Numbered from the stretch's first letter, positions 1 to 64,000 are shown. The stretch is DNA of 64,000 nucleotides from Magallana gigas (GCF_963853765.1 NC_088858.1:14632001-14696000); one strand, 5' to 3'. The notes: generated by a model from the sequence alone, not told the origin. Numbers and translations are program-made.

Positions 1-3000
1 TCCGTCATACTCTGGGTGGTACCGTTGGCCTTTGTCAAAGGGAATGTTCATGCTGTTTGCGACATCCTTGTACAGTTGTTTAGACGGCTGACCCAGGAAT
101 TCGTCCACAAACCCCGGGAGTTCTAGGCTTAACTTAGCTACTAGGTTTGTGTAGACAGAGTTATTTACCTGATGGTGATATTCGTCTGGTGGCATCACAT
201 CTGTCAAAGATTAAGTTTAGCAGAATCCAATTTATTACGCAACAAAAATTGCATCAGTTTGATTAAAAAAAACCACATTTACTCCTTTGACCTTTATAAG
301 AAGAAATTGATGGTTTAAATCGAGTTATAGTAAGTCATAAGGTTCTTGATGTGGCTATATGACGAAAAAGAACAAACCATTGATGTCATATAATGTTGTC
401 ATTTTATTAAACACTGCTCGTGACGCCCAGAAATCGGCTATATCCCTTATCATTTCATTCCCTCGTTCATGGAGTAAGAAATCAGTGTCACGTGTCAAAT
501 ATATGTATTGTCTGACGGCAAACGCTATATCGCCAGTTATATGCTTTTCAAATTGGAAATAAGGAGGAACTGGTGTGACGTCATATCCTGAAATCGAAAT
601 AATGAAATGTTTATGGCACATTGTATGTATAAATATATGGTAATCTACATTTTTTAAATATTTTTAACCACTGAATGCGCTTTCCCAGGGATACATGGCT
701 CCATTGTACCCTCTCATCATCGCCTGATGTTTGGCGTTGTCAAGAGTTCTGGTTCTTGTTTTGATGATGGCTTTACCGATTTCAACGTGCAATAGTTGAA
801 TGGGCGGATACATCCAGGTTTCTTGATCCCAGAACACATGACCGTTATACATCTAAATATTAGGATGTTTATAGTAATATAGTAATAATTTTAAGAACAA
901 TACCTCGTAGGAACCCTAGCAACTTTCCAATCAAATAAACAATTAAAGATTTTATTTATCTTATTTAGGAATGAAATTCTTACCAAACCGTGGGCAAGAT
1001 CTCCAGGAGAGAGACCAATAAAATCTGGATGTTCTGACAAGGGGAGGGAGCTGAGAATGTAATATAACGAGGAATAGATTAAAGTAGCTAGTTCGTCGTT
1101 CCCTGATACTTCCATTCGCCCTTTAGACCACAATGTTTGCCACGACTGAATGTGCTGGGACTCCAGTGAATTGTTGAAGAATAGATCAACGCCTGCGTAA
1201 AAGAAATTCTACAATAAAAAGCTAGAATTCTAGCGATCGGAATTCCATTGTTATCTGTTGATAAACGAACCTTTGGTGAACTGGGTGTTTGCAGTTTGTG
1301 GATTGCTATCAACACTGAGAAGAAAGAGTCTCGCCAATCTTCGATTAGGTCCAACACAGACGTATGGAGGTATGGGAGAATATACCATTGTAACGTTACG
1401 AGTTTCATTCCAAGAGTATTCGAACTCTTTAACTCTTCCAAAGAAAACTCTGAAGAAAAAATGAGCAACTGTTTGTAATATTAGTTCCATGATTAAACGT
1501 ATGTTTCAGCCAAATGCAAGGTTTGAAAAATAAAAGTTTAGGATTCAATCTATTGAGAGCTTTAAAAAAGTGATACATGTACAGGTCATTCCCATGTACC
1601 TTCTGTCTTTGCCTAAAGGTGGCGACTTATCCCCACTGAGTGTATTATCCAGATCATCGGTAACGACGGGCGCTCCACCGCCGAGTTTGACTTTTATTGG
1701 CGCCTCATTGTGATTCTGTACGAGGAGCTCGGTCACCATCAGTTGAGGGATGGAGCGGTGGGCGTAAGTCTTCAACGTCACGGAGACGCTTTCCCCGACA
1801 TGACTCTCCAGGAACAAACCTTTTAAAAATGTTTTCATTGAAATTTTCAATATCTTATATTAGAACCATTTTAACAAAAGCTTGGACTTTGGGTAGTTGT
1901 GTTAAACAGCAATGCCACGTAGGCCTGTCTATTTCATTTTAGACCACTCAGGCATGGCTCTTTGAAATCAACACGATTTGTCTCGCTTTTGAGCAAAGAC
2001 TACGCAATCGGTGTATATTTCGCTTGAAACCAGCGTCATTTTAACTTGTTTTGACGCAAGAAATAGATCGTTACATCCTACTAAAAGTCCAAGGTCTTGT
2101 TAAAATGGTTCTATTTGCCTTCGATGTTTGAATTAGTAATACCATGGATATTAAAACCTGCTCACTTTATTACACATCAATCATTGAACACATGTATACA
2201 TGAATACGATGCATTTTTTATGTACCGTTTTTGAGATCCAGGCTATATTTAGACGTGACGTTGCCGTCCATGCTGACGTTTCTGACAAGAATAGCCGGTA
2301 GAAGAGCCCTGTGAGTTTTTATGGCGTACCCATTGTATAGACCGTTCATACAGAGCGTGTCTGTTTTGACTACCGTGGCTATGTGACCGTTGCCGATGGT
2401 AGGAAGAACTCTAGTGTCATTGGGTATCCTGTTGTTTGTGATAAAAATAATGTCCTACGACTACATGTTTATATAAGACATACAACAAAAGTGTACTAAG
2501 ATCTCTTAACGCTTTTGCAATGAGCTATTTATCTAAAAACTTTAAGTGTTGTATGATACAATCAAGTCCATGTGGATGATTACATATGTTCGACGATTAA
2601 CAGATTTTAATATGTGCATATATTCTAATGATGTCTGTCAAATTAAGAGAGCTACATATATGGTCGTGACCAATTTTTTACTATATTCATCTCCTCAGAA
2701 GAAGGGCTTTTTATAAACACATAACAAAGTATTCATTTTTAAAGATGATATATATGGATTTTTTCTGAACTAAATCATAGATAATAACCAAACACACTAT
2801 GCAAATCAGAAAATAAAAGGAAGATCAGTGTTTAATGTATTAACCACCCAGCCTCCTTGATATACATCCGTATAGTATGTATAGTCAAAACTTGGCGTAC
2901 AAGTACTGACTTACGTGTCACTGCTTAGTACGGTTACACCGGGTGTCACTGTCCAGACTCGAGCATCAATGTCCAGTGGTACCTTTTCCTCGCGGTCTCC

Positions 3001-3129
3001 ATGGGATAAAACCATTTCGTTTTCACTCATTACTGTGTTTCCTATATCAGAGCACGTTACATCTTCAGCAGCCCGTGCATTGGTCTCCAGCATACCCAAC
3101 AAAGCAAGGAAAACTAGCAGCAACATCAT
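1..3129 (-). CDS. PGGHG: GH65 protein-glucosylgalactosylhydroxylysine glucosidase / acid trehalase-like protein, copy 1 (3' end outside window)
   Basis: Exons 3129-2915, 2428-2226, 1819-1600, 1449-1271, 1192-984, 852-669, 587-378 and 200-<1, all GT-AG with compatible phases. Motifs: PTIGNGHIAT, GHVFWDQETWMYPP, GAMYPWESAFSG, HITGDIAFA, VMPPDEYH, YHPEYDG. Hydrophobic N-terminus MMLLLVFLALLGMLETNARA. The start could instead be the upstream in-frame Met (MKPDV). Confidence 0.9.
1861..2113. mobile_element. ~250-bp MITE with TAGAACCATTTTAACAA terminal inverted repeats
   Basis: Starts TAGAACCATTTTAACAAAAGCTTGGACTT and ends AAGTCCAAGGTCTTGTTAAAATGGTTCTA. A second diverged copy lies at ~31473-31727. 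Confidence 0.7.
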
Positions 3130-4193
3130 AGAGAAGTTCGACTTCAATGCACTAGGGGATATGCTGGACTTGGAAACATCAGGTTTCATTCTGTATTTGA
3201 TAAGTGACAATTTACAATGCTTTGGTACAGATAGTTGGTTATCTTGGTTACCGAGGACTTTTTGTTTAGAGTATCGCATTCAAGTACTTGGTAACAACCC
3301 CCTAATCAGGCTGTACAAGATGTTTCATACGTAATTCTATGTGTAATAGTAGTCCAATGATCAATACACATGTATTAATTACAACAAATATGTTGTTTGT
3401 TTCCAAAACATGTATGTTAAATTCATCCAAACAAAGTTTGCTCTTTCAAAATATTAAATGTAAAGTACATGTTTGCCTATGTGCCTACAAATATATATAC
3501 TTCTATCTGCTAACTTTGGTGTATGAATGCTTGCTAAACCGTTTTAGGGATGTTTGCAGATTTCCGTTAAACAACGTATTATTCTTTTTTACTTGTTCGA
3601 AATAATATGATGACAGGTTAATATACTAGCAAAGTGTAGACAACCCTTACCAGAATCAGACATGCGAGCACGTTTAAGTGATATCTTTTGAAATCATTCT
3701 TTAAACAACGATTGTTGGCATTACAGAAAAAAATCTAGTGTAAAAATATAAACTGTTATAGGAATATCATGAATTAATCAACAATACAAGTACATGTATA
3801 TATCTTTATTTTTAAAAATTCAAATATAATTCGATTTTTAAAAAAACATTATCGTTAGACGTAATACCGGTGTTAAATGTTGCAAAAGTGGAAAGCTCAT
3901 TTGGTAGATCTGTGACACCACACCATCTTTGGACATTTGGGCTGTTAGCTTTATTATCTCACCCAAATACGATTTTGATTATACTTATTGGTGCATGTTA
4001 ATAACATAATATATGTCAGACTGTTTGCTTAATTAACTTACCCAAATATGATATTATTATGTTCATTCATGCATGTTTCCCTTCAGGAAATATCAGTATA
4101 ATACACGCCCGGCTGTTGGCATCATTACTATCTTACCCAAATATGATATAATTATGCTTATTAATGCATGTTTTCCCTAAAGAAAATAGTATA

Positions 4194-7100
4194 TTACATA
4201 TATGAGTTTCTGTCTAGTGTGAGCGGTAGATCTGGCACTATGGAGGCTTTTGTCGAAGAAAACATTTGTATTTCATTTTGTTTCAATGTGAAGGCTTTCT
4301 CTTCGTATTTTAACGTCAGGGTAAATTCAGCTGCCTTGGTCAGCCTCACAATGGTTGTATCTTTGGTAAAATAGAAATCTATGGATCCTCCTAGGTAGTC
4401 TAGTCCTGTGATGTTGAAGGAGGAGGTGGAGGGAGGGAGACGTCCGTGGAAGTCGATCCTGTCAGGGCGGAGTCTGAAGCCGCCATAACCAAACAGCAGG
4501 GACTGCAGGAACCCTCCCATCCCCGTGATGAAATTGACAGCGCCCGTACCGTCATCGAGTTCTGTCCACACCTGTAATGTACAAAAAGCAGTTGTTGCAC
4601 GTGACTTTTCACTATCATTTTGCTAGCATATGTATGTCCTTGTCATCCAGTGGACAACTTTATACGGGAACCAGATCATATTACAAGTCGTTATACATAA
4701 CTAATACAGAAAACAGACAAACAAAGAGTCCTTATATACTACATGTGTATTTAAATAGTATCTTAGTGAAATGGAATTCATAATAGAAAGTTGTTCTACA
4801 ACGCTTGATCAAAGGTGTTTTGTGCAAAAATAAATAAGTCGAATCTATGCTTAAATCTTATTTATTTTTCATCTACCTATATAAAAAAGGGTTTGCCAAT
4901 CAATGAAAAAGAAATAAAATCAACACAAGAAAACGTTTTTAAGATATTTTATAGTCAAACCCCATTATCTCGGAACTGATTAGAGTCTTAGACTGAAAAA
5001 AAGCTTTTGGTCTAAAATGGCATGGTCACTATTTTCAATGATTTTTTCACAATTTTGATTGTGTACAATGCTTTAATAATAAATTTGTAATGAATAACCA
5101 TAATATGATTGTCATTCATAGAATTTAAAGCAAGGAACGGAGCTCACAATTATTTGTTATGCAAATAAGTTTCGTACCAGGTTTTTGTTTACATTGGTTC
5201 AATGTCCCGTAAACGTTCTTTTTCAAGCGAATTTTTTTATCTGCTAATTTGTTTTGAACAAAGATAAACAGTTCCTAGCGTTTGTCACATTCATTTTGGG
5301 TCTAAACCTGGACTTCTCTTTTCAACATTCAAAATGTAAACAAAAACATGACTGAGTTTTGTTTACATAACAAGTAACTCCACTACACACACTCAAGTTT
5401 TGGTTGCTCATCAGAAATACCTTGCTCAAGCATGATTGTAAACACTGAGATTGGAAAAGTTAAATTTCGACCAAAATCGTGAACATGCCCCTTTAAACGC
5501 ATACTAAAACAGAAATGATGACTTCCAACTCGCTCGAAATATCCATTATATCAAAGTTATTGATGTTTGAGTTACTTTTGTTCGACTGTTTTACACATCA
5601 AACAGAACAAATTGACAAGAATGGAACATTATACATGTATATAGAACTATCTAACATCTTTGTTCTTATTGGGATGTTTTGGTATACCTTGTATAATTTT
5701 GTACAAATGATGTGTTAAATTTTTGTTTTGCTGCCTTCAGTGCGTCACCAAAATCAAAGTACTGAAGTACTGTAAGCCGGGCTCTTTTGGTGTGTTTTAT
5801 GCATATTGTGTAGTNNNNNNNNNNNNNNNNNNNNNNNNNNNNNNNNNNNNNNNNNNNNNNNNNNNNNNNNNNNNNNNNNNNNNNNNNNNNNNNNNNNNNN
5901 NNNNNNNNNNNNNNNNNNNNNNNNNNNNNNNNNNNNNNNNNNNNAGCGTCAGAGAGCTACAAATTTTGTAAGCGGCTATAAACAAAAATATGTCTGTCTA
6001 GTAGAAAAAAGTTCAAGTTGCTGCCTTCAATTTTGCAACAAGCGTTATATATCAATTCCCATTTCTTCATCGCGCAGCAAAGTAGTATATGGAAATTCAT
6101 GCGCATTGTCTCCAAAATGCATAGGCTTGTTTATAAAACACGTTATTAATAAGAAAACTAAAAAAGATAGACAATTCTCTCGAGTTAAAAAAGAAGAAAC
6201 AAAATGCCAACACTTTTGACAAAACGTGGCTCCTTGTGTAACTATTTGGTATAGCGGAAGCTTTTACTTCGACGCTGTTTGGTTTTTTGTTTACTTTTGA
6301 AGCTGTACTATTTATAGTAACATTGGCGATTTGCCTGCCTACAGCCAGGACTATGCTTTCAGCAGAGCCCGGCTAAAAGTTGATGGACTGAATTTGATAA
6401 AACTCAGTTTCAATGATACTAGTACGTAAAATTTTGGCCAATGATTCGATCAATACAATATGTTGCAACAACATTTATCAAAACAAAGACTGAACATTTC
6501 AATTCGTGGATTAACTCAACGACGAAATCCACGAAATTGGTATTCAACAAATTTTGATGAAATTAACCATAGTAGTTTAGTTACATTAAATGGCTTAGCG
6601 ACATTCAGCAGCTGGCGTGTAAACTGGGTCGATGCCTTAGTTATATCTCCAATCTCCAGGTTCCCGATGGAGAACATACTCCAGGTCATGGCTGGACCTT
6701 TTGATGTCACCTGGAATAGACAATCGTAACTACTCGGTCGTTTTTGTAACCACACGTAATGGAACAGAGCAAGCGTGACCACATGCTGGAATAGTTTTAC
6801 ATTAGAACTGCATTTTGCGTTACTTGATGTTATATTGATCCAGGGGTCTCTTTGTTACATACAACTTTAACACTGCGAGTCTAAATCATAATTCCTATTG
6901 CCACAATATAATCCGATATCACAATCAAATGCAACTTTTGAGTGTCAGAGTACAGGTATTCTGACTTCGTATTTTGTTTTTATTCCATGTCAAAAAGTCT
7001 TGCCAAGCAGTTAAAATCCATTATTATTAGCATTGAGTGCCAATAATTATATATGCAAGTGTATTTTTTAACTGTTTCCGATATTATACTGTTCGTGCTA

Positions 7101-8946
7101 AAGAATGGTTTCTTTCGAACTGACCGCTTCGTATATCCGGAGGTCATTCCTTCGTGTAGACTCGTCCATGTTTATCATGAGAGGGAATCCCATTAGGACA
7201 ACGTCAGCTTGTTTCACGGGTTCATCTGAAAGAGTGTATATAGAATGTCACAAACTCTATGGGAAAGAAACATTTATTAAAACTTTCTTCCTTTATATCA
7301 ATATCATTTCTGAATGTAACATTTTCATGCGTCTTTAATTGGGGGGGGGGGGGCTGTAAGCTTAATCGAAAATATTTGATATGGTTTGCATTATATTTCG
7401 TTATAACATCATCAACATGTATCACTGTTATATGGGGTGTACTATTACAAGAATTTTAGTTGGTGTAGTTTTCTGTTGTGCTAGAGATTTTACTGTACCA
7501 AAAAATCATAACTGTGGCGCTGACACAAGAAAACAGTTGTTGAGAACCATATGACCATGATTAGAAACCGCTGATTAAGTCAATTGTTCCAAAAACTTAT
7601 ATGATCTTGGAAATTAACAAATTAAACATGTATTACTTTTTGTGTAGCCATCAAATTCGGGATGATAGTCAAGTTGTTTGTCATAGGGAATGTACATTTT
7701 GTCAGCAATGGCTTTGTATTTTGGATCGGGTTTGATGTTCATCACATTTCCCACAAACTCCGGGAGTAAGAGACTTAGTTTAGCGACAGCGTTTGTGAAG
7801 GCCGAGTTATTCACTTTCTTGTGCCATTCATCAGGAGGCATCACGTCTACAAAAAATACAATACATTAAACAGTGACATATACCTGTACAAGTAACATGA
7901 CATTTCCTTGCAAGCAAATGTTGGTGTTGGAGACTACTCCATGAATCTAAATATTTTCGACGGGACGTTAAATCGGCAAATGGCATTAAGTATGGTTTGT
8001 CATTAGAAAATAGCTACTTAACCTCATTTAATTCACATGTATGAGCACTTGAATTTGTTAACCTACCATGGATTTCGTACATATTTGTTGAGTAATTCAG
8101 GAAAACTCGTGAAGCCCAGAATTCTGCTATTTCTTGCACTAGCTCTATTCCACTCTCTTTAAGGAACCTAATGTCTCGTGTCATATAAAGGTACTGTCTC
8201 AAGGCAAACGAAATATCTCCTGTGATGTGTTGTTCATTCAAAAAATAAATAGGTATTTCTGTTACGTCAAGACCTGTAAGAAACAAAGTTCCATTGTTCA
8301 AAACGATGTTCCATAATCACAAACAACGTGATACATCATCCATAACAAAATACGTCTATAACATGATATGTATATTTGTTTTCCCTTGGACTGAAATGTC
8401 ACATTTTCATTGGTTTAAACATAGCACGTGATTGCCTCATATATCTCTATATTTGTTCTGTGAGAAATAATATTAGGCAATATGGCCGTCATTGGTCGAC
8501 GCTTCGCTTACTCATTTCGACATTTCATAGTATTTTATACATAAACTGCATGCTGTAAGTTCTTAAAGTATTTGGAGTTGTTGCCCTTTGAAATTCTTTA
8601 AAATTAGAGTAGTTGCCCTTAGAATATTGAAGTCACATTGTTTTGTCTGGAGCAGAACAAAATGGCAGCGACGAAATTTGCTAAAATCTCTGCAGAGGAA
8701 AGGGAGAAAACATTTGAAATTAAATAGCAACAAAACATTGTAAGTAAACATGGGTAAAGCAAAGATTTTGAAAGAGTATTTGAAAGGTGAGATGAAAATT
8801 TTGAAGAGTTTAAATGAGTTAAATTGGACGAGATGTAAGGCATCTTGTACATGGCTTTGCGTAGATCATCGCTATTTGTGAATAAATATGTCGCTTGATA
8901 GTCCTCGAGAAAACAAAACACTTATTAGGTTAGTTACTGACTCACT

Positions 8947-8979
<33 letters not shown>

Positions 8980-9685
8980 AGGCTCGGCTTCGCCTCGCCA
9001 TCTATGAGATAGATCAACCCAATATATTTCCGTAGTGAGTCAGTAACTAACCTAATAAGTAATATTGTTTTCCCTTGGACTGAAATGTCACATTTTCATT
9101 GGTTTAAACATGGCACGTGATTGCCTCATATATCTCTATATTTGTTCTGTGAGAAATAATATTAGGCAATATGGCCGTCATTGGTCGACGCTTCGCTTAC
9201 TCATTTCGACATTTCATAGTATTTTATACATAAACTGCATGCCGTAAGTTCTTAAAGTATTTGGAGTAGTTGCCCTTTGAAATTCTTTAAAATTAGAGTA
9301 GCTGCCCTTAGAATATTGACGTCACATTGTTTTGTCTGGAGCAGAACAAAATGGCAGCGTCGAAATTTGCTCAAATCTCTGCAGAGGAAAGGGAGAAAAC
9401 ATATAAAATTGAATAGCAACAAAACATTGTAAGTAAACATGGGTGAAGCAAGATTTTGAAAGAGTATTTGTAAGGTGAGATTGAAAATTTTGAAGAATTA
9501 AAATGAGTTAAATTGGACGATATGTAAGGCATATTGTACATGGCTTTGCGTAGATCATCGCTATTTGTGAATAAATATGTCGCTTGAAAGTCCTCGAGAA
9601 AACAAAACACTTATTAGGTTAGTTACTGACTCACTACGGAAATATATTGGGTTAATCAATCTCATAGAAGGCTCGGCTTCGCCTC

Positions 9686-9722
<37 letters not shown>

Positions 9723-12700
9723 AGTGAGTCAGTAACTAACCTAATAAGTAATAATATAACATGATACATCCATAACATGATACATCTATAAAATGATACA
9801 TCTTGAACAATATACATCTAAAATATGATACATATATAACATGATACATTTATAACATGATACATCTAAAACATGATGCATCTATAACAATATATATATA
9901 CATCTATAACATAATGCATCTATAATGGCATGATGCATCTATAATTTGACACAAAAACGCACACAGATTTATACCTGAGAGAGCAGTTTCCCATGGGTAC
10001 ATGGCTCCTTTATATCCCCTCATCTTGGCGGTCTGTATGGCGGCGTCTAGAGTGCGGACCCTGGTTTGTACGATGGCCTCCCCCATCTTACTGTGGAGCA
10101 GTAGTATCGGTGGATACATCCATGTTTCCTGGTCCCAGAACACGTGACCCATGTAGTCCTTCATACACAAAAATAAATACTTTTTATTTAACATTTCTCT
10201 TGATTGAAACCGTGTACTTGATATTTAAATAGCACACAGCGAAACAATAATTGCCAACATGTACTGGTACTTTTATAAAACAAAAAATTAAAATTGAATT
10301 TTGATGATATGTTAAAAACATTAAATATCATAATAAGTTTCGTGCATTCACGTTATGTTAAACATGTAAATAAAATTAAAGTTTGTGTGTAACAATAAGA
10401 AAGTACCTGGTGTCCCTCACCATGAGCCAAATCCCCGGGAGACAGACCCACAAAATCTGGGGTCGGTCCCAAAGGGAGAGAACTTATGATATAGTACAAG
10501 CTGGAATACGCCAAAGTAGCCAATGTATCATTGCCATTCAAATCAATTCGACCATTCCTCCATACATCTGCCCAACCATTGACGTGGCTCGACTCAAGGT
10601 TTCCATTAAAAAACATTTGCACGCCTATTGGAAGTATTTCAAAAAGAAATTGTTTTGTCTCAAATGTCAACCTTTTTGAAAATAAAAATAGTATTTTAAA
10701 AAGTTGCTTAATTAATTGATTTTATTGACAATATGGTAACGACAAAAAAGGAACCTTTGTCGAAAGATTTCTTTGCAGTTGTGGGGTCTAGATCAACACT
10801 TAGTAGAAAGAGGCGGGTAGTTTTTTGGAATGGTTCCACGGAGATTTCCTCTGGTATAACAGTGTGAACCATGGTGACGTCTTGTAATCCCGTGACGTCA
10901 TATTCCATTTCTTTTGTTCTTCCGCTTATAATGCTACATGCAGATAGAAATAGTTCTTACATATATGTACATATGTACATGGTGGTATATTACAAGATAG
11001 GAAGACTTGAGACATTGTACGTAAAATAGATAGGTAATTTATAGTTGGTATTAATCGTTTTGGTTTACATACAACTAATTGGAAGGAGGCATAGATCATT
11101 CGACCATGATTTGACAAAAGAATTGTGTTTACTTAGTAATATGTTACATCATGACTGTTTTATTCAAAAATAAGACTCGAATAGTTATCAAGAACCCTTT
11201 TTCTTGAGGAATATATTCTATTATACCCGATAGATTGGTTGACCGCGTGAGTGATATCCAAATCCTCAGTGTCAGCAATCCTAGAGGAATTCAAACCCAA
11301 CCTAACGTTTGCTGATCCTGCATTTCGAACAGTCACCATGGTGACGAGTAGCTGTTTAATTGTTCGATGAGCAAACATTTTTATCCTGACAGATAAATCC
11401 TTTGCCGCTATCTCCTCTACAAACATACCTGAAGTAAACAAAGAAAAAGCATGCATTAAGCTGACATGAATTCATAAAAGCGTTTGGTCGCCATATTAGT
11501 TTCGATCGCTCCTCTACTGCCACTGGGGTATATATACTGGTCGAGAAAGTTACGGTCGGTTGCATTCAGTTTGCACGGACTTCTAAATGCATCTACTACA
11601 CATTGCAGTAAAATGTTTGCAATGAAGAATAAAGGAAACAACAATCAATAAAATACAAAATATATTTATTCTTTGAAAGAATTTCCAAGGTACTAGTATC
11701 CGTATTATTTTGCACAGATAGCGCTGCCTTACTTCACATGCTCATCGAACACGTGTGTCGTCGTTACAGAGAGCACAACGTCTGCATCTTTTTGAAATCC
11801 CGGCGGCACTACATCCAACCCAGTAGCTAAATGATAGTAAATCCAAGAAAGTAACAACGTAGCAGCGACTCTTTTCCATCGGTTCTATAAAAACGCTTCC
11901 ATGCGATCACTGACATTGCTCGATCACCCACAGTGTGTGGTTGCGCATGTGCGATGTTATAAGATAAACAGGAAAAGGTCTACAATTATTGAGGATTTTT
12001 TATGTTCATGTGCCTGGATTTCAGTCTGCCTTGTTTCGTCGTTCATTGGATATATTCCTAATCAGTGCAGTGGTTGTCATATTATTTTTGTTCAAAACGC
12101 GTTTCTACACATCTTTTCGTCCAAGGTAACGTGTTCGGGTGTATGAAATACCTGAATGCGGTGAAGCATGAATAGTGCTCTCTGCCTTATATAGGGGGTG
12201 TGTAGCGATGAGCAGAACAATAGAAATCGACAACTAATATGGCTGTAGTCGGAGATAAAAGGGAAATAATGCGTATTTATGAATTCATGTCAGCTTTAAC
12301 CACGATGTGAATGATTGAATGATAACGAGGAGGAGGAGGATAACGACAGTTATTGCTCACTCACCAGCAGCGAAGTCAAGAGTGAATCGTTGTTCCTGAA
12401 AACTCGATGAATTTATGTTCCTAATGAATACAGCAGGCATTTTTGCACGATGGCTGGTGATGTTATGACCATTATAAAGTCCGTTCATAAAAACTGCGTC
12501 ACCTCTTATCACGGTGGCTACATGGCCGTTCCCGATAGACGGCATGAGGCGTTGGTCGTCCGGCAAACTGCAAAATTAGGGTAAGCACACTGAATGACAA
12601 AAAGGAAATTTGCGATGCATTATATCTCCAAACCAACGGGTCGTAAAAAGATGATACGAGATGGTCCAAGAAATATTTAAGTTTATCGGGGCATATTTTC

Positions 12701-13192
12701 GGTAATTTTAGTGTGTAAATTTAAGAAATTGGAATTTTCCTGGGGGGATCCGGACCCCCAATCCCCCTTTTGATCCGCACATTCTAATCAAAAGATGACT
12801 GAAGAGGATCAGGTAAGCTAATAATATATCGTAAACCGTTTGTAGAAGTTACCCCATGTGACAGTGTTGGTTGTCGTTTAATATCTATCCTACCTTACAG
12901 TAAATGTTGTATACGGCCTTGTTCGAAGTCTTTACTCGAAGAATGAAACAAAGTGGATACAATAGATTGATAGGTACCTGTTTACGGATAGGGAGGTGAT
13001 ACCTGGGATGTTGAAAGGCGAAGTCACGCGGGGCAGACTCTTTGTCAATATTTGCCCGCCATGAGAGATTGCAGTCTTGGCATTTTCTTCGTTTCCATCT
13101 CTTGGTAATTCATATCGCATTCCAGCCCATGTGGTGTCGCACATAATTAGAGTTGTAAGCGCTATTACCAGCATCTTTTTTGAAAAAGACAT
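4194..13192 (-). CDS. PGGHG: GH65 PGGHG-like glucosidase, copy 2 (complete, 11 exons, ~740 aa)
   Basis: Exons 13192-12978, 12567-12365, 11428-11227, 10933-10755, 10624-10407, 10158-9975, 8273-8067, 7846-7637, 7225-7125, 6710-6585 and 4571-4194 sum to 2223 nt (740 aa + stop). The GH65 acidic catalytic-region motifs FWDQE, PPDEW, KQADV and VWTELDDGTGAVNFITGMGGFLQ are intact. Signal-like segment MLVIALTTLIMCDTTWA. Confidence 0.93.
5015..5492. mobile_element. Kolobok-type non-autonomous MITE (diverged copy)
   Basis: The 3' end CCAAAATCGTGAACATGCCCCT|TTAA and degenerate 5' end ATGGCATGGTCACTATTTT match the family at 30829-31327. Confidence 0.65.
5815..5944. other. Assembly gap (N run)
   Basis: Run of N. 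Further gaps lie at ~13283-13413, ~14066-14193 and ~29813-29970. Confidence 0.99.
8373..9749. mobile_element. Tandem dimer (689-bp period) of a Crypton-like non-autonomous element in PGGHG copy 2 intron 6
   Basis: Two near-identical units at 8373-9060 and 9061-9749. Each ends in a 141-bp hairpin (8920-9060, 9609-9749). Each carries a stop/frameshift-riddled frame MAATKFAKISAEEREK..KAKILKEYL..ENFEEF..KLDEM..LYMALR that resembles the N-terminal region of Crypton tyrosine recombinase proteins. Confidence 0.55.
9750..9950. repeat. Minisatellite, ~16-17-bp unit (AACATGATACATCTAT)
   Basis: About 11 imperfect tandem copies. Related units at ~8325-8370 lie on the other side of the Crypton-like dimer. 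Confidence 0.85.
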
Positions 13193-13519
13193 TCTCAAAT
13201 CACAACTCCATCTTGCAGATTTATAATGAATGTTAGGAAGATAATATAGACTAAATAAATGGAAAATGACAGAGATTAATGANNNNNNNNNNNNNNNNNN
13301 NNNNNNNNNNNNNNNNNNNNNNNNNNNNNNNNNNNNNNNNNNNNNNNNNNNNNNNNNNNNNNNNNNNNNNNNNNNNNNNNNNNNNNNNNNNNNNNNNNNN
13401 NNNNNNNNNNNNNTTTACATTGGATCATGAAAAAATGATGGTGATAATCAGTCTTTTCCAAAGACTGGAAACTATCTTTATAGACATTATTGAATTATGC
13501 TATCCATACAAGTCATTAA

Positions 13520-14016
13520 GGGGCATGGTCACGATTTTGGTCAAATTTTATTTTTCTATTTCAATTGTTTAGAGTGCTTTAGTAATGCATTTCTCATGAT
13601 ATATCAAAATTTAATAGTTAGTCGTAAAGTTATAAGCAAGATGCGGGGCTGACAATTCTTTGTTATGTAAACAAGACTCGTGCCTTGTTTTCGTTTACAT
13701 TGGTTCAACATACCGGTAAAATCTCTTCTTCAAGTTGATTTTTCTATATGCAAGCTCGTTTTAAACATAAATAAATAGTTCCTTTAGTTTGTCACATTCA
13801 TTTTAGGTCTAAACCTGGAATTTTTTTTTCAACAATCAAAATGTAAACAAGAACTTGGTTTTCAAAGCAAATAATTGTAAGGTCTGTATCTCGCTTATAA
13901 CTTGAACACTGACCCCTAAGTTTTGGATGACAGTTATAAATGCCTTACTAAAGCATTGTAACATTAAAACCTAAAAAATCTAATTTTTGAAATAAAAATA
14001 TCGTGACCACGCCCCT
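13520..14016. mobile_element. Kolobok-type MITE
   Basis: TTAA|GGGGCATGGTCACGATTTTGG ... ATATCGTGACCACGCCCCT|TTAA; ~497 bp. Confidence 0.8.
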
Positions 14017-16020
14017 TTAATGAGTAAAACAATCTTATAGTAAATTATAGGGCAATAAATTTTAANNNNNNNNNNNNNNNNNNNNNNNNNNNNNNNNNNN
14101 NNNNNNNNNNNNNNNNNNNNNNNNNNNNNNNNNNNNNNNNNNNNNNNNNNNNNNNNNNNNNNNNNNNNNNNNNNNNNNNNNNNNNNNNNNNNNTGGTGGT
14201 CATGGCCATTTTGAGACTACATCAGTCTCCTTGAGAGTCAAACAAACAGCTCCGTATAAAAATTAAGAAAGTATTAAAATTTTAAACCTATGTATAATGT
14301 TTGGAATTCGTCTTTACTAATTAGTATAATTTATTACTAAATATCAAATCTAAAATTTGACGAACATCCAGCCTCCTTAATACTCAGTTCAGTAGAATAT
14401 CTGGGTCCCTCCCCCAACATTGAGGCCTGAATATGTGTTACAGCACTTGAGACTTGTACTTGCATTTTATTCCCCGTTGTGGTTCTCTATCAGTGATACG
14501 TGGGGAGATAACACGAGTGCCAGCTGTAAAAAAAATATTAGTACGACAAGTTTACTTGCGGCATCTGTTCATACTAGATAAAGATGAAACAAAGTAAGAA
14601 GAGATCAAAATTGAGATCACAAACACTGGCACATATGCCATACATACGTACATTAGAAAGTTTCTATGCCACCGCCGCCCGCCTTCTTATTCCCCGGTCT
14701 ATTTTTATATACATGTATATACCGATACTTATGGACTGCAAATATGTCATTATGTTCAAGTGTTTTGGCACTCGAAAATTTCCAGCTTTTGGGCATAATG
14801 ATATCATTTAGCCTTTATAACGAAGTTAATGAGTTTTATTGTTAATTCAAGTGTAAAATTTTCGGTGGATTATTTTTCATGACGAAGAACTTGAGCTTGC
14901 AATGGTACACATATATCAGTATGCAAAAAAGGGGAAAATCTTTAATAAATTCTGTGCATGGTGGTCAAATGTATCTGTATATGTATATGTATACGTTAAA
15001 AAAATTGTAAACAAAAAAATCATAGTTCGGTTAGAATTCAGTTTGTTTGAAAAGGTTTTATGGGAATCTACGGATCCAAATACAAATCATGGCCCATATG
15101 AAATATAATTATTTCGTAATAACAAGATCAAAAATCACCTTAATACATTTACTATATAGTTACATATATTTGAATTGTAATTAGATATTATATGCTGACA
15201 TCCTTATAATTAATCTTGATCCGTTGTTGTCGGTCGTTTCTTACTGTGTCACAACCTGTTCGCCATGATAGTAAGTTTAGTAAGTTTTTGAAAGTGTACA
15301 AAAAAAAAAATTAAAGGACCTAGACATAATTTGATTTTAAATGTTTATTGTTTATATTTGTTTAATGTATAAAATTGTTTACTTGTGCATATTAATTGAT
15401 TGGCCAAAATTTGAATTTTATATAGCGATTTACAGAGGTTAGATATCATTGATATGTAAACAAAGCTCGATCGCTTTTTATATTTGTTTACAAATAATGC
15501 AAAGTAAAGAAATAACAATTTCTCTGACAAAATGACTTGTAGCAAACAAAACAAAATTATTAAATATATTCATAAATGAAATTATCAAAAAATCAAAAAC
15601 AAAAACAAAACAACGTTTGATTGAAACTTGTACCAATACCACACTTATGTAAAACAATAACAAGACTCGAGCTTGTTTTCATATCAAAGAATTTCAAGCC
15701 CTGTATCTTGCTTGTAACTCGATATTTTACTTTCAAATTTTGACGAGCCATTAAAAAGACTTTAAAATTTTGATATTGAAAATGGAAAAATAAAATACCT
15801 TTGTTCAAATTAACACGTCCATAAGAAGAACGAATATTTCATTAAATAGTATAAAGGAAAAATAAAAGATAAAAAATAAATATCATCGAGATTGGAATAC
15901 ATTAAATATCATCCAACATGTCTGCGCCCTTGAGTCAATGAAAGGAACAACTTCTGAAATCTTGCACAAATATTGCCATATCTGGTTAATTTGCCTTGAT
16001 TTTTAAAATGTTATAGGAAA

Positions 16021-19000
16021 ATGCTTTGCAGAAATGTTTATTCTTTGGCTGTTAAACTCGGCGCTAGTTTGAAAATACCATGCAATGTGCGCGAGCTTTG
16101 TTCTGTCAAAACACAACATATTGGTAAACTCTGTTCGGTTAGCCCCAGTCGTCAGACATACGGACAATCTTTTATAACTACGACTACCAATGCAAAAATA
16201 TTCTACCGTCGCTTTGTTTTAACAACGTGTCAAAACTGCCGAAAACATGATGATTTTAGGAGAGGGAAAGGAAATGTACAACAGGTTAATACTTATTCCT
16301 TAGTGAATAATGTTAAGAGGAAAAGAAACTGTATAAAAACTTGTAAAATCTACTGACGATATTTTCAGTATTTCAATTGAAAAACGTTTACTCTTAAATT
16401 ATCACTTACATTTTGTGTCATATATCTTTTAGAAGGAAAATATTCTGACTGTGCCAAATCTTCTAACAGCCAGTCGAATTGTTTCTACACCATTTCTAGG
16501 CTACATGGTGACACATGGGCATTTCGAAATAGCTCTTGGGTTGTTTGTTGTTGCTGGCATCACTGACCTTGTAAGTACACCATATTTAGGTGGTTGGAAG
16601 TACTGGCAGGGTTTTGAACCTGGGACCTATGCACTTTTAGCCACGAGCTATAAAAAGCTGATATGCATGATCCATGAAGCTCAGAACACAACCATCATAC
16701 TGATTTTACTCTCTCATAAATATTTATCTTTGGTTTATGACTCCTTATATTAATTCATCAATGATAATCATTTACTCTATATGTATATTAATATATTGGT
16801 ATCAAATATCTTTAAATGCTCTTTCTTATCAGTAGTTGTTTGTAGGACAAAAATTTTCAAACCAAACGGATTAGAAAGGCTAATTTGAGATTCAGAATCC
16901 TGGGGACAATGACATAACTTTTGAAGATTTTTGATTCATTTCAAATACGGTGCGTAGTTAGGTTATGTTTTATAAAGAAATGCCTTTTTTTTTAAAAGCT
17001 TGATGGATACGTTGCAAGAAATTTCAAAGGACAAATGTCGAGCTTTGGGACTTTTCTGGACCCTTTGGCAGACAAGGTCATGATGACAGTGATGTTTACC
17101 ACTCTGTCAATGGCAAACATTGTTCCAGGTAAATTTAGTTAATATATAGAAATGAAGAAAATGTATACTCAGTTGTTAACAATACATCTGAGAGAAGCTT
17201 ATAGTAATTAATTTAGATACATGTATAAGATAATTACATGTGTAATAGGAAAGGAGGAATATTGAAAACATATGGCTGGACCGGTAATCGAACCTGGAAC
17301 CCCTGTATCTCTAGTCAGGAGCTCTACCACTGAGCTACCCAGGCTGATATTCACAGTCGATATAACCCCAACTACATTTGTACTACATTCCTCCCTCCTT
17401 AAGGAGGCCAATTTGGGGTTTTTTGCGGAAAAACTACAATAGCATAACTCTTTTTTTTAACCATATGTAATTTAAACCAACTCTAGTTTATTTGCGAAGG
17501 TTCATGAAAATCGACCGTCTGGTTCTTTTTAGGGACCATCTCAAAATAGAGGTACATTTACTATAGGAATATATTAAGGAAACTGTCATTTTCCGCACAT
17601 CAAAGCAGTTTAAAAAAATACTACAATAGCTTTTTTTCTCAAATTGTTATATATGATTAGTAATATCATTTCCTACCTTATATGTAAAAAACCCAAAATT
17701 CTAACGTCTGGTTTTTAGTGGGGGCCATCTCAAAATATTAAAATGCACCAAATTTTGCTATATATTTGGATCATCACGAATGATGATTGGTATATGGATT
17801 CATTCCAAAAATGAGGAAAATGTCCTCGAGGATAGCATCATTCTCAGTGTATATAAAATTTCAACAGCGTACAATTTTTACTTTGTCTTTAATGTTATTT
17901 CTTATAACGTACTCCTACAAAGCTTCATTTTATCATAACATCATAAAAGCACAATGGCAATGCTCCCCTACCGCACAACGTAAAAATCGTGTAGAAAATA
18001 AAAATTTCCTTTAAAAATATAAATATTTTTATCTGTATTTTGTTTATTGTGTTCAATTTTATAAATGATATCGAAAAAATTTCATAAGAAGTATAAATCA
18101 ACTGTATTATATTAGAAAGCGCAAACACATGCGCAATGCAAACTAAAGTCGGCCTCCTCAAATGATCTTCGCCCTCTTAGATCACCCCAGATTCTTGTCA
18201 GGTGTTAACCTGTCAGTTCCAGGGGCAGGTCACGGCACCAAATGTAATAGGAAATGGGGAATATTGAAAACATATGGCTGGACCGGAAATCGAACTTGGG
18301 ACCTCTGTAACTCTAGACAGGAGCTCTATCACTGAGCTACCCAGGCCGATATCCATGGTCCATATAGCTCCAACTACTACACATGTATAGATATTTTATG
18401 AATACGATATATCCGTTTGTTGTACATTGCAGTGGCGCTGGCTGTGATAGTGGTGGGCAGGGATGTGTTACTGGTGGGGGCCGGATTCTATGTGAAATAC
18501 ATTTCACTAAAACCACCAGTAAGTGTTTACATTCTTCTAAGTGAAATAGATATTACTTAAAACCCCGGTAAGTATTATACATATATTTTTTAAAATGTGT
18601 ACCAACATTTTGTCCTACTGATATTTTAAGAGTTTATAAATGAATATTATATTTCACTGAATGGTTATTTGATATTGTAGATAACATTCTCAAAATTCTT
18701 TGATGTTACAAATGCAAGTGCAACACTTCATCCTTCGACACTGAGCAAGGTGAGTGAAGTCTAGAAAACACCTTCCCTCCATTTAGTTTACTCGCTTTTT
18801 CAAAAACCCACATTCAGTTGAGGCATATACTCGCTGACCATGAACTTTCTCCCTTTTAACTCCTTTATCATGAATGATTACTTTGGGATCCTATCCTTAA
18901 CACTTTTAAGCTTATTACTGCTGTAATTTTGTTGTTTGTTAAACTTTGTTACAGTACAACACACTTCTCCAGCTGTTGCTGATCTCCTCAGCTCTGGTAT

Positions 19001-19875
19001 CTCAGGTGATGGGATGGGGGGATAACCCCACCCTCCAAACTCTATAGTAAGTATTGCATGTTCATGGCCACCAACCATTATAACCTCAATAATTCCTTAA
19101 AAAGTGTATAAAAGCTAGACTTTCATATACTCTTTCTTCAGTTTATGAATACATTTTACTTCTGTATTTGTTAATAAAAAGTAAAAATGCTGCCACAGAT
19201 TTAAAGGGACTTGGGCACGATTGGAGATCAAATTTTAATTTTTTATTTTTATGTATAAAATCGTTTACTTGTGCATTTTGAATGATTTACCAAAATTTGA
19301 ATGTTAGACGTTTAGTTTCAAGCAAGATACAGAGGTAAGAATTCAAAGCTTGACTGTGAATCTTATATTTGTTTACAAAAAATGTTAAGTAAAAAATATT
19401 ACTGTAATATGCAGTTACCATTTATTTGACAAATCTTAAATAATATTATCAACAAAGGAAAGCACCATTTCATCGAAACTTATACCAATACAACAAGTAT
19501 GTAAACAATAACAAGACAAAACAAAGAATTTCAAACTCTGTATCTTGCTTGTAATTTGATATTTGACTTTCAAATTTTGATGAAGTATTTAATAACAATA
19601 CACATATTAACCATTTTAGACATTATAAATGGAATTTTTTTTTTCTTCAAATTTTGAGTTCAAATTGTGTCCAAGTACATACATGAAAAATAATGATCAC
19701 TGTTTCACTATATTTTTATCTGTATTTTTAGAACTAAAACATCGATTGTGATCATAAAAGATCCTCTAATTAGTACATGTTCTGTTTTAGTTTGGTCACA
19801 GGTTGTACGACTATTGGATCTGGCCTGCAGTATATGTGGAACTCTAAAGCTTATTTTAAATTAAAGAAAAAATGA
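16021..19875 (+). CDS. CRLS1: Cardiolipin synthase (CDP-alcohol phosphatidyltransferase), 7 exons, 287 aa
   Basis: Exons 16021-16284, 16433-16570, 16999-17128, 18433-18518, 18681-18749, 18955-19046 and 19791-19875 sum to 864 nt. Motifs: [47 protein letters not shown] (CDP-alcohol PT signature); GRDVLL; PSTLSKYNTLLQL. The basic, Ser/Thr-rich N-terminus fits a mitochondrial presequence. Confidence 0.93.
17265..17385 (-). mobile_element. tRNA-derived SINE head (copy 1)
   Basis: The reverse strand reads GGGTAGCTCAGTGGTAGAGCTCCTGACTAGAGATACAGGGGTTCCAGGTTCGATTACCGGTCCAGCCA, with A- and B-box-like motifs and a non-canonical anticodon arm. A near-identical copy lies at ~18258-18378 and related fragments near 50820-50880 and 51060-51140. 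Confidence 0.65.
17403..18158. mobile_element. TTAA-flanked DNA element (AGGAGGCC...GGCCTCCT ends), Kolobok-like
   Basis: TTAAGGAGGCC at ~17399-17409 and GGCCTCCT at ~18151-18158. Similar CCAGCCTCCTTAA ends occur near 14370 and 2850. Confidence 0.45.
19205..19677. mobile_element. Kolobok-type MITE, related subfamily
   Basis: TTAA|AGGGACTTGGGCACGATT 5' end; internal similarity to the other copies; eroded 3' end TGTGTCCAAGT. Confidence 0.55.
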
Positions 19876-21400
19876 AAAAACAAAACACTGGCTTTGGTTT
19901 TTTTCCTCATCTCATTCTATAGTTAAGTTGCAGGCAAACAGAGAAATTAAAAGTTTGAGGAGATTAATGATAAACTCTGAATTCATGAGCTAAACATGTA
20001 CTAAAATTATACAGTATATGTACAGGTCTGTGATTTGATTGAAATAAAACATGCAGATATTGTATCCTATGTTGGTATATGCTATATATGAAACTTTGTT
20101 TTCACAAAAAATAACTAACTAAAAATTAATCTAAGAATTTTCACAAAATGTGCAACACATGAAAAAAATATCTAAATGGGATTAACAGTATGTGTGATGA
20201 TATAGAAACAATTGTTCTTGTTTGTGCAGTCTGGTCTGTTCTTATTACCTTTTGTTTTGTGGTCAGAAGAGACAGGTTGTATTTATCTCCCTTATACATA
20301 ATTAATGCTGCTTAATTTTGTCAAAGTTAAATAATTGCTTAGAAATGAACCTTTCTATTCTCATCTTCCATGCAAATGATCAGTTTTGTTAATAATTTAT
20401 AAATTAGATTCAACTTCACAGAAAATATATTTTTTCTTAATAATTTCGTTCCATTTCATTTATGTAAAATCAATTCAAAAGAGAAAAACATCAAGATTTG
20501 TAAATGATCTAGACTTTTTATTAGGAGTTATGAACAAATAATACGATCACGAAAACAGCATGATGGACAAATAATGTATCAGCATATCCTTTGGTCATAA
20601 ACAACAATTTAGAGCAGAAATCCATTAATTTGAGTGAGACAATATGCCCCATAAAGGTTAATTTTTTATTGATTTGCAATGAACAGAGATGAAAGACTTG
20701 CAGGTTAATATCTCTGTTAAGAGAATTGTGTACAATGTATTTTACTGTACAGTACATGATTAATAAATTAAACAAAGAGAAATGAATGATATATCACTGA
20801 CAACAATTTATTCTGGGAAGGGGGGTGGGAGTGGGGTCAATACTGATGATTTAAAGCAATTGTTGCAAAAAGTCGGTCTCGTGCAACTAAGGAATAAATT
20901 TAGAAAAAGCAGTTTGCACCTACAGCTATGCTATATGTTGATAGGTTCAAAAACTATTATTTTGCAACATTAAAAAACAAAGAGCATAGAAAAGGGAAAT
21001 TAGAAAGAACCAAAGTTCTTTTATGTACATGATCCTTATTCCAGTATATTTAGATTTTCCAGTGTTTTTGATCACTGTAAGAGTTTTTATAACATAGTTT
21101 AATACATTTCATCAATGATAAAAATGATTGAATGTTGTGGCCCGGGCAAGCGGAGTCTGCAAAATTATACAAAATGGAAATTATGTCAAAATGTAATTAA
21201 TAAATATATTAATTAAGTGAAAAAGGAATTATTATTCTTTGAATATAATGAGGTGATCTTCATTCGGGGTAGTAGGATCATTAAATCTATCATAAAGCCG
21301 TTCACTACTGTTTTCAAGTACAAGCCAACCAATAATACAGATAATATGACTGCAAGAAACAAACTTTTTGACATTACAAAAACAACAATTTAAGACGTTT

Positions 21401-24400
21401 CTACATCTTAAAGAATTCCTCTGGGATGAGATTTTTCAACATCAGATTATTTTTGAGATTTCCAGGAATATCCAGAAAACTGACATTCTCCTCCAAGTTT
21501 CCTTTGAATCTTCTTCTAAAAAACACTCTACATAGGGCCAAAAGGCGAGGAGGAGAGGAAGAAAAATTAATCAACATCCTTCGCAATAGTGGGGAACTAT
21601 CGTAAGGGAATTCACGATCTACGACCCATTGCTCTCTGTAAATGTTGTAGCCAGCCAGAATGAGAGTCATCACTACATCGACAGAACACTGAAGGGCTGC
21701 CACATAAAGCAGTGATCTCGGCACTGGATATATTACAGTGGCAACGTCTGATTGAGCATGCTGGTCTATGCCTCGTGATGACACCTCCAGTTCCACATTC
21801 TTTACAAGTAAATATCTGATTGTATCCTGGTCATTTTTGTAGACAGCATTCCACAGTGGGGTGGTGTTGTGATGGTTTCTACAGTCTGGGTCTGCACCAG
21901 CGTTCACCAGCTTGCAGACCATTTTTAAATTGCTGTTGAATGTGGCATACAGTAGTGGTGTGTCTTCATCTTTGTCGACATTGTTAACATTACATCCCAG
22001 AGGCAGCAACATGTTGATAACTTCAAGATGGTCGCCATGGGCAGCCAAGGACAGTGGAGTGTTGCCATCATTAGTCCTTGTGTCATGCTCCATTCCTGTT
22101 TTAAGCAACAGATCAACAATATCTGTATAGCCATTCCATGCAGCTACATGTAAGGCATTGTAACCTTGCGCATTCTTAGATGTTACCTCTGCCCCATGTT
22201 TGATTAGTTTTTGCGCCACATCAAAGGCACCTGCAATGCTTGAGAGTACAATAGGTGGGTTACCATCATCTCCTGTCACATTGGGGTCTGCTCCATTCTC
22301 GACCAAATAACACACCATTTCTGTGTCCTCTGCCATGAGTAGGTGCAAGGCAAATGACAGGGCGGTTTGATTCCTTTTATTTTTTATGTTGAGGTTGGCC
22401 CCTTTTTTGATAAGTGGTCGAACATAATCCATGCCACGAATGACTGCCATCATAAGAGCAGTGTTCCCCTTTTCATCCTGAACATCGCATTTAGCCCCGG
22501 CTTCCAGAAGAGACTCAAATGCCTCATAGAAATGAATTCGAACAGCATGAACAAGGGGGGATTCTCCTTTGGTATTTTTTATGTTTATTTTCAAATTCTT
22601 CACAGTTAAAAGTTTATTGACAACATCCATGTACCGTAAATGAACTGCTTCATGAAGTGCAGTGTATTTTTCAGGATAAACAAGAACATTCACATCAACT
22701 CCTATGCCCAATAAGAAGTCTATGACATCTAACTGTCGGTTCTTCACTGCATAATATAAGGGGGTTTTGTGACTCGTTGTCTTGGCATTCATATCACATC
22801 TGTATTTATTCAGTAAAGACAGAATTTTTATGTGTCCAAAGCCAGCGGCGGCATGTACCAGGCTTATAGTGGCAGAGACACTGTTGGACTGATTTTGGTC
22901 CTCCGTCCTACAGCGACATTTTCCCCTGGTAATGTCACCCAGCACAATGTTTAGTCCTTCATTAAGGGCATTTTCGTGCCTCAGTGGATGGCTCTCCAAA
23001 AACTTTAAACAAATGCACGTCTGGGTTGTACCTGAAAGTAAAATTTCCTACATAAATTAATAAATAATTAATAAATTAAAAATATATTGTTTACTCACAT
23101 TTGCTTAAAATAAGATAATTTTAAAGTTATACATATCAGGTAAGGCATTTCCATGCCTTTAAATGCCGAATATAACTTCCTTTTTATTTATGTGAATTAC
23201 TGGTAATATTATATATAATGGGGCATGCATATACTTTCACAGACTTACTTACCCATAGTAATTTTCATATCCAACAGGTCTTTGTATTTCTGGAACAATA
23301 ATTCAATATCACTGTCTCCCCTCACCACTCGCTCATACAGATGGGCCTGGGCCCTTCGCATTTCTGCAATAAAAAGTCTACATTTGAGGACAAAGCAATT
23401 CAAAACTTAATACATGACCAAGGATGCATGTTAATTATTATTCAAGCCTGCATTTATAAGCCTTGCAAATTAACACAACTTTGCATGTATCTCATGCTAA
23501 CAAAACTTCACTAACTTGGTCGTTGCTGCTGTGGGATTGTGTTGGCAAGATAGTATGCAGTGTGACAGTGCGATGGTATGTTATGTAAAGTTGTCAGTGC
23601 AACAGCTTATTGTGCTAAGTTGCTGTGATAATTAGTATATTGGGCTCAGCACTGCAATGCTGCTACTAGCACTAGCTAGTAGCTTAACCCTTTAGCCAAG
23701 TCAGTACAATGTTGGTTTTTAACTGAAGGGTCATGGATTTGGGCTTACTTGTGGTCATTCCACCTAATCTGTAATTGTATATTGGTTCACAACAAAATAG
23801 TCTAAGTGGAGTGGATTAATGAAAAAATAGTCTTAGAGGAGTTGATTAATGAGTCTTGTGCAAGATTTCTTTAGAATAAAAATCTCAAAAGAAAAGGTTG
23901 AAGAATGTGATTCTCAGTAATTTGTGTAATAGGCTCAGTAGTGCCATCTTCTTACTTGAGTCTAGCACTGAGCTGCAAAGATTATGTATTTTTGTCATCT
24001 GGATGTTGAAGATGAGAATCACTTTATTTTTAAATGTTCAATGTACCATATGAATATAGAAAACTGTACATCAAAAAATACTATTGGTATAAACCAAGTA
24101 TGTATAAATTATTACAATTATTATCAACTGAAAATACTACTGAATTAAGTAATTTAGGAAAATATCTTCAGAAAGCAGAAGCACTCAGAAATTTGTTGGT
24201 AATAGATTATAAAATAGTCAATACTTTGATGCATTTAATACATCGCTACATATTATGTATTCTTTGTATCTGATGAGCCATTTGGCTTAATTAAGGAATA
24301 AACTAAACTAAACTTAACTAAGCTCAGACGGTAGAGTGTTAATTGGTTTTTAGACTAAGGTAGCAAGGGACAGTTTCGAATAAAGTACCCGGTCAATATT

Positions 24401-25365
24401 TTTGTAAAATTGAGAGTTGCTGTACTTGAAGGCTTATGAGTGTTGCTAAAATTCATGAAATGATTTTTAATGATTATCATTAGTTAGAGGGGTGTCTCTT
24501 GTTGAAATTGATATGCAATATGTAGGCCCCTTATGTTAGGTACATGAGAATCAGAATTAAAATGCGAAACCTGCGGCTATGACTGTTGTGCTGACTTTAC
24601 ACAGTGAAATTGCAAGTTACAGACGGGAGGTAAAATAACACGAAAAGAAGGTGGATGGGACATTGAAAACTATACACCGGTAAGTTTGTGACATGTGATA
24701 GTGCAACATGCACGCGGTACGGAAGGTCAACCCTCTGCAGGGAATTAGCTGGGGGAGGTTTAAAAAGCTGAAAAATTAGCAAAATATGAAAGGGTCAAAA
24801 TCTCATAAAAACCAGTATGTAGAGAATTTTACAGGTTTTGATTATAGTAGTTTTCTTCAGAAATTGGTGATTGGCCTTATAAAGAGTGAATTAAAGGTAT
24901 TTGTGCTGAATGGGAACTGAGGAAATTCTAGTTATAGAGTTCCGAAGACATGCATCCCTTGGCTACAATGAATTGTATCAAAAAAACTGTCCCCTGCCAC
25001 CTAAAGGGTCAAGGGTTCAAGTCTAAGTCTGTTATCGTGGTCATTCCTCTTATTCTTCATTGCATTTATTTAGCTTGTTGACATAACAGAATGACAATTT
25101 AGAACGTCCTGTTGGGCCTCGCAATGGTACTATCCGGACACCATATGATGGGACCACAAACAGCTGATAATTTTTAGCTAAGAAATTCTGTAATACTAAT
25201 TAACATGTACGCCGTTCAGCATAAACCATAAAAATACATGTAAATGTACATATGTAGCATACATATGATACTGTACATTAATTATTGACATGCAAGTTTT
25301 GGTTGCTGGTATTTAGATGATCTCGTATAATGTAAAAAGTTATGACATTTACCTAGATCGTCCAT
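21401..25365 (-). CDS. Ankyrin-repeat and SOCS-box protein (ASB-like), ~547 aa
   Basis: First coding exon 25365-25353 (MDDLG|, phase 1) splices to one 1631-nt exon 23031-21401. It holds many ankyrin repeats (TPLYYAVKN, TALHEAV, TALMMAV, NALHVAAWNG, TPLSLAAHG, TPLLYA, TPLWNAV) and a C-terminal SOCS box PPRLLALCRVFFRR...LDIPGNLKNNL. Confidence 0.9.
24002..24315 (+). mobile_element. 5'-truncated LINE (CR1/L2-like) 3' end in the ankyrin gene intron
   Basis: DVEDENHFIFKC, then a frameshift, then EYRKLYIKKYYWYKPSMYKLLQLLSTENTTELSNLGKYL. This resembles the ORF2 C-terminus of invertebrate CR1/L2-type LINEs and is followed by AATAAA and a (CTAAA)n tail. Confidence 0.6.
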
Positions 25366-27262
25366 TCTGAGTCAGTGAGAGACAGTCACTTTTAGTTTGA
25401 CAGGAGACTGAAAAATGTCCATGTACTCAGCAAGGCTCAATTTTTACACTTCAAATTGTGTTTAACTAAAAATGCAAATTCATTGTTGTCATAATCTGAA
25501 TCGTGACCAGACAGCGTTTCCTAAGGTTTGATTGTTTACATTCTCTTAAATTTCCGTCTTGTTCTCTGCCAAGACTTGACACATCTGTCAATTTCACCCG
25601 AAAACACAGAAGAGCTTCTCCGTGTGCAGAGTTATCGGTCGTGTCTGACTATAACAGGCTTTTAACACAATATGTGCACCCAAAAATCGTTTATATAAGG
25701 GTTTTTTTTTTGGGGGGGGGGGTCTGGGTTTTTCTTCTTTTTTTTGCACATATTGTGTCAAAACCCTGCGGCCTTTACAAAGTTTAATGTACGTTCTAAT
25801 TTTTGTCATTTTAGCATGATGATATATAGAGGTTTTTTTTTTACAAAACAAGTTTTACATTAAGGATATCGCATTATTTCACTCGCCCCTCTCCCTCTTT
25901 TTTTGCTTTGAATCTAAATGTAGAAGATTTATAAATGTCTTTTAGAAATGATTAAACAGGCTTTCACTTAAATTACTTTTAAAGATTTTAAATGAATGAA
26001 TTAATGAATGAATGAATGAATTTAAATGAATCAATTATTCCATAAGTGGATTTATTTTATCTAGTCAAGTAGTAATATATGGTTAATTGATGTTTTTTAA
26101 TCTTATATCATTTAAACATGTTAATTTATAGAATGAAATAATTTTCACCAATGGTTTTTAAATTTAATTTAAGAGCAATATGGAGAAGGCAATGCTATAA
26201 TCATTTTGTGGAATATCAGTATTGACATATTAAACAGTGTTAAATGACGAAGCATTAGAAAAAATAACTAATCATGAATTTCAAAACAAATAAACAAAAC
26301 ATATTTGTCCGTCCGTACCTCACAAAGTCCTATATCATAACGCGTCAGTCAAGAAAATTTAAAAGTCGGTAGGTAAGTTATGGAAACTGAAAGCGAATGA
26401 CAATTGTATAAATTGTGTTATTTTAGCCTTATCTTTTCTATAAAAGATATTCATATTCGTTCTCATTGGATATTATAATTACCTTTATTTATATTGAATA
26501 CCTCAGCAATATTTTAAGTGTATGTTGAAGCATGCATTGCTTGCAAGCATCCACAAAATAAAGTTTAATCAAGGCGAACAAAAGATTCACGAGAATTATA
26601 AATGGTCATTTAGATCTACACGGACAAAATAATTAAAACTGGTTTGATGGTGATCCGATTTCAAATCAGTAACTGTATGAACACAACTGTGTTGTCACAC
26701 CAAGTTAAAGACTCTACACAACCTTGTAAAATTCCTGGAATCGCCGAAGGATCGCAGAAAAAATTCAGTAAATTGTACAATTTTATATGAATTTTTTTTA
26801 CAAGTAAAGATTTTGATGACAAAGGCGTCCTTACGGCGAACGGGGCGTTTCTATAATATGGCGCTCGCGCGGCGTGTAACTATTTGACAGCGCTCTCGCC
26901 GAGAATCCAAGCTCTCATTGACGTGCTAGGAGGTTTTAACTCGTGTACACGGCGTGCTAAGTGTGCTTACTGCGTGCCCAAGACTTTTTAAAAAAACTTT
27001 TTACAATTGTACAGATAAAATTTAAAATTGTACGTGAAACAAACATTCTTTTAAACTTTATTTCTAGTAAATAAATGATAAACACATTGTTTTTGTTTGT
27101 TTTAATGAAATAAGGTAATTCAATCAAAACTTTCCGACTACACAAAAATCTTAGTAGTCGGATCTACTATTTCTTGATTTAAAAAATCGACTGTTATTCA
27201 TATTAAAACCAATCAAATAACTTTTATGCTTAATGTTCACATTGTTCACCGGAGCTTTTGAC

Positions 27263-38888: not shown

Positions 38889-41800
38889 TCACTGCATGAG
38901 CAGGGCACCTGAGGCATAGCTAACTGAGGAGTCACTCATTTTCTTACAGCGGCTTGACTGGGCATAGTTCATGAATTTAAATGACATTCTGCGTCCATTA
39001 CCGTTTCTTCGAAGAGCGTCTATTGCCTAAAAAAAACCCAACAAAATGATAATTATTTAACACAGCCTACTTTTCAGCTGTTCATATCTAAAATGTGGGA
39101 CCTTTCTTGAATGGTAATTCATGTCAACAGAACTTACACTTAAGAGAACACCTATTGGGTATCTGCCACATATAGTGTTTTCATACTCCTTTAAGTAGTG
39201 AGAAAATTTAGCTGGGTCCATTTGTTCTATTGCATCCATTCCCTGAAAAATAAAACCAAACATCTTTTTTAGACACTTTTGTTTAAAAATTTTTGAAAAT
39301 TCTATAAAAAGAGTGCTTATTCCTTATTACACAGTTTTTTATACTTGGATTTTGAACTAAATTTTTGTATTAATATGGATCAAAATTCACATTCCCAAGA
39401 GAAACACTGTAGTTCAAATAGAAAATAATGTAAAATAAATTAACAGAAGCATAAAGAACAGTTCTCAAAAAACAGCAGGCTCTACACACTGTCACATATA
39501 TCAAAATGATACAGAGCACTGCCTGGTGCATTATTTTACTTTAGTTTATGTTAATTGATCATCTCTGACCATCTTACCATTTTATCTAAGGCCTCGATGG
39601 ATTGCCAGATGTCTCCACATGACTTATCGTAGAATGTGTAACGGAATCGCTGTCCCCAGTGACAGAAGTCGGAGGAGATCACAAAGAAGTTTTCTGGGTC
39701 GGCTAGATACTGGCTAAATATAGATCCATACAGCTTCTCCTTGTCCGCGGACAGAGATCCGACCAGTACAGGGATAATGGTAAACTGTCCACGTCGTCTG
39801 CAATTACGGTTACAAATCGGATCATGTCATATCAATGTAAATGTACAGTTAAACACGGTTAAAGTGAACACGCTTACAATAAATTCTTAAATTATTGGAT
39901 GATAGTGCAAGGCGCCAAGTACTGTACTGTTCACAGAGGGTTAAAAGAAATTCTATTGCATAGAAAGAGTATGAAAAAATATTTATATTAATTCTTTACA
40001 TTTTTGCTTTGTTCCTCACCTCTCCATGACTTTAGCAATGTAAGGTAAATGCATCTCTATACTGTGTTCATCTTCATCTGTACTCATTTTCATTTTTTCA
40101 AAGGCTTTTGTGGCAAATAATTCTTCATTTACTAAAAGGAATTGATCATATATATATGAATCTAAAAGCATATACAGTAAAACTCGTTAGTACGAACACG
40201 GATATAGCGAATTCTTGGTTATAGCGAAGTTTTTTTGAGTCCCTGGTAAATTTCTTTACAAATCTTTGCAAAATTTTGCGGTTATAACAAATTCTGATAT
40301 AACGAATTACGGTTATAGCGAACTAATTTTGAGTCTTGTTGAGGTGAATTATAACGAAATTTAACACTTTTATAATGAATTTCTTAACAGTTTAAAATGC
40401 TTGCACTACCCTTTAATATAACATTTTGAGTATTTATTTTCATATAGTTTTTTTCGACTCACAATCCGATTATTAAAGATATCAAAGTAATGTATTTTTA
40501 TTCTAAGCCTCAATTAGCAAAAATTGTAGTCTGGTGAACAGGTCTAGGCAACCTCCGTTTTCGGAGGATAGCTCAATTTCAAGATGGCTGCTGATTTTTA
40601 CCATATATGGAAAGTCACTTTGCATTGTAGGTGAAATTATCCTCCATTTTTGGAGGATAGCATGGGTATATTTCAAAGGCTTCGTGCATATCTTTAATGA
40701 GAAAATGCAAGCACCAGACCATATGGGAATTAAAGTTAAAGGAATAAACTAATGATTGTATGCGGCGATTTGAAATTCTATGTATAGTATTTTCACAATA
40801 TGCTTTGAAAGTGTGTACTTCCTGTGTTCAGTTTTACAAATGACATAGACCATTTACATGTTTCATTTAATAAAAATCACAAAATAGTGATGTTTATTAC
40901 TCATTAAAACATTAATGAGTTCATTCACGTTGAGAGACACACAATAGATATCTTGATCTGCTATATTGTACATGTACAAAGTAAATGTTTGCATATACCT
41001 TAGGAACTTTGTAGCTCTTATTCTAATTAATTCACATGTTATTAAGTATCATTTAAATTTAATCCCTTCACACAAAAAGACATTGTTAAATTTTATTAAT
41101 CAAAATGATACCATTTATAGATATCAATTATCCAGAATATTGAAAAAAATGTGAGAGTCTTCACATAAGATATTTTTCTTTAAATCAGCCCTGCAATTAT
41201 TTAAACTTAAATATTTATTAAATATTATCAATAATTATAATTATCAATAGCTAAATAAGGTGATATTTTTATAGTACATGTATAATAATTATATTTTATT
41301 CATAGTTAACTCCCTTTGTAAAAACAGAGTTAATTGCCCTTCATCTGAAAAGATCCACCAGGGGGCGCATACATCTATCCTCCAAAAACGGAGGATAAAA
41401 TCTATCCTCCAAAAATGGAGGTTGCCTAGACCTGGTGAAAGAAAAATATGTATATACTGAATTCGCAATAGTTATTAGGAATTTGTTATACCGATATAGT
41501 GAATTACGGATATAATGAAGAAAATCCATCGGTCCCTAGGACTTCGCTATAACCGAGTTAAACTGTAACTCTTTCACACCAAATTTTATACCTTGTACTT
41601 GTATAATCAAACAAGGAAGATTTTCAAACTGTAGACATGTCTAATTTTTATTCTATCATTAAGACAACAACTTGTTATAAACTTTGTTTAAAGTTGATAT
41701 AAGCTTTGTTAGAAATTCATTACACTTATAGGTACAGTCCTGATATTTTGTTCATTAGTAACAGTACATGTACTAATGTACTCACTCTTCTGGTCTATTG

Positions 41801-43554
41801 TCAGATCATACAATGGCGTCTGGTAGTGAGAGGTTTCAGTGAGGGCACAACCGGACAGACGAACATGGTGGGAGGGACCAAGAATGAATATTCTCTTACT
41901 GTAGAAAGAAATATCTAAATCTTCAAAATAATCTGGCATGTGGGTTTATGCAACCTAATTAAAATTAGATCTTAGATTTGCTCATGTACGATCGCTACAC
42001 TAAGTTGTATAGCGTATCATAGAGGAGCGGATTTACATGTACAAGTCTACTTTTAATTAGATTGAGGGTCATGCTTTCATGCTTTATGTGTTCATACTCC
42101 AAATAAAATTACCTCAAGTTTATAATTTGAATTTTATTCTAGATCTTCAAGTGCACGTACATTCTACTGTATTTCATGTAAAAAAAAAAACCTATTTCTT
42201 TAATATTTGAAATATGCCATATAAAGAGTAAATTATGAGAGTATTTCAAACTCTATGCCTCTGTGATGAAATACTGATTGGTTCTTGCAGTAGAATACTT
42301 GCATGTTAGATGGATCAATCTGCCTGTAGGCATGGCCTCCACAAGCTCCACAATATACATACCCTGCATGACTGAAATATAGAGATTTACAATCAACAAC
42401 GTGGACTTATCATTTCATAGTTGTCTGAAAGGTTATAATAATCTTTTTGGTTTTTTCTCCGCTACTCTCATACTTAAATGCATGTGCGCATACTGAAATA
42501 TAATTTGTAAGTCTCGATACCTTCATGCTTTCCATTGGATGCAGACCAATAAAAGAGCCATTATTTATTAAAATGACAGCTGCAAACTGTTGTTTTAAGT
42601 TGAAGCAGTTGAGGTAGAAGAATATGACCTCAGTATGTTTATTATAATTCTGCTATGATTTATGAATGTAATTGATGCTCATAATTTATAAAATTTCAGC
42701 TTTATAAATAATCATTATTCTTCTTGATCCAAGAAATAGTTAATGATAAACAAAGATATATATATAAACACACTGCTAAAATTATAGTGAACTCAGACAC
42801 AACTTAGACACTACATATCTAGAAACGCTAGGACACTTTGGTTTTCATTCTTACGGAGCAATTATGGCTCTTGCTGGGGAGTAGGATGGCTGGGCTTTCG
42901 ATAACCACTCATCTAACTGGCTGCTCAACTCCCTTCCTGGAAAAGAAAACAATATCTTAAATGTTTCAATTTCAAAATTAACGCATATGTCTAGACTGCT
43001 GAATATAATATTCAATGATGACTATGGTTCATTAGTATTCATTTGTTTTCTTATAAATAAAAGAATAAATATTAATACATTCTGTATCATCCACATGATA
43101 AATAAACACAGTGCCTTGCACAACTTTTATTATATAACCAATTTCATTATCATTCATCAGTTCATACTGTATCATTAGATAATTAAGAATATTCATAATT
43201 AATTAGATTTATTTGTCATACATCATCAACACAACACTGACCAATTTTTTAAATTATTTCAAAATGTTATTATTGATTACACAAGTACCCCCTCCCCCGC
43301 CCCAACTAAACAAAAACAAACAACTGCAAACCAAAAACAAAGAAAGAAAGCCACACCTTTCAGTTCATTAAAAGCTTCGCCATGTTGACTGAACCATGAC
43401 TCCATAAGTTTGTGTGATATACATCACAGAATACTAAGATACAGTGCCCGTTTCCATGTGATCTTTTCATCTGTTAATATAGAATATATCATATAAACTC
43501 ACCGTCGTTTGTGTACCAGCTCCCTGCGTGTGTTGCCCGCCTAACTTTGGACAT
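38889..43554 (-). CDS. MEMO1: Protein MEMO1, 8 exons, 296 aa
   Basis: Exons 43554-43503, 42936-42855, 42371-42303, 41898-41786, 40131-40020, 39797-39578, 39242-39138 and 39026-38889 sum to 891 nt. Motifs: [74 protein letters not shown]. Confidence 0.97.
40175..41565. mobile_element. Tc1/mariner(pogo)-type MITE interrupted by a nested element
   Basis: TA|CAGTAAAACTCG ... CGAGTTAAACTG|TA ends in MEMO1 intron 4. Confidence 0.7.
40539..41434. mobile_element. Nested DNA element with ~33-bp terminal inverted repeats
   Basis: CAGGTCTAGGCAACCTCCGTTTTCGGAGGATAG ... CTATCCTCCAAAAATGGAGGTTGCCTAGACCTG, flanked by GTGAA on both sides. Confidence 0.75.
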
Positions 43555-45229
43555 AGTTATTCCTATGGCTACTGTACTGTTAATAACTGACCACCCTTCG
43601 GAGAGGCCTTCTTTATAATGGTTAATTCGGAATTCCTGAATTTCCTTTGCTTTGTTTATCAAATCATTTGTATTTCGATCCCGATGTAAATATTTTTAAC
43701 TGCAATGTGCGCAGAGTTATTTTTAGAAATAATTAACGAAATATAATGTCATGTATTAAAATGATGATTTTTAATTACTAAAGTATGATCCTTATAACAC
43801 TCAAGGAAATATTTTTTTTTCCAGATTTCAAAACCATGTAATTTAGATTAATGTATGTGTCAAACTACTATATTTCGCATAAATTTATCCATTACCAAAT
43901 ATTTATAAGCCAAAAAAAAAAAAAGTCCAATATCATATAAATATATAGTGTGCCTTTTATTTCTAATATCATAGTAGAAATATTTTTTCTATTTCTATAT
44001 TATAGTATCGTTATTTTTTTTTATCAAAAGACTTATTATAATAATTCAATTTTCTTATATTTACATATGAAAAAATGAATTATTGCAATAATTAACATGG
44101 AGTGTGCCCCTTCCACTTTTTGGGAGTATGTAAAAAAATCGAATGGAAATATGGAAAGTGGAGTTAAAGCAGAGACCTAAAAGTTATTTTTGTCTCTGGT
44201 TATAGATATACTACGCCACCCACTCCAAGATGTTGGATTTTTTTTTTTTGGTTTGTCATGATTTTTTGGATGAGTCTGCCCCCCCCCCCCCCCCCCCCCA
44301 ATTTCAAAAACGATGCTACGTGGCTGAGAATAAATGCTCAAATCAATGCCAATGTCTGCATGTGTATTGTGTATTTCTCTTTTCTAAATAATCCCCCCCA
44401 GTTATGATTCATTGTAATTGAGAAACTATTGAGTAAGACCGCTGTCATTTAAACCAGTCAATATTTTCTCACTGTCATTTCATATGCATACTAATAAGTA
44501 GCATACCAGTGATTTGTACATTATAAGTAATACTGGAAATATCGTACAATTTCACTAATACATGTGACAATGTACCTGTAATATTGAACATTTTTAGTAC
44601 AGTTCATGTGATAGTGTACATTTTAGCAATACCAATAATACTGTACAATTTTAATAATACCTGTGACCTTGTAGATTTTTAGTGATATCTGTGATATTGT
44701 TCTAAAATAATAACTCAACGAAAATTTGCAGATTCCTGAGAAATGATTGCACACTTACAAAACTGATTAAAGATACTGTTCGAATTGATATGTATATACA
44801 TGTATATGAACATGCCCTTTGAGAACCCATTATTTCCAAGCACACCAAGAAACCCCGAGTATAACAACCACTTCGAAGCATCTAGAGGAATAATCCTATA
44901 AATCGATCGATGTCCCCCTAATTAACCTGAGTCATAAACCATGAGCTGTTTAAATTCTCGACTGCATACCGTGACCTGCTATGACAATACTACCACCTGA
45001 ACTTTAAAATTACATAGCTTGTATGCTAGTAGTGAATGAAAGAGTCATGAAAACGTAAACAGATATTGATTTCGCTTTCGAGGACGTATACTTGAAATTG
45101 TGAATCTCCATGATACTATCTATGCTAACAAGTGAAAACATTACGGATTGAATAACCTGTCAACTGACGGAATATAAGGGACAGCAATGGATAACTTGGA
45201 CCAACTCTATGTGGTGATTTAGTGCCATA

Positions 45230-48200
45230 ATGCCATCAAGAGTAGGGAGGTATGTGGATCGAGAAATGGGACAAATGGTGGTTGGGGGGGGGGGGGGGGC
45301 TTATTAAGTTTTAATTACTGAGGGAAAATGCCTACAGTACTGCAATGTTAAAGAATTATTTCGAAACCAGTTACGTGTGGTATTAAAAGTGTGCTTTGTT
45401 TTATACATTTTTTATTATGTTCATGACTTTATTGACTTTTTATACAGTGCTGCGATAGGCGAGGCTACACAGGGCTCTAAAGAGGTTGCTCCAATCGTCA
45501 AGGAGGGGTACATGTTTAAGAGAGGTGAGTTATCACTGGTTATGGATTGCACTTTTCATAGGGGCACGGATCCATAAGAATCTGAAATCTTGCGTATTTG
45601 AGTAAGCTCGCAGCATAACATTGAAAACACAAATTAGGTAAACGTAGTAAATGACATTCATACACTTAAAAATAGAAGATATAATTTTAATGTCTTTTGT
45701 GAATTAATTCACACACGTGACACCTACTGCGTTTTCATAAGACAGTACACCGCAACTGTCTGTCTTATAGTTTTTAATTTTTTAAACAATTCCCTTTCTT
45801 ATTGACCAATTTGGCACCACTGACATATATACGTGTTCTGCACATACATGTATTTCTAAATAAGAGTTAACATTTGGCATCGCTTTGGAATTGAAGAATG
45901 CAGACAAATAGAATTTAAAATTAACAGCTGATTAATGAATTATAATCAATTACTGTACACATGATGTACATACATGTATCTCCTCTGACTTTTTAGGGGA
46001 GTATATACGTAACTGGCGGGCCCGTTACTACATCCTTAGAGCTGATGGCGTGTTTCATGGCTTCAAGTCAAAAGAGGAGGCTCAGACGTCAGCAGAAATC
46101 CAGAATGACTTCATGTTACAGGGTTAGTACCTTAAGGCTATGAATTCTAAAATGTTACGAGTGGAAACCATTACAATGCATACGAACTGCCTATAAAAGA
46201 TGCCTATGGGTCACAATGCTCACCTGAACAATAATGACTGTTCAATTACACATCAAAAAGCTATACATTTTAATAGTTTTTGTTTTTCTACTTATGAAAT
46301 CAATACAATGCCAAAGTATTCCTTGTGAAAAGTATGCAAACTGGTTCATGTGTACAGCAATATCAAACCTTTAACAATAAAGTTTGTTGTGTCTACATAG
46401 AGGATGTTACCATAGTAACCCACGAAAAGCCCAAGTTAAACACCTTTATTGTACAAGGAATAATTCTCCGTGGTATGCAGGTGGATAGGATATATTACAC
46501 AGAGACAGCAGAGGACCGAGAGGAGTGGATCAGTGCCATACAAACAGTTGTGGATGCTCTTGGGGTATGACTAGTATTTTATGATTGCTTGTTATCTAGC
46601 TTAAGGCTGCCAAAAATTAATTCAACGTTTAACATCACTTCAAAATACCAAACCTATGAGGGAGGGCGATAAAATTAAAACAAACAAAATTTTTCAAACA
46701 AATGATCTTATTCATTTACATTATTATAAATACAATGAGTATAGTAGGTTATCTCTTTTATAGTGATCTTTCCAGATAATCCCCAGAAGTAATTGATTTA
46801 TAGTCCATAATATGCTCTAAACATTTCGAATTTCTAGAACTGGAAAAAATATAATAAAAATAGGGGTTTGGTTTTTTTTTCAAAACTGAATTTCTCCTAA
46901 ATCTACCCGCGTGGGTTACGTTAAATATAGAAATAACTTTGGACAGCCTTATGTGTCTTATTGCTGGCCTTGTCATTCTGACTTGAAGAGGTTCAACATA
47001 TTAACTCACCCAATTGTCAACCAACCCTTCTCTTTTGCCATCTTGCCCTTACCCTAATACATGTGTTTACTAATCCTGAATGAATTGAAAATGCATAATA
47101 AAATTTAAACTCTAGTGAATATATATGTACATAAGGAGTAATAAGATTTTTTTTTTTAAATAAAAAACTTGAAATTACACCCAAACATTAAACAATTATT
47201 AATCCAAATGATAATTGTACTCACTAAAGTTTTCAGTAGGGGTGACTCCACAATGTTCGATATATCAGTATAAAGACACATGATAAAAGCTTACAGTATG
47301 TTAATTGATTTATTTTCTTGGTATATTGATAAATAATACTATCACAAATTTGACACAGAACAGAGTAAAAGCCCTCAAAACACTGCACAAAAAATGTACA
47401 TGTATCACAAGCATTTCCAATTTTCAACACATTTGTACTGTAAGTAATCATTTCAACAATCAATAAATTCAAGTGAACAAAATAACCTGAGGTTATATCA
47501 TTAAAAGTATTCAGCATAGTAATGAAAAATACACAGTATTATTAACAATACAAAACATTACAGGTTGGCAACTGGAGATCTGCTTTCAATGAACTAGGAG
47601 AGAGAGAAGAGAAGATGTATGACATCTCCCTGCTGAACTCCTCCAGTAAAACATTAAATGACCTGCCACCCAAACTAATCGTTCGTCCTCTACAGCTATC
47701 GGACTACGATAAAGGTGCACAAGAAACCAACATTGAAAATGACAATCAGAAATTACAAAACCTGTCTTTTGAGCTGTAGATCAATTTTGAATTTGGGACC
47801 TGAATAAATTCATTATTTGCAGGTTTTCTTGAGCTGTTGTCTCAAAGAAGCAACACAGGAAATATTTCCAAACCAGAGTTTAGAAGTAAGTGACACAGGC
47901 ATTTTTCAATGCATAGCATTTGTGGTTTCCTTTTCCTTTTGACACTTAGTATATAAGCACTATATCTTTGATTCCAAAAGAACAATTATTTATAGTTTTG
48001 TTAGACTAGCTAACTCAAAAGAGATACTAGCATAGAAATTTTCTTTATATGATCTCACAGCATCATTTTCTTATTGTACTAATATATTAAATGAATCTAT
48101 TTATGGATTGAATCTATCTCTTATCACTCTTCTTCATCAAGTCTTCACAAATTCCTTGTTTTAGTATGTATCTTTGTTACTTTTAAAAGGCTTATTTAAA

Positions 48201-49334
48201 AAAATGGCATCTCCTTCAAATACCTACTATGTAACAGTGGTTGAGGATACAGCTATAAACCGAGTCATTTCTACTGCAACACTTGTCACAGAACTCCAGT
48301 TTAACCAAAGAAGTCCAATGGTAAGAGTGAAACAACTAACAAAAAATCCTTAAATAGAAAATTGGACACTCCATTAAATATGCACCCTCGTCGACACATT
48401 TGATGAATTTTCTAAGGATGGAATACTAAATATATTTAAGCACATAATATTATATAAATAGTGCCTGTTTGGGAGGGTAACAGTTGAAATTGACACCCCG
48501 AGAAAACCATTGTCAACCGACGCGAAGCGGAGGTTGACAATGGTTTTCGAGGGGTGTCAATTTCAACTGTTATCCTCCCAAACAGGCACTATTTATTTTG
48601 TTATACTGAATGTCTTTTTTAAAAAATTTAAGAAAATTTTACTGCTTTTATATAGGAATAACGTGAATTCTACAGCGAACCGTACGCGCATAATTTTCGC
48701 GCATGTAACATTTTTTAATGTTACCCGTTGCCAAGTGCGTTGCTAACGCTGAGGGTAATAGTAAATATTATTAACTGCGTCTTAACCAATCAGATTTTAG
48801 TATTTAACATGAAAGTATAACAAACATACATGTTTACCAAAGGCAAGAAATATTATATTTAGTTCATGTAATTGATAGACAATGCCAATTTTATATGACC
48901 TTGACCCTATTTTTTAAGGTTGGGTGGATCAAGGACATTGTTATTGACAACAGCAAGGGGAACCAACCACAGCTAAAAAATGTGTAAGTTAGTTCATGAA
49001 CTCTCATACATGTAATATATACATATCACAGTTATCGATAATTGTTGTTCATATCAATTCCACATCAACAAAGCCATACATGTTTTTCAGAATTGATTTT
49101 CTTTTGAATTTCATTCCCCATCATGAACAATTTTTCCTTTTTTTTTTTCATGAGTGTTTTACAGAAATTTAACCGAAAAAAAAAACAACAAGAAACAAAA
49201 TTGCAGCAATTTGCTCTCAACTTTCTGTAATTCATAGATTGGTGAACACTTTAAAGGATCTTGGAGAAACATGTGGCTGTAGTCGAGTAGAAAGCATTAA
49301 TACATCTTTGGGGACGCAAGATGGAGATATTTAG
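45230..49334 (+). CDS. Akt-type PH domain - GNPNAT1-like GNAT domain fusion protein, 9 exons, 297 aa
   Basis: Exons 45230-45249, 45448-45524, 45997-46122, 46401-46564, 47564-47714, 47823-47885, 48190-48320, 48919-48983 and 49238-49334 sum to 894 nt, all GT-AG with matching phases. N-half: IVKEGYMFKRGEYIRNWRARYYIL...NTFIV...EDREEWISAIQTV (Akt PH). C-half: MYDISLL...LIVRPLQLSDYDKGFLELLSQ...YYVTVVED...VISTATLVTE...GWIKDIVI (GNPNAT1-like). Confidence 0.82.
48454..48823. mobile_element. Crypton-like hairpin element in intron 7 of the PH-GNAT gene
   Basis: 143-bp near-perfect hairpin (48454-48596) with loop GACGCGAAGCGGA, plus a ~230-bp tail with short TTATACT/AGTATAA inverted ends. Confidence 0.55.
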
Positions 49335-50411
49335 TGCAATAGAAATGGAGTTGGAGGGGGGTGTGTGGGTGATAAATTGTGATATTTTATCTAACTTTTT
49401 ATATATTTTTTGTCCAACCATGTATTGTTATCATCATTATTGATGTTGATTGTATAAGTATTAAAGGGTATTTATTTTATACAAGTAGCTATGGGTACTA
49501 GAAAAATTAAAAATGTTTACAATGTATGCAATGATTGACAGTGATTAAACTTTTATGACAGTATGAACGATATTTTGTTGAGCTACAAATACTAGTATAC
49601 ATGTTTACTGTAGTACATTTATCTTTACGATTTCCCTTATACCCAGAGCAAACTGGTTAACAAGCAAGAATGTAAACATTTAAAATAACTGATTTGAAAT
49701 CAGTTAACAGTAGCTGAAGACAAAATCACAAGAATACGATAGAACCGTTCATGTACCAGAAATTGTAACAGTAAGTTATTGCATGCCAAATCCAAATCTA
49801 TTGATTAGACTACTGGGAAACATGTATCTTTTGATCAGGTGATGCCATACTTTTATATACTTTTTACATTCCTATTGTTGAATAAATATTTTGAAAAACC
49901 ATATAGCGTAGATTTTTTTTTCACATACATAATGATCAAATTAAACCTTAAAGTTTCAATGCATAATTAATATTATAGCTACCAGTATTACTATACAGTG
50001 CAGTTCTTTATACAGTAAATACCGATACATCTAATTATAATGAAATCCCCTTGACAAACATTTCTTATTCACTATAAACAAAGCTTCTTATGATCATTTG
50101 CATGTAGTTTTTAAAAATATGTTTAAAGACTTTAAAGAATGAAAGTGACTTTGCTGTAAGCTTTAATTCATTTTGGCAATGCATGTTCATAGTCACCATG
50201 TTTTACTGAATTTTATCAACTGTAGTTACAAAATTTGGCAGAAATACATGAACTAGCTGATATCAATAAGCATGTTTTTCTTTGAAACTTCATCAAGTTC
50301 ATTATTAACAGTTCATTAAACAAATCATTACTGCACACGTCCTCTGATAACATTGCTACATTTACCGGTAATTGACTAGAAACCTGGCTAGGAACTTCTT
50401 TTATCACAGTT

Positions 50412-51980
50412 CTATACAAGTTTGACAAGAAATGAGTCACTAACAGTGATGTACCGCAGCCATTTCTGTGGAGTTGTCTGCTCTTGATTCAAAACTTTAA
50501 CAGTTTTTATCTTCATTCCCGACAACAAGCAACCAGAAATTTCAAACTTCATCCGAACTGGTCCCACATCTTCCCTGTTTAGTGGGCCTGACTGGTTTAT
50601 CAGCTAAAAGAAAGCAAAGAAAAAAAGGAACATGTGTGGTAAGTGAACAAAGTGGGGACAACACAATAAAAGATGGTCACAGCCAATGTGGCATTTATGG
50701 ATTTATGCTTAATGAGTAGTAATTACTGGTTAAAGCTGTTATGTCTAAAAATTTTAAACTCAGTACATGCATAACCTTATCATTTATAAATTTTGTTTAT
50801 AAAGAGTGAAAACTGTTTGTCCCCCTGAATCTCTAGCCAGCTGCTCTACCACCTGAGCAATGTGGCGCCAGTATTTAAACTGGCCTGACTGTCACTTTTC
50901 TCTGCCTCTAACTGATCTTCCTCTTGAAGTAACAGGGTTGGCACTGTACCGAATGTAACTTACAGGATATAAGAAATTATGACAATGTGATTAAAATACA
51001 GATCTCTACATAAGCGCACAGCGCTTATATAGAGATCTGTATTTTAATAAGATTGAAATTATGATGGACCAGACCAGAATTTCAACTCGTTTCGCCAAGT
51101 CTATAGTCATTTGCTCTACCAACTGAGCTATCTGAATAGCGTCCGTATTCAAAACGGTTGACTATCACATGCATAATATATTTTAAAGCTTTTTCCAGGA
51201 GTGGCATATACCATCGGTATCATTGGTACTGGAAAAAATTGTCCCTAAAAAGCATTGCCTCTGCAGCTACAATTCACTTTCTAAGGAGGATAATTTCCAA
51301 TGCTACAGATGTATCCCTGCTAACATGCAATATTTATATAAAACATGTATTACATTCTTGAACTGATTAATTCTCAACATGAATACTGATCTTACCCTGA
51401 ATTGGGCCACTGACTCAGCTTGCGGTGGCAGGGTTTTCAGGGTCCACAGAATTGTGCCATCATTCTTCTCCAAGGCAGCTGACTGGTCAGGGCTATCCAA
51501 GTGCTGGGAGATGCTGAAAAAAACCCACCATAAATATACTACAAAAGCCCATTGCGCTCATTTTCGTAAGTAAAAAAAAAAAAATTCAAATTTTACAATA
51601 TTGAACCAAAAAAAATATTTGGAAAGGTAAAAAATTTAAAAAAAAAAACAAAAAACAAAAAAAATGTGAAATTTGAACTTATGATGTACAGATTCATAGT
51701 AAACTCTGTTATTTGACAATATTGCAAAAGAAACTACTTATGTAATTACACTTCACTTTAATAAACAATACTTCATATCATGGAGGTGTCCCATACCACC
51801 TTAATGTAAGGTATGTGTGCCTAATTCTATTATTAAAAGAAATACTTCTAATGTAAGGCACCTAATTTTATTATTAGAAGAAAAAATTTTAACATAAGGC
51901 GCCTGTGGGCTATATAATTCTCACTCTGAATATTAACTCAATCAAAATCAGAAATGAATTGTTATTTGATAAAAAGATAG

Positions 51981-52016
<36 letters not shown>

Positions 52017-53448
52017 GAACAATAGGTATGATAAAATCAGCTTAATGGAGTAATAATACAAACTATCTGGACAATGTACAATAATACATGTAGATCCTGT
52101 ATAAATAAAATCCATTTTTCCCCTGGATATTCTTATGTTTATAATCATTAGTCCCTTTTCAAACAGGATGATTTTATAGTCATATCATATGTTGAGTATT
52201 GCAGTTCTCAAAAAGATCCTTAACAATTGTTTATATATGGGATATAAACGTATATCAAACTCTGAACCTTCTCGTGAGGCCAAAGAATTGTCCTGGGGCC
52301 AAAGTCTTAACAATTATAAAGAATCATCTGGCTGATTAGTTTCTGAGAAGAAGATTTTTAAAGATTTACCATACATATTCCTTTGTTAAACTTTGACCCC
52401 CATTGTGGCCCCACCCTACCCCCGGGGTTTATGATTTTCACAACTTTGAATCTACACTACCTGAGGATGCTACCACACAAGTTTCAGCTTTCCTGGCTGA
52501 TTAGTTTTTAAGAAGAAGATTTTTAAAGATTTACTCCATATATTCCTATGTTAAACTTCGACCACCCATTAAGGCCCCACCCTACCCTCGGGGGTCATGA
52601 TTTTCACAACTATGAATCTACATTACCTAAAGATGTTTCCACACAAGTTTCAGCTTTCCTGGTCTTATGGTTCATGAGAAGAAGATTTTTAAAGATTTAC
52701 TCTATATATTCCTATGTTAAATTTCGATCCCCCATTGTGGCCCCACCCTACCACCGGGGGTCATGATTTTCACAACTATGAATCTACACTACCTGAGGAT
52801 GCTTCAACACAAGTTTCAGCTTTTCTGGTCTTATGGTTCATGAGAAGAAGATTTTTAAAGATTTACTCTATATATTCCTATGTTAAATTTCGACCCCCAA
52901 TTGTGGCCCCACCCTACCCCTGGGGGTCATGATTTTCACAAATTAGAATCTACACTACCTGAGGATGCTTCCACACAAGTTTCAGCTTTCCTGGTCTTAT
53001 GGTTCATGAGAAGAAGATTTTTAAAGATTTACTCTGTATATTCCTATGTAAAACTTCGACCCCCCATTGTGGCCCCACCCTACCCCCGGGGGTCATGATT
53101 TTCACAACTTTGAATCTACATTACCTGAGGATGCTTCCACACAAGTTTCAGCTTTCCTGGTCATATGGTTCATAAGAAGAAGATTTTAAAATATTTATTC
53201 TGTATATTCCTATGTTTAATTTCGACCCCCAATTGTGGCCCCACCCTACCACCGGGGGTCATTATTTTCACAAATTAGAATCTATACTACCTGAGGATGC
53301 TTCCACACAAGTTTCAGCTTTCCTGGTCTTATGGTTCATGAGAAGAAGATTTTTGAAAATTTCTCAAAATTTTTCATAAATTCCTAATTATCTCCATTTG
53401 CAAAAGGGCGTGGTCCTTAATTTTCACAACTTTATATACTCTTAGGCT

Positions 53449-53497
<49 letters not shown>

Positions 53498-53596
53498 GAA
53501 GATGTTGAAAATGTGAAAAGTTTACAGACAGACGGACAGACGGACGGACAGACGGACGGACGGACAGACGGACGACAGACAAAATGTGATCAGAAT

Positions 53597-53632
<36 letters not shown>

Positions 53633-54720
53633 TATCAGTAACCTACACATATACAGTAAGCCAATTTTCATAAACTTCTAACTTTTTCTTGCATAGGACG
53701 TACTTGATATTGGTGTAACATTACCAGTAATACATATATACAAGTACTTACTTTGACACAGACCGGGGAACTCCAAACTTTAGACGCACATTAACACAGG
53801 GCACAGGTAATCTACTTTTTATCCTCAACGTCACCATCATGTCTCTACTCAAAGTAAAACATCAAACCTCAAACCTCAAAGAACTGTATACCAGAAAGTT
53901 ATATGTGGATGATAAAGAACATAGCAGATAAGAAACCCCATTAAACATGCATCAGCAGGTTATACCCTATGTAAAATATTTCTGCATTTAATAATTATTA
54001 CAGCATAATAGAATTAACAGTACAGGTATATTTACTGAAAGTACTACATGTACATAATTCAATGACATGTGTTTAAAAGTATCTACTTGGATAAATGTTT
54101 TATGCAGAGAAAACAGTTCCAGGGACTATGAAGTATTGTATAAAACTGTCTTGCATGCTGTAGCCTTTATGTTATAATTTTCTTTTGTCTGTCATTTGAT
54201 TTCATTTTGACTGTATGCCAACATGGTGATGTCATAAACCTTTGAATTGAATTGTAAAAGAGACACTACATGTACCTATATATTATTGCATCTCTAACAG
54301 ATGAGAGAGAATATCAATTCAAAGTTACAAGAGGTACCAGGTATATATTAAACAATACATAAATTATGTGCAAACAAACTTTCTGTAAAACTACAAACTG
54401 GATTGCTTTAAAATCATTTTCATTATATATTAGCTAGTGGACTGCTAGATATCTTACCTGCTTTGTTCTATTGGTTGAACAGAGGAGACAAAATGAAAAG
54501 GGGAGGTAATGCTGCTCTCCCCACTCACACTGTATGACATCAGAGTAAACTAGAACAAAAACATGTTTCCATCAACAAAGATTCCATGTACAATAAAAAG
54601 CATTGAATACATGTTATATGATGTTTATGTTCAGAACTATAGTTAAAACTTTGATTTTTCGTTTCTTTTTATTACGTCAGTTTTTCAAAAACTTGACATT
54701 CTGACTTTGTGTGTAAATAA

Positions 54721-54791
<71 letters not shown>

Positions 54792-55822
54792 CAGTTACCA
54801 AAAGACTATTTCAGATAAAGAAAATTAACATTAGTCTACTTTAAAAGTGGTTATTTACACGTGGGGGAAATTTACACTAGTTGCGCGGTGTGGGATTAAA
54901 ACCACATAAAATACCCCCGCACGTATGGTAAATAACTCAACATTTTACAGTGTTACATCAGGCATCAGCCTATTTAACACCCATGCGTATTGATTGACCA
55001 TAGAAAACGCGTACTTAAGGCCTAACCACCAGCGTAAATAACCACTTTTACAGTATCTGTTTTACAAGGCAAATTTTAACAAACTTAACTTGATATGGAC
55101 ACTAGTGGCTACATGTTCAATTTATCACTTCTTACCAACTGATAACCCATAACTACCAGTGCTTTGGCTCCAGCTCTGGGATTTTAGTCCCACTCTGATT
55201 CCAAGGAGTCCTTACCTCTCCAATGTGTGGATAGACAGTCAGTACTTGTGGTGAGTCAAGGTTGTCTACCTTTGCAGATTCGTGAAAAACACAGGTATCA
55301 AGCTGGACATTATCTCCATAAGCTGCAGACAGAAGAGGCATGTCCTCATTTGTTGTTAACATTATTTTAACTTTCTTGTGCATACATTTAACTTGAGAGT
55401 CAAACAACTATCATCAATTGAGTTTGTGATTTGTGTCTTACAATTGCTCATGGTCTTATTGCATGTTTTCTTTTGGTAGTTCTTATTTGTGATACTTGTC
55501 AAATATAATACACCTCTGTACAGTTGATATACCGGTATATATTTTGCAATATCAATTTCAAACAATTACATCCTTTACAATTACTGTATACCGGAAAATT
55601 TTTGCCTCCATTTGATTTTTACCCCTTTTGCCCTCCTTGTCATTGGGCAAATTTAAAACTGGGTGAATTCAAACAATTCTTAAATTACTACAACTTACCT
55701 TTAATTCTGGAATTTCTCTGGACAATTACATTGTCATTCAAGATGATCTTGAGTTGAGGACTACCATGTAAGAAATTTTTAACCTTCATTGCACCATTTA
55801 CTTCTAGACGACTTATACTTCC
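50412..55822 (-). CDS. AP4M1: AP-4 mu subunit-like (mu-homology domain only; N-terminal exons not found)
   Basis: Six phase-compatible exons: 55822-55699, 55322-55216, 54549-54458, 53844-53752, 51513-51396, 50603-50412. Motifs: VNGAMKVKNFL, LDTCVFHES, PHIGEFTLMSY, ISQHLDSPDQSA, GPVRMKFEISG, KWLRYITVSDSFLVKLV*. Closest in my recollection to AP4M1. Confidence 0.75.
50991..51050. repeat. Short palindrome/hairpin
   Basis: ATTAAAATACAGATCTCTACATAAGCGC-A-CAGCGCTTATATAGAGATCTGTATTTTAAT. Confidence 0.75.
51981..53632. mobile_element. pearl/HINE (non-autonomous Helentron-like) element with an internal 166-bp satellite array
   Basis: Subterminal inverted repeat GCTCACCTGAG/CTCAGGTGAGC; terminal stem-loop AGCTCACTTGAGCTTTCAGCTCAGGTGAGCT followed by AAAAA; (GACG/GACA)n microsatellite at ~53525-53579; about six tandem monomers at 166-bp spacing (~52385-53360). 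Lies in an AP4M1-like intron. Confidence 0.85.
54727..54788. repeat. (TA)n microsatellite
   Basis: About 30 TA units. Confidence 0.97.
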
Positions 55823-55884
55823 CTGAAAAACCAATTTCATTTTTTTTTTTAATTTTAGACCCTTGAAAATACAATCTCACCACA

Positions 55885-55970
55885 TCGTTATTAGTCCCCT
55901 ACCGGTTTCACCGGAGGGGACTATAGCTTTCCTCTGCGTCCGTCAGTCCGTCCGTCCGTCCGTCTGTTCT
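55885..55970. mobile_element. Fragment of a pearl-like element end
   Basis: TTATTAGTCCCCTACCGGT...GGGGACTATAG hairpin followed by (CCGT)n. Confidence 0.5.
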
Positions 55971-56081
55971 TCCACAGTATTCCAAGTGGGGTCATTTGTG
56001 AGTATTTTTGGTGTTTGTGGGGTTATAATTGCTTGCGGGGTTAACCTCACAAGATTTTTGTTTTTACGTGTACAGAATACC

Positions 56082-56307
56082 TTCAGGGGTTCAAAAAATC
56101 AAGTATGACATTTAACCCCATAAGCAGTTTGTCTTAGTGTAAATCGTCTTTGACACCACGTTGTCCGCGGACAAGATCATTAGAAATCTCTCGGACAATG
56201 TGGCGGGGTTTATACGTCATACGCATGCGCAGTTAGCCCTATACAGATGCGCAGTAACCTCAGAAGAGACCCGTCATTGCAGAAGGACGGATGTGGAGTT
56301 GAGACAG
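56082..56307. promoter_or_regulatory. Putative bidirectional promoter (AP4M1-like on -, PWWP-like on +)
   Basis: CpG-richer patch with GGCGGGG and the NRF1-like motif ACGCATGCGCAG (56221-56232). Outward-facing splice donors: minus-strand GAAG|GTATTC at 56080 and plus-strand CAG|GTAAGT at 56308. Confidence 0.55.
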
Positions 56308-59300
56308 GTAAGTTATCTTTTACTAATTTTTATGATGTAACACATCCTTAGTACATAAAATTCTTGAATAGCTTGTACATTTAACGACTTTGAATTACGG
56401 GGAGCACACGCTTGTTCACCGACATTTGTTGTGGTTTGCAAAAACATCTCGAAAGTCATGTCTTCTGTTCGAGTACGCGGGGAATCAAATTTTGTGATTA
56501 GCATCATTTATATTTTATCGCTATCAGTTGTAACGGCTCTCCTGACAAATATTTTGGCGTGGGGAATCGCTCCCATCCCCAATTTTTTGACCCAAGAGCA
56601 ATAGTTCTATGCCTGTTCAACAGAGCGGGTGCTCGCGAGCGCTCTCCAAAATTCCCTATACCCGCAACACAAATTTTGGCGAGCGCTCGCGGGCGCTCTC
56701 TCTGCTGAACACGCCTGAACATTTCAGGGACTTCTTCTTTTTTCTATATTAGCAAATATGTAATTTTCTTACAAAAGTTTAAAAATAAACTACACATCTG
56801 AAATATTCGCTAATTTCGCCAGTGGCGAATCTTTTTCAAAATTGGAGTAAAGAAATCTAAATGTGGCGAAAATTAATTTTTGGTGACTTCTTAAGTTTAA
56901 TGTGTTTCTCATTCCCACCCGTTTGTTTTACTTATTCGGTTAGTCTGTGTTAATTCAATCACCACGTGCAACTGGAAATCTCGCATCGCTTCAGTGCACA
57001 CAGCTCTGACCATAGATTAGCCCCAGGCTATTTATGGCTTCAGACCATCAATTGTTATGTAACACTGGGAAGGGTGCTCTCACTGAACTTGCTAAACTTC
57101 TTTAGTTATGAACAGAATAAAATATGCATCATAAAATTTTAAGTAAAAAATCTTAAATAATATTTGTTCCCATGTTTAGAAGTTATTAAATACTTATTGC
57201 AATGCAGCTGGTTGCCATAGAAATCATCAGGGTACTGCAAGTGATGACAGTTTTCTTATTTAGAACTTGGAACATACTTCACTTACAGACATCAACATAT
57301 TTGCTTTCCAAAAATATATTTTTATTCTCAAAGTCACACCAAAATGGGATAAACATGGGCAGTTCTTCAAAGGATTTTATTTATTGTAAAAAACACATTT
57401 GATAATTTTTTTTTATTGAAGCTGTGTAGTATGCATGAGGTTGTATGCAACTTATTGACATAAAACCCAGCAGAATATTTCATTTTTACGTCTGGCTTGT
57501 CAAAATGAGGACTTGTAAATGTGCAGCGTGTTTATTCTAAATTAGTCTAGAACAGAAGAATTATTGTCTTTGTGGATTTCACTCCATCTTCTTATCTAGT
57601 ATGTGTATGAATCCATAATGGCATTTTTGTTTTTGTTTCTTGATATGAAAAGTGTTTTGGTTTTTATTTTATCTCAAACTTAGAACTGTAGAAATTTAGT
57701 ATCTTAACTTTTCAAAAGCTTTCATACCATACTTCTTGGAAATCATTTATAGTGATACAAATGAGGAGAGTGCATATACAGTACATACCAAAAAATTGGT
57801 CAATACATGCATATTTAAAAAGTTCAAAATATTAATATCTTAAACATATAGGTCTGCATAAACATATACATGCACATGTATATGTGATATGATAGAAATA
57901 ATTGTAAAACATGGGTCGTTCTAAAGTGACGAAAAGGATTTTTGGTACAGTGGGAGCCCTGTCACGGCAGGACGCAAAAATTCATGGGAAAAGAATATTT
58001 GTCCCATATTTTGAATTATATGCTATAAACCACTATTTTCATTTGAAACAGGTTGGTAAAAAAATAGAATCACTGCATTTATATTTACCCCCTCCCCCAA
58101 TAAATATTTCCCTTTTTCAAAATTCACCAATATTAATCCTAATTTCTTCAATAATTATCTCACTACATTGTTTGTTACAATGTTACAAATTAAGTCGGCA
58201 GTCAAAAGTATACGGGGGAAAACATTGCATAGTACAGATTGACCAAGGAAGTAAGTCAATTTTATATCAAATTCACAGGTGTCATGTGCAATGGAGCGTA
58301 ATTACCTAATCATATGTCGTCTACTGTGGGTCAAATTCACAAGATAATCAAGCCACATTGTGTATACAAGCAGTAATTAGAATTTCTTAGTGAATTAATC
58401 CAAGTGGTGAAAAACTCCAAACTGTGCGTTTATAGCTATATGGTAAATTTTGGTAGTTTATTTTGTCATTGTCGATGTTATTTAACATTGAGCAATGAAA
58501 ACGCACGATTGCACTTGAAAGTCTTTTCCTGAACAGTTAGGAAGATGTAAGAGGTACACTTTGTCAAAACCTCCTGTTAGGCTGACTAGAAACCAGCTGG
58601 GGTTTGCTGAAGTAACACAAGATTATGACAAATAAAATCCATGACTTGGGGCTTGAGTTGAAGACACATGTAAAGCTTTATTACCTTCATGAAACATTTA
58701 CTGGAATTTTGTAGGCACTGCTGTTTATTCTCTGAGAATCAGTCTCAAAGCAAGGACCCCCTGTTTGTTTACATGATTTTGTTTTTTACCATTTGTATTT
58801 TTATAATACCCGTAAATGGCCAATCAGAACGTTAAGAAAAGTACAAACGTTTAGAAAAGTACAAACTGGTAGCACAGAACGACATACAGACATGATTGAC
58901 AGGAAAATCACAATTTTTTTTAGAAATTATAGGCTCGGTAGAATATTTTGGTAAATCGGGGGGAGGGGGGGGGGTATGTTTTCCACACTTCAGGTGCCTG
59001 TGTATATGGCACGGAACCTTACTTTATGTAAAAGCAATGGGGTTACCCGACAAGTCTCTTTTTCACTATGTATATTGTATAAGGGCAAACTTCTGGGGTT
59101 ACAGAACACCCCACAATTCCTATAGGGACATGCTAATAGGGTTTTACAAGTTTAACATTCCATGATGTCTTATTGGACAAATTTATGGGGTTAGGAAAAC
59201 CCAACAGATCATCATGATCATATAAGGACAACAGGAAGTACATATTTAAATTGTTTTGCAACTTCCAATTCAAATGAAAATGGAGGTTTGGTTCCTTGTG

Positions 59301-60369
59301 CTGCTGTTCTCACTACTTTTCATGATTTTTATTTCACTTTTATTGGGCATTGTCTTGATGTTTGTGATGTTTAGAAGATGGTCAGCACTTTTCCGTCTTT
59401 GGACTCATGATCTCCAGTGAACAACATGATTGATGATTTGATGTATGAAGTATACATTAAAGATCAGAAGAACTTGAGGTTCATTTTCATTGTTTTTCTA
59501 GAATTGAATATAAAATGTAAACTTTTAACAAAAATACACAGTGACTCGATTGTATTTGGATTTGGAACTTTTTCACTGGAAGTTGCAGAGACAATCACAC
59601 ATCTTTTAATAAAACTAAAAGTTCCATTTGAATGTGAATAGGTAAGTTTATGCATATATTTGGATTATGTAATGGTTACTATACTCCTAGTTTAATAATG
59701 TTCCTTACATTATATATCAATTTGTGAACTTCTACAGTGGGATCTTAAGATAAAAGACTATAGCACATAGTGCACTAAAACTTGAACCCAAAGCTCACAT
59801 TGTATAGACAGAGAAGTAACCTCACAAAGCTTGTCCTAATTTTTTGCTCATGTAGAGGATGTTTGTCAGCCATAGTTCTACATGATACAGAAAAAAAGAA
59901 CATGGAATTTCCTACTGCTTTTATTGGATTTGATTCGAATGAGGCATTTGTAAATGTGTGCTTATATTGCTCCGACTTTGATCTTGATGTCTTGGAAATC
60001 TTTATCAATGGCGCCAATTTTTTGTGCTTCTTTAATATTGAAGATTTTGATGCATGCTGTTTTTACTGTCAGTTGAATTCATTCAGTGTTGAAAAATATG
60101 TTCTCATTTGAACTAATACCTACAAAAGGTAAGCTTGTTTCATGAGTGTTTGTATTACATCTATTTGGAAATGCAAAAAAAAAATTTAAGTTTTTGGTGG
60201 TCAAGTGTAAATGATATATATGTATTAGAGAAATACACATGTACCTACAAGTATTTTGGTTTGAATCTCTACACAAATTATAATAATTGGGCAGTGAGTT
60301 GGTGCTTTCATGAGACCCTTATCATGAACAGAGGACTAACTTCAAACTTATGCTATATGATGTATATAT

Positions 60370-61040
60370 GTATACGGTCAAGTAACCTCACAGTGTTAAA
60401 CCCCATAATGTGTAGACAGACAAGCGTAACCTTGCAATGATAAACCTATAATGTGTGAACAGACAAGTAGCTTCACAGTGTTAAACCCCATAATCTGTAG
60501 ACAGACAAGTAACCTCAAAGTGTTAAATCCATAATGTGTCTATGGACAAGAAACCTCAAAGTGTTAAACCCCACAATGTTAAACCACAATGGCCATAATG
60601 CATAAACAGACAAGTAACCTCACAGTGTTAAATCCATAATGTGAAACCTTGCAGTGTTAAACCCCACAATGTGTATATAAACAAGTAACCCCACAATGTT
60701 AATTAAACCCCATAATGCATAAACAGACAAGAAACCTCACAGTGTAAAATCCATAATGTGTATATGGACAAGAAACCTTGCAGTATTAAACCCCACAATG
60801 TGTATATAAACAAGTAACCCCACAATGTTAATTAAACCCCATAATGCATAAACAGACAAGAAACCTCACAGTGTAAAATCCATAATGTGTATATGGACAA
60901 GAAACCTTGCAGTATTAAACCCCACAATGTGTATATAAACAAGTAACCCCACAATGTTAATTAAACCCCATAATGCATAAACAGACAAGTAACCTCGCAG
61001 TGTTAAATCCATAATGTATGTACAGACAAGTAACCTTAGT
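60370..61040. repeat. Minisatellite (~42-bp unit) with a 129-bp higher-order repeat
   Basis: Unit GTAACCTCACAGTGTTAAACCCCATAATGTGTAGACAGACAA; a composite block recurs at 60652, 60781 and 60910. Confidence 0.9.
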
Positions 61041-61219
61041 TATATTTTTAACTGGTTGGGTTATCTCCCTAAGTAGAAAAATAAGAAGTCTGGGACTTAA
61101 TATGAAAATTACTATTTATAAGTTACCCTTGTTTAGGTTTTTATGTCAAATTGATTCAAATATTCTAGGTAAATTACTCAAGTTACAGTTTAATTTATTG
61201 AATATTTTTTCTTCCAGAA

Positions 61220-63283
61220 ATGACAAAAAGAAAAAGACCAGTTAAAAGTAATGGACATGAAGAAGAAAAAATAGGAAGGATTGTGTGGGCCCAGGTAAAA
61301 GGTGTCCCCAGAACAATGATGTGGCCTGTAAGGCTTGAAGGGGTGGAGAATGGAGGCAAATATACAGTGTTTTGCAATGCTGACCAAGCTATGTAAGTTT
61401 ACTGCCATATCTATCCAGTTTTACGTTGATTAGCTCACCAGAGCCAAAGAATAGCAAAATAGCATGAAGGGATTTAAAGTTGATTCATACCATCTCCCCC
61501 TGGTGTCAGAGAGGGTCCACAATTAGAGGCAGTGGTCCAATTTTACATAGAAATATATAGGAAAAAATCCTCTGAAGAGTATGTGGCTATAATTTTTAAA
61601 ATAATATGGAAGCAAGTTAGTATGAGAGGTTTCAGGTTTGTTTAGACCATGACCATTACCCCCCTCCCCCCCAGGAGGTTTTGATGGGACCAAAATGTGG
61701 GGAAGTGTCAAAATTTGATAAAGTCTTACCAGCATATTAGAAACATCTGAAGAACAAGGGTACAATTGTCAAACTAATATTAGACACAAGCTAATATATT
61801 GACGATTCAAGTTTCTTTACACAATGACCCTCGAGTCAGAAAGGGGCCACAATTGGGGTTCAAATTTAAATGCATAGAAATTATAGGAAAAAAATTGAGT
61901 AATTTTAAATCAGTTATTTGTTAAACATGTTAAATAACTATGCAAGTAAGATTGTATCTAGAAAAGTTCTTTATTCTTCCATGACCCTTAAAGATGAACA
62001 TTGCTCGTAAATAGGCACTGGCACACAGGGACCTGGTATATAAACCCTTCAATTTCGTTACACCCGATTGCACACCTGAGACTTGTGGCCGACGTGTGGT
62101 ATTACTTCCGTGGTCTTTGGATTTTATGCATTTATTTCTTATTCATGTGCATATTCTGTTTGTAAATAATGCATTGACCAATTTATTTGGTGTTAGTATT
62201 CTCATGGATTGGAAAAAAAGTGTGTAAAATTTGATAATTTAATTGCGACTGAGTAACACGGCGTGGTAGGATGTACGTCCACACAGGTGAGACCTCTACA
62301 GCAAAGTACTTTGAACTGTTTAGAGGTCTGTATCTTGTATAGCGGTTGTACGGACAACAGTGATGAAAGGGAAATATGGCGGACAGTGCCTATTTACGAG
62401 CGGTGTTCAGCTTTAATGATCAGACAGGGAATCCATAGATTTTAACCTAGATAAATATAGCGTGTGTAGGGCATGATGATATGGAAATGAGCTAGTTTTC
62501 AAAATTTTAAAGTTGTTTACCCAGCGTGAGGGGTATGAAAAATGGACACGATGAGGACTCAAAGTTTTTCATCAAATTATATAGACAAATGTTACGCTTT
62601 AGAATAGGAAGGCTATAATTTTTAAAATTGTTTCTCAGGTCAGCAATGAGGCCCATGGCTTTTTTTTTTTTTTTTTTTTTATTATACAGAGCATCGATCA
62701 CCAAAAAGTATCTGTTTTGCATAGTGTATAGTTAATTTTTTTTTCAATCAGAGGTTGAACTTCCATGTTTCATTTTACAGTTTGACTGCAACAAAAGTGG
62801 AATCATTTTCAGAAATAAAAAAATGGCAGGAGAAAGGCATACGTAATAAATGTGTTTTGAATTTCAGTTCATTTGAATGATGACGAAGGTTGGACACAAA
62901 ACTCAAGTTTTTTAGTTAAAAAATTATTGGTTCTCTAAATTGCCTGTTGGAAATTTTCTTCCATTAGGTGCCCTCAAACTTTAATTTTTCTTCAAAAGTT
63001 CGACAGGTTTGGTACAAAATCATGCTACAGCTAAGTAAAAAAAAAAAAAGCAAAACCATGTCTGCTGCATAAATGTTGAATTTTTTGGCCTGAGAAACTA
63101 AAGATTAATTTTTTTTTAAGCCTACATCATTATGGAGAAAAATGCCTCTACAAATGTTTGAAATTTTTGGTTCTATGGTCTAGAGGTTGTTAATTTGGTC
63201 AAAATGAATATTGTTGTGTCATTAATTTTCATTGGCAACAATGCTATATCTCTCTTTTAGGCCAACCTAAGAAAGTTGCAGTG
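61220..63283 (+). CDS. PWWP-like domain protein, 5' part (continues beyond window)
   Basis: Exon 61218-61392: MTKRKRP...GRIVWAQVKGVPRTMMWPVRL...KYTVFCNADQA with a phase-2 GTAAGT donor. Tentative next exons are 62781-62842 (LTATKVESFSEIKKWQEKGI) and 63261-63283. Confidence 0.6.
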
Positions 63284-64000
63284 GTAACTAATTCTGCATT
63301 ATTTTATCTATGATAGCTCTGACTAAAGGACTAAAGGAAAGTTTTGTGTCGATCCTTTATAGATGTTTATACAATGTGTGTGCATTTAAATCAATGTGAT
63401 TTCAGCATATTGCGTATAGAATATTCACTATATGGAGAGGGGAATCGGAAATATTCTTAGACCGTTTACTTTTGACTTGTCATTTGTTGAATGCACTTTT
63501 GTAAACACTGCTGCTTTAGATAAACACTTATTTAGTATTAAGTTGTAAGCTTACAAAGCACAGTTTAATTGTGAATGTAAATTCAACGAACATGAAGCAC
63601 CAGGATTTGGTTGCAAGGATCAACAGTAATTAATCTAAATTTCTGATTCACACTCTTCATATAGTGATAGAGGTACCTTTGACTTCATATCGAGTATAAT
63701 TGATTGATAGGCCCACATTTCTAAACGCTGCAGTCCACATTCACTTTTTTTAAATATGAGAGTTCCAAGAAATATTTTCAGGAAGGTTCTACAATAGAAC
63801 TATAAAAATGTGAAAAATTGTACTTGCTGTTGTGAATGGTTAAAATTTTAAAGTGGTGAGAAATTGACATAGGGTCTTCTGTAACATGTATTGGATACAA
63901 ATGCAGTTATTGTGGTACATTGAATTGGGCCCTGAGAGTCATCCCCATCCTATTTTTGGAAGGGGGGGGGGGGTACTTTGTATCGGGCATTTCAGTAATA

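Follow-up and report, generated by a model that had tools for sequence, protein, structure and literature searches.

Magallana gigas carries a gene in which a kinase-less Akt-type PH domain is spliced in frame to a GNPNAT1 (GNA1)-like domain. It lies in a 64,000-nt stretch of DNA (GCF_963853765.1 NC_088858.1:14632001-14696000), called the window here. Its structure, splicing, expression, conservation, purifying selection and loss of catalytic features were observed, and we are highly confident that it is a genuine oyster protein-coding gene. An expressed, conserved oyster gene with this domain combination is new to the searchable papers, though its proteins sit in databases. The best explanation overall, to which we give slightly less than even confidence, is an exon-shuffled gene whose product would be a non-catalytic phosphoinositide-binding adaptor or competitor.

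Gene structure and transcripts

The coordinates were re-derived from the sequence. Nine exons on the + strand (45230-49334, 894 nt in total) gave a 297-aa ORF plus TAG, and the protein was identical to that of the initial annotation. All introns are GT..AG. An in-frame TGA at 45215 lies 5' of the ATG at 45230. Exons 2 to 8 are coding throughout.

Exon 1, 45002..45249, + strand: about 228 nt of 5'UTR with seven short uATGs, then the first 20 nt of the CDS (45230-45249); from RNA contigs
Exon 2, 45448..45524, + strand: conserved N-terminal peptide and PH start (VKEGY..KRG), ending in phase 1; junctions in runs X1, X2 and X4
Exon 3, 45997..46122, + strand: PH domain with the equivalents of Akt1 E17, R23, R25 and N53; tblastn match to Akt
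Exon 4, 46401..46564, + strand: C-terminal PH portion; equivalent of R86 retained, W80 changed to Leu; phase-0 donor
Intron 4 (fusion intron), 46565..47563, + strand: 999 nt; read-through gives G-V-stop (46565-46570)
Exon 5, 47564..47714, + strand: 17-codon linker (47564-47614), then GNPNAT1-type start Met147 (47615) and strand beta1
Exon 6, 47823..47885, + strand: GNA1-like helices alpha1-alpha2; 63 nt, the same length as in canonical GNPNAT1
Exon 7, 48190..48320, + strand: GNA1-like strands beta2-beta3 (YYVTVVED...ATLVTE)
MITE-like repeat, 48445..48825, no strand assigned: inside intron 7, outside the coding gene
Exon 8, 48919..48983, + strand: strand beta4 with E104 changed to K (GWIKD); degraded acetyl-CoA loop KGNQPQLKN versus RGKQLGK
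Exon 9, 49238..49744, + strand: helix alpha3, strand beta5 and short tail, CDS 49238-49334 with TAG at 49332-49334, then at least 410 nt of 3'UTR

The fusion intron is in phase 0 on both sides, with the donor GGG/GTATGA after 46564 and the acceptor before 47564. The phase-0 donor, the phase-0 acceptor with an open 17-codon linker, and the G-V-stop met on reading past the exon-4 donor had all been claimed before, and the sequence agreed on each. The MITE-like repeat of intron 7 had 70-nt inverted arms and at least 100 genome matches. Its near-full-length copies were 93-99% identical, and its RNA depth was very high.

RNA contigs of runs X1, X2 and X4, which came from three studies, spanned all eight junctions. 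Exon 1 contigs started at 45002-45020 and ended at 45247 or 45249; contig L022 mapped from 45112 and L024 from 44997. Both exon 2 junctions (45249/45448 and 45524/45997) were found in all three runs. The last junction (48983/49238) was also in RNA contigs, and L022 covered 49238-49744; the tail encoded by exon 9 was modeled as disordered. The PH-to-GNAT junction 46564/47564 (999 nt skipped, GT..AG), for which the initial annotation had asked for RNA reads, was seen in X1, X2 and X4 and in one raw poly(A) read of X23. The fusion is expressed as spliced mRNA. The whole spliced ORF lay on one 1422-nt mRNA contig, and single mRNA contigs of two Crassostrea species (L022 and L023) carried the complete fusion ORF. 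The 90% cluster of the protein P0014 comprised 38 Logan sequences.

Other RNA forms were also present. Unspliced contigs covered 47205-47592 of intron 4 and exon 5 (X1 record 2 and X2 record 7), which suggests that a GNAT-only mRNA starts internally or that the intron is retained. In another Crassostrea, the PH-only contig P0017/L024 read through the exon-4 donor into intron 4. P0017 (161 aa) was considered as a frameshifted linker allele and rejected, as the L024 mapping identified it as read-through. The PH exons were also considered as alternative 5' exons of the downstream Akt gene. This was rejected, as 46564 joined only 47564 in the RNA contigs and no loose ends were reported. Given the unspliced contigs and the exon-4 read-through, part of the function may lie with GNAT-only or PH-only isoforms.

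The main products might be separate: a 130-aa PH-only protein made by read-through of the exon-4 donor, and a 151-aa GNAT-only protein made from an internal promoter and started at Met147. The fusion mRNA would then be a tolerated by-product of neighboring genes. The unspliced contigs reached 35-75% of the spliced-path depth in two of the three runs, X2 coverage ran on past the exon-4 donor, and the PH-only contig above points the same way. Met147 also corresponds to the canonical GNA1 N-terminus, with MYDISLL of exon 5 aligned to LYDPxLL of GNA1. However, the spliced fusion path was deeper in all three runs, and complete fusion mRNAs assembled in two species. Across three genera, the linker stayed in frame, did not change in length and retained a conserved Trp and Ser, constraints that would not act on a 5'UTR. 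The fusion was predicted by gene models of four other genomes, and a PH-only form in this genome would need the read-through stop. We consider separate main products improbable.

Origin and conservation

The PH half shared 47% identity with the PH domain of the Akt gene in the same genome, with the same intron positions and phases. The exon 2 boundary matched that of this Akt, and the exon-4 donor corresponded to a Val codon within Akt's longer exon. In the tree, the PH half grouped with mollusc Akt (support 98/96). A sequence search detected no kinase exon within the window, as first reported. A complete, intact Akt gene begins about 38 kb downstream of PH exon 4, just outside the window, with kinase exons at 88.5-98.4 kb of the extended window.

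The GNAT half shared 39% identity with the canonical GNPNAT1 of the same genome, and all four internal introns were at the same positions and phases. Besides the canonical GNPNAT1, the genome has two more intact paralogues. On contig C5, additional GNPNAT1-like loci could be rebuilt only in part, with no exon B detected, and served solely as a rough tree row. Fusion clades were monophyletic on long stems in the trees of each half; these trees give no timing of either duplication relative to this genome's paralogues. Judged by sequence, the PH half is derived from a mollusc Akt and the GNAT half from a GNPNAT1 paralogue.

Both parent genes are identifiable, their intron positions and phases match, and the fusion intron is phase-compatible. 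The gene would have arisen by copying of the four 5' exons of a mollusc Akt, which encode the N-terminal peptide and the whole PH domain. These exons would have come to splice in phase 0 onto exon 2 of a duplicated GNPNAT1 (GNA1) gene, and the former upstream sequence of that second exon would have become the 17-residue linker. The initial annotation had proposed an in-frame spliced chimera of these two domains made by exon shuffling. The transcripts, the conserved structure and the matching exons support it.

Orthologues of 287-297 aa were found in C. virginica, Saccostrea cucullata, S. echinata and Ostrea edulis. The initial annotation had asked for a search of bivalves and other lophotrochozoans for the same fusion and for separate canonical AKT and GNPNAT1 genes; other oysters have the fusion, and this genome has both separate genes. 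The nine-exon structure was common to the three genomic loci examined (Ostrea and two Saccostrea), with five identical exon lengths. The Memo / fusion / AP-mu neighborhood was conserved, with Memo upstream in all three loci and AP-mu downstream in Ostrea. In all orthologues the 17-codon linker had equal length, no stop and no indel. Three other oyster genomes repeat this ORF with its exon lengths, which puts it far beyond chance. Both halves are under purifying selection. NG86 dN/dS, a check named at the outset, was about 0.07-0.10 for the PH half and 0.17-0.30 for the GNAT half in unsaturated pairs, far below 1 in both.

The ORF could in principle be an artefact or a decaying pseudogene, formed by a chance frame across two gene relics or by chimeric assembly. 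The GNAT half is degenerate, and the first reading was made without expression data. Against this stand the junctions in independent studies and in a raw read, the dN/dS of both halves, and the exon structure and synteny conserved across three genera. The junctions, mRNAs, conserved structure and dN/dS have effectively refuted this explanation, and we give it almost no weight.

To date, the fusion gene is known from oysters alone; its absence outside Ostreidae comes from word-indexed or short-query searches. The initial annotation knew of no described protein combining the Akt PH domain with GNPNAT1. This holds for the searchable literature, which gave no published description of the PH + GNA1 architecture, nor one via oyster Akt paralogues. 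It does not hold for public protein databases, where four other oysters already have entries with this architecture, named automatically, for example as "RAC-alpha kinase-like". In UniRef, the C. virginica orthologue is called 'Glucosamine 6-phosphate N-acetyltransferase'.

The two halves of the protein

The PH half matched the PH structures of Akt1, Akt2 and Akt3 in phmmer (E=1e-23), with E=1.4e-23 to the Akt3 PH domain (2x18) and 3.5e-23 to that of Akt1 (1h10). Its Pfam PF00169 score was 44.7 bits (cut-off 25.1). Full-length orthologues were required for Pfam, as single exons gave only sub-threshold PH hits and none for the GNAT exons. The equivalents of Akt K14, E17, R23, R25, N53 and R86, whose roles were taken from PMC9417420, were invariant in six orthologues. 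Among them, the basic residues K14, R23, R25 and R86 make the lipid head-group contacts of the Akt1 PH domain (PMC9417420); they align to K31, R40, R42 and R104, also invariant in the six. By this alignment, all the residues with which Akt holds PI(3,4,5)P3 or PI(3,4)P2 are retained in the PH half, and from these sequences we infer that it binds lipid.

Like Akt/PKB, the fusion has an Akt-type PH domain in its N-terminal 129 aa, with the same intron positions. Unlike Akt, it has no Akt linker, kinase domain or hydrophobic motif, and its ORF ends at 297 aa. Akt W80 sits at the PH-kinase interface; it is Leu in the fusion, with a one-residue insertion beside it, and the two changes may alter the PH domain. 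The fusion also carries an extra conserved N-terminal peptide, M-x-SRVGSAA-x-GEA. Because of the missing kinase domain, the altered interface and the extra peptide, the NCBI names 'RAC-alpha/beta kinase-like' are misleading.

Residues 147-283 were homologous to GNA1 (E=9e-21 to 4ag7). The full-length AlphaFold model was poor (pLDDT 49.5, six-sequence alignment), and a domain-level model was used instead. The GNAT-half model had a pLDDT of 80.8. Its best PDB match was CeGNA1 4ag7_A (Foldseek E=1e-13, TM 0.78), and its top 27 PDB matches were all GNA1 or GNA1-type. The half is like GNPNAT1/GNA1 (EC 2.3.1.4; PDB 4ag7, 2huz and 1i1d) in sequence, fold and the four internal intron positions and phases. 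It differs in that an 11-residue N-terminal segment is deleted and the chain is truncated after strand beta5, so that only beta1-beta5 and alpha1-alpha3 of the GNA1-type fold are present. The alignment with CeGNA1 ended at residue 137/165, with about 28 C-terminal residues missing, including the last helix and strand.

Seven GNA1 site residues were checked (CeGNA1 numbering; catalytic and substrate roles from PMC3413214): Glu104, Asp105, Lys136, Cys141, Tyr149, Met161 and Arg164. Only Asp105 was invariant. Glu104 was replaced by Lys, and Lys136 by Arg in Crassostrea and Ostrea and by Gln in Saccostrea. The last four were lost, the Cys141 position being Asn or Ser and the other three lying beyond the protein end. 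The acetyl-CoA loop (generic GNAT motif A) was K-G-N-Q-P-Q-L-K-N versus R-G-K-Q-L-G-K in GNA1. In none of the six orthologues was its conserved Gly (Ce G118) retained, Lys or Ser standing in its place, and five of the six had a one-residue insertion. P0014, P0015 and P0016 gave no match to the Pfam GNAT models PF00583 and PF13508 even at E<=1, and canonical P0020 matched both. With the loop glycine, Glu104, Cys141 and the whole C-terminus lost, the GNAT half is almost certainly no enzyme.

The clear GNA1 homology and the UniRef name of the C. virginica orthologue would fit an active glucosamine-6-phosphate N-acetyltransferase recruited to membranes by its PH domain. However, Glu104, the loop glycine, Cys141, Tyr149, Met161, Arg164 and the last helix and strand were lost in six of six orthologues, and Pfam GNAT models found no match. 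The long stem branch of the clade is also the expectation after release from catalytic constraint. An active enzyme is very improbable. The database names are corrected accordingly, as the proteins belong neither to the RAC kinases nor to the G6P N-acetyltransferases.

Proposed function and known systems

The GNA1-like half was predicted to form a GNA1-like homodimer (ipSAE 0.64 versus 0.00 for the best control; partner pLDDT 78; at least 66% of contacts shared between runs), a score that may be model memory of solved GNA1 dimers. Of 30 proteins solved as pairs of one chain, 21 reached the dimer mark; of 23 solved as single chains, none did. The C-terminal strand that is exchanged in real GNA1 dimers is absent from the fusion protein. 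On this model, the GNA1-like half may dimerize.

We tentatively propose that the fusion protein is a non-catalytic phosphoinositide-binding adaptor or competitor that would modulate PI3K signaling; for this mechanism our confidence is clearly below even. The protein would not be an acetyltransferase, as its catalytic and substrate residues and its C-terminal helix and strand are lost, with the core sheet and helices kept. The dead GNA1 domain would serve as a dimerization or partner-binding part. Probably homodimeric and hence bivalent, the protein would go to PI3K-activated membranes and modulate the recruitment of Akt/PDK1 there, in the manner of PHLDA3, a PH-only protein that represses Akt by competition for phosphoinositides (PMC7312810). 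The role as an Akt decoy that the initial annotation suggested would be plausible.

The dead GNA1-like half might instead make the protein a targeting adaptor for hexosamine metabolism. It would pair with an active GNPNAT1 subunit as a GNA1-type heterodimer, or still bind GlcN6P, GlcNAc6P or CoA. UDP-GlcNAc synthesis would then be brought to, or regulated at, PIP3-rich membranes, for example near chitin synthase, or PI3K signaling would become hexosamine-sensitive. The active sites of GNA1 enzymes, which are obligate dimers, lie at the interface (PMC3413214), and the GNA1-like core and much of the modeled dimer-interface surface are conserved under purifying selection. The canonical and two further GNPNAT1 genes are possible partners, Asp105 is retained, and the Arg that takes the place of Lys136 in Crassostrea and Ostrea is a conservative change. 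However, Saccostrea has Gln at the Lys136 position, and Glu104, Cys141, Tyr149, Met161 and Arg164 have all been lost, as have the loop glycine and the exchanged C-terminal strand. These losses compromise both the sugar-phosphate site and the reciprocal strand swap, and we regard such an adaptor as unlikely. The initial annotation had called the GNAT half a hexosamine-metabolite-binding module. This was not sustained: most of the named active-site residues and the C-terminal 28 residues are missing and the Pfam GNAT models failed, so the link to hexosamine metabolism is unsupported by the sequence. A PI3K-controlled organizer of hexosamine/chitin metabolism, in which the PH domain reads PIP3 and the dead GNA1 domain captures an active GNPNAT1 subunit or senses GlcN6P/CoA, is a shade less likely still.

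If the organizer did exist, insulin-like signaling would directly position or gate the UDP-GlcNAc supply at oyster membranes. It would be a new kind of phosphoinositide-amino-sugar link, built from a pseudoenzyme. If the dead GNA1 domain binds GNPNAT1 or a hexosamine metabolite, two major nutrient-sensing pathways would be linked. Under the competitor reading that we prefer, the protein is a natural kinase-less Akt PH protein, and competition with Akt for PIP3 would be expected, as with vertebrate PHLDA3. Work on insulin-like/PI3K-Akt signaling in oysters concerns growth, glycogen storage and stress responses, where an endogenous modulator would be relevant. The gene is also a clean, datable case of exon shuffling that gave rise to a new animal gene, with both parents still in the same genome. 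One of its domains turned pseudoenzyme yet was kept under selection across three oyster genera.

Chimeric new genes made by exon shuffling of duplicated gene parts are known, for example jingwei of Drosophila. Like them, the oyster fusion consists of partial duplicates of two genes that were joined via introns of compatible phase, fixed, and kept by purifying selection in one lineage. It differs in that both parents keep their introns, so that neither was retroposed, and in that one parental function, catalysis, was lost.

PHLDA3 and PHLDA2 resemble the oyster protein as kinase-less PH proteins. Their published mechanism (PMC7312810, PMC5982771), in which they compete with Akt for phosphoinositides of the membrane, is the one proposed for the oyster protein. 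They belong to an unrelated PH subfamily and lack a second domain, and their genes are vertebrate ones under the control of p53 or EGFR. The oyster protein, in contrast, derives from Akt itself and carries a pseudoenzyme domain.

Structure and transcripts of the fusion gene

The coding exons of the fusion gene were rebuilt from the sequence by script.

Coding exons of the fusion gene
45230-45249, +, exon 1
45448-45524, +, exon 2
45997-46122, +, exon 3
46401-46564, +, exon 4
47564-47714, +, exon 5
47823-47885, +, exon 6
48190-48320, +, exon 7
48919-48983, +, exon 8
49238-49334, +, exon 9

Re-reading of 44800-49800 indicated that GT..AG flanks every exon and that the exons sum to 894 nt, i.e., 297 codons plus TAG. 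The translation was letter-for-letter identical to the nine-exon, 297-aa protein of the initial annotation. Its account of the joint also held: the PH part closes at a phase-0 donor (GGG/GTATGA), read-through of exon 4 gives Gly-Val-stop, and exon 5 has a phase-0 acceptor followed by 17 open codons and then a Met. As it had stated, no kinase exons were found within the window. Because an in-frame TGA lies at 45215, no start earlier than the ATG at 45230 is possible. Seven upstream ATGs in the 5'UTR (45002-45229) open short ORFs (2-13 codons), which hints at translational control.

The region 44300-50200 was mapped against RNA contig runs from three studies (X1, X2, and X4) and one raw poly(A) read run (X23) of the same organism. 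All eight predicted introns were recovered as GT..AG joints. X1, X2, and X4 each had one contig with the proposed PH-GNAT junction (joint 46563 to 47563, skipping 999 nt), and X23 had one such raw read. A 713-nt contig of X4 started in the 5'UTR, crossed the PH exons recorded for it, and entered exon 5, reaching 111 nt past the junction; its exon-1/2 and 2/3 junctions were taken from the joints table. At the exon-4 donor, no alternative joint or loose end was found in the three contig runs and the raw run. A protein search returned P0014, a 297-aa protein differing from the window protein at four positions (cluster of 38 Logan sequences). Aligned to the window, its 1422-nt contig showed all nine exons spliced together into one mRNA and a 3'UTR of at least 410 nt, and a contig from a second Crassostrea species had the same spliced fusion structure. 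Therefore, the fusion transcript is real.

Minor forms may exist. In two of the three contig runs, unspliced contigs spanned 47205-47592, ending 29 nt inside exon 5. The depth of the unspliced versus spliced path was 12.5 versus 16.8 in X1 and 7.8 versus 22.3 in X2 (35-75%), and the rest of intron 4 was nearly silent in RNA. This stretch may represent a retained intron, or an internal start or promoter for a GNAT-only isoform of 151 aa that would begin at Met147. For a PH-only form, a contig of another Crassostrea (L024:244-729, protein P0017) read through the exon-4 donor to give a 161-aa product. The same read-through in the window (46565-46570, Gly-Val-stop) would give a 130-aa product.

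Two repeats were observed in the introns. Intron 1 contains about 18 consecutive G (45283-45300). Intron 7 contains a MITE-like element (48445-48825) with 70-nt inverted arms (48454-48523 and 48527-48596, 93% complementary); it had at least 100 genome matches, near-full-length copies being 93-99% identical, and its RNA contig depth was in the thousands.

Conservation and origin in oysters

Orthologues were searched with exon 4 against all 1.84 billion representative proteins and then by word-indexed searches.

Full-length orthologues of the fusion protein
Crassostrea virginica, 287 aa, UniRef name "Glucosamine 6-phosphate N-acetyltransferase"
Saccostrea cucullata, 290 aa
S. echinata, 293 aa, NCBI name "RAC-alpha serine/threonine-protein kinase-like"
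Ostrea edulis, 294 aa, name "RAC-beta ... B-like"

Within the limited sensitivity of these searches, no match to both halves was found outside Ostreidae; the remaining matches covered a single half, the PH half in ordinary Akt kinases and the GNAT half in ordinary GNPNAT1. At three genomic loci (Ostrea edulis and both Saccostrea), each orthologue mapped exactly onto nine GT-AG exons of 20, 71-77, 126, 164, 139-151, 63, 128-131, 65, and 73-94 nt. A Memo gene lay upstream on the opposite strand at all three, as in the window.

Neighbors of the fusion gene
39057-41939, -, Memo-family exons (PF01875), in head-to-head orientation to the fusion gene
50410-53846 (about 50.4-53.8 kb), -, AP-complex mu-subunit-like gene, tail-to-tail with the fusion gene, matching the Ostrea downstream neighbor (PF00928)

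RNA contigs of 2.3-2.5 kb extended from exon 9 to beyond 50200, and the 3'UTRs of the fusion gene and the AP-mu-like gene may overlap. Elsewhere in the window, 52548-53098 holds three tandem copies of a ~166-bp repeat, each with a 72-aa ORF (MLNFD..PPY..GS). A Pfam search with one of these copies (52714-52932) gave no match, and similar ORFs occur at 37062-37352. A single-exon, 384-aa ORF at 33343-34497 (+) encodes a rhodopsin-family GPCR (PF00001, E=1e-24).

Selection was estimated by the Nei-Gojobori method on unsaturated pairs, as dS exceeded 1.3 between genera.

dN/dS of the two halves
Window versus P0013 (a fusion protein): PH half 0.086, GNAT half 0.27
S. echinata versus S. cucullata: PH half 0.07, GNAT half 0.17

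The linker evolved faster than both halves (dN/dS 0.2-1.0). It was of equal length and free of stops in all species, with Ser135 and Glu144 invariant and the Trp at position 4 kept in five of the six orthologues. Both halves and the joining frame are under purifying selection. The N-terminal peptide M-x-S-R-V-G-S-A-A-x-G-E-A (residues 1-13; 45230-45290 and 45448-45470) hardly varied among the six orthologues; it includes an R-x-x-S site and has no Akt counterpart.

Genome-wide, exon 4 had one other match, 42 kb downstream on the same strand. Extending the sequence 60 kb past the window located a complete Akt gene there.

Akt and GNPNAT1 genes of the genome
84.3-98.4 kb of the extended window (L013:318-9913 and L014:4144-4398; G000:C6:14716318-14730398), canonical complete Akt gene, 38 kb downstream of the fusion gene; PH exons at 84.3, 87.3, and 88.2 kb, kinase exons at 88.5-91.9 kb
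2.85 Mb, same contig as the fusion gene, canonical GNPNAT1, reconstructed
G000:C5:21658001-21738000 (L017-L020), two further GNPNAT1-like paralogues, ~60 kb apart

The exon breaks in the PH region of Akt fall at the same codons, and in the same phases, as those of exons 2-4 of the fusion gene. The third Akt PH exon is 15 codons longer, and the fusion donor GT falls exactly on the Val codon of Akt "LKV". The two PH domains share 47% identity. In the PH tree, the six fusion PH domains formed one clade on a long stem, grouped with oyster and abalone Akt (98/96 support). For the last exon of the Akt gene itself there appear to be two alternatives, both encoding a full tail with turn motif and hydrophobic motif (FEKFSYHG, 93680-93913; FEQFSFHG, 98144-98398), which suggests mutually exclusive C-terminal isoforms.

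On the GNAT side, all four internal introns of canonical GNPNAT1 match fusion introns 5-8 in position and phase, with exon lengths (GNPNAT1/fusion) of 63/63, 134/131, and 62/65. Its first listed exon has a phase-0 acceptor a few codons before the conserved "L-[FY]-D-P-x-L-L", and identity to the GNAT half was 39%. The two paralogues on contig C5 are diverged with intact catalytic motifs (RGRLEDI, YRGQQLGK, and FVPLYQKFGF); thus, oysters have at least four GNA1-derived genes.

The exon shuffling proposed initially is supported by the Akt exon breaks and by the GNPNAT1 intron positions and phases. In the simplest history, a DNA-level duplicate of GNPNAT1 would have lost or bypassed its own first exon, and copies of four Akt exons would have come to lie upstream of it; a donor newly formed in the last of these four would then have been spliced in phase to the GNPNAT1 acceptor. 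The fusion predates the divergence of Ostrea, Saccostrea, and Crassostrea.

Lipid-contact and active-site residues

The PH half passed Pfam PH and matched Akt1/2/3 PH structures (E about 1e-23). Akt1 binds PIP3 through Lys14, Arg23, and Arg25, with a smaller contribution from Arg86 (PMC9417420). These residues align to Lys31, Arg40, Arg42, and Arg104 of the fusion protein, which, with the Glu17 and Asn53 equivalents, were invariant in all six orthologues; thus, phosphoinositide binding is likely. Trp80 of Akt, a residue of the PH-kinase interface, was replaced by Leu in all six, with an adjoining one-residue insertion, as expected because no kinase domain is left for docking.

The GNAT half matched C. 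elegans GNA1 (CeGNA1, 4ag7; E=9e-21) over chain residues 15-137 of 165. In CeGNA1, the substrate is held at its sugar hydroxyls by Glu104 and Asp105 and at its phosphate by Lys136 and Arg164, Tyr149 stabilizes the thiolate as it leaves, the site is lined by Cys141 and Met161, and a dimer interface with an exchanged strand houses the active sites (PMC3413214). Among these named residues, Asp105 alone was invariant in the fusion proteins. Glu104 was replaced by Lys, Lys136 by Arg or Gln, and Cys141 by Asn or Ser; the part corresponding to CeGNA1 from about residue 142 to the end, with Tyr149, Met161, and Arg164, is lacking. The acetyl-CoA loop R-G-K-Q-L-G-K became K-G-N-Q-P-Q-L-K-N, with a glycine lost. 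Pfam GNAT models did not match the orthologues even at E<=1, whereas canonical GNA1 matched two. In the GNA1 tree, the fusion clade sat on a very long stem. It is very unlikely that the fusion protein is an active acetyltransferase.

The modeled GNAT half (pLDDT 80.8) had beta1-beta5 and alpha1-alpha3 with a disordered tail. The best matches in a structure search were all GNA1 or GNA1-type, with 4ag7_A at the top (E=1e-13, TM 0.78, rmsd 1.6 A). From residues and model, we conclude that the GNAT half is a putative conserved pseudoenzyme with a predicted GNA1 fold. Its homodimer prediction gave an ipSAE of 0.64 (best control 0.00) and a partner pLDDT of 78, and three runs shared at least 66% of contacts. 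In the calibration of the method, 21 of 30 proteins solved as one-chain pairs passed this mark, as did none of 23 solved as single chains. The result shows likeness to a GNA1 dimer, not binding of the truncated copy, and it may reflect structures already learned by the model, because GNA1 dimers are solved structures.

Proposed function and relation to known proteins

The fusion mRNA encodes a 34-kDa protein with an Akt-type PH domain, its lipid-contact residues intact, and a non-catalytic GNA1-like half, kept across oyster genera. Such a protein would move to membranes bearing PI(3,4,5)P3 or PI(3,4)P2. Having no kinase, it could compete with Akt and PDK1 for lipids or carry a partner there. 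If the GNA1-like half is dimeric, the resulting bivalency would raise the avidity of the protein for membranes. We put forward this membrane-going competitor or adaptor tentatively. Phosphoinositide competition is a published mechanism for the PH-only protein PHLDA3 (PMC7312810) and likewise for PHLDA2 (PMC5982771). Alternatively, the dead GNA1-like domain might partner active GNPNAT1 or sense a hexosamine metabolite, which we consider improbable, as the sugar-phosphate residues and the exchanged strand are lost.

The fusion protein is not an Akt because it lacks the kinase domain and the hydrophobic motif, and it is not a functional GNPNAT1 because it failed tests of four defining features. 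Therefore, both database names are wrong. Its sequences are already public as automatic predictions; full-text literature searches found no description of the PH/GNA1 combination or of oyster Akt paralogues. In its proposed working it is closest to PH-only Akt antagonists, but the fusion protein is Akt-derived and has a pseudoenzyme module in addition. As a system, the fusion gene is not categorically new: it combines known kinds, namely a chimeric gene made by exon shuffling, a decoy or adaptor of the PH-domain type, and a pseudoenzyme.
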